From Gammaproteobacteria bacterium (GTDB lineage Bacteria; Pseudomonadota; Gammaproteobacteria; JABABF01), in NCBI GenBank assembly GCA_965237805.1, contig OZ250153.1, positions 896,001 through 960,000 on the forward strand: 64,000 bases of DNA, given 5' to 3'. Under the pieces are notes generated by a model. That model saw nothing but the letters and a program-made list of their open reading frames with translations. It did not search any database and had not been told where the DNA came from. Position 1 is the stretch's first letter, and every line of letters begins with the position of its first letter. Shown in pieces: positions 1-64,000 of this stretch. The translations under genes were made by a program, and so were the position numbers.

Positions 1-628
1 CCTCGTGAAACAGCGTGTAGCGCGACGGGGTGGTGGTGTGCACCGGGATCGGCACCCCTTCTTTCATCATCAGCAGGTGGAAGTAGGGCCAGCCACCCGA
101 GCTGCCATAGGGCGCGTTGAGGCGGGCGATGATCGTCGGCAACTCATAGACGCGGGCGGCGAAGCGGGCCACCGTCTCGGCTGTGATCTTGGCGATGCTG
201 TAAGTCGGCATCATGACGCGATGGTTGTCGCCGAGCGGGCTGTCCTCGCTGAACTCGGTGTGACCAGCAGCCTCGTAGACACCAGTGGTCGAACAATGTA
301 AGAATGCCTTGGCGCGCTGGCAATGGCGCATCAACAGGCCGACACCCTCGCCATTGGCCCGCAACGCAGTGTCGAAGTCCGGTGGTTTGGCAACCCCAAA
401 ATTTAACACATAGTCGAAGTCTTGTGGCAGCGAGGAAAAATCCCCGGCATCAAAATCGGAGGGCTCGCAGCGGATACCGCGCTCCTCCAGCTGCTGACGT
501 TTGTCAGCATCCTTAAAACGAGCCGTGGCCCAAACCTCATTGGCAGCTGCCAATGAGACGGTAACTGGGCCGGCAACTTGGCCGGTGGCACCGGTAATAA
601 GAACCTTCTGTCCAGCGAGTACTGGCAT
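1..628 (-). CDS. NAD-dependent epimerase/dehydratase (extended SDR), runs off the window start
   Basis: Hand translation from ATG at 628: MPVLAGQKVLITGATGQVAG (Rossmann motif), FLHCSTTGVY, YSIAK (YxxxK), ARLNAPYG. No stop before base 1, so it is absent from the ORF track. Confidence 0.85.
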   Translation of the reverse strand, partial: MPVLAGQKVLITGATGQVAGPVTVSLAAANEVWATARFKDADKRQQLEERGIRCEPSDFDAGDFSSLPQDFDYVLNFGVAKPPDFDTALRANGEGVGLLMRHCQRAKAFLHCSTTGVYEAAGHTEFSEDSPLGDNHRVMMPTYSIAKITAETVARFAARVYELPTIIARLNAPYGSSGGWPYFHLLMMKEGVPIPVHTTTPSRYTLFHE

Positions 629-810
629 GTGTTACCCCCTGCTGTGATCGGTGTGCGGCCAACCCCCGAGTACCAAGCGATCGGTGCGCAGAGAACCAAG
701 GGCAACACGTCTGGCAGCATGATACCACTAGCATGGGAGATGGCAATGACCATTGCCCCACGCCACGATTAGCGCTATAGTGAGAGGCTGGCAAACGACG
801 ATGAGAGGCG

Positions 811-1476
811 ATGACAGATATGTTGCGCATCAACGATCCGGCACCCGATTTCAGCGCCCAAACCACGCAGGGTGAGATCCGGTTTCACCAGTGGATTGGC
901 GACAGTTGGGCCATCCTGTTCTCACATCCCAAGGACTTCACGCCGGTGTGCACCACCGAGCTCGGTTATGTGGCGCACCTGGTACCAGAATTCACCCGCT
1001 GCAATTGCAAGGTCATCGGCCTCAGCGTCGACCCGCTGGACAACCACACAGCATGGGCCAATGACATCGAGGAAACCCAAGGTGCCAAAGTGAGCTTCCC
1101 GATCATCGCCGACACCGACATGGCTGTGGCCAAGGCCTACCACATGCTACCGGCCAGCGAGACAGGCGATTCCGAGGGACGCACGGCAGCCGACAATGCC
1201 ACCGTGCGCTCGGTGTTCATCATCGGTCCGGACAAGCGCATCAAGCTGATACTGGTCTACCCGATGACAACCGGGCGCAACTTCGACGAAATCCTGCGGG
1301 TGCTGAACTCCATGCAGCTGACGGCCAAGCACCAAGTCGCTACGCCAGCAAACTGGCAGGACGGCGACGATGTGATCATCGTGCCTTCGGTCAGCGACGA
1401 GGAGGCGACGGCCAAATATCCTGCTGGCTTCAAGACGATCAAGCCTTATCTACGCTTGGTCAAGCAACCGGACTAG
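811..1476 (+). CDS. 1-Cys peroxiredoxin (Prx6 family)
   Basis: FSHPKDFTPVCTTELG peroxidatic motif, GRNFDEILR, TPANW; GAGAGG RBS upstream. Confidence 0.95.
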   Translation: MTDMLRINDPAPDFSAQTTQGEIRFHQWIGDSWAILFSHPKDFTPVCTTELGYVAHLVPEFTRCNCKVIGLSVDPLDNHTAWANDIEETQGAKVSFPIIADTDMAVAKAYHMLPASETGDSEGRTAADNATVRSVFIIGPDKRIKLILVYPMTTGRNFDEILRVLNSMQLTAKHQVATPANWQDGDDVIIVPSVSDEEATAKYPAGFKTIKPYLRLVKQPD

Positions 1477-1515
1477 ACGCGCTTTCCGGGGCGGCTCTGC
1501 CGCGCCCCAGCCACG

Positions 1516-2514
1516 CTACTCGGCGGCAGCCAGCAAGGGCGTGATGACCTGCTTCACATAGAGCCGCAGGCACTCCCAGCCCTGCTCCAAGGGCATGCCG
1601 CCGACCAACGGGTGCAGACAAAACAACTGGCGCGGGCGCTCGCGGTGGCGTTGCAGGCAGGCTTGCGGCGACAAGATCTCGTAGTGCCCCTCCGCACGCA
1701 CCGCCGCGATGGAATCGGCGCTCATCGCCAGTGGTCGTCGGGTGTTCGCGGCGGCACCCCAGCTGCTGTACTCCGTCACCTCATGCAACAAATACTGGCC
1801 GAGCTCGTCCCAAGCGCGCTCGGGATCCTCGTGCACAAAGAGGAAGGAAACATCACCGGACGGCGCGTAGACAAAGCCCTCTTGGCCGTGCTCGCTCAGC
1901 TGCTCGTAGTAGTAGCTATCCAGCTCCGGTAGGATTTTCGGTGGCGCGAAGGGCAGGCCGAAACGGGCGGCACGACGGGCGGCAGGTCTGCTCATGCCAG
2001 CCACCATGAACAGCGGGTGCGGTCGGGTGTAGGGCTTGGGCGTCACATTGATGGTCTGGCCCTTGTAGTCGAAGGGCGCATCGCCCCAAGCGGCGAGCAA
2101 GGTCTCCAACACATGGTCCATCCACGCGCCGCGGCCGACAAAGGGCTTGTTGGCGATATGGTATTCCAGCTCTCGGTAGCCCATGCCAGCGATGACCGCC
2201 AAGCGCCCCCGGCTGAGCAGATCCACCACGGCAATGTCCTCGGCGACCCGCACTGGGTCGTAGAGCGGTGCCAGCAGTGCCATGATGCTGATGCGAATGC
2301 GCTCGGTGCGCACCGCAATGGCGGCGGCCATTGTCAACGGCGAGGGTAGCCAGCCGCTCGCCGTCACATGGTGCTCCTCCAGATTGATGCTGGGGATGCC
2401 ATGCCGGTCGGCGTAGACCGCCATCTCGACAGCGGCCCGGTAACGCTCTGAGCGCAGCTCGGGATCGCTCACCGCCCCGGTCATATTGATGCGCAAATTG
2501 CATTGCACGGCCAT
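1516..2514 (-). CDS. LLM-class flavin-dependent oxidoreductase (paralog 2)
   Basis: EEHH, LPSPLTMAAAIAVRT, DPVRVAEDIAVVDLLSRGR luciferase-like motifs. Start placed at MAVQCN by comparison with the neighbouring paralog. Confidence 0.9.
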   Translation of the reverse strand: MAVQCNLRINMTGAVSDPELRSERYRAAVEMAVYADRHGIPSINLEEHHVTASGWLPSPLTMAAAIAVRTERIRISIMALLAPLYDPVRVAEDIAVVDLLSRGRLAVIAGMGYRELEYHIANKPFVGRGAWMDHVLETLLAAWGDAPFDYKGQTINVTPKPYTRPHPLFMVAGMSRPAARRAARFGLPFAPPKILPELDSYYYEQLSEHGQEGFVYAPSGDVSFLFVHEDPERAWDELGQYLLHEVTEYSSWGAAANTRRPLAMSADSIAAVRAEGHYEILSPQACLQRHRERPRQLFCLHPLVGGMPLEQGWECLRLYVKQVITPLLAAAE

Positions 2515-2527
2515 GGTGGCAGCCACC

Positions 2528-3529
2528 TCAGACCCCGCGCTCGGCCAGCAAGGGCTGCAACACCTGCTCGGTGTAGAGCCGCAGGCACTGCCAGCCACGC
2601 TCTAAGGGCATGCCACCAACCAGCGGATGGAGGGCGACGAAGAGCTCGGGGCGCTCGCGGTGACGCCGCAGGCACTCCTGCGGTGTGAGGATCTCGTAGC
2701 GCTTCTCCTCGCGCAAGGCCTCGACGGTATCGCCGCCGAGCGACAGCGGACGCTGGACGCCTGCCCGCGCCCAGCTGCTGTACTCCACCACCTCGTTCAT
2801 GAAGTGGTGGCCGAGTTCGGCCCATGCGCGATCTGGATCCTCGTCGACGAACCACACCGAGAAATCCTCGGGCGGCGAGAACACGAAGCCGCCCTCTTGA
2901 CCGTGCGCCGCCAGCTGCTCGTAGTAATAGGCCTCCAGCTCCGGCATGGCGACTGGCGGCGCGAAAGGCAGGCCGAGGCGGGCGGCACGGCGGGCGGCAG
3001 GCTTGCTCATCCCCCCCACCAAGAACATCGGATGCGGTCGGGTATAAGGCTTTGGCGTCACGTCAATAGTCTGCCCCTTGTAATCGAAAGGCGCATCCCC
3101 CCACGCTGCGAGCAGCGTCTCCAACACATGATCCATCCATGCCCCGCGCTCGGCGAAAGGCTTGTTGGCGATGTGATACTCCACTTCGCGATAACCCATG
3201 CCAGCGATGAAACTCAGCCGCCCCCGGCTGAGCAAATCTACCACAGCGATATCTTCAGCCAATCGCACCGGATCATAGAGCGAGACCAACAATGCCATGA
3301 TGTTGATATTGGTGCGCTCGGTGCGCACCGCGACGGCGGCGGCCATCGTCAGCGGCGATGGCAACCAACCGTTGGTCGCCACGTGGTGTTCTTCTAGATT
3401 GACGCTGGCAAAGCCGTTCTGGTCGGCGTAGGCTGCCATCTCCATGGCGCTCTGGTAGCGCTGCGCACGTGCCTCTGGATCGCGCTCGGAACCCGTCATA
3501 TTGAGGCGTAAATTGCTGTTGACCGGCAT
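2528..3529 (-). CDS. LLM-class flavin-dependent oxidoreductase (paralog 1)
   Basis: Same motifs (EEHH, AEDIAVVDLLSRGR, AARRAAR); start placed at MPVNSN. Confidence 0.9.
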   Translation of the reverse strand: MPVNSNLRLNMTGSERDPEARAQRYQSAMEMAAYADQNGFASVNLEEHHVATNGWLPSPLTMAAAVAVRTERTNINIMALLVSLYDPVRLAEDIAVVDLLSRGRLSFIAGMGYREVEYHIANKPFAERGAWMDHVLETLLAAWGDAPFDYKGQTIDVTPKPYTRPHPMFLVGGMSKPAARRAARLGLPFAPPVAMPELEAYYYEQLAAHGQEGGFVFSPPEDFSVWFVDEDPDRAWAELGHHFMNEVVEYSSWARAGVQRPLSLGGDTVEALREEKRYEILTPQECLRRHRERPELFVALHPLVGGMPLERGWQCLRLYTEQVLQPLLAERGV

Positions 3530-3619
3530 GCCGCCACTCCGTGCATCGCTTGGGAAAACCATATTTATGGTACAGTGTGCGACCCTAGTCTTGGCACTCT
3601 GCTGTGAGGTGGTGCCTCA

Positions 3620-4144
3620 ATGTCGGCGATAATCTGTGCACGCGATTTCGCCAAGGCGAACCCTGCCTTGTTCGGTGTGGCCTCGGCAGCAATCGGGCTG
3701 TTAACTGGCTTAGCTCTCAGCTACTACTTCCCGCTACAACCTACTTTTATTGCACCTGCCGATGTCGTGCCACCGCCCGCGCCGCTGACGCGGGAGGAGC
3801 ACATCGCCAGCGCACACTATCAAGTGGTCTTCCGTCGCGACCTCCCCGGCTCAGACGACACCCACTGGGGAGAGGGTCAGCTGTACATCAGCGCCGACCG
3901 ACTGGTCTTGGATGGGAATCTCTCATGGGGACCAGATATGCGGATCTATCTATCCCCCCGCTATGTTGTGGATGAAGCACAGTTTCGCCGCATCAAGGCG
4001 CAGGCGGTGCAGGTCTCCCTCGTCAAACACTTTGTAGACTTCTCCTATCCCCTGCCACAGGGCATTGATGTTGGTGACTACGCTGCAGTCGTGGTCTGGT
4101 GCGAGCGTGTCAGTCGCTTCATCACTGCCGGGCGAATTTACTAA
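3620..4144 (+). CDS. DM13 domain-containing membrane-anchored protein
   Basis: N-terminal TM helix; GPDMRIYLS and YPLPQGIDVGDYAAVVVWCE match the DM13 pattern (GPD-x-x-x-YL; VxxWC). Confidence 0.8.
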   Translation: MSAIICARDFAKANPALFGVASAAIGLLTGLALSYYFPLQPTFIAPADVVPPPAPLTREEHIASAHYQVVFRRDLPGSDDTHWGEGQLYISADRLVLDGNLSWGPDMRIYLSPRYVVDEAQFRRIKAQAVQVSLVKHFVDFSYPLPQGIDVGDYAAVVVWCERVSRFITAGRIY

Positions 4145-4255
4145 GCTACAACTGGCGCGACTCGACACGAAGCCAAGCAATAGGGGCAGGTGGGCAAGTG
4201 CATGCTCCCGCCGAATAGAAGACCATTGAGATGGCAAAAACGCCAGGAAAATACT

Positions 4256-4828
4256 GTGGACCATGTGATTGATCCCCGCAAGAATTGGGCGCTGGCCGAG
4301 CGACAACTCGCCGATGAGCGCGACCCGCGCCGCCGCCAAATCTTGGAGACGGTGATCGCACACTCCAAAGCCGAAGCCAAAGCCGACTTCGAGGCGCTGA
4401 TGACCACGGTGTCGCCGTGCGCGCACTATCACAGCTACGCCGTCTACGGCGACACCGAGGCCACCGCTGCCAATAGCCCGCAAGGCAAAGACGGCGTCGC
4501 CGCCTACTATCAAGGCATCGTCAGCTCTGGCTGCAACCACATCGAACACGCCGTGGAACGCATGGCTGTCGGGCGCGACAGCCTGACCACTGAGGGCGAG
4601 ATGAAGATGGCATACCCGGGCAGTGTGCTCGACATGATGGGCATCAAAGTGCCAGCTCTCGGGGCTCTCTACCTCTACGAGCAACGCTTGCTGATCGTCT
4701 GGGATTTCGATGAGGACGGCCTCGTGATCTGCGAGGACAGCTATTCCGGCGGCGGTCGCGGCTTCGACGACATCGCTGAACACCCGCTATCGCCAAATCA
4801 GATCTACCAAGTGGCGGCAGGTGCCTAG
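4256..4828 (+). CDS. NTF2-like/SnoaL-like fold protein
   Basis: HSKAE-x-x-x-DFEALMTT, GKDGVAAYY, VWDFDEDGLVICEDSY are typical of SnoaL-like proteins; GTG start after AGGAAA. Confidence 0.65.
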   Translation: MDHVIDPRKNWALAERQLADERDPRRRQILETVIAHSKAEAKADFEALMTTVSPCAHYHSYAVYGDTEATAANSPQGKDGVAAYYQGIVSSGCNHIEHAVERMAVGRDSLTTEGEMKMAYPGSVLDMMGIKVPALGALYLYEQRLLIVWDFDEDGLVICEDSYSGGGRGFDDIAEHPLSPNQIYQVAAGA

Positions 4829-4862
4829 CAGGAGATGCGGCCATGCTGTCAGCCCACACCAC

Positions 4863-4891
4863 TTGCCAACAAGCGACAGCTGTGCTATTTT
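4863..4891 (+). promoter_or_regulatory. Putative sigma70 promoter with extended -10
   Basis: TTGCCA-N17-TATTTT with TG upstream of the -10 (TGTGCTATTTT); same architecture at 5988 and 7578. Confidence 0.45.
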
Positions 4892-4971
4892 CACAGACTA
4901 TCAACCTGAGGAGCGGTAATAGGCCGTCTTAAACAATTGATCACGATCTCTACCAGAGTGGCTACAACATC

Positions 4972-5808
4972 ATGGCGCTAATCGATGGCATCGCCATGGA
5001 GCTGCGGGCAGCCGCCCGCGATGCAAAAATGGCTCGCGGGCTGATCTACGCCATGGTGCTGGATGCAGACGAAGGCATGCGTACGCGCCAACTGCAAGGC
5101 ATTGAAGAAGAAGCGGACGTCGGTATCGCCGAGTCAGTGCGCCAGCTGTACCCCCTGCTGGCAAACATCAACCCCCTGCAACGCATCGTCTTGGTTGAAG
5201 AAGCCCTGAGTGCGCTGAAAAAACTGCCGATGCCAGCACATCAACGCTTTTCAGAATATTTGGTAGCGCTGAGCGAATCTGATCTGCAGATCACACTGTT
5301 CGAGTGGGTGTTGCATCAAATCGTGCTACAGGGGCTGACACCACGTGCTGACAGTTCCCCAAACCGAACGCTCGCCACGGCCACTAAAAGCATTGTCACA
5401 CTGTTGTCGACGCTGGCCAACCATGGTGGCGACATGCCCCCGACGGGGCCAGGAAATGGTGCTGGAATGCGGTCAAAGACGGCGATGGATAAAATGCAGA
5501 CGACGTTGGCGCGACAGGCTTTTGCGCAGGGGTGCCAAGCACTTGACATCCAAGAGGAGCTGGATGATAGTCCGGATCCCGACTACCTGCGCCTGAGCCA
5601 TGCCATACGAGATCTTCGCGAATTGCCTCAAGAGCTGCAAGAAAAGGTGCTAGATGCCTGCGCCACTATCGCGCTCGCCGACGCGCAGCTGGCCGGTGAC
5701 GAAGTCGCCCTGCTGTACGCTTTCGCCACCGCCCTCAATTGCCCCTTGCCGAACTCGATCGCTCAGGCCGTCAAGGCACTGGACAACACCGCAGGCGCTC
5801 CCGCCTGA
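4972..5808 (+). CDS. Stand-alone C-terminal (TerB-like helical) region of a long M48-family peptidase; lacks the zinc-peptidase domain
   Basis: ARGLIYAMVL...RTRQL...SDLQITLFEWVL...ALADAQL...EVALL...ALNCPLP resembles the C-terminus of LemA-associated M48 proteins. No HExxH; in-frame TAA at 4930-4932 prevents upstream extension. Confidence 0.6.
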   Translation: MALIDGIAMELRAAARDAKMARGLIYAMVLDADEGMRTRQLQGIEEEADVGIAESVRQLYPLLANINPLQRIVLVEEALSALKKLPMPAHQRFSEYLVALSESDLQITLFEWVLHQIVLQGLTPRADSSPNRTLATATKSIVTLLSTLANHGGDMPPTGPGNGAGMRSKTAMDKMQTTLARQAFAQGCQALDIQEELDDSPDPDYLRLSHAIRDLRELPQELQEKVLDACATIALADAQLAGDEVALLYAFATALNCPLPNSIAQAVKALDNTAGAPA

Positions 5809-5943
5809 GGGACGGCGGGCGACTGATGGCGGCCCCTTAGCGGCCAGCCAGTAGCTCGAGCCGCAAAACCAGCCACAGTGCCGCCAGCTGCCACCCGTGC
5901 CGGCTGGTGCAGGGTCGGGCTGTGGCGTGCGATATAGGCATCC

Positions 5944-6080
5944 GAATAGCGCGGCATGGCGGGCGATAACGGTGTCTGCGGGAGCGCTTGCCCAAGCACG
6001 GCATTTGTGCTATGTTGCCGCTGGGTTGCGGCGCGAGCTGCACAGTGCGTGGAGGTAGCAATGAGCATCAGTGTGGCCGT
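5944..6080 (+). repeat. Diverged direct-repeat copy A of the promoter, RBS and first 7 codons of the acetaldehyde dehydrogenase gene
   Basis: gaatagcgcggcat...cgcttgcccaagcacgg...tgtgctatgtt...tgcggcgcgagc...gtgcgtggaggtagcaATGAGCATCAGTGTGGCCGT aligns with 7527-7671. Confidence 0.85.
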
Positions 6081-6082
6081 CA

Positions 6083-6352
6083 GGCGCGATTCTCTGGGTG
6101 ATCGCCAGCTGCAACAAGCTGGTTTTGTTGATCAATCACATCACAAATGGCTTTGGCCAGATCGAAGTACAGTCCAAGCGGCGCTACGATCTCATCCCCA
6201 ATCTGGTGGAGACGGCCAAGGGCGACTTGTCCCACGAACAGGAGACTCTGGAAAATGTCATCTAGGCACGCAATCAGGCTTCGGCAGGCTTGGCGGCGGC
6301 GGCAAAAAACCCAACGGATTCCGGTGCCATCAAGGGTTTGGCCAGCGCTGAG
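6083..6352 (+). pseudogene. lemA: LemA family fragment
   Basis: NKLV...NGFGQIEVQSKRRYDLIPNLVETAKG...HEQETLENVI*ARNQA carries the LemA signature RRYDLIPNLV. In-frame TAG at 6263-6265; both ends missing. Confidence 0.85.
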
Positions 6353-6461
6353 TGGATGCAGGCGGCACCCGAGATCTCCTTTTCCTAAGCGTCCATTGAA
6401 ATGGCTAACGGGGATGCCGCCACCGTGCTGTCGACACACCGTGCACATGGGGCTAAAAACA

Positions 6462-7502
6462 ATGACTTTGCTCAAGCATAAAAGTTGTAACAACATAATC
6501 CAGCTTGGGTTGGTGTCGCTCGTTGTGTTGTTGAGTTCCTGTGCTGACTATGCGACGGTGTATACGAAATCGCCGAGTACAGCGGAGCCACATGCGGCCA
6601 TTTGGCCCGCCAAGACCTACTATCGAAACGTCGATGTTCGGGGACACAATATCTTCTATCGAGAGGCTGGCGACCCAGCGCATCCGACCGTACTCTTACT
6701 GCATGGTTATCCGTCTTCGTCGCACACTTATCGCGAGCTCATCCCACTCCTTTCCGGGCACTACCATGTGATCGCTCCCGACTATCTGGGCTCTGGCTTT
6801 AGCGATCATCCCACCGATGTGAGCTATAGTTTCGATCTGCTCGCGGAATACCTAGCTGCGTTTATCGCCGAGCTCGGCCTGAAAAATTACTTTCTCTATA
6901 TGCAGGACTTCGGGGCGCCGGTGGGCTTTCGCGTCGCCATGGCCAATCCCGACCGTCTGTGTGGATTAATCGTGCAAAACGCCAACGCATACCTCGATGG
7001 ACTCACACCCGCACGCCAAGCATTTTTTCGCCGTGCCAATAGAGATCGCTCCCCCGCACACGTCGCCAAACTGAGCGGGTTTGTCAGCGATGAAGCCGTC
7101 AAATTGAAGCAATACCTGCGCGATGTGCCGGGGGATAAATCGACCCGCATGAGCCCCGATGCCTGGATCCACGATATCGCTTTAATGCCACAGCCTGCAG
7201 ACCGGATGATCCAGGTGCAATTATTGCAGGACTATCAGACCAATATCGACGCGTACCCGAGCTGGCAAGCCTTTCTGCGCGAGCAACAGCCCCCCACACT
7301 CATCGTCTGGGGGCGACACGATCCCGCATTTATTCACGCCGGTGCCAGTGCCTACCTGAGAGATGTCCCGAATGCGGAGCTCCACCTGCTCGATGCGGGT
7401 CACTTTGCCGTCGAAGAGCAAAGCGCCACCATCGCACAATACATGGTTCATTTCATCGAGCGCACTGCGGGGTCAGGGCGACGCTGCTCCGATGACAGCT
7501 AG
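6462..7502 (+). CDS. Alpha/beta fold hydrolase (epoxide hydrolase/dehalogenase-like), probable lipoprotein
   Basis: LLLHGYPSSS, YMQDFGAPVG (Asp nucleophile), WGRHD, AGHFA; hydrophobic leader ending in LSSC lipobox. Confidence 0.88.
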   Translation: MTLLKHKSCNNIIQLGLVSLVVLLSSCADYATVYTKSPSTAEPHAAIWPAKTYYRNVDVRGHNIFYREAGDPAHPTVLLLHGYPSSSHTYRELIPLLSGHYHVIAPDYLGSGFSDHPTDVSYSFDLLAEYLAAFIAELGLKNYFLYMQDFGAPVGFRVAMANPDRLCGLIVQNANAYLDGLTPARQAFFRRANRDRSPAHVAKLSGFVSDEAVKLKQYLRDVPGDKSTRMSPDAWIHDIALMPQPADRMIQVQLLQDYQTNIDAYPSWQAFLREQQPPTLIVWGRHDPAFIHAGASAYLRDVPNAELHLLDAGHFAVEEQSATIAQYMVHFIERTAGSGRRCSDDS

Positions 7503-7526
7503 CGTGATGGGTGCCACTCAGCTCCT

Positions 7527-7671
7527 GAACAGCGCGGCATAACAGCCGAAACGGCATCTTCGGGAGGCCTCTCTCGCTTGCCCAAACACGGTGTCTGTGC
7601 TATGTTTCTCTATGAATTGCGGCGCGAGCCGCGCCGTGCGTGGAGATAGCAATGAGCGTCAGTGTGGCCGT
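7527..7671 (+). repeat. Direct-repeat copy B (native promoter and 5' end of the acetaldehyde dehydrogenase gene)
   Basis: Aligns with 5944-6080. Confidence 0.85.
7578..7606 (+). promoter_or_regulatory. Putative sigma70 promoter of the mhpF-dmpG operon
   Basis: TTGCCC-N17-TATGTT with extended -10 TG; both boxes and the spacing are conserved in the diverged copy at 5988-6016. Confidence 0.55.
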
Positions 7672-8596
7672 AATCGGCTCCGGCAATATCGGCACCGATC
7701 TGATGATCAAGATTCTGCACGGCACCGGGCCGCTGGAGATGGGATGCCTGGTCGGCATCGACCCCGACTCAGACGGCCTCGCCCGCGCTCGCAAACTGGG
7801 GGTTGCCACCACCCATGAGGGTGTCGAGGGGCTGCTCAAAATGCCCGGCTTCCAAGACATTCGCATCGTCTTCGATGCCACCTCTGCCAGCGCGCACCGC
7901 CACAACTGGGAGGTCTTGCGCAAGCACGGCAAGCAGATGATCGATCTGACACCAGCGGCCATCGGCCCCTACGCCGTGCCGGTGGTCAATCTGGAAGAAC
8001 ACCTCGATAAAGACAACGTCAATCTGGTCACCTGCGGCGGCCAAGCGACCATCCCGATGGTGGCGGCGGTGAACCGCATCGCCCCGGTGCGCTACGCTGA
8101 GATCGTGTCCTCGGTGTCGTCGCGTTCAGCCGGGCCGGGCACGCGCGCCAACATCGATGAATTCACCCAGACCACGGCGCGTGGCATCGAGCAGGTGGGC
8201 GGTGCCGAACGCGGCAAGGCCATCATCATCTTGAACCCGGCCGAGCCGCCCTTGCTGATGCGCAATACCGTGTTCACGCTGAGCGACGAAGCCGACGAGG
8301 ATGCCTTGCGTGAGTCCATCGACACGATGGTCGCCGCCGTGCAGAGCTATGTGCCGGGCTACCGCCTGAAACAACACGTACAGTTCGAGCACCACGGTAC
8401 TGACAGCCCACTGCACATCCCCGGACACGGCGATGTCAGCGGCGTGCGCAGCTCGATCTTTCTCGAAGTCGAGGGTGCGGGGCACTACCTGCCCGCCTAC
8501 GCTGGCAACTTGGACATCATGACCTCAGCGGCGCTGGGCACTGGCGAGCGGCTGGCGCAACTGAAGTTCGGTGCCGACTTAGATCAGGCGGCCTGA
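7652..8596 (+). CDS. mhpF: Acetaldehyde dehydrogenase (acylating), DmpF/MhpF/HsaG family
   Basis: [44 protein letters not shown]. Confidence 0.95.
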
Positions 8597-8633
8597 GAGG
8601 CAGCAGAGTACAGGCAATGACGGGGATAGAGCA

Positions 8634-9734
8634 ATGAGCGAAATCAAGCGGGCCAAGGCCATCACCGAGGACGGTGCCAAGCTGTTCATTCAGGATGTGA
8701 CGTTGCGCGACGGCATGCATGCCATCCGCCATATGTATGGCATCGAGCATGTGCAGAAGATCGCACGGGCACTCGACGCGGCGCGGGTGGATGCGCTGGA
8801 AGTGGCGCACGGCGACGGCTTGGCTGGCTCCAGCTTCAACTACGGCTTCGGCGCACACACCGACAAAGAGTGGATCGCGGCGGTGGCCGATGTGCTGGAG
8901 CACGCACGGCTGACGACGCTGATCCTGCCCGGTATCGCCGTCAAGGGAGACTTGAAATGGGCGTGGGACTTGGGGGTGCGTTCGGTGCGCGTGGCGACGC
9001 ACTGCACCGAGGCCGATGTCTCGCGCCAGCACATCGAATACGCCCGCGAGCTGGGCATGGACACTGTCGGCTTTCTGATGATGTCGCATATGAGCGGGCC
9101 CGAGGCGCTGGCCGAACAAGCCGCTCTGATGGAGAGCTACGGGGCGCAGTGCGTCTATGTCGTAGACAGCGGCGGGGCGCTGAACATGGACGACACCGAG
9201 GCGCGCTTCCGCGCTTTCGACGCCGCGCTCAAGCCCGAGACCGAACGCGGCATCCACGCGCACCACAACTTGGCCTTGGGCGTGGCCAATTCAGTGGTGG
9301 CGGTGCAAAACGGTGCCAACCGGGTGGACGCCTCGCTGGCCGGCATGGGTGCCGGTGCTGGCAATGCGCCACTGGAGGTATTCATCGCAGCAGTGGAGCG
9401 CATGGGCTGGAACCACGGCTGCGAATTGTATCCACTGATGGATGCCGCCGACGACTTGGTGCGACCACTGCAAGATCGCCCGGTGCGGGTGGACCGCGAG
9501 ACGCTGTCCTTGGGCTACGCCGGGGTCTATTCCAGCTTCCTGCGTCACGCCGAGCGGGCGGCGGAGCGCTACGAGTTGGAGACGCGGGACATCCTCGTCG
9601 AGCTGGGACGCCGCCGTATGGTCGGCGGACAGGAAGACATGATCGTCGATGTGGCGCTGGACATGGTGAAAGCGCGGGAAGGTGCTGGCGAGGCGGCGGC
9701 GGACAGCGAGGGCCAGCGCAAGGCGGCGGGGTGA
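8634..9734 (+). CDS. dmpG: 4-hydroxy-2-oxovalerate aldolase
   Basis: [50 protein letters not shown]. Confidence 0.96.
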
Positions 9735-11284
9735 TGGCTAAAGACAAAAATCGCAAAACCATACCGGCTATTCGCATTGAACAATGGATGCAGGAGTGGG
9801 AGGAAATACCTGACTCACAGGAGATGGAGAGGCATTTCTATGCTTTCAGCATGAATGTTTTAGATCTGAAGCGATTAAGCGCTGTACATCAACGTAGCAC
9901 TCAAGGGAGAGAGAGTGCTAGTCAGGATGACAATATACAACGAAGGCTAGATATAGGGAGATCTAAAAAGATTGCTCAGTATGTGCGCTATGGGTACCCG
10001 ATGGACACTGTCACAAAAACCGCACAGGAAAAGGAAGATATAAGCCTGCGTAATCCCGGATGGTTGCCTGCCATTATAGTAAATATCGTCAAGAGTGAAG
10101 ATACAAGAATATTGAGAAAGGATGCAGTAAAAATCGAAGATAATGGGAATTCAAGATTTGAGATCAAACTACCAAACGGATTTAACAAGAATTGGGAGCC
10201 TACAGCACTACACCCAATCGAAGTCATTGATGGGCAACACAGGCTTGCTGCATTCGAAGAAACCACTGAGGAGGGCAAATATGAAAAATATGAGTTGCCA
10301 GTTATCGCATTCCACGGCCTTAGCCGCGCAAAGCAAGCCTATCTGTTTTACACAATTAACATACGCCCCAAAAAAATAAATACAAGTTTGGCTTATGATT
10401 TATACCCATTGTTGAGGCAAGCAACATGGCTGGAAAGCGGCCCAGATGCCCACAAGGTGCAGGCATACAGGGAGATCAGGGCACGCGAGATTATCGACCT
10501 GCTGTGGGGGCACCCCAAGAGCCCGTGGCAGCATCGTATAAATATGCTTGGAGAATCCTTGGGGCAGGAGGCTGGAACCCAAGTATCACAAGCAGCTTGG
10601 GTGCGGTCACTATATAGTACTTTCATGAAAAAATCCACAAGTAAAATTGGTGGTTTATACTATGCTAAAAACCTTAATTCCGACAACGAAAACAACGATC
10701 CATGGGCTTGGCCTATTAGTCAGCAAGTAGCTCTTTTGATAACAATGGGGAATATGCTACGGCACCATCTGAATAATAGTGAGTCCTTCAATAGCAAATT
10801 TTGTCTTCTAAACCAAGATGTTGGCATGCGAGGTTTGTTAAATTTATGGAATGACATGCTTTTTACTTGGGCAAGTGAATCTTCCAACAATGCCAAACAA
10901 TTGCACGACGCTTTCAAGTTGCCACCCCCAACAGGACAGCAAGAGGAGCCCTCAGAGGCACACAATGAATTGCACAAAAAAATAGATATGTGTCTTCAAA
11001 AAAGCATGGTCAGGGATCCGACAGATGAAAATTCAGCACTAGATTTCATGGACAACTTGTCTAAACATCTTTCCAGTTATAATTGGAACACTTTCAAGCA
11101 TGAAGCAGTGCAGCAATTACCTGCAGATTCTATCACCCGGATCCAAAAACAAGCCTTGCGAGGATCCGCCGGATACAAAATCATACGAGAAGGGCTGATC
11201 AAGCATATACAGGATCAGGGCAGCAATACGGAAATTTCAAATATAGCAAGCATTATATCGGAAAAACATGGAATCCAACCCTAA
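9734..11284 (+). CDS. DGQHR domain (DndB-like, ParB/Srx-related) protein
   Basis: IQR...EVIDGQHRL...QAYLFYTIN...KKINTSLAYDL canonical DGQHR-family motifs. True start is MAKDKN, with ATG overlapping the dmpG TGA. AT-rich. Confidence 0.88.
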   Translation: MAKDKNRKTIPAIRIEQWMQEWEEIPDSQEMERHFYAFSMNVLDLKRLSAVHQRSTQGRESASQDDNIQRRLDIGRSKKIAQYVRYGYPMDTVTKTAQEKEDISLRNPGWLPAIIVNIVKSEDTRILRKDAVKIEDNGNSRFEIKLPNGFNKNWEPTALHPIEVIDGQHRLAAFEETTEEGKYEKYELPVIAFHGLSRAKQAYLFYTINIRPKKINTSLAYDLYPLLRQATWLESGPDAHKVQAYREIRAREIIDLLWGHPKSPWQHRINMLGESLGQEAGTQVSQAAWVRSLYSTFMKKSTSKIGGLYYAKNLNSDNENNDPWAWPISQQVALLITMGNMLRHHLNNSESFNSKFCLLNQDVGMRGLLNLWNDMLFTWASESSNNAKQLHDAFKLPPPTGQQEEPSEAHNELHKKIDMCLQKSMVRDPTDENSALDFMDNLSKHLSSYNWNTFKHEAVQQLPADSITRIQKQALRGSAGYKIIREGLIKHIQDQGSNTEISNIASIISEKHGIQP

Positions 11285-11292
11285 AATCTATT

Positions 11293-12570
11293 ATGAGTTC
11301 CCAGGGGCAGCGCAGAAACACGGAAGAAATGATGGGAGTATTTGACCGTGCATCCACTGCCAGTGTCGCAGGGGCTGCCGCGGAAATTCAGATTGAAGAT
11401 TTCAATTTTTCCACCCTAAACCCAAGTAATAGTTCACCTAAAAATACACATTTTTTGGCTAGCGCGATAGCGCATGGGCTAGATGGGTGGGAATATTTGG
11501 GTATGGCACTTATGAGCCACCTCCATGGCAGGCATATAATAGCCTTCCATCTGGCTTATTACGCACAGTTGAGAGCAGCTAAATCCCTATTATGCTGCAA
11601 CGGAATCTATCTAGAAGGCAGCATTGCATATGTTCTGAAAGAAAGCCAGTATAAGGGTGAGAGAGAACAATTGTCAGGGGCAAAAGGGCCGCATGAAATA
11701 ATATGGGAAATGCACAATAAAATGCCTGCAGAAAGTTGGATTGACAATGTATTCGGCTTCAATATACTGGAATTTATTAAGGACGTAACAGATGGCATGG
11801 TCGGCGATGAAGCAGTTTCCAAAGTTATTCAAAAACTAAAACAGCAACTCGGCAGAGAATCTGCATTCAGCGATAAAACAAAGTTCTACAGAAATCATGT
11901 GAGTTATCAAGCTCAATCTATTATTAAGGGTGAAAATACGGCAGAATCAATCGACGATAAATATGAATTTGCAAAGACATTTTGGGCCACAATGTCTCCA
12001 GACATAGCAATAAAATTAATCTTGATTTCTGAAATTTTACGAAGCCTAAAAAGATATGTGTCCAGATCACATTTAGCACGCTATAAGCTGAAAATTGAAT
12101 CCGCACTGCAAGATCATGGAATTGATCAGGGAGGGATAGAATGGATAACAAGAGGACCAGATAGTGAAGATGGTAAAAGTATTCAATTTTGGGCTCTGCA
12201 AGAGGATATATTAATGGGAGAGGATTTTTCCAAAGTGGCACCGCATTATGTGCAATGCGCTATAAGCAGAGGCGCCTTATTGCTCCAGATCGCATCGGAT
12301 GCCTGCAAGGACAGGATCGGAGACTCTCAGAATGCTAAATCAGTAGTACACGAAGTGGCAGAATTGTTTGGTGAGAAAAGGGCTCTGTGGGAAGACTCAG
12401 GAGAGATCGAAAGGTATGCTGATTTATACATTCCTATAACAAGTTATTTCGATGATGGGGATGGGGGAGATGATGCGAGAAAATGGACGTCTATACAAAA
12501 AATAGCGGCACTGGGATGTGAAAGAATTGCGCTCTGGCTACTCATGCCAGATGATGGGCCTGAATCGTGA
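11293..12570 (+). CDS. Hypothetical protein with HEPN-like motifs
   Basis: 425 aa, AT-rich, operonic. AYYAQLRAAKSLL...GPHE...YRNHVSY resembles the YYA...ALL...H...R-x4-Y pattern of UPF0332-type HEPN domains. The ORF is solid; the fold call is inference. Confidence 0.6.
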   Translation: MSSQGQRRNTEEMMGVFDRASTASVAGAAAEIQIEDFNFSTLNPSNSSPKNTHFLASAIAHGLDGWEYLGMALMSHLHGRHIIAFHLAYYAQLRAAKSLLCCNGIYLEGSIAYVLKESQYKGEREQLSGAKGPHEIIWEMHNKMPAESWIDNVFGFNILEFIKDVTDGMVGDEAVSKVIQKLKQQLGRESAFSDKTKFYRNHVSYQAQSIIKGENTAESIDDKYEFAKTFWATMSPDIAIKLILISEILRSLKRYVSRSHLARYKLKIESALQDHGIDQGGIEWITRGPDSEDGKSIQFWALQEDILMGEDFSKVAPHYVQCAISRGALLLQIASDACKDRIGDSQNAKSVVHEVAELFGEKRALWEDSGEIERYADLYIPITSYFDDGDGGDDARKWTSIQKIAALGCERIALWLLMPDDGPES

Positions 12571-13697
12571 CTATAAAATATATGGGCTCAAAACAAAATA
12601 TGCTTGCAAATGGTCTTGGAAAATTATTAAAGAAAGAATGCGAAGGGAGAAAAAGATTCGTTGACCTATTTTGTGGATCTGGATCTGTATCCCATTACAT
12701 GGCAGAGCACAGTTCTCTGCCTGTTGTAGCGGTTGATCTACAGAAGTATTCCACTATGCTTTCTAATGCCATAATAAATCGAACCGACACTGTCGAGCCA
12801 AGTATATTTGACCAATGGCTGAGTCGTATTAATTCCAAAAGGATCAAGCGAAAATTCCGGAACATGGAATATAAGGAAAATCACTGTTTCAAGGAGTACG
12901 CAGAACAAGCACGAATGTCTTGTGCGCAATCACGCGGCTATATAACCAAAGCATATGGGGGTCATTATTTTAGCCCACAACAAGCATTGACTTTAGATGT
13001 GGCATTGGAAACCGCTCCTCAACGTCAGCCCGATTACACGATGGGTATCGCAGCTCTCATTGTGGCTGCAAGTAAGTGTGCTGCCGCCCCTGGCCATACG
13101 GCACAGCCATTGAATCCATATAAAAAAGCATCTAAATTTGTTCGGCGAGCATGGGAGAATGATATTCTTATTATTTTAAAAAATACTCTAATAAATTTCT
13201 CCCAAAGAAAAGCACAAAAAAGAGGGGGTGCTTTGGTGTCAAATGCAAATGATTTTGCCAAGGAAGTAAGGCGTGGCGACCTAGTGTTTATTGATCCTCC
13301 ATATTCCGAAGTGCAATATAGCAGATTCTATCATGTGTTAGAAACAATTGCTCAAGGACGTTGCAGTAAAGTTTCTGGCGTTGGGCGCTATCCTCCTCAG
13401 CTAGAGAGGCCTAGATCAGAATATAGTCTCCGCTCGCAATCAAGTAAAGCTTTAGAATCTATATTAGATATTTTATCTTCCAAAGGTTGTAAAGTGGTGA
13501 TGACGTTTCCAAGAAAAGAGTGTAGCAATGGGTTATCAGGTGACCAGGTGATTTCCTTGTCTGAAAAATACTTTAGGAATGTAGCAACGACAACACCGGA
13601 TCATGCGGAATTAAGCACTTTAGGTGGTTTTAAGGATACAAAACGTGGAGCCCGCCAAGTATCAACAGAAATGATCCTGACCTTATCAACACATTGA
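12567..13697 (+). CDS. D12-class (alpha group) N6-adenine DNA methyltransferase
   Basis: IKYMGSK (motif X), FVDLFCGSGSVS (motif I), LVFIDPPY (motif IV), QYSRFYHVLETI; GTGA overlap with the upstream gene. Confidence 0.9.
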   Translation: MTIKYMGSKQNMLANGLGKLLKKECEGRKRFVDLFCGSGSVSHYMAEHSSLPVVAVDLQKYSTMLSNAIINRTDTVEPSIFDQWLSRINSKRIKRKFRNMEYKENHCFKEYAEQARMSCAQSRGYITKAYGGHYFSPQQALTLDVALETAPQRQPDYTMGIAALIVAASKCAAAPGHTAQPLNPYKKASKFVRRAWENDILIILKNTLINFSQRKAQKRGGALVSNANDFAKEVRRGDLVFIDPPYSEVQYSRFYHVLETIAQGRCSKVSGVGRYPPQLERPRSEYSLRSQSSKALESILDILSSKGCKVVMTFPRKECSNGLSGDQVISLSEKYFRNVATTTPDHAELSTLGGFKDTKRGARQVSTEMILTLSTH

Positions 13698-13724
13698 TGA
13701 CCGACCAGAACCACACGCCCCCCC

Positions 13725-14051
13725 ATGCCATACCTCTACCTCACCCTAGCCATCGTCACCGAAGTCATCGGCACCAGCGCGCTCAAGGCCTCAGAAGGCT
13801 TTACGCTGTGGCGGCCCAGTGCGCTGACGATGTTCAGTTACGCCCTGTCGTTGTATTTTTTTGCCCTGTCGTTGAAAACCATTCCGGTCGGCGTCGCCTA
13901 CGCCATCTGGGCTGGCGCTGGCATCGCTCTGATTACTCTCGTCGGGGCGGCAGTCTTCAAGCAGTACCCGGACGGCCCAGCTCTGTTCGGTATCGCCCTG
14001 ATCTGCGCTGGTGTGATCACCATCTATCTGTTCTCTAAAATGGCACACTAA
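13725..14051 (+). CDS. SMR family (EmrE/QacE-like) efflux transporter
   Basis: 108 aa, 4 TM, LAIVTEVIGTSALK (conserved Glu), IPVGVAYAIWAGAG. Confidence 0.92.
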   Translation: MPYLYLTLAIVTEVIGTSALKASEGFTLWRPSALTMFSYALSLYFFALSLKTIPVGVAYAIWAGAGIALITLVGAAVFKQYPDGPALFGIALICAGVITIYLFSKMAH

Positions 14052-14087
14052 ACATCGTAGCACCCGCTTGGGAGTAGACCTCACGCT

Positions 14088-15155
14088 ATGCCCCACCACC
14101 GCATTCTCATCGTCGGGGCCGGGCCGACCGGTCTGACCGCCGCGCTGGAACTGGCCCGCCGCGGTATCGTGCCCGAGGTGGTGGAGAAACGCGCCACGCC
14201 CTCCGGTCTCTCCCGCGCTGTCGGTATCCTGCCCCGCACCATGCGCCTGCTACAGCCCTCGGGCGTGAGTGAAGCCATCCGCAATGAGGCCGTCGCCATA
14301 GGCGGCGTGCGCCTCCACCTAGACGATGCCCTCATTGCCCGCATCGCACTGAACCTGGAGAGCGACCCCAACAACCGCCTCTTCGCGCTGGCGCAAGACC
14401 GCACCGAGACGCACCTGTGCGAGGCCTTCACCCGCCATGGCGGCTCCGTGCGCTATGGCGCGACACTGGAGGCCATCACGCAAACGGAGGATAAAGTCCA
14501 AGTCACCGTCGATGGCAGCCCCGACGACTATGACTATGTGATCGGTGCCGACGGCGCGGGGAGCGTGGTGCGACAGGCGCTGGGCATCGCCTTCGACGGC
14601 ATCGATCTGCCAGAAAAATGGGCAATCGCCGATGTCGACTGCCCCGATTGGCCCTCCCCAGAGTGTTTTTGCCTCTACCTGTGCAGCGCTGGACGCGTCG
14701 TCGTCGTCGTGCCGCTGGAGGCCACACGCTTTCGCGTCATCTCCAATACTGAAGATGCCTTGGCCACCCTGCCCGTGCCGATGCCGGTCAGCCACATCCG
14801 CCGACAGGCCAGCTTCCACATCGCTGTACGGCAGGCGACGCACTACCGACAGGGCCGCGTTTTTCTCGCTGGCGATGCCGCCCACTGCCACTCGCCGGTC
14901 GGTGGGCGCGGCATGAATCTGGGCATCGCCGATGCCGCCGAGCTGGCTCGGTGCATAGTCGAGGATGATCTGGACGGCTATCAGGCGGCGCGCCATCCAC
15001 ATGGCACGCAAACCATCGCGATGAGCGAGCGCGCCAGAAAAACTGCCACCGCTTCCTCGGCGTGGCGGCGTGGGCTGTTGACCGTGCCGATACGGCTGGC
15101 GAGCGCCCTGCCACCCCTGCAACGGCGCTTGGGCAGAGTGCTGTTAGATCTCTGA
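14088..15155 (+). CDS. FAD-dependent monooxygenase (aromatic hydroxylase/UbiH-like)
   Basis: IVGAGPTGL, IGADGAGS, FLAGDAAHCHSPVGGRGMNLGIADA. Confidence 0.9.
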   Translation: MPHHRILIVGAGPTGLTAALELARRGIVPEVVEKRATPSGLSRAVGILPRTMRLLQPSGVSEAIRNEAVAIGGVRLHLDDALIARIALNLESDPNNRLFALAQDRTETHLCEAFTRHGGSVRYGATLEAITQTEDKVQVTVDGSPDDYDYVIGADGAGSVVRQALGIAFDGIDLPEKWAIADVDCPDWPSPECFCLYLCSAGRVVVVVPLEATRFRVISNTEDALATLPVPMPVSHIRRQASFHIAVRQATHYRQGRVFLAGDAAHCHSPVGGRGMNLGIADAAELARCIVEDDLDGYQAARHPHGTQTIAMSERARKTATASSAWRRGLLTVPIRLASALPPLQRRLGRVLLDL

Positions 15156-15250
15156 GGGCATCGCCCACGCTCGCGGTCACCAGCTTCGCAACTGGAAAAT
15201 CTCCTCCGCCGACGGTCGCACAGCAACTGCAAAGTCTGCCATAATAGCCC

Positions 15251-15456
15251 TCGTCCAATCCATCGGATGGGAGAGCGCAGGGGCGGTGACACCGCCAAAC
15301 TGCCGCCGAAGGAGCAACCGCCCCGGAAACTCTCAGGCTCCCGTACCATTCGACGGGGACACTCTGGAAAGTGGCTCCACAAGAGCCCACCGAAGGGGCA
15401 AACCCAGCGCCAAACCGCACTGGGTGAATCTCTCAGGTTCAGCAACAGAGGGGCTG
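15251..15456 (+). ncRNA. Tandem glycine riboswitch
   Basis: Aptamer 1 GGAGAG...CGCCGAAGGAGCAA...GGAAACTCTCAGG; aptamer 2 CTCTGGAAAG...CACCGAAGGGGCAA...GAATCTCTCAGG...CAGAG; lies directly upstream of gcvT. Confidence 0.93.
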
Positions 15457-15512
15457 CCAGCGTCGCACAACCAGCGTGCGACACCGGAGCCCGCCGCTGA
15501 CCGGAGACCTCA

Positions 15513-16697
15513 ATGAGCGCTGCCCCCGCCCGCGGCATCCCACTCCCAGTGGCACCAGCCACCCCCAGCGCAGCCCTCCCCGCCCGACCGTCGGTTCCCG
15601 CATTGCGCCCGACGCCACTGGCCGAGCTACACCGCGCACTCGATGCCCGCATGACGGCTTTCGCTGGCTGGTCGCTACCGTTGCACTACCCGGCTGGCAT
15701 CCGCGCCGAACACTTGCACTGCCGCGATGCCGCCGCACTGTTCGATGTCTCACATATGGGACAGATCACCGTGCGGGGCGCAACGGCGCGCACGGCACTC
15801 GAAGCGCTGCTGCCCACCGATCTGTCCACCCTCGCCCGAGGGTGCTGCCGCTATTCTCTGCTGCTGGACGAGTACGGCGGCATCCTCGACGACTTGATCA
15901 TCAACTCCCACAGCGGGGGCTATACCCTCGTCGTCAACGCCTCCCGCAGCGCCGCTGACTTGGCCCATATCCGTGCGGCCCTGCCCACCGGAGCCGCAGC
16001 CGAGCTACTCGAAGGGAGCGCTCTGCTGGCGCTACAAGGCCCGGCCGCTGGCCCCGTGCTGGCCGCCATATTGCCCGGCACCACGGCACTGTATTTCATG
16101 GAATCCGCCGAGCTGCCATTCGACGGAGCCAAGCTGCAAGTCTGCCGCACTGGCTACACCGGCGAGGACGGCTTCGAGATCTCTGTCCCACCAACAGTGG
16201 CGACGGCACTGGCTCAGCGACTGTTGGCCGACCCGCGAGTGCGGCCCGCTGGCCTCGGCGCACGCGACTCGTTGCGACTCGAGGCCGGATTGCCGTTACA
16301 CGGCCAAGACATCGGCACGGACACCAACCCGATCGAGGCGGGTCTGGGCTTTGCCATCAGCCCGACCCGGCAGCGGCACGGCGGCTTTCCGGGGGCGGCT
16401 TGCATCGCCACCGAGCTGGACACGCCGCCCGCCCGCTGCCGGGTCGGGCTACGCCCAGAAGGCCGCCAGCCGGTGCGCGCTGGGGCGCTACTGCTGCGCG
16501 ACGGCCACCCGGTCGGGCAGATCAGTAGCGGCGGTTTCTCCCCCAGCATCGCTGCCCCCATCGCCATGGGCTACGTGGAGGCCGACTCGGCTGTCCCCGG
16601 ACAAGCCTTGATCGCCGTGGCGCGTGGGCGCGAACACCCACTGCGCGTCACCGCCCTGCCCTTCACCCCATCCCGACAGCGGCACCGACCGCGCTGA
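15513..16697 (+). CDS. gcvT: Glycine cleavage system aminomethyltransferase T
   Basis: LFDVSHMGQ, GGILDDL, RTGYTGEDGFEIS, GLGARDSLRLEAGLPLHG. Confidence 0.95.
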   Translation: MSAAPARGIPLPVAPATPSAALPARPSVPALRPTPLAELHRALDARMTAFAGWSLPLHYPAGIRAEHLHCRDAAALFDVSHMGQITVRGATARTALEALLPTDLSTLARGCCRYSLLLDEYGGILDDLIINSHSGGYTLVVNASRSAADLAHIRAALPTGAAAELLEGSALLALQGPAAGPVLAAILPGTTALYFMESAELPFDGAKLQVCRTGYTGEDGFEISVPPTVATALAQRLLADPRVRPAGLGARDSLRLEAGLPLHGQDIGTDTNPIEAGLGFAISPTRQRHGGFPGAACIATELDTPPARCRVGLRPEGRQPVRAGALLLRDGHPVGQISSGGFSPSIAAPIAMGYVEADSAVPGQALIAVARGREHPLRVTALPFTPSRQRHRPR

Positions 16698-16724
16698 CAC
16701 CCCCACCGCCACCAGAGCCTACCC

Positions 16725-17075
16725 ATGAAGAAATACCGCGACACACACGAATGGTTCGACGAGGCCGACAACTGCGTCGGCATCAGCGAGCACGCCGTTC
16801 GGGAACTGGGCGACATCATTTTTCTGGAGTTGCCATCGGTGGGGGTGGCAGTCGCTAGCGGCGAAGCGGTGGCCGTGATCGAATCCGTCAAGGCGGCCAG
16901 CGACATCACCGCCCCGCTCAGCGGCAAAATCACCGCCGTCAACGAAGCGCTAGCCGAGGCCCCAGAGGCACTGGCCGACGCGCCCGGCACATGGTTGTTC
17001 AAGCTCGAGCCCAGTGCGCCTGAAGAACTGGCACAGCTGATGGATGAGGCGGGCTACACCGCCTCTCTGACCTGA
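16725..17075 (+). CDS. gcvH: Glycine cleavage system H protein
   Basis: HEW, LGDIIFLELP, IESVKAASDI (lipoyl-Lys). Confidence 0.95.
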   Translation: MKKYRDTHEWFDEADNCVGISEHAVRELGDIIFLELPSVGVAVASGEAVAVIESVKAASDITAPLSGKITAVNEALAEAPEALADAPGTWLFKLEPSAPEELAQLMDEAGYTASLT

Positions 17076-17109
17076 AGACCGACAACACTGAGCCCGACGG
17101 AGCAAAGCG

Positions 17110-17340
17110 ATGAAGCAAGGAAACAAGCAGGCTCAAGCAGTGCGCCACGCAGAAGAGGAGCACACCGCGCCCGCCCTGAGCGCACACTCAACCGCCCCCC
17201 ACGAGGACAAGGCCGCAGCGGCACCAGCCACGAAGACAGCGCATACCACATCGGCACGAGTGGGACTCGGCGACGCGCAACGGCCATCCTCCCTCTACAT
17301 AATCGGTCATGGCCGGCACTTGCAAACCAGCACCTCCTAG
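17110..17340 (+). CDS. Possible small hypothetical protein between gcvH and gcvP
   Basis: ATG preceded by GGAG; fills the intergenic gap; Ala/Thr/His-rich with no recognisable motif. Confidence 0.25.
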   Translation: MKQGNKQAQAVRHAEEEHTAPALSAHSTAPHEDKAAAAPATKTAHTTSARVGLGDAQRPSSLYIIGHGRHLQTSTS

Positions 17341-17364
17341 CTGTGGGTGTGCTCGGGGTCTCCC

Positions 17365-20262
<2,898 letters not shown>

Positions 20263-20430
20263 GGCCAATGACGACCAGCCCTTGCCAGAGGCTCCGGCAC
20301 CATATCCGAGCTCAATTCGCCATGAAGTGGACGCTATTTGATATTTGACTTTTCCCCACTCCTCTTTGCCCGACATCTTGTTGCTAAATGAGCGATGTAT
20401 TGAGAGCGCATTGTGATCCCCAAAACACCA

Positions 20431-20690
20431 ATGATTCCTGATCGGCCTAGTAGCGTGCCGGGTGGCTATGACCAGCTGCCAGCTCGTCTGAGCACGGTCG
20501 AGGCAACATTGCCGCATATGGCCTCGCACGCTGAAGTGTGGGAACAGACAAATGCCCTCTCAAAGGAAATGGGGCAACTTAATTAGGTCTATGGCGGAAG
20601 AGTGCGGTGCCGTGAGGTCTGAGATCGGCGCTTAGACTGCCAAACACCGCGACTTGCGCTCGACCATGCTGCCGTCCACAGCTGCCTAAG
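20431..20690 (+). pseudogene. Possible degraded coiled-coil (DUF1640/CCDC90-like) gene
   Basis: Hand translation: ...RLSTVEATLPHMASHAEV...* (TAG 20584-20586), then another frame MAEECGAVRSEIGA*...DLRSTML; resembles LPHLATKADx coiled-coil proteins. Confidence 0.3.
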
Positions 20691-20791
20691 CCCCCAACGC
20701 CAACACCATCTCATCCACACCCCCCAACGGCCAGCCAGCTTCTATAATGCCGGGGATCGCCATTGCCTCGACGACAGACGAGTACCCCGCT

Positions 20792-22039
20792 ATGAATTTG
20801 CCTACCGACATCAGCTTCGATGACCTGCGCGACCCCATGCTGAGCGACCACCAGCGGGGAGGCATACAATACGCCGCCGCCAACGAACCCGATCTGAGCC
20901 CACAGGCTATCCTCGACCAAGCCGCCGAGCAGACTGGTCTCGACGACTTCGGCCCATCCGATTTCCGCGAGCGCCTCGATGTGCTGAGCCAAGCCATCCT
21001 TGAGGATGAAACGCTGGGAGCGCTGGGACGCCTGAGCCTGCACAGCGATCTGGTGCGCTACGCCGCCAACCGGCTGCGCCTCTTCGATCTGCTCCGCCGC
21101 CACCCCGAGATCCACGAGGTCGAGCTGCCAGCGCCGATCATCGTCATCGGCCTGCCGCGCTCGGGTACCACCCATCTGGTTAATCTGATCGCCAGCGACC
21201 TGCGGCTGCGCTCGATGCCGTTCTGGGAGAGCCGCGAGCCGGTGCCGACCCCCGGCGAGCCGGAGAATGCACGCTTCGAGCGCTGCCGCGAGGCCCACGC
21301 CGCTGGCGATGCGGTGCTACCGCTGCTCAAGACCATGCACGATATGACGGCGGATCATGTGCACGAGGAGATCGAGCTGCAGGCCGTCGATTTCAGCACT
21401 TATATCCCGGAATGGCTCGCACATGTGCCGCGCTGGCGCGACTACTATCTGGCGCACGACCAGCGCCCCCACTACCGCTTCCTGAAGACGGCGCTGCAGG
21501 CGGTGCAGTGGCAGCGGCCCGGCCCGGCGCGCTGGGTGCTGAAATCGCCGCAGCACTTGGAGCAGATAGGCCCGCTGATCGAAATCTTCCCGGACGCCGT
21601 CGTCGTCATCACGCACCGCGACCCGATCTCGGTGATCGGCTCGGCGGCGACGATGCTGGCCTACGGCGACCGCCTGCGGCGCACCGAAGTTGATCCGCCG
21701 CGCATCGCGGCCTACTGGGCCGCGCGGGTGGAGCAATTGCTGCGCAGCTGCACCCGCGACCGCGAACTGCTGCCAGCCGAACGCAGTATCGATGTGCTGT
21801 TCCACGAATTCATGGCCGACGACATCGGCATGGTCAAGCGCATCTATGACGTGGCCGGGTTGGAGCTGGGTGCCGAAGACCGCCGCCATCTGACAAACTA
21901 CATGGACGAGAACCCACGCGGCAAACACGGCCGCATCGTCTATCAACTGGAGCGGGATCTGGAAATGGATATGGCAGAGCTCTCAGAGCGTTTCGCCTTC
22001 TATTACGAGCGCTTTGGCGTGCGCCGCGAGCACGTCTAG
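20792..22039 (+). CDS. Sulfotransferase family protein (Sulfotransfer_3 type)
   Basis: IGLPRSGTTHL (5'-PSB loop), WVLKSPQHL, THRDPISVIGS (3'-PB). Confidence 0.9.
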   Translation: MNLPTDISFDDLRDPMLSDHQRGGIQYAAANEPDLSPQAILDQAAEQTGLDDFGPSDFRERLDVLSQAILEDETLGALGRLSLHSDLVRYAANRLRLFDLLRRHPEIHEVELPAPIIVIGLPRSGTTHLVNLIASDLRLRSMPFWESREPVPTPGEPENARFERCREAHAAGDAVLPLLKTMHDMTADHVHEEIELQAVDFSTYIPEWLAHVPRWRDYYLAHDQRPHYRFLKTALQAVQWQRPGPARWVLKSPQHLEQIGPLIEIFPDAVVVITHRDPISVIGSAATMLAYGDRLRRTEVDPPRIAAYWAARVEQLLRSCTRDRELLPAERSIDVLFHEFMADDIGMVKRIYDVAGLELGAEDRRHLTNYMDENPRGKHGRIVYQLERDLEMDMAELSERFAFYYERFGVRREHV

Positions 22040-22088
22040 CAGCGCCGCCCACAGCCGACGCAGAGCCGCGACAGGATAAGCCGCCGCC

Positions 22089-23168
22089 ATGAACAACCCC
22101 AAAGATGCCACCCACGCGCTGCTGAAAGCCCTCGCCGACGGCATCCAGAAAATCGAGGACACCCCCGGCATGGATGACATCGACAACTCCGTGGCCTACA
22201 GCAACCTGATGGATCTCACCAGCTTCGGCCTTGAGGGCTATGTGCAAAATGACCCGGGCCAGCCGCGCTGGGTGGACATCTTGGCTGGCCCGCGCAAGAT
22301 CGGCGGCGACAACCAGCACGCCCGCTACTTCTTCGCTCCGCTCTCCCCCAAGCACCGCTACCGCATCCGCGGCAAGCTGCAGGGAGCAATCTACTTGGGC
22401 TTCACTGTCTACGGCTGCGAGGCAGACGAGGAACATATGCACATCGTCACCAACACCAACAGCAGCGAGATCACAATGCGTCCGGACGGCAGTTTCGAGC
22501 TGGAGCTGTCGGCAGCTAAAAACGGCGGGGTCAACCACATCCACTTGAAGCCCGAAACCAATTCGATCATCCTGCGCCAGTACTTCGGTGCCCCGGCGCT
22601 GACACAGGGGCACCACTTCGAAATCGAAGCGCTGGATGGCCCGGCGCCCAGCGGGGTCAACAGTAGCGCGGAGATCGCCCGGCGCATCGCGCAGACGGCA
22701 GCCTTCCTGCGCGGCTGGGTGAATATGACACCGATGCCGTGGCCCGAGGACGATGCGGCTTGGAACCAAGTCTGCAACCCCTTCCACACTGGCGAGTCCA
22801 CTGGCCATTGGTCCACCCCCGACAACATCCATGCCTTCGGCCACTTCCGGCTGGCTGAGGACGAAGCGCTGGTGCTGCGCGGCACAGCAGTGCCCTGCAC
22901 CTACTGGAGCTGCCATCTGTGGAACATCAGCATGCAGACCTTCGACTTCGACAACTTCCGCTGTGCGCAGCTGGGGCACTCTCTGCCGCTGACTGAGGAC
23001 AGCGGCTGGCGCATCGTCATCGCCCGCGGCGCACCGCGCGGCCCGGGCTGGCTGGACACCGCTGGGCACCACCGCGGCTTTATCTATTTCCGCTGGCTGG
23101 AGACGCGCCAGCAGCTGCCGGGACCGATACAAGCTGAGCTGGTCAAGACCGACACCGTCCCAGACTAG
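22089..23168 (+). CDS. DUF1214 domain protein
   Basis: KIGGDN, YRIRG, DGSFEL, EDEALV, YWSCHLWN, GWLDTAGHHRG-x-x-x-FRW; paralog of 60414-61547. Confidence 0.8.
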   Translation: MNNPKDATHALLKALADGIQKIEDTPGMDDIDNSVAYSNLMDLTSFGLEGYVQNDPGQPRWVDILAGPRKIGGDNQHARYFFAPLSPKHRYRIRGKLQGAIYLGFTVYGCEADEEHMHIVTNTNSSEITMRPDGSFELELSAAKNGGVNHIHLKPETNSIILRQYFGAPALTQGHHFEIEALDGPAPSGVNSSAEIARRIAQTAAFLRGWVNMTPMPWPEDDAAWNQVCNPFHTGESTGHWSTPDNIHAFGHFRLAEDEALVLRGTAVPCTYWSCHLWNISMQTFDFDNFRCAQLGHSLPLTEDSGWRIVIARGAPRGPGWLDTAGHHRGFIYFRWLETRQQLPGPIQAELVKTDTVPD

Positions 23169-23171
23169 GCG

Positions 23172-24372
23172 ATGGCAATCTACCCGCCGCCGGAGGCTTG
23201 TCCGGCGTCTGAACTACTTGGGGCTTGGCATCGGTGGTGCCAGCAGCTGGTGCCAGCTTTTGAGGCCGAGGAGCTGCTGGAACGTGCGCGCGAATCCACC
23301 GGTCTCAAGGACTTTGGCACCGACACTTGGCGCGAGCCTTGCGAGCGGCTGTTGCCCGCGCTGGATGACGAGGCGCGGCTGAACACGCTGGGGCGGGTGA
23401 TGAGCCGGCCGAGCTGATCCGCATCCTGCGCACGCGGCTGTTGCTGGAGGAATGCCACCGCCGCCATCCAGAGCGCACTGGCCAAGCGATGCCCAAGCCG
23501 GTATTCATCACTGGCTCCGGGCGCACCGGTACGACCATCCTACTGGAACTACTGGCGCTGGATCCACGCCTGCGTGCGCCGCTGGCTTGGGAGGCCATCC
23601 ACCCGCCACCTTGGGCCGGCGACGAGGCTCTGCCCGGGCGCGAGCTGCTGGCCGAATGCGAGCAGGGCAGCTGGGCGGACATCATGCCAAAATTCGATGC
23701 CGTCCACGAATTGCGCGCGGCACTGCCGGTGGAATGCATCACGGCGATGGCCTGCGAGTTCAGCACCGGACACTGGATGACCGTGACCAATGTCATGGAA
23801 TTCGCCGCTTGGCGGGCAACTGAAACCGACCCGTTGCCAGCCCACACCTGCCACAAGCGGTTTTTCCAAGCACTGGCCGCGCCGGGGGATGGACAGCGCT
23901 AGCTATTCAAGTCACCGGGGCATCTGGCAGGCTTGGTGCCGCTGTTCGCGACCTATCCCGACGCGACTGTGATCCACACCCACCGCGAGCACGACGACGC
24001 ACAGCCAAGCGCTGCGCAGTGACCACCATGAAAAGCGCGAGCGCGGGCCGATCATCGCTTTCAGCTAGCAGATGATGGCAGAGACGATCATCCGCCAGCG
24101 CGAAGCGGAGGAATTGCCGAACGCACAGTTCGCAGACCTCCTATTCTCCGATTTCATGCGCGGCCCGGTGGCGGTGATCGCGGCGCTCTATCCGACGATG
24201 GAGCTGGAATTCCGCGACGAGGATGCCGGGCGCATCCACGCCTATTTGGCGGCCAAACCACAGGGCAAACACGGCGTGCATCGCTACGCTAGAGGAGTAC
24301 GGGCTGGATGCGGAGGAGTTGCGGGAGCAATTTGCCCCGTACTGCGAGTATTATGGAGTGGTGGCAGAGTGA
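23172..24372 (+). pseudogene. Sulfotransferase pseudogene
   Basis: Collinear fragments in different frames: TGLKDFG...EARLN; FITGSGRTGTTIL; R*LFKSPGHL (TAG replaces Trp at 23900-23902); HTHR; KPQGKHGVHRY; LEEYGLDAEELREQF. Confidence 0.85.
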
Positions 24373-24480
24373 TTGGACGTGGCAACTGCCCCGGTCTAGC
24401 CAAGAAAATGAATCCCGATGTCAGCAAGCCGCTCAGCAGCGTCGCGCCAAGCTGTCGGGTCACGCTTGATCAAAGAGGAA

Positions 24481-25467
24481 ATGACTATGTTCAGTATTGA
24501 ATTCCTAGAGCAATTGCCAAGGGATCCGTTGACGAGAATCAACCAGCTATGCGAAAAATTGGCACCGGATGTGGTGCAGGCGAAGCGGCTCTGGCTAGCT
24601 CGCAACGCTGTACTGTTGGTCTTGACCAGTCTGTCAGCGTTCCTTGTCATCCGGATTGGCATTGCGTTTAGCGGCAGCATCTATTCGCTTTTTACCGAAG
24701 CGCGTGGCATCGGGGCCTTGCTGGCCTTGACCGCGTTCTGCATCCCGTTTTTTTTCGTGATCAGAGAATTCAAAGGCCACTTGGAAAGGATTTACAAAGA
24801 CATCATCTTGGATCTGGATACCATCCGGCTGTACGTGAAAAATTGCTCTGAGACAGTGGATTTGTTTCTGGTAAAAACAAATCTGTTTGTCATGGTGGAT
24901 TCTGATCTGGATCTAAAACACCGCCAATCTGCCAAGAACAAGCTGATGTACGACATCAGCACGGATATGCGCACGGTCTGCGCCGCCATCAACGAAATTG
25001 ACTACAATCGCATACGGCGTAAAAACCAAGAGGAAATCCAAGCGCGACTGGATGCTGAAGAGCCCTATGAATATATGCCCCAAGCACCGTATGAGCTGAC
25101 GGATGCTGAATTGCAACGGGTGCAGGATCTGATACAGGAATTGAAGACGTCGATCCGCAATAGTGGGGAATTGACTGAAAGTCATAAGGATCGCTTGCTG
25201 AGCCGCTTGGATGCACTGCAGCAACGAGTCAATAAAAAGATGTCTTCTTTAGACAAAGTGTTTGCCCTGATCGGGACGGCGGGAATCACCCTCGGCAAGT
25301 TGGGACCGGAGGTGAAACCACTGGTCGATTCCTTCAGGGAGCTGGCGGATGTGTTCAGAGCTGTCGGCGCACGTGGCGATAGCGGGCGTGATGCCAACAC
25401 ACTGCTCACAGGGCCAGACTCGGATCCTGTGCCACTGATGCCGCAGGATGAACCCGCCAAGATCTGA
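24481..25467 (+). CDS. Hypothetical membrane protein (two TM helices, helical C-terminal domain)
   Basis: Long ORF with AGAGGAA RBS, lower GC than flanks, two hydrophobic segments near the N-terminus. Confidence 0.75.
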   Translation: MTMFSIEFLEQLPRDPLTRINQLCEKLAPDVVQAKRLWLARNAVLLVLTSLSAFLVIRIGIAFSGSIYSLFTEARGIGALLALTAFCIPFFFVIREFKGHLERIYKDIILDLDTIRLYVKNCSETVDLFLVKTNLFVMVDSDLDLKHRQSAKNKLMYDISTDMRTVCAAINEIDYNRIRRKNQEEIQARLDAEEPYEYMPQAPYELTDAELQRVQDLIQELKTSIRNSGELTESHKDRLLSRLDALQQRVNKKMSSLDKVFALIGTAGITLGKLGPEVKPLVDSFRELADVFRAVGARGDSGRDANTLLTGPDSDPVPLMPQDEPAKI

Positions 25468-25531
25468 AGTGGCCGAGCTGCTGGGCTGATTCCGCCACCC
25501 ATCCCTCACCGGGGGCGACCCCCACAGCCCC

Positions 25532-26248
25532 ATGTCCGACTCCCGAAACGCTGGTGCCAACCCTTTCCCCCGCGGTGCTGCTCGCTTTCTGATCAGCGCC
25601 GCTACCCCGACGCAATGGCCAGCCGACGAGGGTGCCGAGACGGTGTTCATCGGGCGCTCCAATGCCGGCAAGTCCAGCGTGCTCAACGCGCTTTGCGGCA
25701 TCGGCAGCTTGGCCCGCACCAGCCGCTCGCCGGGACGCACCCGACTGTTCAACTTCTTTGCCTTGGATGATGCCGCCACCCGGCGACTGGTGGATGTGCC
25801 GGGTTATGGCTTCGCCCGCGCCAGCATCGCCGAGCGCCGTCGTTGGCGACTGAACTTAGAGCGCTTCTTGGCACAGCGCCGCAGCCTGCGCGGCGTCGTG
25901 CTAATCATGGATGCCCGCCACCCGTTGCAGCGTAGCGACTGGGAACTGCTCGCCACCGCCCATACCACCGACCATCCGGTGCATGTGCTACTCAACAAGG
26001 CCGATAAATTGTCGCGTAGCAAGGCGATGCACAGCCTGCACGAGGTGCAGCGGCAACTGGAAAGCGCCCCCGAGTCGGAGCCAGATGATGGCGCATATCG
26101 GAGCGCCTCGGCGACTGGCGACGGGTCACCACCCCCGGCAGCACAGGCCCCCCCGCCGCTCAGCCTGCAACTGTTCTCTGCACTCAAGGGCGATGGCGTG
26201 GACGATGCCCGCGCGTGCATTGCCAGCTGGCTAGCTGACCACCGCTGA
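25532..26248 (+). CDS. engB: Ribosome biogenesis GTPase EngB/YihA/YsxC
   Basis: GRSNAGKSS, ARTSRSPGRT, LVDVPGYG, NKADK. Confidence 0.93.
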   Translation: MSDSRNAGANPFPRGAARFLISAATPTQWPADEGAETVFIGRSNAGKSSVLNALCGIGSLARTSRSPGRTRLFNFFALDDAATRRLVDVPGYGFARASIAERRRWRLNLERFLAQRRSLRGVVLIMDARHPLQRSDWELLATAHTTDHPVHVLLNKADKLSRSKAMHSLHEVQRQLESAPESEPDDGAYRSASATGDGSPPPAAQAPPPLSLQLFSALKGDGVDDARACIASWLADHR

Positions 26249-26265
26249 GCGGTGCCTGACCCGGC

Positions 26266-27240
26266 CTAGCGGGCACCCTCTCCCACCGCCCCTCGCAGCT
26301 CAAAGGCGAGCAGGGCTGGCAACACTTGGTGGCGTTGCTGGCTGAGCAGCACCACATGGTCACTGCCCGGCAGCTGTAGCCATTGTTGCTCACCTCGGAA
26401 CTGCATGACCCCCGCAGCAGCGGCAAAGGATGCGGTACCGTCACCCTCGGCGTGGGCGGCGAATACCCGTGCGTGGATTGCGCGCAGGCGCTCCGGGGCG
26501 ATGGCATTGTGGATCCAGTCCAGCGAGTCGGCCACTGGCTGCCACGGAAAGTTCAGGTAGCGGATGCGCGGCAGACTGTCGCCGGGATAGTGCAAAGCTG
26601 CTACGCTCGTCTTCTCATAGTGCAACAGGGATCCCAAGCGCTGTAGTAGCCACTCGGCCTTGATGCCGTGGATGGAGGGGGCACGGAAGTAGGGGTTCAT
26701 CAAGTAGATGGTCCGCAACCGTTGCTCCGCCCGGTAGTGATATCCCAAGCCCACGCTGATGGTGGCACCGAATGAGGAGCCGACGAGGTTGAGGCTCTGG
26801 CAGGAAGCTAGCAGCTCCTCGCTACGCGCCAGCGCTTGGGCGAACCAGTCCTCTATGTCCAAGCCGAGTAGCTCCCCCGGCTGGCGGCCATGCCCGGCGA
26901 GTAGCGGAGCCTCAATGTGCTGGCCGGTCTGCGCCGACAGCCACTCGCCCAGTGCGCGCATGGCCTGCGGCGAGGAGGCGTAGCCGTGTAGCAGCAGCCA
27001 GCAACGCTCGCGCCCACCCTCGAAAACGAAGGGCTGGGCACCTTCGATCAGGCCATCCGACCGATACTGCCAGTGGGCGAGGTCGCGTGCGTCGATAGCG
27101 GCGCGGGAGAAAATGCCAGTGTGCTGGTGCAGTTGGAATAGGAGGCCACCGCAGAGAGCTACCAGCGCGGCTAGCCAGAGGGGCCCTCTCATGGTCGGCA
27201 ACGCGGAAACACTGTACTCAGCCCGGCGGCCACGCCGCAT
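26266..27240 (-). CDS. Alpha/beta hydrolase (carboxylesterase-like), membrane-anchored
   Basis: LLHGYASSP, PLLAGHG, GSSFG nucleophile elbow, SDHVV. Start may be MRGPLW. Confidence 0.8.
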   Translation of the reverse strand: MRRGRRAEYSVSALPTMRGPLWLAALVALCGGLLFQLHQHTGIFSRAAIDARDLAHWQYRSDGLIEGAQPFVFEGGRERCWLLLHGYASSPQAMRALGEWLSAQTGQHIEAPLLAGHGRQPGELLGLDIEDWFAQALARSEELLASCQSLNLVGSSFGATISVGLGYHYRAEQRLRTIYLMNPYFRAPSIHGIKAEWLLQRLGSLLHYEKTSVAALHYPGDSLPRIRYLNFPWQPVADSLDWIHNAIAPERLRAIHARVFAAHAEGDGTASFAAAAGVMQFRGEQQWLQLPGSDHVVLLSQQRHQVLPALLAFELRGAVGEGAR

Positions 27241-27249
27241 CGCTCCCGC

Positions 27250-27930
27250 TCAGCCCAAGGCCCCGTCGGCAAGGTGTCGACGCACGGCGCGGTAGGCGCG
27301 CTCCAAGCGCTCGGCCTCCACTGGTGGCTTGAGATAGGCACGCAGCTGGCCGTCCGGGGAGATAACGAAGACATTGGCACCGTGGTCGAATCGCTCGCCG
27401 CCATCCCCCGCACGCTGCACCGGCACACCGAGCCCGGCGGCCAAGCCGCGCAGCGCCACCGACGGGCCGCTCAGCGCTGTCATGTCGGCACGCCCGACGC
27501 GGCGCAGGAAGTCTGCCAAGCGCTGTGGCGTGTCGCGCACCGGATCGATGCTGATGAACAACAAGCGCAAATCATCGCCCCACTGGCGGCCCTCCAGCGC
27601 CGTGCCGAAACGAGCCATCTCAGCCACCGTCAGCGGGCACACATCGGGGCAGTGACTAAAGCCGAAGAAGGCCAGCGTCCACCCCCCACGCAGCCTTCCG
27701 GCGTCGAAGGGGATACCGTGCTGGTCGACGAGGCCATGGGGCAGCGGCACGGCTCGCGCCGCGGGCAACAGCACGATACCCAGCTGTTGCAACCGCACCA
27801 CCGGCTCCGGACGCAGGAAACGCGCGGTCGCCAGCGCCACCGCCAACATCGCGATGCCGAGTAGCGCCACCACCACCAAGCCGTGGCGGCGGCGCGGCAC
27901 GGCGCGCTCCGACATATCAGCCAAACTCAT
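27250..27930 (-). CDS. SCO1/SenC family copper chaperone
   Basis: FFGFSHCPDVCP, ISIDPVRDT, FDHG; ATGA overlap with cyoE. Confidence 0.92.
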   Translation of the reverse strand: MSLADMSERAVPRRRHGLVVVALLGIAMLAVALATARFLRPEPVVRLQQLGIVLLPAARAVPLPHGLVDQHGIPFDAGRLRGGWTLAFFGFSHCPDVCPLTVAEMARFGTALEGRQWGDDLRLLFISIDPVRDTPQRLADFLRRVGRADMTALSGPSVALRGLAAGLGVPVQRAGDGGERFDHGANVFVISPDGQLRAYLKPPVEAERLERAYRAVRRHLADGALG

Positions 27931-28868
27931 AGCGTCTGTGGAGCCAACAACAACGGTTGGCTGGGCGGCAACAAGTAGTGATCTGCCAGTATGGCAGCGA
28001 ACAGCAACCCCAGATAAAGGATGGAATAGTTGAAATTCCAACGCGCCGTGCGACGGTCTCTACGGCGCATCAGCGCCAGCGCCAAGCCGAAATAGACCGC
28101 ACCCAACGGTAGCGCGGCCAGCAGGTACAACCCGCCGCTCTGGCCGACGACGAAGGGCAACAGGCTCACCGCCCACAGTAGCAGGGTATAGAGCAAAATG
28201 TGCAAGCGGGTATAGGCCTCCCCGTGGGTCACTGGCAACATCGGCACCCCGGCGCGGGCGTAATCCTCGCGCCTATCCAGTGCCAGCGCCCAGAAATGCG
28301 GCGGCGTCCAAGCGAAGATGATCAACACCAACAGCAACGCATAGGGGTGCACCGAGCCAGTGACGGCAGTCCAGCCCAGCAGCGGCGGCACGGCACCGAA
28401 AAGGCCTCCGATGACGATATTCTGCGATGTGACGTGCTTGAGCCAAGTGGTGTAGACGACGGCGTAGCCGAGCAATGCCACCAGCGTCAGCGCGGCGCTC
28501 AGAGGATTGGCGAAGACCAGCAGCAAGCCCGTACCAGCGGCGACCAGCAAAGCAGCAAAGCGAAGCGCCGCAACGGTCGACAAGCGCTGCTGTGGCAACG
28601 GTCGCCCTTGGGTACGCGCCATCTTGGCATCAATGCGGCGGTCGAACACATGGTTGAGGGTGGCGGCGGCAGCGGCGCACAGCGCGATGCCGAGGTTGGC
28701 AAAAAGCAGTATCGCCAGCGGCGGGAAAGTCGGCAAGGCAAGGCACATGCCGATGATTGAGGTGAGGATCATCAGCGCCACCACCCTTGGCTTACACAGC
28801 GCCAAGTAGTCGCGCCACAGCGGTGGCGACGGGGCGCTTGGCAACTCGACGGCGGCGGAAGTGGTCAT
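27927..28868 (-). CDS. cyoE: Protoheme IX farnesyltransferase (heme O synthase)
   Basis: LCKPRV, DRRIDAKMARTQGRPLP, NIVIGG, WTPPHFWALAL, DYARAGVPMLPV. Confidence 0.96.
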   Translation of the reverse strand: MTTSAAVELPSAPSPPLWRDYLALCKPRVVALMILTSIIGMCLALPTFPPLAILLFANLGIALCAAAAATLNHVFDRRIDAKMARTQGRPLPQQRLSTVAALRFAALLVAAGTGLLLVFANPLSAALTLVALLGYAVVYTTWLKHVTSQNIVIGGLFGAVPPLLGWTAVTGSVHPYALLLVLIIFAWTPPHFWALALDRREDYARAGVPMLPVTHGEAYTRLHILLYTLLLWAVSLLPFVVGQSGGLYLLAALPLGAVYFGLALALMRRRDRRTARWNFNYSILYLGLLFAAILADHYLLPPSQPLLLAPQTL

Positions 28869-29016
28869 GGGGGACTCGGCACTGCACGCGGTGGCAGGGC
28901 GGGCTGCCGTGCGGTAGCCTTGGATGCTGCTGGGGGATTATACGAGAGGCAGCTGCGGGGGCAAGGTATTGCGCATAGCGGCAAAAGTGCACAGATTGGC
29001 AGACATCGCCTGCCCC

Positions 29017-29120
29017 GCCGCTTTATAGCGCCCTTGCGCGTGCCTCCTCGTACAAAACAAAATCCTGATGGTAGATCTTTTGAATCCTTGCCCGGACTTG
29101 CGGGTCGTTTTCCACATAAT
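29017..29120. repeat. Direct repeat copy 1 (3' end of the chimeric gene)
   Basis: gccgcttt.tagcgcccttg.g.gtgcctcctcgtacaaaacaaaatcctgatggt...cttttgaatccttgccc.gacttgcgggtcgttt matches 30874-30977. Confidence 0.9.
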
Positions 29121-30816
29121 CTCGCAGCGTGGAATATTGGAGCTGTGTGACTGTCAGTGGGGCTGGTTTGAACCCCATAAAGATGTTGTGTATTACCCCA
29201 ACCAGTCGACGTGGATGTGTCAAAAAATAATATATCCGACGCATCGTTCGAAGACCAAGGTGGAAGAAATCGAGCAAGGCTAGGTTGCTAGCACTTGTTG
29301 AGTGGATTCTGAACAGAGAATCATGTCTAAACTCAGCATTAAATCCAAGGATTTTGTTTAGTTTGTCAATGCCGGATTCAATACTTTCCTGTAAAAGCAC
29401 ATAGTCAATGTCACTGAGTGTCAATCCCTTACTTGACAAAAACTCATGCTGTGGGAATATATGCACATTATAAAATCGTCCTTCTATATAATCCAAAAAT
29501 AGGTTGAAACTATTTTTGACATCAACGCTTAAAACTTCATGCCACTTGGTTTGTATGGTTTCAGCAGAGCAGATGTCATATCTGTGCGTCTTGGCAAGGT
29601 GGAAGAAACCAGACACTGCCCTGTGAAATGGGTCGCGGATCACCACGATTGTACGGTGCCCATATGGCTCCACCTCTGAAAAACAAAACTCGTCCGCTAT
29701 GGTATATCCCCACATCTCAGCAAGGCTCGTCGACATATTTTTAGGGATATGGATCAATCCAAATGGTTGATTTGAGACGGTGTTGTCAAACATGCGGATT
29801 TCTTGCAAATCCACCTCCCTCCCGCCGAAGTTCTCTTTGAAATCAATCACCGGTGCTAGGGGGTTATTGCCGCTGAGTGCTTGTTTCAAATCCTTGGCCT
29901 GCGATAGCACATCGATGAGCTTGTGGCCGATGTGGCGAAAGCGTTGGATTTGCACAAGATGCCGGGATTGATCGCTCAGGCCATCGCCTAGTGGTGGGAC
30001 CTCCTGCTCAATGTAATAGTCGAGCTCGCGACGTAGAAATCCGGCACCTTCGTGATCAAAAATTCCTCGTATGCTATATTCCTCTAACCAATGGCGCACC
30101 CGGGCTGTGGAAACAGCATGTCCTAAAAGTTTCAGGCACCCACTAATGCGCTCCGCCACCTCTTTGTTTATGATGTGCTGACTGCGTTTTTGATCGTCGA
30201 CACGATGCTCTAAGTAAATGGTGGAGTGGTTGTATTGCTGGATCACAGGTTGATCTTCACGCAACATAAAACGGCGGTTTTTGTCGTTCGAAAATTTGAT
30301 ATCACCCTGCTCTGAGCTTGGCCCAACTGTTTTAAACTGTATCTCTCCAATAGGAAACCATACGATATAGTCACGGTAATACTTAATCGTTTGGATGGTG
30401 TGCCAGCTGTAGTTCCGCCAGTGGCGTTTGCTCGCTTTGTCCTCGGTGTAGTAGCGGCGGAAAAACCGACATAAGTGCCCATATATCTCGCGCTCCGCAG
30501 TGTGGGTATCCGCGCCCGCAAGCTCATGCTGTACCTGCAATGCCTGAGTCTTAGGTGATATCCCTGGATCCATCCTTGTGGGTTCAAGGCGCACAACTTC
30601 CGGATCGGGTGCTCGTTGCGCCTCGGCCTTGTCGTTGGAGTGGCATTCAGCAAGCACCCTGCGTATCTGTGGCGGCAGGCCATGTTCCAAAAATGCGTCC
30701 AGCTCTTCGCGGTGCGCGTTCATGTGCCGACAAATGCTAATGTCTACATCAACCTGACCCAGCTTAAACAGCGTTACGAGCTTGCCCTTTAGTGCGTAAA
30801 TCTTCTGCATAGCCAA
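29023..30816 (-). CDS. Chimeric protein: type III Mod-like N-terminal region fused to a Sulfotransfer_2-type domain
   Basis: N-part: LFKLGQVDVD...EREIYGHLCRFFRRYY...GFLRRELDYYIEQEV...RHIGHKLIDVLSQ. C-part: IHIPKNMSTSL, VIRDPFHRAVSGF, HIFPQ, IYHQDFVLY. No DPPY or FxGxG. AT-rich. Confidence 0.75.
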   Translation of the reverse strand: MAMQKIYALKGKLVTLFKLGQVDVDISICRHMNAHREELDAFLEHGLPPQIRRVLAECHSNDKAEAQRAPDPEVVRLEPTRMDPGISPKTQALQVQHELAGADTHTAEREIYGHLCRFFRRYYTEDKASKRHWRNYSWHTIQTIKYYRDYIVWFPIGEIQFKTVGPSSEQGDIKFSNDKNRRFMLREDQPVIQQYNHSTIYLEHRVDDQKRSQHIINKEVAERISGCLKLLGHAVSTARVRHWLEEYSIRGIFDHEGAGFLRRELDYYIEQEVPPLGDGLSDQSRHLVQIQRFRHIGHKLIDVLSQAKDLKQALSGNNPLAPVIDFKENFGGREVDLQEIRMFDNTVSNQPFGLIHIPKNMSTSLAEMWGYTIADEFCFSEVEPYGHRTIVVIRDPFHRAVSGFFHLAKTHRYDICSAETIQTKWHEVLSVDVKNSFNLFLDYIEGRFYNVHIFPQHEFLSSKGLTLSDIDYVLLQESIESGIDKLNKILGFNAEFRHDSLFRIHSTSASNLALLDFFHLGLRTMRRIYYFLTHPRRLVGVIHNIFMGFKPAPLTVTQLQYSTLRDYVENDPQVRARIQKIYHQDFVLYEEARARAL

Positions 30817-30873
30817 GTTTTTTTCATCTTAATGGCATCGCTGTTTATTAGCTTGGAAGCCAGCCGCATCACA

Positions 30874-30977
30874 GCCGCTTTCTAGCGCCCTTGTGAGTGC
30901 CTCCTCGTACAAAACAAAATCCTGATGGTGGGGCTTTTGAATCCTTGCCCTGACTTGCGGGTCGTTTCCAACATAAT
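30874..30977. repeat. Direct repeat copy 2 (3' end of the decayed paralog)
   Basis: Near-identical to 29017-29120. Confidence 0.9.
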
Positions 30978-32215
30978 AACACAGCATAGATTAAAGCTGT
31001 GGAGGTGGTTTTGTGGTGATTGGCATAGGGGCCAGAAAACCCATGAAAAACTCGTCGACTAGCCGGGGAAATTCAACTAGATTTATATATAAACGGTGTC
31101 CGTATAGCGCCGCCTCCGAAAAATCAAATGTTTGCTCTAAGCTCAATTGCCACATAGCCTCTAGGCTGGAGGAGGCATTCTTGGGGATGCTAATGTATAC
31201 GAAAGTCTCGGTGCCGAAGCTATCGATCAGGGAGCATGGCTCCGTCGCGCAATCCTCCTTAAAATAAGTGGTCGACACAAGGCTTTGCTTTAGCCTGAGA
31301 TCTTGTTTTAAATTCTTGGCCTCCGCCAAAAAATCGAAGAATCTGTAAGCGATCCGGCGGAGAGCTATGGTGATCCGAGTAAATCGCTCTGGATTGATTG
31401 GGGTTGCCTTAATGTAGGCGTCAAGCTCGCTGCGCAGAAAGCCAGCAACATGGTGATCAAAGGCGGATCGGTTGAGATAATATAATAAATTTCCATACAG
31501 AAGTTTGGCTGGCAAATAGCGCCTCCACTTGGCCAGTTTGGCATCGTCCAAGCTGACGATGATGGCTTCGTGATATTCCTGCAGATGACATTCAAATTGT
31601 CTTTTTGATCGTCGACGATACGATTCTCGAAATGCAGCTCCAAGCGGATTCCATCTGGGGTGACTGGCTTGTCTGCACGCAACAGCGGGCGCAGCTTGGC
31701 ACCTTCAGCCAATTCGACATCGCCCTGCCCCGCAGCAGTCTTGAAAGCCAAATAATAGCCGCGCGGATTAACCTTGACGAGTACCGAGCCACTTTGATAT
31801 CGTACCGGCTGTAGTGACCCCAGTGGTGTTTTTCCGCCCCTTCCTCACCGTAGTAGCGGCGGAAAAATCGACATGGGTGCTGGTAGACTGCGTGCGCTAC
31901 AGCTGTGGCGTCGCCACTGGCCAGCTCAGACTGCGCCCCCAATGCCCATGGCTCGGCAGACTGTTGCGGAGCTCCCCCGGCGAATTCTCCCCGCAGCTCG
32001 GCTTACTCGCTCGACCGGTAGTTTGCACACTCCTGCTGTATCTGTGGCAGCAGGCGATTGTCCAAGAAGGCGTTGATCTCGTCTCGGTGCGCGCACAGAA
32101 TCCGGCATATGGCGATGCCCGGATTGAGCGGCCCCCGATGAAGCAGCATGCTGAGATTCTCCCACCAGATGCGCAACGCCCTCAGGCTGAATTTTGCCCC
32201 ACCCAATACCACCAA
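30874..32215 (-). pseudogene. Frameshifted paralog of the Mod-N/sulfotransferase chimera
   Basis: Collinear fragments: ICRILCAHRDEINAFLDNRLLPQI (32003-32215), VYQHPCRFFRRYY (31592-31942), LHFENRIVDDQK (31365-31751), AGFLRSELDAYIK...ISIPKNASSSL (30991-31551). The RDP...S motif region is deleted. Confidence 0.8.
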
Positions 32216-32278
32216 CAGCCAATTTCCATAATCGATAGGCAGGCAAGCAGCGAGCTGCCCTCGACCCCCCTCCTCCCA

Positions 32279-33868
32279 TCAATCCAACACCTCCCCGCCA
32301 CTCGCCCCCTCGACCAAGCGCCGCACGGCGCTGTAGTCCGGCTTCGCGACGACGGTGCGCGGCACTTTGTCCACCAATAACAAACGGTGCGGGCACTTGT
32401 AGTCGGCTACCTGCGCCAAGCAGTGCTCCCGCAACTCCGCCAGCGTCGGTACTGTGCCGGGGCGGGCTTGCACCACCGCCGTCACCTGTTCTCCGAAGCG
32501 CGGGTGCGGGCTACCGACTACGACGGTGTCGTAGACCGCCGGATGGCTCTTCAGTGCCACCTCCACCTCTTCGGGGAAGATCTTCTCGCCGCCGGAATTG
32601 ATGCATGCCGAGCCGCGCCCCAATAGCTGGATGCTGCCGTCTGCCATCCGCCGAGCACGGTCCCCCGGCAAGGCCCAACGCCGTCCGGCGGCATCGGCAC
32701 GGAAAGTGGCCGCCGTTTTCTGCTCGTCCCGGTAATAGCCGAGAGGGATGTGGCCGCTGATGGCCAACAACCCCTCGCCGCCTGGCGGCATCGGGTCCAG
32801 CGTGTGCTCGTCGAGCACATCGGTGTCCTTCTTCATGTTGAAGTTGGCGCTGCTACCAGCACCGAGACTACCGGTCTCGGAAGCACCAAAAGTGTCGAGG
32901 ATCATGATGTCGGGCAATTGTTGCTTGATCTTCTCGCACACTGGAGCCGTCAGCGATGCGCCGCCAGAGGCCCACGCAGCCAAGGAGCTGAGGTCGTAGT
33001 CACCGCACGCCAACTCTTCCACCAACGGTCGCGCCATGGCATCGCCGATCACCGTCAGCGAAACGGGGCGTTCGCGCTCAATCAGCCGCAACACTGCCTC
33101 GGCTGAGAAGCGCTCATCGCAGTAGAGCACACAGCAACCGCCGGACAACGCGGCGATCAGTGTGCTCCACTGGCCACCACCGTGCATCATCGGTGTGCAG
33201 GCAACGGCGACCAGCGGCGCGTTGCCGCACACCAAGCTGCCCAGTTCAGCGGGCGAGCTGATTGGCTCGCCGCCTGGATTGCCGCCCTGCAGGGCACCGA
33301 AGAAGATGTCCTCGTGGCGCCATATCACGCCCTTGGGCATGCCGGTAGTGCCGCCCGTGTAGAGGATATAGTGCGAATCACTACTGCGCAGTGGCAAGCC
33401 GTCGCGCGTCGACGGTGCAGCTGCCAAAGCCGCCTGCCACTCGGGATCCTCCGTCCCCGCCCCGCCGCTCTCATCGCTCAGCACCAAGCGCACCCTGAGG
33501 TCCGGTGCCACCTCAGCTACCAAGGCCGTGTAGCAATGCTCGTAGATCAATCCTTTGAGTTCAGCATTATCGAAGACATGGCGCAGCTCGGGAGCGGTGT
33601 AGCGGTAGTTGACATTGATCGGCACTAAATCGGCCTTGAAGCAGCCGATCATCGCCTCCACCCACTCGACGCGGTTGCGGGCATAGATGCCGACATGGTC
33701 GCCGGAGCCGAGGCCAGCGGAGAGCAGGTGTTGTGCACAGCGGGTAGCACGCTCGTCGAGCTCGGCGTAGCTGCGCCGCTCATCCTTAGCCACCAGCACC
33801 GTGCGTTCGGGCACGGCATCGGCCACTGCCTCATACAGCTCCGCCAAATGGTAGCAACGCGCGTTCAT
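32279..33868 (-). CDS. Acyl-CoA synthetase (FadD19-like)
   Basis: YTGGTTGMPKGVIW, FGASETG, LLGRGSACINSGGEKIFPEEVE. Confidence 0.92.
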   Translation of the reverse strand: MNARCYHLAELYEAVADAVPERTVLVAKDERRSYAELDERATRCAQHLLSAGLGSGDHVGIYARNRVEWVEAMIGCFKADLVPINVNYRYTAPELRHVFDNAELKGLIYEHCYTALVAEVAPDLRVRLVLSDESGGAGTEDPEWQAALAAAPSTRDGLPLRSSDSHYILYTGGTTGMPKGVIWRHEDIFFGALQGGNPGGEPISSPAELGSLVCGNAPLVAVACTPMMHGGGQWSTLIAALSGGCCVLYCDERFSAEAVLRLIERERPVSLTVIGDAMARPLVEELACGDYDLSSLAAWASGGASLTAPVCEKIKQQLPDIMILDTFGASETGSLGAGSSANFNMKKDTDVLDEHTLDPMPPGGEGLLAISGHIPLGYYRDEQKTAATFRADAAGRRWALPGDRARRMADGSIQLLGRGSACINSGGEKIFPEEVEVALKSHPAVYDTVVVGSPHPRFGEQVTAVVQARPGTVPTLAELREHCLAQVADYKCPHRLLLVDKVPRTVVAKPDYSAVRRLVEGASGGEVLD

Positions 33869-33930
33869 CGATTCATGCTCTCCTGCAATGCCCTAGAGGG
33901 CAGTGCGCCAACGCACACCACCGGGGAAGT

Positions 33931-34428
33931 TCAGCTCTGAGCCGCTTCAGCTGCCCGGGCGGCAAATAGGTTGCGGTGGAGTGTCAGACGACTGTCGTCG
34001 CGCTGCTCGATCTCCTCGAAGGTGCGCTCGTAGCCAGTGTGGTAGATGCGCCACTCACCGTCGTCCTCAAGACGATAGCGATCCTCGTAGAAGCCGTTGC
34101 CGCGCAGCGTGGTGTTGTCGTGCAGGTTGATCACCATGTCCTCCAGATACCAGATGCCGGTGGCCTCGGTATCACTCTGCAGGTGGATTTCCGGATGGTG
34201 CCCTTGGTGCAAGGTCAACATCTTCGGTCCGGTCATGAATTTGTCCAAGAACTCGAGGATGGCAGCACGACCGTTGTAGCTGTACTTGCCGCTGTCATAG
34301 CGGGCAACGCAGTCTTCAGTCAGGCAGGTGGCGAGCTCGTCCCACTCGTTGAGATCCAGCGTGCGGAAGTATTTATATTTGACCCGGCAAATGCGTTCTA
34401 TTGCCAGCAGTTCCTGTAGTGCGTCCAT
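33931..34428 (-). CDS. SnoaL-like/NTF2 protein (BaiE/LinA dehydratase-like)
   Basis: IERICRVKYKYFRTLD, HQGHHPEI, ATGIWYLED, GFYEDRY...WRI. Confidence 0.82.
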   Translation of the reverse strand: MDALQELLAIERICRVKYKYFRTLDLNEWDELATCLTEDCVARYDSGKYSYNGRAAILEFLDKFMTGPKMLTLHQGHHPEIHLQSDTEATGIWYLEDMVINLHDNTTLRGNGFYEDRYRLEDDGEWRIYHTGYERTFEEIEQRDDSRLTLHRNLFAARAAEAAQS

Positions 34429-34477
34429 TTTTTCGTCCTCGGGCAGTGTCACGCTTTGTGTTCGAAGGTGCCGAAGC

Positions 34478-35311
34478 CTAGCCCCAGTTCTCGGGCCAAA
34501 TCTGGTGGCTGTCGTCGAAAACTGGGGCGCGCTTCTCGCGCCGTGCGCGCTTGGCTTCGTCCAAGTTTTTGGTGTTGCTCATCAGCAGCTGATTGCGATC
34601 TTCCAAGTCGATCGCAGCCTCTAAGCCGGGAACTTCCAGATTGCTCCAACACAGGCGCTTGGTCAACGTCACGCCGAGCGGGCTCAGGCGGGCGATGCCG
34701 CGCGCCACTTCCAGCGCTGCTTCTTCCAGCTCGTCGTCAGGAACAACACGCGAGACCAAGCCGACACGCTCGGCCTCATCTGCTTTCATAACGCGGCCAG
34801 TGAGCATGAATTCATTGGCGCGCGAAGCACCGATCAGCCGCGGTAGAATCCAGCTGGCTCCCAGCTCGGTGCTACTGAGTCCATTGACGATACCGGTGCT
34901 GTTGAAGAGGGCCGATTCGCCAGCAATGCGGATATCGCCACCGAGGGACAGGCACATGCCGCCACCGTAGGCCGGGCCGCGGACGGCGCAGATCACCGGT
35001 TGTGGCATGGCACGCAGGGCGGGCACAACGCGGGAGAAATGACGCACGGAGCGAAGGCTCAGCTGCGGGATCGTCAAGCCATCCATCCCCGGTGGTATCC
35101 CTTCGTGATCCAAATCCAAACCAGAGCAGAAAGCGCGGCCACTGCCGATGAGGATGGCCACCCAACACTGATTGTCTCGACCCACGACAGCACAAGCGTC
35201 GAACAAGTCCTGCATGAGTTCAGCGCTCATCGCATTGAGCTTTTCCGGCCGATTGAGACAGATGATGCGGATATGCTTTTCGGGGCTTGAAATCAAAACA
35301 GTGTCGGTCAT
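34478..35311 (-). CDS. Enoyl-CoA hydratase/isomerase family protein
   Basis: LNRPEKLNAM, RAFCSGLDL, QPVICAVRGPAYGGG, LPRLIG, MLTGR. Confidence 0.92.
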   Translation of the reverse strand: MTDTVLISSPEKHIRIICLNRPEKLNAMSAELMQDLFDACAVVGRDNQCWVAILIGSGRAFCSGLDLDHEGIPPGMDGLTIPQLSLRSVRHFSRVVPALRAMPQPVICAVRGPAYGGGMCLSLGGDIRIAGESALFNSTGIVNGLSSTELGASWILPRLIGASRANEFMLTGRVMKADEAERVGLVSRVVPDDELEEAALEVARGIARLSPLGVTLTKRLCWSNLEVPGLEAAIDLEDRNQLLMSNTKNLDEAKRARREKRAPVFDDSHQIWPENWG

Positions 35312-35420
35312 CAGTCTTTGGCCAGAACCTCCAGCGAGGGAAGTGGTCAATTAAAGCGTTTATGTAGTTTACAATGCCACCGCTCCGTCCGTAGCGTTTT
35401 CCGTCAGCGGACAATCACCA

Positions 35421-36086
35421 ATGCCCCCAAAAAGCCCATTGCATGCACCGTCCCGCCCCGCATTGTCGATGGCAGCTATGGTGCTGGGGGCGGCGTCCCT
35501 GCTGGTGTTGACAACCGGGCCGGTAGCGCAGGCCGTTGGTCGCAGCTCCCATGTGAATCTATATACCGATAAGCATGGCCACATGCACCACCCCGCCGAC
35601 CTCAACAGCGACCAACAAGTCAGCCGCGACGAGGCGGTCAGCTTCGCCCGCAAACGCTTCGCCGAGCTGGACAGCGATGGCAACGGCTACTTAGATCGTG
35701 AGGATCTGAACGAATGGGGCCAGCAAAAGAACTACCGTGGCCTGCAGCAACTGGGCGGTCAGCTGTTCCTGCGGATGGATCTAAACAGCGATGGTACCGT
35801 CTCAGTTGAAGAAGCCGTCGCGACCGAGCTAGAGCGCCACCAAGATATTGACCAAAACCACGATGGCTTGCTCTCAGTCAAGGAGCACCGCGCACACAAA
35901 CGGGTGCGCCACATCAGGCGCGCCAGCGGCTTCTTTGACCGCGCCGACATCAATCACGATAACCAACTGTCGCGCCAAGAGCTGCAAGGCGCACTGCAAC
36001 AAATGCGGGAACGCCGCAATTATTGGGGTATCGGGACGGCTTGGGCCCACGACCAGGAGGGGGCCGATGGCCCACCAGAGCACTAA
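35421..36086 (+). CDS. Secreted multi-EF-hand calcium-binding protein (copy 1)
   Basis: Signal peptide (AQA); five DxNxDxxxSxxE-type loops (DLNSDQQVSRDE, DSDGNGYLDRED, DLNSDGTVSVEE, DQNHDGLLSVKE, DINHDNQLSRQE). Confidence 0.88.
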   Translation: MPPKSPLHAPSRPALSMAAMVLGAASLLVLTTGPVAQAVGRSSHVNLYTDKHGHMHHPADLNSDQQVSRDEAVSFARKRFAELDSDGNGYLDREDLNEWGQQKNYRGLQQLGGQLFLRMDLNSDGTVSVEEAVATELERHQDIDQNHDGLLSVKEHRAHKRVRHIRRASGFFDRADINHDNQLSRQELQGALQQMRERRNYWGIGTAWAHDQEGADGPPEH

Positions 36087-36177
36087 ACCAAGCCCATGGG
36101 CTACTTTGTCCAGAGCTGCGCAGGTGGCACACAGCCTGCGTTATCTGCTAGTCACCACAAAACAGACATCCGGAGGG

Positions 36178-36825
36178 ATGAGTAGCGTGATGCAATCACA
36201 ACCCACCACACACTATTTTCCCCGCTTCACCGCGCTGTCGATAGCAACAATGGTGACGGGCATTGTGCTCGGTGCCGTGCTGATATCGCTGGCACCCACG
36301 ACGCAATCCGCCACGTCCCTCCAAGATCGGCAAATGGATGGCCGAGGCCACTTCACCCACCCTGCCGATCAAAACGCCGACCGCCAAATCAGCCGCGATG
36401 AAGCGACTGACTTTGCCCGCCAACGCTTCGCCAAGCTCGACAGCGACGATAACGGCTATCTGGACAACGCCGACCTAGCAGGACAGCGCCGCCAGTGCCC
36501 TAAAAAAGGGAGGAGGCTATTACGGCGGATGGATCGCGACCAAGATGGGCAAGTCACCACAGAAGAAATGGTGTTGGGCGCGCTGGAACGCCATCAAAAG
36601 ATCGATGGTGATGGCGATGGCCAAGTCTCTGCCGAGGAGCGCTACCAACACCGCAAAATGCGGCACCAACAGCGCTCAGAACGCTTTTTCGAAGAGGCCG
36701 ACAGCAACGGCGATGGCCAGCTATCGCACGCAGAGCTGCGTAACGCTATGGAGCGGCGGCACCGACACCGCCGACCCGGTGGCACTGGTGCCCACCCCGA
36801 TAGTCCCATCTCCGGAGACCACTAA
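36178..36825 (+). CDS. Secreted multi-EF-hand protein (copy 2)
   Basis: ATG after GGAGGG; hydrophobic leader; DQNADRQISRDE, DSDDNGYLDNAD, DRDQDGQVTTEE, DGDGDGQVSAEE, DSNGDGQLSHAE. Confidence 0.88.
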   Translation: MSSVMQSQPTTHYFPRFTALSIATMVTGIVLGAVLISLAPTTQSATSLQDRQMDGRGHFTHPADQNADRQISRDEATDFARQRFAKLDSDDNGYLDNADLAGQRRQCPKKGRRLLRRMDRDQDGQVTTEEMVLGALERHQKIDGDGDGQVSAEERYQHRKMRHQQRSERFFEEADSNGDGQLSHAELRNAMERRHRHRRPGGTGAHPDSPISGDH

Positions 36826-36924
36826 AAGCCCCTGTCAACCACCTCCATACAACTGCCGGGATCGGCTGTGGCAGCTCGCCACCGCCATCCCGCTCCGAGT
36901 TGCCGTCGGGTCGTGTCCCCCCTT

Positions 36925-38279
36925 TTATACACGGCTCGGCGGCACACCTAAACCATCGCTGGCCGCAGCGATAAAGCAAAAGTTCAATGCGCCTCCAGCG
37001 GGTGATTCAGCTCTCCCGGGCTGTGGGGAAGAAGCCAACAACTCGCCCCAGCGATGAGCCAGCTCGCCACTGTCTATGACCTGCAGCTCGCCAGCGCGCA
37101 CATGCTCGATGCCGTCTATCCAAACACGCTCCACTTGGCTCGAACTCGCAGCATCAACCAATTGCGTGACTGGGTCGTGTACCGGTTGGGTGCGCGGATG
37201 GTCGAAGTTCACCGCCACGATGTCTGCTTTTTTGCCCGGCTCCAAGCTGCCGATTTGATCGGCTAGCCCAAGGGCACGAGCACCGCCTATGGTGCCCAGC
37301 TGCAAGGCTTGGTCAGCACTCAGCAATACGTCGCCCACCGCGAAGGTGCGCGCGAGTAGCGCCGCCAAGCGAAGCTCGAACAGCATGTCCAAGCTGTCAT
37401 TGCTGGCGGGGCCGTCTGTGCCGATACCCACCCAACCCCGGCACCGAGTAGTGCGTCGAGGGCGCACACCCCGCTGGCCAGCTTCAGATTGGACAAAGGG
37501 CAGTGCAAGGCCTGCACTTGGTGTCGCGCTAACAAGACCCGCTCGGCATCGTCGAGATGCACCAGATGTGCGGCTTGCAGCCCGTGAACCAAGCCAGCGT
37601 CGGCGATCAGCTGCAAGGGCCGCTTGCCATGGCTGGCGACACTCTAAGCAATTTCCGCCTCGGTCTCATGCGCATGAATGTGCACACGCAGCCCCAGCTC
37701 GTCAGCGAGCACGGCCGGTCTCGGCCAGTTGGCCGGGGTCGACGGTGTAGACCGAATGCGGTGCCAAGGCGGGGGTGATCAGCGGGTGTCCGCGCCAAGC
37801 GGCGGCAAAGTCACGGCGCCACTGGTTGAGCACATTGATCAGCGGGCCACCGATCTGAGCTCGCAGGCCATTCTCGGCGGCGGCCTCGGGGAAAAATACA
37901 TGTCGGCAAAACAAGTTGTGCCAGACAGCAACATCTCGGCGCTGGCCAAGCGAGTGCCATCCCGAACGAAATCTGCATCGACCCAGCGTTGCTCCAGCGG
38001 CCAAATATAGTCCTCCAACCAGCGCTGTAAGACGGCATCGCTACCGATGCCGCGCAACAGGCTCATGGCGGCATGGGTGTGAGTGTTGACCAAGCCGGGG
38101 ATCAAGAGGTGGTGCGGCAGCTCCACATGGTGCGCCTGCGGATAGGCTTGGCGCGCGGTGGCGGCGGGCAACAGCGTTTGATCCGGTCGCCGTCAATCAA
38201 CAACGCACACCCCTCCAGTGCGCTCGCAGGACGGCAATACCGACACGATCCAGCGTGCGTACAGGAGGGTCTGTGACAT
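36925..38279 (-). pseudogene. mtaD: TRZ/ATZ-family amidohydrolase (MTA/SAH deaminase-like), multiply frameshifted
   Basis: Fragments across at least five frames: [46 protein letters not shown]...HCPLSNLKLASG, GTDGPASNDSLDM, GSLEPGKKAD. Confidence 0.85.
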
Positions 38280-38360
38280 GGTGCGCTATCGTCCTGCCTA
38301 AGGCGATGGGCGGGCAGTGCCCTCGGATCAATCGGCGGCCATGCTCCTAGGCTGATGCTC

Positions 38361-38993
38361 CTAGGCTTGGTCTTCGGCCAGCGTCGTGGCCACTGCTGGC
38401 CGCGAGACCACGCGACCGCGCCAAGCGAATAGCTTGGGCAACCCTTCCAACGGCTCGCCTGGACGAACAAAGGGGATGAACTGCAGGAAGGCGAGCAGCT
38501 GGATATCAGCCACCGTGAAGCGCGAGCCCGCCAAGAAATCGCCGTTCAACTGCGCCTCGAACCACTTAAGGCCATCTTGCGCCACCGCCTTGATGCCCTC
38601 AGCACCCTCGGGGACGATCCGGATGTGCTGGCCCATCATTGCGGCGAACTCGCCGTAGCAGAAGCTGTGGGTCAGCGGCTCGGTGAATAGCAGGGTGACG
38701 CGGCGCGACCACATCAACGCCTCGGCCCGCTCTTCCGGGGTACTACCAAACAACGGCGGACTGGGTTGCAGCTCCTCCAAATAGCTGCAGATGGCGGTGG
38801 TCTCAGTGATGGCGAGGCCACTGTCCAAGACCAGTGCCGGACTCTGGCCGACCGGGTTGATTTTGAGATACTCTTCGCCACGCGATTCCTGCTTCATGAC
38901 ATCGAGCTGGTGGCGCGGCACTGCCATGCCCTTCTCGGCGATGAAAATACGCACAACCATCGGGTTGGGGCCTAAAGACTGATAGAGTTTCAT
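38361..38993 (-). CDS. Glutathione S-transferase family protein
   Basis: GPNPMVVRIFIAEKG, INPVGQSPAL, ITETTAICSYLE, FTVADI. Confidence 0.92.
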   Translation of the reverse strand: MKLYQSLGPNPMVVRIFIAEKGMAVPRHQLDVMKQESRGEEYLKINPVGQSPALVLDSGLAITETTAICSYLEELQPSPPLFGSTPEERAEALMWSRRVTLLFTEPLTHSFCYGEFAAMMGQHIRIVPEGAEGIKAVAQDGLKWFEAQLNGDFLAGSRFTVADIQLLAFLQFIPFVRPGEPLEGLPKLFAWRGRVVSRPAVATTLAEDQA

Positions 38994-39069
38994 CCCTTGG
39001 CTTGCCTAAAGCGATCCGATCGGATGCCCAGTATACAATCCGTCAGAATGCACTATCGGACAAATCGCC

Positions 39070-39636
39070 GTGCCACAGGAGCCGCTCCAGCTCACCGGAC
39101 ACTGGCTCGAGAGCGCCAGGCGCTATCCGTCACCGAATTGCGCACCACGCCCGCACGACGAGGAGCCGAGCTTGCTGGTGATACACGGCATCAGCCTACC
39201 GCCGGGGGAATTCGGCGGCGGTCATGTTCAGCGCCTGTTCTGCAACGCGCTCGATTGTGCCGAACACCCCACCTTTGTCACGCTGAGCGAGCTGCGGGTC
39301 TCGGCGCACCTGCTGATCGAGCGCAATGGCCGCCTATCTCAGTTCGTGCCCTTCGACTGCGCGGCGTGGCACGCCGGAGAATCCTGTTTCGCCGGGCGCA
39401 GACAATGCAATGATTTCAGCATCGGCATCGAGCTGGAGGGCACCGACGACCAAGCCTACGAGGCTCGGCAATACGAGATTTTGGGCGCTGTCGCCAAGCT
39501 GTTGATGCGCCACTATCCGCAAATCACCCCGGCGCGCATCACCGGCCACTCCGACATCGCCCCAGAGCGCAAGACCGATCCCGGCCCAGCCTTCGAGTGG
39601 CAACAGTTGTGGCGCCACATGGAGCTGCCCCAATGA
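39070..39636 (+). CDS. ampD: 1,6-anhydro-N-acetylmuramyl-L-alanine amidase
   Basis: IHGISLPPGEFGG, VSAHLLI, AWHAGES, CNDFSIGIELEG, GHSDIAPERKTDPG. Confidence 0.96.
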   Translation: MPQEPLQLTGHWLESARRYPSPNCAPRPHDEEPSLLVIHGISLPPGEFGGGHVQRLFCNALDCAEHPTFVTLSELRVSAHLLIERNGRLSQFVPFDCAAWHAGESCFAGRRQCNDFSIGIELEGTDDQAYEARQYEILGAVAKLLMRHYPQITPARITGHSDIAPERKTDPGPAFEWQQLWRHMELPQ

Positions 39637-39672
39637 AGGTGCTCGGCAGTCCTGAGCCCGCCGGTAGTCCTG

Positions 39673-40233
39673 TCAGCGCCGCCGCTCGCGCCAGAGAATC
39701 TCGCGCTCATCTCGACGCGCACCGATGCGGCGCGCCAACACAAACAGCAAATCGCTGAGGCGGTTCAAATAGTGCAACAGCACTACAGGCACCGCCTCTA
39801 CCGCACGCAGGGCAACCAGCCGCCGTTCGGCACGCCGACACACAGTGCGTGCCAAATGGCAGCGTGCCACCGCTTCGCTACCACCCGGTAGCACAAAGTT
39901 GGCCAAGGGATCTTGCCCCTCCATGTGCCGCTCCAGCGCTTGCTCCAGCGCCTTGATGTGGCGCGGGCCAACCCGGGGTGGTGCCCCGCCAGACGGCATG
40001 CACAGTTCGCCGCCGAGGTCGAACAGGTCTTGCTGGATGTCCTCCAAAAGTACCGTCAACTCGTCATCGACCACCAGCGCGGCACCGAGCAACCCAATCA
40101 CGCTGTTCAGCTCGTCCAGCTCGCCGAGCAGTTCGACGCGCGGCGAGTCCTTGCCGATACGCCGACCGTCACCGAGGCCAGTGCTACCATCATCGCCCGT
40201 GCGGGTAACAATTTTTGAGAGTCGCTTGCCCAT
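39673..40233 (-). CDS. Cob(I)yrinic acid a,c-diamide adenosyltransferase (PduO type)
   Basis: TRTGDDGSTGL, GELDELNS, FVLPGG, ARTVCRRAERR, YLNRLSDLLF. Confidence 0.93.
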   Translation of the reverse strand: MGKRLSKIVTRTGDDGSTGLGDGRRIGKDSPRVELLGELDELNSVIGLLGAALVVDDELTVLLEDIQQDLFDLGGELCMPSGGAPPRVGPRHIKALEQALERHMEGQDPLANFVLPGGSEAVARCHLARTVCRRAERRLVALRAVEAVPVVLLHYLNRLSDLLFVLARRIGARRDEREILWRERRR

Positions 40234-40359
40234 GCCATCGGTCGGAATCTGACCATATCACCAAACACGCCCCATTCTACCTTCCAACCGCAGGGTGCCT
40301 GACAGCTGGCGAGGGATGCACAAGTACAATTGCGTATATATGGTGTTATGATTGTTGCC

Positions 40360-41001
40360 ATGGCCTCCCCTGCAGTCGATCTGTTATCTCTGTTGGCGAC
40401 GATACGCCCCCCCGCTGGGGCGCCGGAGCATGTGGCGCCCAATAGTGACATCGCATTGATGGACGCCGTGCGCGACGGCGACCAACAGGCTTTTACCACG
40501 TTGGTGCAGCGCTATCACGACGCGATCTACCGAATCGCTTGGCGTACCTTGTTAGACAGCGAGGCGGCACGCGATGCGACGCAGGAAGTCTTCATGAAAT
40601 TGTGGCGGCGACCGACCTGGCAACACAGCGGCGGTGCCTCGTTGCGTACATGGCTATGCCGCGTGGCACTAAATGCGGCGATTGATGCCCGCCGCCGCCG
40701 CCGCCCGACCGTAGATCTACCGGAAGTGGATTTCCCCAACCCGTCGACCGAGCATGGCCAGGACGAACAGCTGCAGACAGAATGGCGTCGTCAGCTCGTG
40801 CATCGCTTGGTGGCTGAGTTACCCGACCGCTGGCGCGAGGTGCTCGTGCTGTATTATTTTGAACAGATGTCTCATCAGGAAACTGCGCAAGTGCTTGGCA
40901 TCTCAGCTAAAGCAGTGGAGTCAGCGGTGGCTCGCGCACGGCAAGCTTTGCGGCAGTCGCTGAAGAGCAAAGGCTTACATGGGGAAATTCTGTTATCATG
41001 A
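40360..41001 (+). CDS. ECF RNA polymerase sigma factor
   Basis: GDQQAFTTLV, ARDATQEVFMKLW, TWLCRVALN, region 4 LPDRWREVLVL...ETAQVLG...VARAR. Confidence 0.92.
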   Translation: MASPAVDLLSLLATIRPPAGAPEHVAPNSDIALMDAVRDGDQQAFTTLVQRYHDAIYRIAWRTLLDSEAARDATQEVFMKLWRRPTWQHSGGASLRTWLCRVALNAAIDARRRRRPTVDLPEVDFPNPSTEHGQDEQLQTEWRRQLVHRLVAELPDRWREVLVLYYFEQMSHQETAQVLGISAKAVESAVARARQALRQSLKSKGLHGEILLS

Positions 41002-41393
41002 GCACTATGAAAACCAACCACAAAGCAGCTGCGCAAGCGACAGCAGACACCGCCAATGGCGGCATCACTCTGCGCGAGTTCGCATCGGTGCCATCCCCGT
41101 CGCCGAAATGGACTTCGACGATGATCGCCCAAGTGATCGCCAACCCACAGCTACACGGGTCTCGGCTGATGCTCACCGTGGAGTGGCTGCAGGAACAGTG
41201 GAGTCAATTCCGCTCGCAACAGGTGGTGGTGGTGGTGCAGCCACGGCTGGCGATGGCTGGTACCATGGCCGCCGTCTTCCTAGCGGTGGTCATGTGGCAC
41301 AGTTCAAGCCAGTGGTCGATAGCAGACAATCTGGAATATTTTGCCTCGACGCTGATAAGCGATGAGATTTACGACTTGGATTGGAGCAACTGA
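40998..41393 (+). CDS. Putative anti-sigma factor (single TM)
   Basis: ATGA overlap with the ECF gene; one hydrophobic helix near the C-terminus. Function inferred from position. Confidence 0.5.
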   Translation: MSTMKTNHKAAAQATADTANGGITLREFASVPSPSPKWTSTMIAQVIANPQLHGSRLMLTVEWLQEQWSQFRSQQVVVVVQPRLAMAGTMAAVFLAVVMWHSSSQWSIADNLEYFASTLISDEIYDLDWSN

Positions 41394-41518
41394 GCGACAG
41401 GTATATGCGGCATAGGTCTAGGGTTAGACGCCGCATCACATCCATTCGGCCTATTGCTATATTAAAGCTTAGCGCAACCATGGCGTAGACGCTGACTCCG
41501 AGACGAGCAGCATAGGCG

Positions 41519-42076
41519 ATGTTGGATCTGACACACCAATTGCTGGTCGCCGCCCCGTCGATGCCCGACTCCAATTTTTCCCGCACTGTCACCTACGTAC
41601 TCGAGCACAACAAGGACGGTGCCGTCGGCTTGATCATCAACCAGCTGAGTCCACGCTGTCTGCGGCATCTGTTCGCGCATGTTGACATCGAATGCCGAGA
41701 CGAGCGCATTGCCGCGCGCCACTATCAGATCGGCGGGCCAGTTGGCTTGGAGCAGGGATTCATCCTATTTCACCCCTACAGCGGCCAGCCCGACACCATG
41801 CAAATCGACGCCGATATCGGACTCAGCTGCTCACACCAAATGCTCAACGCCATCGCACAGGGCGGGGGGCCCCAAGAGACTCTGATCATGCTCGGCTATG
41901 CCGGTTGGCAAGCGGGTCAGTTGGAGTATGAATTTGCTGCCAACGGCTGGCTCAACTGCCAAGCGAGCCAAGATCTGCTGTTCGAGTTGCCGCTGGAGCA
42001 GCGTTGGGAGACGGCCTTGGAACGGGCTGGCGTGCCATCGCCACTCAACTTTGATGCCCAAACTGGCCACGCCTAG
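41519..42076 (+). CDS. yqgE: YqgE/AlgH family protein
   Basis: LLVAAPSMPDSNF, GAVGLIIN, GGPV, LGYAGWQAGQLE, NGWL, GHA C-terminus. Confidence 0.93.
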   Translation: MLDLTHQLLVAAPSMPDSNFSRTVTYVLEHNKDGAVGLIINQLSPRCLRHLFAHVDIECRDERIAARHYQIGGPVGLEQGFILFHPYSGQPDTMQIDADIGLSCSHQMLNAIAQGGGPQETLIMLGYAGWQAGQLEYEFAANGWLNCQASQDLLFELPLEQRWETALERAGVPSPLNFDAQTGHA

Positions 42077-42109
42077 CTGCGACAGCGCACCCAGTAGCTC
42101 CCGGTCGCC

Positions 42110-43402
42110 TCAGCCGCGCCCCAATGCCCGGTAGTCCAGCCCGGCAGCGCACATAGCGGCTTCGTCGAACAGGCGCACGGCATCGTAGACCACGCGCGGC
42201 GGGGCCATTGCCTCAGACAACGCCCGTAGCTCGATCGTGGTGAATTCAGGGTTGGCGTTCAACACCAGCAACATATCGGCACCGCGGGCGGCGACGATCG
42301 CGTCGTCATAGCGCACCACCCCCAACGGCAAGGCGCTGTTCTGGGCTGTGGGATCGCAGACACGCACCGATAGCCCGGCTTCAGCCAAGGCGCGAACCAC
42401 CAGCAGAGCCGGGCTGTGGCGCAGGTCGTCAGTGCCCGCTTTAAAACTGAGCCCCCACACCGCCACCGGGCCGTCGGCCCCAACCTCGTCGCGCAACTGG
42501 CACAAGCTGCGGGGCAACTGCTCAATGCGGCGTTCATTGGAATTGACGATCGCCTCGATGGCGGTTGCATCGAGACCCGCCTCTCTACTGGCCTCACTCA
42601 GTATGCGGCCATCTTTAGGCAAGCAGCTGCCACCAAAGCCGGGACCAGCTTGCAGATAATCAGGCCCAATGCGTGCATCCATGCCAGCAATCTTGGACAC
42701 CTCGTCGATGTCGCCCGTGACCGCGTCACATAGCGCGGCCACCTCATTGATGACGCTGATGCGGGCGGCGAGTAGCAGATTGGAAGCCAATTTGGACAAC
42801 TCGGCGCTGGCTGTGCGGCAAAACAGCATCGGCGACTCTTGGCCGACGGCTCGGTTGCGCTTGAGTAACGGCGCGTAGACATCGTGCAGGTGCTGCCGTG
42901 CCACCTCTTCTTCGGCACCGATGACGATGCGGGAGGGTCGGCGACAGTCCTCCAACGCGTGCCCTTGGCGCAAGAATTCAGGGCAACAAGCCACATAGAG
43001 CGTTTTGTCCAGCTGCTCAATCCGTTGTGTCAACCGTGCGCAGGTGCCGGGCGGCACGGTGGATTTAACCACGATCACAGCACCGGGAAGCAGTGTGGCA
43101 GAGGCCTCTTGGACAATCTGCCACAAAGTTTCATCGGCCTCTGTCAGGGTGACAGCGATGCACAGCAGGGCTGCTTCCCGTGACGCTGAAGCGATGTCGC
43201 TGTGCAGCTGCAAGATGCCTTCTTGAAGTGCTGTTTGCAAGGCTTCCCGAACACCGGGCTCCCTGAGCGCCGGCCGACCCTCGGCCAGCGCGGCAAAGCG
43301 CTCCGGGTCAATCTCACAACAGTGCACCTCATGGCGCAACTCGGTCAAGTTCAAAGCATTGCTGAGACCGACATAGCCAGCGCCTATAACCGCGATTCTC
43401 AT
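42110..43402 (-). CDS. ugd: UDP-glucose/GDP-mannose 6-dehydrogenase
   Basis: IGAGYVGL, KSTVPPGT, PEFLRQG, GFGGSCLPKD, GLSFKAGTDDLRHSP. Confidence 0.92.
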   Translation of the reverse strand: MRIAVIGAGYVGLSNALNLTELRHEVHCCEIDPERFAALAEGRPALREPGVREALQTALQEGILQLHSDIASASREAALLCIAVTLTEADETLWQIVQEASATLLPGAVIVVKSTVPPGTCARLTQRIEQLDKTLYVACCPEFLRQGHALEDCRRPSRIVIGAEEEVARQHLHDVYAPLLKRNRAVGQESPMLFCRTASAELSKLASNLLLAARISVINEVAALCDAVTGDIDEVSKIAGMDARIGPDYLQAGPGFGGSCLPKDGRILSEASREAGLDATAIEAIVNSNERRIEQLPRSLCQLRDEVGADGPVAVWGLSFKAGTDDLRHSPALLVVRALAEAGLSVRVCDPTAQNSALPLGVVRYDDAIVAARGADMLLVLNANPEFTTIELRALSEAMAPPRVVYDAVRLFDEAAMCAAGLDYRALGRG

Positions 43403-43416
43403 GGTGGCAAAATGAC

Positions 43417-44517
43417 TCAGCTATCGGATTGGGACAACAACGCCGCATTGCGCCATTCATAGGCTTCGCTGAGCGGGAAGCGCATCCCGATCTCGACGAT
43501 AAAGCGTGTCACGCGCCTCTCATTGTATAGGCAATGTGCGCGCTGTTGCGCGGCGCGAGCCGCCGCCCGCAACGCGTCATCGTGTTGCATATAGTGGCGC
43601 ACCAGTCGGCGCAGCTCGTCGATATCTTTGAAGCGGGGCACTTCCGTTGCCGGGAACAGCCGCTCCAATTGCGGCACTGGTGGCGACAACGCCAACACGC
43701 CGTTGCCAGTCAGCTGGATCAGTCGGTCAGAACTGTAGAGTGGGATCGAATCGGTGATGCTGTTGTAGTTGATGCCGATGCGGCTGGTGCCCAAGGTCTG
43801 TACATAGTGCCGCCCGTACAGCCACTGGCCGTCGGCGTGGCCACCGTAGAGGCCGAGCCGCAACTCGTCTGCCAATGGCCGCAACTGCGCGGCCAGCGCC
43901 CGCTGGCGTGCGGTGCCGCCACTGGCGAAAAACAAGTCCAGCTTGGGTGAGGGGTTCTCGCAGGCGCTCTCGGTCTCTATGCTGGCATCACAGGGGTTAG
44001 GCAGGTAGTGGATACGCTCGGTCGCCCGCGGCGGGTTGCCGAGCAGTTCAGCAGCCGTCGTCGGGTGTGAAGTGGTGAACAGGGCATTTAGCAGCTCCAG
44101 CCGTGATCTCAGCAACTGGATCTTAGGCAGCGTCAGCTGATCCACCCACCACTGGAGCAGTGGCGTCTCGGGGTGGTCTTCTCGCAGCGCCACCAAGGTG
44201 GCAACAGACAGCAGCTCGGTATGGCCGAGTAGGATCAACTGGGGGCGATGGCTGCGCGCCGCCGCCAGCACATGGCGTTGCAACGCTCGCCGGCCCCAGA
44301 CCTTGCTGCCGAAAACCGCTGCGTGGCGAGCCAAGTCGCGGTATGAGAGCTGGTAGACATGGTGGCCGTTGCGCACCAAGCCATTGCTGATTTTGTGATC
44401 GACCGAATAATAGCGCCCCGCCAGCTGGTCTTGGGGTCTGCCGCGGCGTGGCGACAGGCGCATCCGGGGCAATTGGGCGAAATTGGCGATGTGCAAAATG
44501 CGTAGCGACGGGGTCAT
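43417..44517 (-). CDS. Glycosyltransferase (GT-B, CgeB-like)
   Basis: LRILHIANF, KISNGLVRNGH, SRIGINY, LYSSDRL; lies in a polysaccharide cluster. Confidence 0.75.
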   Translation of the reverse strand: MTPSLRILHIANFAQLPRMRLSPRRGRPQDQLAGRYYSVDHKISNGLVRNGHHVYQLSYRDLARHAAVFGSKVWGRRALQRHVLAAARSHRPQLILLGHTELLSVATLVALREDHPETPLLQWWVDQLTLPKIQLLRSRLELLNALFTTSHPTTAAELLGNPPRATERIHYLPNPCDASIETESACENPSPKLDLFFASGGTARQRALAAQLRPLADELRLGLYGGHADGQWLYGRHYVQTLGTSRIGINYNSITDSIPLYSSDRLIQLTGNGVLALSPPVPQLERLFPATEVPRFKDIDELRRLVRHYMQHDDALRAAARAAQQRAHCLYNERRVTRFIVEIGMRFPLSEAYEWRNAALLSQSDS

Positions 44518-44521
44518 CGGC

Positions 44522-45634
44522 CTATGCATCTGTAGCCGTGTCGTCGCGACACCCCAAGACAGCACGGTAGACGGCCAAATTGGCTGCAACCATGGCTGGC
44601 AGGGTGAAGCCACCTGCTATCACCCAGCGGCGATCAGGAGGCGGCAACGCCACCGCACGCGACAGGCAGTCTGCCAGCGCCGCTACATCGCCCGGCGGAA
44701 ACAGCAAGCCGTTGACGCCATGCTTGATGAGGTCGAGCACACCGCCGTGGGCGGATGCCACCACCGGACGCTCCATGGCCAGCGCCTCGGCGACGACGCG
44801 CCCAAAAGCCTCAGGTTTGCGCGATGGCAGCACAACAACATCCGCCAGTGCATAGTAGGCGCGAATATCGGCTTGATGGCCGAGGAAACGAGTCGCCTCG
44901 GCCACGCCCAGCGCAACGGCGAGACGACGCAGGCGGCGCGTCTCGCGCACACTGCCACGACCGATGAACACGGCACTCCACGCCAGCCCCCGGCTACGCA
45001 CCGCAGCTAGGGCGCGCAACAACAGCTCCTGCGCCTTGGTCGCCGACAGGCGAGCGGCACACAGCGCGATGCGCTCCTCGCGCCCACAACCCAGCGCAGC
45101 GCGCAGCTCCTCCACTCGATGCGGCGCGACTTGACCGGGATCAAAATAGGCACAGTCCACACCGCGCGGTATGACGGTCATCCGCTCGTCGGCCACACCA
45201 TAATGACGCCTTAGGTGTTCGCGCACGGCGTTGCTGGGGCAGATCAGCCGCTGACCGCGGGTCATGATGCGGCTATAGGCATTGACGCGATTGATGCCGT
45301 GCACGGTGGTGACCACTGGCAGTGCGAGGCGGCGATTGGCCCAAGCTACCAGCCAAGCTGGCAGGCGACTGCGCACGTGTAGCAGCTGCGGGAGGAGCTG
45401 ACGCAACACGCATTCCAAAGCCCTTGCGCGCTGCGGGAAGCTGAATGGGTTTTTGCTGGCAACCGGTTGTTGGCAGTGACGGCCACCGTCGGCTTCGATC
45501 CGCTTGACATAGCTGCCACCGCTCGATATGACAATACTCTCGACACCGTGTTTGACCAGCTCGCGATTGAGCTCGACGACGCCGCGCTCGACACCGCCAC
45601 CCTCCAACGCTGGCAACAATTGCACGATGCGCAC
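44522..45634 (-). CDS. Glycosyltransferase family 4
   Basis: QLLPALEGGGVERG, HVRSRLPAW, VTTVHG, PEAFGRVVAEA (E-x7-E). Confidence 0.92.
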   Translation of the reverse strand: MRIVQLLPALEGGGVERGVVELNRELVKHGVESIVISSGGSYVKRIEADGGRHCQQPVASKNPFSFPQRARALECVLRQLLPQLLHVRSRLPAWLVAWANRRLALPVVTTVHGINRVNAYSRIMTRGQRLICPSNAVREHLRRHYGVADERMTVIPRGVDCAYFDPGQVAPHRVEELRAALGCGREERIALCAARLSATKAQELLLRALAAVRSRGLAWSAVFIGRGSVRETRRLRRLAVALGVAEATRFLGHQADIRAYYALADVVVLPSRKPEAFGRVVAEALAMERPVVASAHGGVLDLIKHGVNGLLFPPGDVAALADCLSRAVALPPPDRRWVIAGGFTLPAMVAANLAVYRAVLGCRDDTATDA

Positions 45635-45868
45635 GACGATCAGCCGCACATAGACGGAGGCGGCGCACGCCACCAGAGCGAGCACCCGACCATAGTGCGC
45701 CGCGACAGGCGGCAACAGGAGACAGAAATGCCCACCATCACCCCATTGTATGCGGGGCACTCAGCGCCACTTAGGCTGCTCGCAGCTGCCATATAATCGC
45801 GTTGCAACATGATGCTGTTCGGGTAGCGCCCACTATGGGCATCGCCAACTGTAGCGCGGGGAAACGAT

Positions 45869-46777
45869 ATGCCCGAAGATGCGCGACCAGCGACGCCCCA
45901 AAACATCCTGCTGTTCAAACTGGGTGCCTTGGGTGATGTGATTCTCAGCATGCCCACCATGCGCCGGATCCGCCTGTATTATCGCACTCCGCAGGCGCGG
46001 ATCACCGTTTTGACCTCGCCGCCTTATGCCGAGCTGTTCCGGCGCTGCCCCTATGTCGACGAGGTCTGGCTCGATCCACGCAAACCCATATGGCGCTTTC
46101 ACCACTTCGTGGCGGTGGCGCGGCAGCTCAAATATGGCGGCTTCGATGCGCTGTATGACCTGCAGGGCAATCGTCACACGCGACGCTATCACCGCTGGGC
46201 TCTGGGCACCCTCCCCTATTGCCACAACCCCACCGAGCGCGAGCTGCCGCTACCCCAACCACCCCCGGCATCAATCGACCTATCGCCGTGGATCGCCGAC
46301 GATGTGCAGACCATTTTGCACCGCCATCGGATCGGCGACGGCTTCGTGCTATTGATACCCGGCAGCTCGGCACGCAACGCGCACAAGCGGTGGCCGTTTT
46401 TCGATTCGCTCGCGAAACGCCTGCGGGCAGATGGATGGCAGCTCGTCACGGCACCAGGGCCGGATGACATCGCATGCTGCCGAGCGTTGCCCGCCACGAT
46501 GTTGCTGGACGGTGGGCACCCGCTCAGCCTCTTCCAATTGGCCGGGCTGTGCGCACACGCAAGCCTAGTAGTCGGCAATGACACCGGCCCCACGCATCTC
46601 GCCGTCCACTGCGGTGCTGCAAGCGTGGTGTTGTACGGTGTGCCGGGCATGGCCGAACGCATCGGCACCGCGCAGCACAGTGCTGCCATCGAGGCGGTGG
46701 GCATCAAGTCGATATCACCCGCCGAAGTCCACCGTGCCGCCAGCCGTGCGCTCTCTTCCTACCCAGAACCGGCGTAG
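45869..46777 (+). CDS. Glycosyltransferase family 9 (heptosyltransferase-like)
   Basis: KLGALGDVIL, YDLQ, PGSS...KRWP, VGNDTGPTHLA. Confidence 0.92.
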   Translation: MPEDARPATPQNILLFKLGALGDVILSMPTMRRIRLYYRTPQARITVLTSPPYAELFRRCPYVDEVWLDPRKPIWRFHHFVAVARQLKYGGFDALYDLQGNRHTRRYHRWALGTLPYCHNPTERELPLPQPPPASIDLSPWIADDVQTILHRHRIGDGFVLLIPGSSARNAHKRWPFFDSLAKRLRADGWQLVTAPGPDDIACCRALPATMLLDGGHPLSLFQLAGLCAHASLVVGNDTGPTHLAVHCGAASVVLYGVPGMAERIGTAQHSAAIEAVGIKSISPAEVHRAASRALSSYPEPA

Positions 46778-47157
46778 AGTTTTTCTTCGACGATCGCGGA
46801 GCCGCTGAGGCGGTCAATGTCGCGTTTAAGCGCCGAACGGCGATCGTTGGCAGTGTAGATGGCACGGGCTGTGGCGATGAAAGTCGCGCCAAAATCCCCG
46901 GCTGCATCGCAGCGGCGTATATCGTCTTCGAGCTGCCACAACTCGGCATTGACCACATGCAGTTGCGCGGCCATCTCCCGCAGCGATGCCGAATCGGGCA
47001 AGGCCGCATCGCGCACCGCACACAGCCGCTCCATCTCGCGCCGCACATTGGCCTGTCGACCCGGCTCCGCGATGCGCTCGGATTTGATCCCCAAGATGGT
47101 GATCTTGTCGATCAATTCGCCAGCCCCGACTTCGACCCTAATCGTTTGGCTCATCAT
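46759..47157 (-). CDS. DUF6165-like protein
   Basis: GELIDKITILGIK, VNAELWQLEDDIR, ARAIYTANDRR, IVEEKLY. Confidence 0.85.
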   Translation of the reverse strand: MMSQTIRVEVGAGELIDKITILGIKSERIAEPGRQANVRREMERLCAVRDAALPDSASLREMAAQLHVVNAELWQLEDDIRRCDAAGDFGATFIATARAIYTANDRRSALKRDIDRLSGSAIVEEKLYAGSG

Positions 47158-48060
47158 TCAATCCTGCAAGGAGAGAATTTTCCAAGCGTGTTGCCGCTTG
47201 TAGTACTCAACCGCCCGCTCGCGCACCGCTTTGAAGTCGCCACCCGCCTTGGACGAAGCGTGGGTCGTGCTGGCGACGCGCCCGCTATCGACCTCGCAAC
47301 TCCACAAGGCTGGCTGTTCTGGTGGATGGGGTGGCACCCAAGTCTTGAGCGCGCCGTGTACTTGGGCCATGCAGCTCAGGTGCATGTCTTCTGCATTGCG
47401 ATAGCTATAGGGGGGCTCGCACCACATTAGCTTGGCGTGGCAGCTGCGCATGAACCAGCTGTGACCGACAAAATCCACTTCCGTCGCCACCGGGTGGTGC
47501 TCACCATTCCAGCCGACGTTGCGAAAGCCAAGACGGTAGTAATTTTGGGACGGCAAGATGACACCAGCGCCACCGAGAATGCCGTCATGACCAGCCGCTA
47601 TCATAGCGAGGCAGTTCTCGAACCACCGCGAGCCAGGAAAGATATCGTCATCGATCACAGCAACATATTCTGTCTGCGCCAACACGGCCATGCTGAAACG
47701 ACCAAAAAAAGACCAATTGTGGTTGGAGACGATCAAGCGATCGCACTGATCAGAGAGATCCTGAACCGATGGGGCACCCGGGCAGGCATTGTGCCAAATC
47801 CATATCTGCTGCGGGGGCACACTCTGCCGCCGCAGCGCCTCCAATTGCTGGGGCAGCCAGTGTAGCCGTCGAAATGCCGACAAAATAACCGTGATGCCAG
47901 CAGGATCCAAAGCGTCTCCGCTACTGGTTCTGGCAAAGCGAATCCTGCGCTGCGCCACTTTGAGGGCGCGGCTGCCGTGCCACGCCCGCAGGCGCAACCA
48001 CAGCCCCCTAGGTGAGTAGCGATGGGTTCCGGGAGGACGTTTTTTGAACAGTGCCACCAT
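47158..48060 (-). CDS. Glycosyltransferase, GT-A fold (GT2-like)
   Basis: ITVILSAFRR, FFGRFS, VIDDD (DxD), VDFVGHSWF, EDMHLS. Confidence 0.8.
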   Translation of the reverse strand: MVALFKKRPPGTHRYSPRGLWLRLRAWHGSRALKVAQRRIRFARTSSGDALDPAGITVILSAFRRLHWLPQQLEALRRQSVPPQQIWIWHNACPGAPSVQDLSDQCDRLIVSNHNWSFFGRFSMAVLAQTEYVAVIDDDIFPGSRWFENCLAMIAAGHDGILGGAGVILPSQNYYRLGFRNVGWNGEHHPVATEVDFVGHSWFMRSCHAKLMWCEPPYSYRNAEDMHLSCMAQVHGALKTWVPPHPPEQPALWSCEVDSGRVASTTHASSKAGGDFKAVRERAVEYYKRQHAWKILSLQD

Positions 48061-48081
48061 GCTCCATGCCTCGGCAGGCCT

Positions 48082-49215
48082 TCAATCCCGTAGCGCCTGC
48101 GCGACCAAGGCGGCAATGCGTTCGGCAGCGTGGCCATCACCATAGGGATTGGGCGCGGCCGCCATCGCCCGATATTCTAAGGTGCTGTCCAAGAGTAGCC
48201 CGATGGCAGCACCGATAGCACTGGCATCGGTGCCGATCAGGCGCGCAGCACCGGTATCCAGCACTTCCTGTCGCTCGCTGACAGTGCGCATCACCAGCAC
48301 CGGCTTGTCCAGCGATGGTGCCTCTTCTTGGATACCGCCGCTATCTGTCAGCACCAAATAACAGCCACGCAGCAAATAGATGAAAGTTGGGTAGTCCAGT
48401 GCTGGCAACAGCTTGATATTCGGTTCATCGGCCAGTGCCGCACGCACCGGTTGCTGCACTTGAGGGTTGGCGTGTAGAGGCCAGACCAAGTCCAGCTCCC
48501 GGCGCGAGCGCGCCAAATCGATCAAGCCTTGGCAAATCGCTTGTAGCGTGCTGCCGAAATGCTCGCGGCGGTGGCTGGTCACCACCACAAAGCGCCGTCC
48601 GGTATCGGGGTCATAGCCCGCTGCCCGTAATCCTGCGGCCAAAGTGACGCGCAACGACTCATCCCTATCGAGCCGCCGCACTGTGTCAAGCAGACAATCG
48701 ACAACCGTATTGCCGGTGATGTGCACCGCACCGTCCACCCCCTCTGCGCGCAACTGCTCGGCGTTGGCGGAGGTGGGGGCGAAGTGCAATGTGGCGAGAC
48801 GGGAGAGCAGGATGCGCTGCAACTCCTCCGGCCACGGTGCCTCGCGACTACCGCTACGCAGCCCGGCTTCCACATGCGCCACCGGAATGTGCTCGTAGAA
48901 AGCCGCAAGTGCCGTCGCCAATGCGGTGGTGGTGTCGCCCTGCACCACCACCAGATCTGGTGCGTACTGCCGCAGACTGCGCTGCAGCTGCTCGAGTATG
49001 GCAGCTGCGAGACGCGCCAAACTCAGATCAACAACATCCAGCTCTAAGTCGACCGGCAGCTCCAGCCACCCCAGCATTTGTGCGACGAGCTCCCGGTGCT
49101 GGCCGCTCAGGCAGACGGTGACGCGCAGCCCGTCCAACCGCCGCATGGCGTGTACCAAAGGAGCGAGTTTGACTGCCTCGGGGCGGGTGCCGATAGCGAT
49201 GAAGACATGCTTCAC
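48082..49215 (-). CDS. wecB: UDP-N-acetylglucosamine 2-epimerase (non-hydrolysing)
   Basis: GTRPEAVK, GQHRE, QGDTTT, HVEAGLRS, TDSGGIQEEAPSL, NPYGDG. Confidence 0.96.
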   Translation of the reverse strand: MKHVFIAIGTRPEAVKLAPLVHAMRRLDGLRVTVCLSGQHRELVAQMLGWLELPVDLELDVVDLSLARLAAAILEQLQRSLRQYAPDLVVVQGDTTTALATALAAFYEHIPVAHVEAGLRSGSREAPWPEELQRILLSRLATLHFAPTSANAEQLRAEGVDGAVHITGNTVVDCLLDTVRRLDRDESLRVTLAAGLRAAGYDPDTGRRFVVVTSHRREHFGSTLQAICQGLIDLARSRRELDLVWPLHANPQVQQPVRAALADEPNIKLLPALDYPTFIYLLRGCYLVLTDSGGIQEEAPSLDKPVLVMRTVSERQEVLDTGAARLIGTDASAIGAAIGLLLDSTLEYRAMAAAPNPYGDGHAAERIAALVAQALRD

Positions 49216-49244
49216 ATGAGCTACGCCCGCGCCGAGCACCACAG

Positions 49245-50132
49245 CTAGCTGGGAGGCACGGCGGTGCCATCGACCGCCACCACCCGCATCGACAGATCGA
49301 TGGCTCGGCAGTGTTTGGTCAGTGCGCCGACCGAGATGCTGTCTACCCCGGTGGCGGCGACGGCTCGCAGCTGCTCGACATCAATACCGCCCGAGGCCTC
49401 AAGTCGGATACGCCCACCGCAACACCGCACCGCCTCCGCCAGCTCGGCCAGCGAAAAGTTATCCAGCAAGGCGCAGTCCGCCGCTGCCTCCACCGCTGCG
49501 CACAACTGCTCGGCAGTTTCCACTTCCACCGTCACATCCACTGCGGGGAAGCGCTGCCGTGCTGCACGCACTGCCGTGCCGATCTCATCCAGCACCGCCA
49601 AATGATTCTCTTTGAGCAAAATGCCATCGTAAAGACCGAGGCGGTGGTTGTCGCCGCCACCACAGCGCACGGCGTATTTCTGCGCCAGTCTCAAACCGGG
49701 CAAGGTCTTGCGGGTGTCGAGTAGACGCACGGCCAAGCCCTCGAGTTCCCGCGACAGCCGGTGACAACTCGTGGCCGTGCCGGACAGCAATTGCAGGAAA
49801 TTCAGCGCCGTGCGCTCGGCGCTGAGCAGGGCTCGCGCCGAGCCGCGCACCGTGCCGAGCAACGCTGGTGCCATCAGCACCGTACCATCGTCGTGGTGCC
49901 AGTGGCAATCCACCGTCGCATCCAGTTGGCAGAAAGCCGCCTCGACCCACGGCAAACCGCAAAGCACCATCGGCTCGCGGCTACGTATCTCGGCGCACAG
50001 CTGCCGTTGCGCGGGCACCAGCTCGCTGCTCAAATCACCGCTACCCAGATCCTCCGCCAAGGCCGCGGCCACCGCCTCGGCGATGTCACTGTCAGCTGGC
50101 AGCGCTGAGGCCTGCGATTCAGCACGGCTCAC
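49245..50132 (-). CDS. nadC: Quinolinate phosphoribosyltransferase
   Basis: ERTALNFLQ, DTRKTLPG, NHRLGLYD, LKENH, EVE, LLDN, EASGG. Confidence 0.96.
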   Translation of the reverse strand: MSRAESQASALPADSDIAEAVAAALAEDLGSGDLSSELVPAQRQLCAEIRSREPMVLCGLPWVEAAFCQLDATVDCHWHHDDGTVLMAPALLGTVRGSARALLSAERTALNFLQLLSGTATSCHRLSRELEGLAVRLLDTRKTLPGLRLAQKYAVRCGGGDNHRLGLYDGILLKENHLAVLDEIGTAVRAARQRFPAVDVTVEVETAEQLCAAVEAAADCALLDNFSLAELAEAVRCCGGRIRLEASGGIDVEQLRAVAATGVDSISVGALTKHCRAIDLSMRVVAVDGTAVPPS

Positions 50133-50135
50133 GGT

Positions 50136-50999
50136 TCAGCCACTCTCGGCACCCGCTTTGAGCTGCCCCATCAGCTGCTCCACCGCATCGTCGACCTGCA
50201 GGTGCAAATCCAGCGCCACGCCCCGCTGCGCCAAGGCGTGGCGCAGCAGGCCTAGCACCGGTGGCCGCACATGGCAGCGCGCCAACACCTCGGGCTGTGC
50301 AAATATCTCGCGCGGCGTACCACAGGCAACACAGCAACCGCCAGCGCTCAGCAGGTAGATGGTGTCGGCCAAAGTGGCGACCGTCTCAACATCGTGTATC
50401 GACATGATGATCGTGGTGCCGTGCTCGCGATTCAGCTGTTCGAGCAACACCACCAAATCATGGGTGCACAGCGGATCGATATCGGCGAAGGGCTCGTCCA
50501 GCACCAGCAGATCTGGCTCTAGGGCCAGCGCCCCGGCGATGGCAACTTTGGCTTTGTGGCCACCGCTCAGGTAGTGCGGCACGCGGTCTGCCAAATCTTC
50601 AATGTGCAGCTGCTCAAGCAGTTCGTCGACGCGGCGACGCAGCTGCGCCTCAGCTAACCCAGCGCTGCGCAGCGACAAGCCGATGTCCTCGCGCACAGTG
50701 GGGGCCAAAATCTGCCGTTCAGGGTTTTGTAGAACGGTGCCAATACGACGGCGCAGACGGCGGAAATCGCGCACCGGATGGTGCCCCAACACCTCAATGC
50801 CAGTCTGCTTCGTATTGCCGTAGAGACCGGACAGATGCATCAACAGAGTCGTTTTGCCAGAGCCGTTGCTCCCGAGCAGGGCGACTTTTTCACCCCGGCG
50901 CACCTGCAAATCCAAGTTTTCGAAATAGAGTTCGGTGCCGTCCTCATGACGGAAACGGAAAGCTTGGACGCTGACCGCCAACGGTTCTACTGTCATCAT
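50136..50999 (-). CDS. cbiO: ECF-type Co/Ni transporter ATPase
   Basis: GSNGSGKTT, QNPERQI, LSGG, LVLDEP. Confidence 0.85.
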   Translation of the reverse strand: MMTVEPLAVSVQAFRFRHEDGTELYFENLDLQVRRGEKVALLGSNGSGKTTLLMHLSGLYGNTKQTGIEVLGHHPVRDFRRLRRRIGTVLQNPERQILAPTVREDIGLSLRSAGLAEAQLRRRVDELLEQLHIEDLADRVPHYLSGGHKAKVAIAGALALEPDLLVLDEPFADIDPLCTHDLVVLLEQLNREHGTTIIMSIHDVETVATLADTIYLLSAGGCCVACGTPREIFAQPEVLARCHVRPPVLGLLRHALAQRGVALDLHLQVDDAVEQLMGQLKAGAESG

Positions 51000-51697
51000 C
51001 CGCCTCCACGCCACAACACATTGATCGCCAAGGTGGCCGCCAGCGCTGCAGCGGCCACTGCCACCGCTAGCCAACCGGCCAGCGACGTACCGCGTTGCCG
51101 GGGATTGTAGGCCAGAGCGCCACCATCGACACCGCGCAGGCGCATCACGCTGTACTGCTCCTCGGCCAGATCAAAGCCGCGCACTATGAACAGCGCCATG
51201 GCGGCGGGCAGGTTGCGGCTACCGCGCAGCCGGAGCGCCGTGCGGATATCGTCGAGCAGACTCAGCATTAAGAATAAGGCGCGGTAGCAAAGTAGCAGGC
51301 TCTGGCGCAACAGCGGCGGTAGCCAGCGGCCACCGACAGCAATCAGCTCCGGGTAGGGAGTGGTGGCAATCAGCAACACCGCCACCAATGTGCTGGACAG
51401 GGTGCGCAACAGCAGCAAAACGCTGGTCGTGGCCAACTCCAGCCCACCGCTCCATGTCACCAACAGCACGAACATGGTCGGATAGAGCGAGACCAAGAAC
51501 AGGATCCGCAAAGGGCAGCGGCTGGTGTGCGCCAGCGCCAACAACGCCATGTAGAGCAACAGCACAGGCACCACATGGTCGGCGCTGATGGCGGCGGCCA
51601 ACAGGAACACAGCGGCGAGCAGCTTGTACCCGGTGGGCAGACGGTGCAAGACGCTGTCCCCAACGTACGCAAAGTGGTCGATCAGGGCTAGCTTCAT
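50996..51697 (-). CDS. cbiQ: ECF transporter T component
   Basis: Multi-TM; IATTPY; two LRG motifs (ALRLRG, MRLRG). Confidence 0.8.
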   Translation of the reverse strand: MKLALIDHFAYVGDSVLHRLPTGYKLLAAVFLLAAAISADHVVPVLLLYMALLALAHTSRCPLRILFLVSLYPTMFVLLVTWSGGLELATTSVLLLLRTLSSTLVAVLLIATTPYPELIAVGGRWLPPLLRQSLLLCYRALFLMLSLLDDIRTALRLRGSRNLPAAMALFIVRGFDLAEEQYSVMRLRGVDGGALAYNPRQRGTSLAGWLAVAVAAAALAATLAINVLWRGGG

Positions 51698-51762
51698 ATC
51701 GTTGCCAGCGCACCGCTACGGCACGCTGCCGATTGTGTCTGCGACTCTAGAGACAACCGCAC

Positions 51763-52521
51763 TCAGCCCCCCGGCAGCGGCGCGTCGCCATCGGGGAAAT
51801 AAGCGAGCAAGTTGGGGCGCACTCGGTGTACATAGTGGAGGACGAAAGCATTGATCGCCATCTCCAACGGCCATAGTAGCAGGGCGACGAGCAACACCAA
51901 GCGGATGAGGGGGTTGCGCGAGCCGCGCTCCGCGCCGAGCCCCGCTTCGGCATGTGCAGCTGCCAGCGGATCTTCGTGTGCCGAGTGCTGGACGTGCTCA
52001 TAGTGATGCTGAGCAGGCGGGCGTGCCTGACCGATATCGATCCCGATCCCGGCACCCAGAACAACAACACAGACCCCAGCGGAGGTGGCCAAGGCCAGCA
52101 CCGTAGCCAGTGCAGCCGCCGCACGCACAGCTTGCGGCCAGTGCCGCCGCACGGCTTGGAACAGAAAATAGCCCACTACCGGCTCGATTCCGGTGATCAG
52201 GCCGTTCAAGCCCACCAGCGTTAGACCGCCGTGTCCGAATAGCGCCAACAGCAAGGAAGCCGAGAAGGCGGTCAAGAAGCCCAGCGCTGGCCCCAACAGC
52301 ACTCCCGACAGCACCAGCAGGTTGAAGTGGTAGAAGGCGAACTGCACCGACATCGCCAACACGACAACGGCGGTGACAACGCCGAGTAGCGCCACGCGCC
52401 GCAGCTCGCCCCGGCGCACAACATAGTGGCTGGCGAGGTAGAGCAAGGCGATTTCGACCAGCCAAGCCAAGGCGGCAAACCACACTGGGAACAGACCGTC
52501 TGGCAGATGCAGATGCGACAT
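51763..52521 (-). CDS. cbiM: CbiM/NikM-type substrate component
   Basis: MSHLHLPDG N-terminus, YH...LLGP, LLALFGHGGLTLVGLN. Confidence 0.85.
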   Translation of the reverse strand: MSHLHLPDGLFPVWFAALAWLVEIALLYLASHYVVRRGELRRVALLGVVTAVVVLAMSVQFAFYHFNLLVLSGVLLGPALGFLTAFSASLLLALFGHGGLTLVGLNGLITGIEPVVGYFLFQAVRRHWPQAVRAAAALATVLALATSAGVCVVVLGAGIGIDIGQARPPAQHHYEHVQHSAHEDPLAAAHAEAGLGAERGSRNPLIRLVLLVALLLWPLEMAINAFVLHYVHRVRPNLLAYFPDGDAPLPGG

Positions 52522-52572
52522 GGCGCTACCGGGGCACTCAAGTTGGCTGCACTATAGCGAAGCTGTCAATAG

Positions 52573-54453
<1,881 letters not shown>

Positions 54454-54467
54454 CGATGGGGGATGGC

Positions 54468-55532
54468 ATGCGCGTTGGCATCGCTGGTGCTGGCCTCATG
54501 GGGCGGCTGCTGGCGTGGCGCCTGCTGCGCTGTGGCTGCCGAGTGCAACTCTACGATGCCGACCAGCCTGCGGGACGAGCCAGCGCTGGCATGACCGCCG
54601 CTGGCATGTTGGCAGCGGTCGGCGAGGCGGCCGATGGAGAAGCGGCTGTGGCGGCTCTGGGACGCGGCGCGGTCACTGCATGGCGCGGCTTGTTGGCAGA
54701 GCTCGATGCCGATGGTGCGCCCCCTGTGTGGTTGCAGGATCACGGCAGCCTAGTGGTGGCTCATGTGGCCGATGCCAACGAATTGGAGCGCCTGCGCCAA
54801 CGGCTGGCCGTACGCGTCGAAGCCGGGCGGTTCGATGTGTTGGACGCAGCGGCGCTGGGCGAGCTGGAGCCCGAATTGGCAAATCGCTTCGATCGCGGGC
54901 TGTTCCTGCCGGAAGAGGGTTGCCTCGACAATCGCCAGCTGTTGGTAGCGCTGGAATCTGCCATCCGCCGCCTAGGGGGCGAGTGGTTCGCCGGCACGCC
55001 GGTGGAAGCACTCTCGCCGGGGCGGTTGCGCTGTGCTGATGGCTGGCACCATTTTGATCTGGCGGTGGATTGCCGTGGTGCCGGTGCGGTCGGGCAGTGG
55101 TCGGGCCTGCGCGCCGTGCGCGGCGAGCTGCTGCGCATCGTAGCACCCGAATTGCGACTGTCGCGGCCAGTGCGTTTGGCTCATCCGCGCTATCAGCTGT
55201 ACATCGCCCCGCGCAGCGGCGATGCCTATGTGGTTGGAGCCACCGAGATCGAGAGCGCTGCGGACAGTGCGGTGACCGTGCGCTCTGCACTGGAATTGCT
55301 ATCGGCACTGTTCAGCCTGCACCCCGCTTTTGCAGAAGCCGAGCTGGTCGAGTTGAACGCTGCCTGCCGGGCGGCCTTCAGCGACCAGCTGCCGCGGGTG
55401 GAGGCCGAAGCTGGGCTGCTGCGCATCAACGGACTCTACCGTCACGGCTTCCTGCTGGCACCGGCGCTGCTGAACAAAGCCTTGGCCACGCTGCCGCTAC
55501 CGCAGCCGGTGCCGCTGGCGGTCGCCTCATAA
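54468..55532 (+). CDS. thiO: Glycine oxidase
   Basis: GAGLMG, AAGML, VRGE, VGAT, NGLYRHGFLL; thi operon context. Confidence 0.9.
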   Translation: MRVGIAGAGLMGRLLAWRLLRCGCRVQLYDADQPAGRASAGMTAAGMLAAVGEAADGEAAVAALGRGAVTAWRGLLAELDADGAPPVWLQDHGSLVVAHVADANELERLRQRLAVRVEAGRFDVLDAAALGELEPELANRFDRGLFLPEEGCLDNRQLLVALESAIRRLGGEWFAGTPVEALSPGRLRCADGWHHFDLAVDCRGAGAVGQWSGLRAVRGELLRIVAPELRLSRPVRLAHPRYQLYIAPRSGDAYVVGATEIESAADSAVTVRSALELLSALFSLHPAFAEAELVELNAACRAAFSDQLPRVEAEAGLLRINGLYRHGFLLAPALLNKALATLPLPQPVPLAVAS

Positions 55533-55536
55533 CACC

Positions 55537-55737
55537 GTGCGTATCCATATCAACGGCACTGTCTGCGAGCTGGTGTCCCCGTGTCCGCTGGCACAGCTGA
55601 TCGAGTCGCGCCACGGCATTGATGCCGAAGTCGCGGTGGCACTGAACGGGGATTTCGTGCCCCGCGCCGAGTGGCCCCGCCGCCAGCTGCGCGCCGAGGA
55701 CTGCGTCGATGTGGTCGCACCGGCAGAGGGGGGCTGA
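55537..55737 (+). CDS. thiS: Sulfur carrier protein
   Basis: 66 aa, AVALNG, C-terminal GG. Confidence 0.93.
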   Translation: MRIHINGTVCELVSPCPLAQLIESRHGIDAEVAVALNGDFVPRAEWPRRQLRAEDCVDVVAPAEGG

Positions 55738-55740
55738 GCA

Positions 55741-56577
55741 ATGGCAACGCTGGCAGACAGCTGGACGCTCTACGGCAAAACACTGCAAAGCCGCCTGTTG
55801 CTCGGCACAGCACGCTACCCCTCACTCGACAGCCTCGGCGCGGCCGTGCGCGCCTCCGGGGCTCAAATCCTGACTGTCTCGTTGCGCCGACAGGCGCCGG
55901 AACGCAGCGGCGGACGCTCGTTGTGGCAGTTTCTGCAAGGCCTCGAGCGACAGCTGTTGCCGAACACCGCTGGCTGCCACAGTGTGAAGGAAGCGCTGGC
56001 GCTGGCCGAGATGGCGCGCGAGCTATTCGCCACCGACTGGATCAAGCTGGAAGTCATCGGCGACGACTACAACCTGCAGCCCGATCCACTAGCCACGGTG
56101 GAAGCGGCACGCGAGCTGGTGCGGAGCGGCTTCTGCGTCTTTCCATACTGCACCGAGGACTTGGTGCTCGCGCAACGCCTGTTGGAGGCAGGCTGTGAGG
56201 TGCTGATGCCGTGGGGCGCACCGATCGGCACTGGCCGTGGCCTGCTCAACCCCTATGCGCTGAGCACACTGCGCGAGCGCCTGCCCGAGGCGACGCTGAT
56301 CATTGATGCTGGCATCGGCCTGCCATCCGATGCGACACGAGCCATGGAAATGGGCTATGACGGCGTGTTGCTGAACACAGCGGTGGCCATGGCGGGCGAT
56401 CCGGAAGCGATGGCCGCCGCCTTTGCTGCCGCTGTGATCGCCGGTCGAGGTGCGCGGCGCGCCGAACCGATGCCGCCGCGCCAGACAGCGGTGCCAAGTA
56501 CACCGACCTTGGGCACACCGTTCTGGCATCAGGACGGACGCGCCGTCCGCGGTGGCGATGGCGGCGGCAAATCGTGA
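55741..56577 (+). CDS. thiG: Thiazole synthase
   Basis: [48 protein letters not shown]. Confidence 0.96.
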
Positions 56578-58175
56578 ACACCGCTGGCGAGCCCCCCGTC
56601 ATCTGGGTGGTGGCTGGCTCTGACTGTAGTGGTGGTGCCGGCCTGCAGGCGGATGTGATCGCCTGTGCCGACTTCGGCTGCCATGCCTGCCCGGTGCTGA
56701 GCGCGGTGACAGCACAGAGCATGGACACATTGCGGGCAGTGTATCCCCTCGATGCCGAGCAGTTGAGGAGTCAATTGTCGGCGCTGGCCACGACGATGCC
56801 ACCGCGGGCGATCAAGCTCGGCATGCTGGGCGGTGCCGACACGCTGGGCGTGATCACCGATTTCCTAGACAATGACAAGACTTTCGTGGTCTGTGATCCA
56901 GTGCTAACGACCAGTGGCGGCGACCCCCTGATCGACACTCAGGGCATCGCGGCCATGCGCCATCAATTGCTGCCCAAGGTGGATTTGCTGACGCCAAATC
57001 TGCAGGAACTCAAACGGCTGTCGGGGCGTCAGAAAATCGCTCACCCGCAGGATATCGAAGAAGCCGCCAAGATCTTGCTCGGCTTCGGCGCCAAATCGGT
57101 GTTGGTCAAGGGCGGACATCTGCAGCTGGGCGGCGATGCAGATTTTTGCTGTGACTACTGGACCGACGGCATCGATCCCCACTGGTCGCGCAGCCCCCGT
57201 ATCGACACCGCACGGCAGCGGGGCACCGGTTGCACTCTGGCCTCAGCGGTGGCAGCAGCCAAGGCCCGCGGCCACCCATTGCGCGATGCGATGGTGCTGG
57301 CTCGTATGTACCTGAACCGCCGTCTCGGCGCGGGGCGAGGCACACAGCAGCTCGGTGCCCTGCCTTTGCACGACGGCGGCGAGAGTTTGGCCGAACTGCC
57401 GACGGTACACGATGAATACCCCAGTGCCTCGACCCCAAAATTTGCCGTCTGTCCCAGACGCCCAATAGCGTTGTACCCGGTAGTGGACAGCGCCAAGTGG
57501 GTCGAGCGCCTATTCCGGCTCGGTGTGCCCACCGTGCAGCTGCGCATCAAGAGCGGTGCGCGCAAGGGGATTGCGGCTGAAGTGGCACGCTCCGTGGCAC
57601 TGGCTCGACGCCACAGCGCCAAGCTGATCGTCAACGACTACTGGCGCATGGCCATTGAAGTGGGGGCGTGGGGAGTGCATCTGGGACAATCCGATTTGGC
57701 TGCCGCCGACTTGGACGCGATGGCGGTGGCTGGCCTGCGCTTGGGCGTCAGCGTCCACGGTTGGCACGAGTTGGCACGCGCCCATGCGGTGGCACCCAGC
57801 TACATCGCCATCGGGGCCATCTTCGAGACCACTAGCAAGGAGCTGCCGACCGCCCCGCAGGGGCTCGAGCGACTGGCACGCTGGTGCCGCCTGCTCAAGG
57901 GTCATTATCCGGTGGTGGCGATCGGTGGCATCGCGGCGGACAATGCACTGGAGGTGCTGGATGCTGGTGCCGACGGTATCGCTATGATCAGCGCCATCAT
58001 CGGCACCGACGATTGGGCAGCCGCCACGCGCCATCTGTTGCGGCTGAGCGGTGGCGCGGCACCGACGAGCAGCGGGCGACGCGGCAGGCTGAACCAGCGG
58101 ACACCACGGAGTAAACCGCCTTCGAGGCACCGCATCACAGCCTCATTCAGGGGGTGTCGTAGCCCATCGGATTAG
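56574..58175 (+). CDS. thiDE: Fused HMP/HMP-P kinase (ThiD) and thiamine-phosphate synthase (ThiE)
   Basis: [28 protein letters not shown]; then [27 protein letters not shown]. Confidence 0.92.
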
Positions 58176-59172
58176 CCTGTTGCCAGCGCCAATGGTCCCG
58201 CGCCATCTGCTCCAAACCATATTCGGCGCGCCAATCCAGTTCGCGCTCGGCACGCGACACATCGGCGTAGATGGCGGCGATGTCGCCGGGACGTCGAGCT
58301 CGTACCTGCTGCGGCAGGGGGTGTCCGCAAGCGCGCTCGCAAGCGGCGATGACCTCGCGCACCGAATAGCCGCGACCGGTGCCCAGATTCCAGGTATGTA
58401 CCCCAGCTGCCTGCGACGCGTCGGCCAGCACCTCCAGCGCCCGCACATGTGCTGCGGCCAGATCCCAGACATGGATGTAATCGCGCACAGCAGTGCCGTC
58501 AGGCGTCGGGTAGTCGTCGCCGAATATGCTCAGCTCGGGCAGGCGTCCAGCGGCGACCTGGACGATGCGCGGCAAAAGATTGGCAGGTTCCCCACGCGGA
58601 TCTTCGCCGATGTTGCCGCTGGGATGGGCGCCGATGGGATTGAAATAGCGCAACAAAGCGGTGCGCCAACCGGGCTCGGCGACGGCAAGATCCCGCAACA
58701 GCTGCTCGATCAAGTATTTTGACCAACCGTAGGGATTGCTCGCTCCGGTCGGCGCCGATTCGTCGACTGGCACAGAACGCGGCTCGCCGTAGACCATGGC
58801 GGAAGAGCTGAACACCAGTGTTCGCAGACCAACCCGCTCCATCGCACGACACAGGTTGATCGTCCCGCGCAGGTTGACTTCGTAGTAGCGCAAGGGCTGC
58901 GCCACCGAGTCGGCCACCGCCTTGAGCCCGGCCAAGTGGATGACGCCATCATATGCACCCTCCTGCAACAGTGCCGCCAGCGCCTCGGCATCGAGCAGAT
59001 CCAATTCGACACACTGCGGGCGGCGACCGCTGAGCGCGGCGATGCGCGCGATCACTGCCGGATTGCTGTTGGCAAAGTTGTCCACCACCGTGGTCTCGTG
59101 GCCAGCGTCGAGCAGGGCGGCCACCACATGGCTACCGATGTAGCCAGCCCCGCCAGTTATCAGGATACGCAC
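58147..59172 (-). CDS. galE: UDP-glucose 4-epimerase
   Basis: TGGAGYIGSH, FSSSA, YGWSK, LRYFNPIGAH, DGTAVRDYIHV, NLGTG. Confidence 0.96.
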   Translation of the reverse strand: MRILITGGAGYIGSHVVAALLDAGHETTVVDNFANSNPAVIARIAALSGRRPQCVELDLLDAEALAALLQEGAYDGVIHLAGLKAVADSVAQPLRYYEVNLRGTINLCRAMERVGLRTLVFSSSAMVYGEPRSVPVDESAPTGASNPYGWSKYLIEQLLRDLAVAEPGWRTALLRYFNPIGAHPSGNIGEDPRGEPANLLPRIVQVAAGRLPELSIFGDDYPTPDGTAVRDYIHVWDLAAAHVRALEVLADASQAAGVHTWNLGTGRGYSVREVIAACERACGHPLPQQVRARRPGDIAAIYADVSRAERELDWRAEYGLEQMARDHWRWQQANPMGYDTP

Positions 59173-59189
59173 GCTGTGCCGACAGTGAT

Positions 59190-60386
59190 TCAGCTGCCCG
59201 ACGAGGGGCGGTCAAAACCATACATTGCGCGGTAGTCGGCAAATTCTCTTTCGATCCACGCGGCGTCGAGGCCAAATTCCTCAAGGCTGTACTCATGCTT
59301 GGCGCGCAATTCGCGCCGGTTGGCCTCACGCCAAGCCTCCATCTCCCGTTGCGCCTCTGCGCCCAACTCCAACCCCAAATGTTGATAAATCTTCTGGCTC
59401 ACCGCCATCGGATCGGAGATCGTCTCGTGGTAATCGATGTCGATAAAGCGGTCGGCGGGCAACTGTTCGCGCATACGCATCGCCCGGCGCAGGAAGTCAC
59501 GGCAACGCAGGCCCCACACTTGGACGATCTCCGAGCGATCTGGGTCGGGCATGTGCGCCGCCCAGCCGGAATAGATCATGCTGGCGAAAGAGGGGATCGT
59601 CTGCATCGGGTCGCGGTGGCTCTGCACCAGCGTGGCATCGGGGAAAACACGCATGATTTCGGCGATGCGCCCTAAATGCTCAGGCGATTTCAATACCCAG
59701 CGCTGGCCGCGATCGCCGCGACGACGCTTCTGCCACTGCAGGAATTTGAGCATCTTCTCCAGATAGCGGTACCCCAGCTCGTGGTCGGCACCGCGCTCCC
59801 AGCGGTCGTACGACGGGACATTGCACATCGACTGCGGCATGCCGCTCATAAAAGCGTGCTCAAGCAGCATGATCTCCTCGTCCGGACCGACCGGATCCAT
59901 CGGGTGGATGGCATCGAGCCCAGGGTAGTTCTCGAGCATGAAGCGCACTTCTTCCTCGGCGCGGGGGATACGCGGGTCAATCTCTTCCGCCTCGCTGCCC
60001 GGCAGCGGCACCGGGTAGCGACACTCATACCACAGCACAGCGAGGACTTCGGGATCGCTGGCCAACAGGCGATGCAACATCGTCGTGCCGGTGCGCGGCA
60101 AAGCGGCGATGAACACCGGAGCCTCGATGCGCTCGTCGAGAATCTCGGGATATCGCCGGAACCAGTCCTCGGCGTAGAGACGGTTTGCCAACAGGCCGAC
60201 AATGCGCTCGGCCAACACCGCCCGACCCGCCTCGTGGACACCGGACTCCTCGTCGATGGATCGCAGCAGCAGTTTCAGCGGCTCGATGAAGTCCTCCTGA
60301 GCGGCACCGAAGTCGTCACAGCCACTGCGCTGGCGGGCAGCGGCCAGCATCGCATCCAGTTCAAAGTTCGGCACACTGTCGTTCAT
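59190..60386 (-). CDS. Sulfotransferase family protein (Sulfotransfer_3 type)
   Basis: AALPRTGTTML, WVLKSPEHL, SHRDP...S, HEYSLEEFGL. Confidence 0.9.
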   Translation of the reverse strand: MNDSVPNFELDAMLAAARQRSGCDDFGAAQEDFIEPLKLLLRSIDEESGVHEAGRAVLAERIVGLLANRLYAEDWFRRYPEILDERIEAPVFIAALPRTGTTMLHRLLASDPEVLAVLWYECRYPVPLPGSEAEEIDPRIPRAEEEVRFMLENYPGLDAIHPMDPVGPDEEIMLLEHAFMSGMPQSMCNVPSYDRWERGADHELGYRYLEKMLKFLQWQKRRRGDRGQRWVLKSPEHLGRIAEIMRVFPDATLVQSHRDPMQTIPSFASMIYSGWAAHMPDPDRSEIVQVWGLRCRDFLRRAMRMREQLPADRFIDIDYHETISDPMAVSQKIYQHLGLELGAEAQREMEAWREANRRELRAKHEYSLEEFGLDAAWIEREFADYRAMYGFDRPSSGS

Positions 60387-60413
60387 CGCGACACCATCCG
60401 CCCAAACCGCACC

Positions 60414-61547
60414 CTAGGCGGCACCGGCCAAACTGTCCACCGCCACGACCTGGGTCTGCGGATGAGTAATGTCGTCGCGGTCGACCAGGCCGATCCAGCG
60501 GAATAGCATGGTGCCGCAGTCGTGCCCGGTGGTGCTGAGCCAGTTGGGCACACCGGGATCGCGGTGGGCGACAACAAAGCGCACACTGCCGTCGGCATTC
60601 TGCGTGGCGGTGAACTTATTCAGGTGGATACGGTGGTAGCGATAATCCAGCGATTCCAGCCAATAGTTGCAGAGCTGAAAATTCCAGTAGTCGCAATCTG
60701 GCACGCGATCCAGATCGACCACCAGCGCCTCGTCTGGTGCCAGCTGCCAGTAGGAGTTGTAATAGAGGATGTTGGGATCACCGCCGACGCGCTGGCAGAG
60801 CTCCTGATCTTCCAGCGGCAGGCGATTGGTATTTTCCTGATAGCGCGCCGACCAATCGCAAAATAGCCGCACCGTGCCGTCGAAGAATTTGCGGGCCGCC
60901 TCGAGATTGCTGCCGAACACGGCGGCATCAAGCGGTGCCGGTGCCGACCCGGCGTCCAAGCATTCGATGTCGATGTCGGCCAATTGCTCGCGGTCGCGAT
61001 GGGCGAAGGTCTGGCGGATCAGCAGGGCCTGGGTCTGCTCGGTGATCGGCAACCAATTGCCCTCGCGACGCTCTCTGCTGACACGGATCTCAAAGTTGCC
61101 GTCGGCATCGATCTCCAGATCGCCATTGTCGAGGAAGCCGGTGCTGAGCATGGTGCCGTCCTCACCGTAATTGCTGCCTTGGGAGAGAAAGCTGAGGTAG
61201 TGAACCGTGTTGCGTCGACCGTGGATACGGTACTCATGGTGCCCATCCACCACACATTTCTGGTAGCAGTTGTCGGGGTTATCGCCACCGATCTTGATGA
61301 TTTCGTCGCTGGGACGGTAGATCACCGGGAACTGGGGATCGTTGAATTCGACGAAGGTCTCCAGCGCCGTGCGGGCAATGCGAGCCACATAGCGGTAGCC
61401 CTCCGCCCGATCCAGTGGGCTGGACGCCGCCTCGCTACGCTGCACCTGGCGACCGGTCTCCCGCAACTGATCGCAGAATGCCTCCCACAAACTGCCGTCC
61501 ACCACGGCGCGTTCCAGCGCCTGCCGGTCGGGTGTCTGTGTCACCAT
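60414..61547 (-). CDS. DUF1214 domain protein
   Basis: DRAEGYRY, KIGGDNPD, DADGNFEI, PDEALV, YWNFQL...WLESLDY, DPGVPNWL...FRW. Confidence 0.82.
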   Translation of the reverse strand: MVTQTPDRQALERAVVDGSLWEAFCDQLRETGRQVQRSEAASSPLDRAEGYRYVARIARTALETFVEFNDPQFPVIYRPSDEIIKIGGDNPDNCYQKCVVDGHHEYRIHGRRNTVHYLSFLSQGSNYGEDGTMLSTGFLDNGDLEIDADGNFEIRVSRERREGNWLPITEQTQALLIRQTFAHRDREQLADIDIECLDAGSAPAPLDAAVFGSNLEAARKFFDGTVRLFCDWSARYQENTNRLPLEDQELCQRVGGDPNILYYNSYWQLAPDEALVVDLDRVPDCDYWNFQLCNYWLESLDYRYHRIHLNKFTATQNADGSVRFVVAHRDPGVPNWLSTTGHDCGTMLFRWIGLVDRDDITHPQTQVVAVDSLAGAA

Positions 61548-61718
61548 AGCTCTGTGCTTCCAACTGCCATGCCGCCCCAAGCCCAAGAAAGACACAAGCT
61601 GCGCCTGTATGAAGTGTATACTACGATATTGGTAGCGACTTGTAGCTGCCATGGTCATCATTGGGCGCGCCCATCGCCACAGTGGCTTGAGAGTTGTTTC
61701 TGAAAGAGGTTCTAAACA

Positions 61719-62831
61719 ATGCCCAAGCAGATGACAGCAGCCGTGCTGGAAGCCTCAAAGCAAAAATTCAGTCTGTCCGACAATGTCGAGATCATCGACC
61801 CCCGTGCTGGCGAAGTGCGGGTGCGAGTCAAGCACTGTGGCGTCTGCCACTCTGACCTCAGCGTGGCGGACGGCGTATTTGCGACCGAACAGCCAATCAT
61901 CTTGGGGCATGAAGCAGCTGGCACTGTCGATGCGGTCGGCCCCGGCGTCACCCACCTCGCCCCCGGCGATTCGGTGGTGCTATCACCTGCCCCACCCTGC
62001 GGGCACTGCTACTACTGCCAGCGCGACGAACAGAGCCTGTGTGTGGACTCCATCAGCCTGATGACCCACGCCCTGCCCTCAGGCGACACCGGGCTGTCTC
62101 GGGATGGTGCCCCCGTGTTGCGCGGCGTCGGCGTCGGCGCTTTCGCCGAATATGCGATCACCACCACCCACGGCGCGGTCAAGGTGCCAGCCGATGTGCC
62201 ACTGGATGTCGCCTGCGTCATCGGCTGCGCCATGCAGACCGGTGTCGGCGCGGTGTTCAACATCGCCCGCATGGAACCCGGCGCGACAGCGCTGATTATG
62301 GGCCTGGGCGGTATCGGCTTGGCCGCAGTGCAGGGAGCCGTGTTGGCCGGAGCCTCGCGGCTAATCGTCTCGGATCCGATCGCCGAACGACGCGAGTTGG
62401 CGGGCAGTTTCGGTGCCACCCATCTGCTGGATCCCAAACATGACGATGTGGTGGCTTGTGTGCGCGAGCTCACCGGCGGCATCGGCGTCGACTACGCTTT
62501 TGAAACCGCTGGTGTCGGCGCTCTGTTACAGCTCGGGCACGACGCGATCCGCAATGGCGGGACGCTGGTCTGTGTCGGCGCACCGCCACTGGATGCCACG
62601 CTGAAGATCGAACCGGCCGCGCTATTCGTCACTTCCCAAAAACGCATCCTCGGTTGCCTGCTCGGCGGTAGCAATTCACCCTATGAAATCCCACGGCTGA
62701 TCGGACTGTGGCGCACCGGGCGCTTGAATCTCGAGGCAATGATCACCCGGCGGCGCCCACTGGCCGAAATCGCTCACGCCTTTGATGATCTGCGACAGGG
62801 CATCGGCGTGCGCACCGTGCTGAATATCTGA
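61719..62831 (+). CDS. Zn-dependent alcohol dehydrogenase (MDR family)
   Basis: GVCHSD, GHEAAG, CGHCYYC...C structural Zn site, GCAMQTG, GLGGIG. Confidence 0.93.
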   Translation: MPKQMTAAVLEASKQKFSLSDNVEIIDPRAGEVRVRVKHCGVCHSDLSVADGVFATEQPIILGHEAAGTVDAVGPGVTHLAPGDSVVLSPAPPCGHCYYCQRDEQSLCVDSISLMTHALPSGDTGLSRDGAPVLRGVGVGAFAEYAITTTHGAVKVPADVPLDVACVIGCAMQTGVGAVFNIARMEPGATALIMGLGGIGLAAVQGAVLAGASRLIVSDPIAERRELAGSFGATHLLDPKHDDVVACVRELTGGIGVDYAFETAGVGALLQLGHDAIRNGGTLVCVGAPPLDATLKIEPAALFVTSQKRILGCLLGGSNSPYEIPRLIGLWRTGRLNLEAMITRRRPLAEIAHAFDDLRQGIGVRTVLNI

Positions 62832-62857
62832 ACAGAGAGACGACTGGAGCTTGCGCC

Positions 62858-64000
62858 ATGCATACAAAACAGCTGAAGTCTAATGGTGGGTGCCGACTCA
62901 CACTGGCGGCAGCCACGGTCGCAGCGCTGACCATGACGGCCACGCTGAGCGCCCCGGCACAGGCGGCGCGCGGCTATATCAGCTTGGGCATCGGGCTATC
63001 CGATGTGCTCGATCAGAAGATCAGCAGCTGTACGCGGCAGACAGCCAATCTCGCCACGATCAGCTGCGCGCCAAATACCGACACCGAGCCCGCGCCTGTC
63101 GCCACACTGGCCGGTGGCCTGCTGTTCGGGCATTTCAGTGCCGAATTGGCGTACACCAATCGACGCGCCATACTGCGTGATGCAGGTGGTGACAGCTCGA
63201 CGAGTCCGTTCTACGGCCTGCAGATGCACGAGCTATTTGCCAACGGCTATTTCCACTTTGCTATCGGCTCGCGCTTGCGCCCCTATATTGGCTTCGGCTT
63301 GGGCTTCGGCGATTTTCGCATCAAAGCGAATGGCACCATCGATAATGCCGGTAACACCGTCCTCTACGATGCCATCTACGACGACTCCCTGTTCGGCTTT
63401 CAGGGTCTGCTGGGCGTCGATGTCCAGCTGAGCCCCAACAGCATCATCGGTCTCGGGCTGCGCTTCACCTCTTTCAGCGGCGCGGATGTGGCCCCCTCGC
63501 TGTGGACAACCTCCTCCACCCCCCTTGTGGCATCCTTCACCTCCAGCTTCAAAGACTTGGATTTCGTCAACGTCACACTGGACTACAGCTACCACTTCGA
63601 TTTCGACTATTTTTCCAAACCGTCGGATAAAAACAAATGGATCAGTGCTCCGGATGCCCCCGAGCGCGACCGTTTTGGCTTTTACCTGCAGACGGCGATC
63701 CCCTATATGTACGCCCCCGGCAAGCTGGACGTCACCCAGCAGGTCGGCAACATAGCGAGCACCCTGAGCTTCAACAGTTTGGGTGGCGCCCTCGGCACCG
63801 GCATCGGACTCGGTGTCCATATCGGCGCACTACGACTCGAAGTCAGCTATGATTTCCGCCAATACACCAACCGCGACCCGAGCTTTCAAGTCGGTTGCAC
63901 CAACTGCATCACCAGTCTGGGCGACTACACTGTGCAGGAGTATATGGCGCTGGCGTATTGGGACTTCAAACCGTTGCTTTTAGGTGCCACACCGCTGGCA
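62858..64000 (+). CDS. Outer-membrane beta-barrel protein with two tandem OmpA/OmpW-like barrel domains; runs off the window end
   Basis: Hand translation from ATG 62858 is open for 381 codons: signal peptide (AQA), GYISLGIG, LFANGYFHF, PYIGFGLG, FGFQGLLGV, VTLDYSYHF, linker, then GFYLQ...GIGLGVHIGALRLEVSYDF...MALAYWDF. Confidence 0.8.
   Translation, partial: MHTKQLKSNGGCRLTLAAATVAALTMTATLSAPAQAARGYISLGIGLSDVLDQKISSCTRQTANLATISCAPNTDTEPAPVATLAGGLLFGHFSAELAYTNRRAILRDAGGDSSTSPFYGLQMHELFANGYFHFAIGSRLRPYIGFGLGFGDFRIKANGTIDNAGNTVLYDAIYDDSLFGFQGLLGVDVQLSPNSIIGLGLRFTSFSGADVAPSLWTTSSTPLVASFTSSFKDLDFVNVTLDYSYHFDFDYFSKPSDKNKWISAPDAPERDRFGFYLQTAIPYMYAPGKLDVTQQVGNIASTLSFNSLGGALGTGIGLGVHIGALRLEVSYDFRQYTNRDPSFQVGCTNCITSLGDYTVQEYMALAYWDFKPLLLGATPLA

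Follow-up and report, generated by a model that had tools for sequence, protein, structure and literature searches.

A cassette of three genes, g1, g2 (also termed MID) and g3, occupies positions 9734-13697 on the forward strand of the window, the whole 64,000-nucleotide stretch of gammaproteobacterial DNA analysed here. The conserved unit of this cassette is a pair, composed of the DGQHR protein g1 and its partner MID, while the modification enzyme beside the pair is exchangeable, with at least five alternative partners. The trio is apparently part of a widespread R-M-like system that is undescribed. We think it rather probable that the cassette is an R-M-like defence system acquired by horizontal transfer.

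A low-GC island of three coupled genes

The cassette is a horizontally acquired low-GC island. As the initial annotation had stated, its genes are co-oriented, tightly coupled and AT-rich: g1 (9734-11284, +) encodes 516 aa, g2 (11293-12570, +) encodes 425 aa, and g3 (12567-13697, +) encodes 376 aa from a GTG start. The stop codon of the upstream aldolase gene overlaps the ATG of g1 (TGATG), g1 and g2 are separated by 8 nt, and there is a 4-nt overlap between g2 and g3. The GC content over 10001-13000 is 0.41-0.43 versus 0.60-0.69 in the flanks, and that of the whole 1.73-Mb genome is 0.616; the island (about 42%) corresponds exactly to g1, g2 and g3 (9734-13697). Its left neighbour is a 4-hydroxy-2-oxovalerate aldolase-type gene (PF00682/PF07836) and its right neighbour an SMR efflux gene (PF00893). 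In a DNA search the cassette was not found in 30 relatives, which match the flanks only. In one genome of the same genus (G001), where the two ends of the slot lie on two unjoined contigs, the start of an ORF with a DPPY motif follows the aldolase gene on one contig, and an HNH/Mrr_N endonuclease ORF precedes the SMR gene on the other. No convincing direct or inverted repeats marking an integration site were seen in the island flanks, and a promoter and terminator scan of 9300-14200 returned fewer sites than shuffled sequences, with none at the cassette borders.

Copies of the pair are also found on plasmids. That on pZZM405, recorded as a native plasmid of Zymomonas mobilis, a model ethanologen, adjoins DUF4433 and macro-domain genes, and a Rhizobium plasmid copy adjoins Mu-transposase/TniB genes. 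A published methylome of Z. mobilis ZM4 lists only three motifs, each of which is attributed to another enzyme, and the portion of that source available to us does not state whether pZZM405 was present in the stock (PMC8432527); the assignment of all the motifs elsewhere counts against an R-M reading. No match was obtained among 50,697 phage records. PADLOC hits (E ≤ 1e-10) occurred in the flanks of 5 of 14 sampled loci, a raw count with no baseline; two of the five had whole systems, L030 a CBASS and L050 a Pbe/Dnd system.

The DGQHR protein g1 and the methyltransferase g3

Family scans agreed with the identities first proposed for g1 and g3, and the motifs read by eye were found in both translations. 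In g1 these are QR at residues 69-70, IDGQHR at 165-170 and FYTIN (FxxxN) at 205-209. The N-terminal domain (approximately residues 30-235) has the ParB/Srx fold and is followed by a helical C-terminal domain (approximately residues 240-516). The protein scored 87.3 bits against TIGR03187 DGQHR (cut-off 58.85) and 38.5 bits against PF14072 DndB (cut-off 29.1), the latter match covering only profile positions 9-159 of 338. Foldseek of g1 against PDB returned ParB rows only (E 0.25-0.31), and a search of PDB chains with the g1 sequence profile gave no relative. In an Atlas search with the C-terminal part, every cluster returned was either unnamed or had 10-11% DndB. The protein probably binds or hydrolyses NTP.

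The only DGQHR families that g1 matches are those containing DndB and DpdB, and the single PADLOC hit of g1 (PADLOC-DB 2.0.0) was DpdB at 3.7e-4. The pair might then be a DndB/DpdB-like accessory that regulates, targets or energises the neighbouring modification enzyme and restricts nothing, for example by governing methylation or phosphorothioation at the level of transcription or in an NTP-dependent way; we regard this as unlikely. In its favour, the accounts available to us give DndB the role of a negative regulator, and DpdB that of an ATPase helping or driving DpdA (PMC10853773, PMC12839542). In addition, g1 and g2 together could be an expanded, split DndB, because DndB itself was described as ParB-like plus HEPN by Makarova et al. 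2013, as far as that source was available (PMC3632139). On the other hand, g1 falls far under the equivalog cut-offs of both DndB (TIGR03233, 12.9 bits vs 328) and DpdB (NF041060, 20.2 bits vs 300). It is also below that of TIGR04172, DNA phosphorothioation-associated DGQHR protein 1 (70.5 bits vs 450), as is the g1 copy at a Dnd-linked locus, L039 (61.8 bits).

The g3 product is a D12-class (alpha) N6-adenine DNA methyltransferase of the 'long' subtype. It matched PF02086 with 66.9 bits (cut-off 22, E 3e-18) and the generic PADLOC MTase_II models at 2.6e-25, and it carries both the SAM motif FxGxG (DLFCGSG) and the catalytic DPPY. It lies outside the Dam subfamily TIGR00571 (35.8 bits vs a cut-off of 114.85) and exceeds the Dam-like methyltransferases found at 13 sister loci by about 100 aa in length.

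The helical partner MID

The protein encoded by g2 is predicted to be all-helical and belongs to an unclassified family. When grouped at 50% identity the family comprises about 1,200 clusters, and its members come from many phyla of bacteria and from a single archaeal MAG. Nothing credible was obtained with g2 in Pfam, PADLOC, NCBIfam or PHROGs at E ≤ 1, the weak rows being two PHROG families (function unknown) and one NCBIfam family with E values of 0.013-0.35. Its sequence profile found no relative among PDB chains, and its model gave no Foldseek match in PDB or BFVD at E ≤ 0.001. The best structural matches were HEPN proteins, namely AF0298 (2hsb), Csm6, a HEPN toxin and AbiV, and the nearest named Atlas clusters were YaaC (0.77) and HEPN_AbiV (0.75), which are leads only. 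Tentatively, g2 can be described as a HEPN-like core with large inserts.

Residues 200-205 of g2 read RNHVSY, corresponding to a family motif R200-N201-x-x-S204-Y205 of which Y205 is invariant in 147 sequences; H61, H86, R94, H134 and R326 are also invariant. The Rx4-6H motif of HEPN proteins is absent from g2, with Tyr standing where His is expected. On the g2-family tree the window's own g2 forms the longest branch (2.79), with at most 25% identity to the related loci, and it may therefore be atypical of its family. Fused forms of at least 855 aa were not found, in a search that is itself rated weak evidence. Complex prediction for g1 and g2 from alignments of the two proteins gave a score of 0.11 (mark 0.32).

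These structural resemblances bring in a reading of the cassette as a module for abortive infection or addiction. Here g2 would be a HEPN-type RNase toxin restrained by g1 and/or by methylation status; interference by a phage would free the toxin (cf. PrrC, EcoprrI) and lead to cell death or arrest, while foreign DNA would be left uncut. Consistent with this, the HEPN survey, in the part available to us, describes AbiV/AF0298-type proteins that lack the motif His and use instead a His from the insert between helices 2 and 3, and it suggests that HEPNs linked to R-M systems serve as back-up RNases (PMC3710099); the invariant H134 of g2 sits in a comparable insert. However, the HEPN assignment is unproven: none of 101 family members (g2 and 100 relatives) matched a Pfam HEPN model, and hhalign of MID against HEPN_MAE_28990 (PF18737 members) gave a probability of 0.09%. 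Moreover, nothing separates an RNA target from a DNA target. We consider this reading quite improbable.

Strict pairing and changing partners

A total of 127 related loci were found, of which 80 were kept, 79 of them with upstream sequence. It can be seen that, first, the gene immediately 5' of the g2 homologue is a g1 homologue in all 79, and in 71 of these the two ORFs overlap or are at most 45 nt apart. Secondly, a DNA-modification gene on the same strand adjoins the pair in 72 of the 80 loci. A long D12 methyltransferase is the most frequent (47 loci, downstream of the pair in 40 and upstream in 7), followed by a short Dam-like D12 enzyme (13 loci), an N6_N4 methyltransferase (PF01555; 6 loci), MT-A70 (3 loci) and the phosphorothioation genes DndC/D/E (3 loci). 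In 39 loci a homologue of g3 itself (1e-77 to 1e-101) immediately follows MID, and 1 more locus has it as a fused ORF. Thirdly, the type of partner changes at least nine times on the MID tree (76 rows), and the partner label is clustered on this tree, none of 200 shuffles being as low. Thus the genes that had been proposed as a conserved three-gene order do co-occur, and the pair is constant; the fixed trio did not hold, the methyltransferase being only one of at least five partners.

At two loci (L005 and L048) the MT-A70 gene is adjoined by a BglII-like REase gene, so that MT-A70 may belong to a BglII-like system instead. At four loci (L005, L017, L045 and L049) g1 or g2 is split or truncated and the methyltransferase ORF is still full-length. 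Decay of this kind beside an intact methyltransferase is the pattern seen on loss of a restriction gene; these loci are mostly from MAGs, so assembly errors are possible.

At three loci (L004, L013 and L067, all with flanks present) the pair is intact and no modification gene is nearby. They lend some support to the notion that there is no joint function and that g3 is an orphan methyltransferase beside two unrelated mobile-element genes. This notion is very improbable, since a same-strand modification gene adjoins the great majority of pairs, overlaps and gaps of a few nucleotides between the ORFs are the rule, and the partner label is clustered on the MID tree.

At all three Dnd loci (L029, L039 and L050) the pair lies directly upstream of dndC-dndD-dndE, exactly in the position of dndB, which favours the accessory role. 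It would be unusual, however, for a conserved regulator to persist when the enzyme that it regulates is swapped at least nine times among five unrelated modification modules, and Dam-like methyltransferases function unaided. The wide occurrence of a compact low-GC cassette, over many phyla and in one archaeon, also fits a selfish or defence module better, as does its slot, which in a sister genome is taken up by a gene for an HNH endonuclease. The DndB position at these loci, together with the three loci lacking a modification gene, counts against an R-M reading.

The window had been described as free of dnd genes, and the DGQHR protein as standing apart from them. For dndC this was borne out, in that a custom three-sequence DndC profile found no dndC-like gene in the 1.73-Mb genome of the window, and by this search g1 does not lie in a dndBCDE cluster as DndB does; among the related loci it was not, DndCDE being the partner in 3 of 80. 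A PF08870 search for DndE gave no match in the window's genome and none in 14 control genomes, and is thus uninformative on dndE there.

Proposed function

Support for an R-M-like logic is indirect and comparative, coming from the exchange of modification genes and from the decay pattern. In the favoured R-M-like reading, the core would consist of two proteins, namely a DGQHR protein with the ParB/Srx fold and its helical partner, which is possibly HEPN-like; together they would act against DNA, or a cell, without the mark of the neighbouring modification enzyme. At the window, g3 would mark self DNA through N6-adenine methylation. By analogy with SspE and DndI, g1 may be an NTP-gated sensor, and the nuclease may be carried by g2 or by the C-terminal domain of g1. 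The pair would then restrict and methylation would protect.

A bolder form of this proposal, which we put forward as possible but on the doubtful side, is that the pair is a modification-agnostic restriction module serving any self-mark written by its neighbour, with a new catalytic HEPN-like variant. The self-marks would be m6A (from three methyltransferase classes), an N6_N4-class mark or backbone phosphorothioate, and the module would not read one chemical mark but would be coupled to the enzyme that modifies, or to the modification event. The HEPN-like variant would use R-N-x-x-S-Y together with the invariant H61, H86, R94, H134 and R326. If the pair restricts, it represents a widespread defence system absent from the annotation libraries searched. 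It would then also be an example of a single restriction core able to couple anew with either methylation or phosphorothioation, which would bear on how self/non-self discrimination is wired in ParB-like NTPases of the SspE/DndI type, and it would give a role to DGQHR proteins outside Dnd and Dpd and to an unclassified family of proteins of about 440 aa. In practice, DGQHR + MID cassettes may be hidden barriers to transformation.

Comparison with known systems

The suggestion that the trio matches no named system agrees with PADLOC-DB 2.0.0, in which no system was matched by the cassette: g2 gave no hit at E ≤ 1 and g3 hit the generic MTase_II only. Likewise, the impression that PD-(D/E)xK and HNH motifs are missing was upheld, as no such model, nor any other REase model, matched g1 or g2 in Pfam and PADLOC. 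No published description of the trio was found in the main texts of open-access papers and preprints, whose supplements may list such neighbourhoods. The theme of ParB, HEPN and methylase had nevertheless been noted before, in unrelated families: an operon of a ParB nuclease, a HEPN (MAE_28990) and a DNA methylase was predicted by Anantharaman et al. 2013, in the available part of the source as a table entry without experiments (PMC3710099).

That operon is the nearest described analogue, with different families. In both, a ParB/Srx-fold gene is directly upstream of, and overlaps, a helical gene (HEPN there, possibly HEPN-like here), a methylase is sometimes adjacent, and the motif starts with R-N (RNEIAH in the MAE_28990 family, RNxxSY in MID). 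For comparison, 15 cyanobacterial PF18737 loci were collected and 5 of them scanned for the upstream gene; in 5 of 5 a PF03235 (GmrSD_N/DUF262) gene of 363-403 aa was directly upstream of the PF18737 HEPN, and a C5 methylase adjoins one PF18737 locus (L093). The ParB-like protein is thus DUF262 there and DGQHR here, and the g1 profile found nothing in the 15 loci at E ≤ 1. The MAE_28990 HEPN has about 222 aa and a canonical Rx4H, whereas MID has about 445 aa with Tyr replacing His. Membership of MID in the MAE_28990 HEPN family was rejected on the lack of a HEPN Pfam match and of a g1 relative in those loci, and on the hhalign result.

SspE and DndI are ParB-like NTPases which, according to the part of the source available, recognise the self mark and restrict DNA that lacks it (PMC11662687). 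They are single proteins in which a DGQQR DUF262 domain is fused to a DUF1524 HNH nickase, whereas Pfam and PADLOC scans detected no HNH domain or motif in g1 or g2; the identity of g1 with DndI was rejected, since DndI is DUF262 plus HNH. Furthermore, SspE and DndI sense phosphorothioate, whereas DGQHR + MID is mostly coupled to methyltransferases.

Like DndB and DpdB, g1 contains the DGQHR domain (TIGR03187, PF14072) and is encoded next to an enzyme that modifies DNA. It differs in being about 150 aa longer, with a C-terminal helical domain of its own, in always having a MID partner and in having a methyltransferase as its usual neighbour. Both characterised DGQHR proteins, DndB and DpdB, belong to modification modules and not to restriction, which counts against an R-M reading.

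With classical Type II R-M the cassette shares its compactness, its mobility and a D12 m6A methyltransferase, and an HNH endonuclease ORF is found in the same genomic slot of the sister genome. In contrast to Type II systems, the putative restriction part here consists of two proteins, which are constant across methyltransferase types and do not vary with specificity.

Organization and composition of the cassette

The three co-oriented ORFs and the AT-rich character proposed in the initial annotation were both recovered. All three genes lie on the + strand: g1, encoding the DGQHR protein (9734-11284, 516 aa), g2, encoding the middle protein (MID; 11293-12570, 425 aa), and g3, encoding the adenine methyltransferase (MTase; 12567-13697, 376 aa, GTG start). 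The upstream aldolase-type gene ends in a stop codon that overlaps the ATG of g1, g1 and g2 are separated by 8 nt, and the GTG of g3 overlaps the stop of g2 by 4 nt. GC is 0.41-0.43 within the cassette, against 0.60-0.69 in its surroundings and 0.616 in the whole genome (1.73 Mb).

The upstream aldolase-type protein (8634-9734) aligns to its relatives only up to residue 346 of 366; its last 20 residues are unlike theirs, and the gene extends to the island border. A second lower-GC stretch (29000-32000, 0.46-0.52), not related to the cassette, contains an ORF of 597 aa carrying a sulfotransferase domain (PF03567, 4.8e-10), along with two ORFs without a family. When the 1.73-Mb genome was searched, six ORFs elsewhere matched the N6_N4 MTase profile (outside the window, for example, C1:766814-767674, 877260-878759 and 1246061-1247293), and eight regions were below 48% GC; these features suggest several further R-M-type islands.

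The assignment of g1 as a DGQHR protein was borne out, since it exceeded the cut-off of the domain model TIGR03187 (87.3 bits vs 58.85). It also passed that of PF14072 DndB (38.5 bits vs 29.1), and was far below the equivalog cut-offs of DndB, DpdB and TIGR04172. Similarly, g3 proved to be an intact D12-class N6-adenine methyltransferase (PF02086, 3e-18; PADLOC MTase_II, 2.6e-25) with both catalytic motifs present. Orthodox Dam was rejected for g3, as TIGR00571 gave only 35.8 bits vs a cut-off of 114.85.

Genomic context and mobility

In a DNA search, 30 relatives matched only the two genes flanking the cassette. The same-genus genome G001 is without the cassette. Its aldolase gene is followed by the start of an ORF with a DPPY motif (L082, 2733-2951, +; 73 aa, running off the contig), for which Pfam gave no match, and on a second contig a 183-aa HNH + Mrr_N ORF lies just upstream of the SMR gene (L086, 1869-2420, -). 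G001 may hold other R-M genes at this position, although the two contigs are not joined.

The family occurs on few plasmids: tblastn matched 5 of 72,556 plasmid records (two different plasmids in all) and no phage record among 50,697. On the Rhizobium plasmid the trio is near Mu-transposase/TniB genes. On pZZM405 of Zymomonas mobilis, whose 30,952-bp length is common to four Z. mobilis records, the genes are annotated as 'DGQHR domain-containing protein', 'hypothetical protein' and 'Dam family site-specific DNA-(adenine-N6)-methyltransferase'. This trio is followed, after 1.9 kb, by genes for DUF4433 and macro-domain proteins, a DarT/DarG-like pair (L102, 9878-11601). The ZM4 methylome study reports no more than three m6A motifs, each attributed to another enzyme, and in its accessible part makes no mention of the cassette (PMC8432527); the stock used may or may not carry pZZM405.

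From the 52 loci with 16 kb or more, every third was taken until 14 had been sampled for defence neighbours (125 flanking ORFs). With the cassette MTase excluded, PADLOC matches at E<=1e-10 were found in the flanks of 5 of the 14, a descriptive figure without a baseline; in two of these five loci a complete system can be recognised (L030, CBASS; L050, Pbe/Dnd).

Gene neighbourhoods and exchange of the modification partner

Taking one genome per species, 127 loci were found and 80 kept; their ORFs were called and searched with the g2 profile, g1 and g3, and other neighbours were typed by Pfam and then by small profiles built from those matches. A g1 homologue stood immediately upstream of the g2 homologue in all 79 loci with upstream sequence (L014, cut at its start, is outside this count), and the two ORFs overlapped or were at most 45 nt apart in 71 of the 79.

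The third gene was variable. A long g3-like D12 MTase lay downstream in 40 of the 80 loci (one as a fused ORF, L017) and upstream in seven, largely Bacteroidota-titled, with a g1 of about 725 aa having an extra N-terminal part. A short Dam-like D12 MTase was downstream in 13, a PF01555 N6_N4 MTase present in six, an MT-A70 MTase upstream in three, DndC-DndD-DndE downstream in three (L029, L039, L050) and a D12 gene on the opposite strand in two. Three loci (L004, L013, L067) had no modification gene despite sufficient flank, and three had flanks too short to judge. The MT-A70 gene of L005 and L048 adjoins a BglII-like REase gene and may belong to that system instead. On a FastTree phylogeny of 76 g2 homologues, partner type changed at least nine times, and the short D12 type had at least three origins when only well-supported branches were counted; partner labels were still clustered, none of 200 shuffles scoring as low. 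Judged by gene order, then, the conserved unit is the g1+g2 pair plus a swappable modifier.

Among the variants, the long g1 homologues (717-731 aa in L011, L026, L041, L043, L061, L065 and L076, with the MTase gene upstream) carry about 240 additional N-terminal residues, for which Pfam gave no match in the two copies scanned (L011, L043). In L017 MID and the long D12 MTase are both matched by one 826-aa ORF (7824-10304), which results from natural fusion or from an assembly frameshift; the protein search contained no further fused forms of at least 855 aa. In the Dnd-linked loci a small ORF of 138-156 aa is immediately upstream of the DGQHR gene, that of L039 (5669-6139) matching TIGR04062 'DNA phosphorothioation-associated protein 4' at 5e-46. 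Between MID and dndC of L050 lies an AAA-ATPase gene, and PbeA/PbeC-type genes are upstream there.

The simplest explanation, and the one we consider probable, is that harm comes from g1+g2, as the restriction or effector part, and that the modification gene protects against it, because the core stays intact while its neighbour is swapped among five modification machineries, because the cassettes are compact, mobile and low in GC, and because decay sometimes affects the core genes but spares the MTase. A split or truncated g1 or g2 accompanies a full-length MTase ORF in L005, L017, L045 and L049; L072 has g2 and the MTase both in fragments. Some of these breaks may be assembly errors, most of the genomes being MAGs. 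The R-M-like reading proposed initially stands in part, with a swappable modifier in place of a fixed trio. Under a restriction role for the core, g1 would act as an NTP-gated sensor, the nuclease would be g2 or the g1 C-terminal domain, the target could be DNA or RNA, and specificity might be set by the MTase, in the manner of Type III or BREX-like systems.

The chief alternative is a governor role, in which g1+g2 would be an enlarged DndB-like module that controls modification. It is supported by the Dnd-linked clade, where the Dnd link is real, and by what DndB and DpdB are known to do. We regard a governor as unlikely, and chance adjacency as very improbable.

The g2 family and the HEPN question

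No credible match to g2 was found at E<=1 in Pfam, PADLOC 2.0, NCBIfam or PHROGs. A word-indexed search returned only 11 relatives; their profile, run against 1.84 billion cluster representatives, matched 1210 proteins at E<=1e-3, of which 855 reached E<=1e-30, with lengths of 373-488 aa among the 150 matches listed. On these profile matches the family is evidently real, uniform in length and unnamed. Pfam gave no match at E<=0.01 for any of 100 members (a few scattered rows up to 0.1), nor NCBIfam for eight further members. Across 147 sequences H61, W66, H86, Y89, Y90, R94, H134, Y205, W231 and R326 are invariant, and R200, N201, S204 and E410 at least 90% conserved. The window g2 retains all of them, and no sampled member diverges more (18-26% identity to every relative but one; branch length 2.79).

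An AF2 model from the 11-row alignment (pLDDT 74.3, pTM 0.81) predicts an all-helical protein with a small beta-hairpin region at 105-126. Foldseek with this model gave no match in PDB or BFVD. In an exhaustive VIA-align search HEPN proteins ranked top for the model, and the nearest named Atlas clusters were YaaC (0.77) and HEPN_AbiV (0.75), neither reaching the 0.9 level, a nearness weakly consistent with HEPN. The R-N-x-x-S-Y of g2 has HEPN-motif spacing and the R-N start, but Tyr at the His position, and so is loosely compatible with that assignment. AbiV- and AF0298-type HEPNs are described in PMC3710099 as lacking the motif His and using another from a helix 2-3 insert; the invariant H134 sits in such an insert, a likeness that hints faintly at the same fold. 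Thus the HEPN-like character first attributed to g2 is tentative, drawing on weak structural and motif likeness. A variant of the defence idea, abortive infection by a HEPN RNase, would draw on the same likeness, and we hold it to be quite unlikely.

Comparison with known systems

SspE and DndI are described in PMC11662687 as proteins in which a ParB-like NTPase domain senses the self mark, NTP hydrolysis detaches them from self DNA, and unmarked DNA is nicked by an HNH domain fused to the NTPase; when the mark is absent, DndI harms the host. By analogy, these proteins provide a mechanistic precedent for an R-M-like cassette. Against this precedent counts that both studied DGQHR proteins, DndB and DpdB, belong to modification modules (PMC10853773, PMC12839542).

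The trio was undescribed in the open-access literature searched, supplements being outside the search. The closest architecture is the MAE_28990 operon, predicted as ParB + HEPN (PF18737) + DNA methylase. In 15 cyanobacterial PF18737 loci, a HEPN gene of about 222 aa with canonical RNxxxH is preceded by an overlapping gene of 363-403 aa, which was PF03235 GmrSD_N/DUF262 in 5/5 scanned; a C5 methylase adjoins one locus (L093). The g1 and g2 profiles had no match in these 15 loci at E<=1, and hhalign of g2 against the PF18737 family gave a probability of 0.09%. Membership of g1+g2 in the MAE_28990 operon families was therefore rejected, and that operon is a parallel in architecture from different protein families. 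The cassette, for which no experimental study was found in the literature searched, is probably R-M-like and built on a known theme of ParB-fold and HEPN-type proteins.
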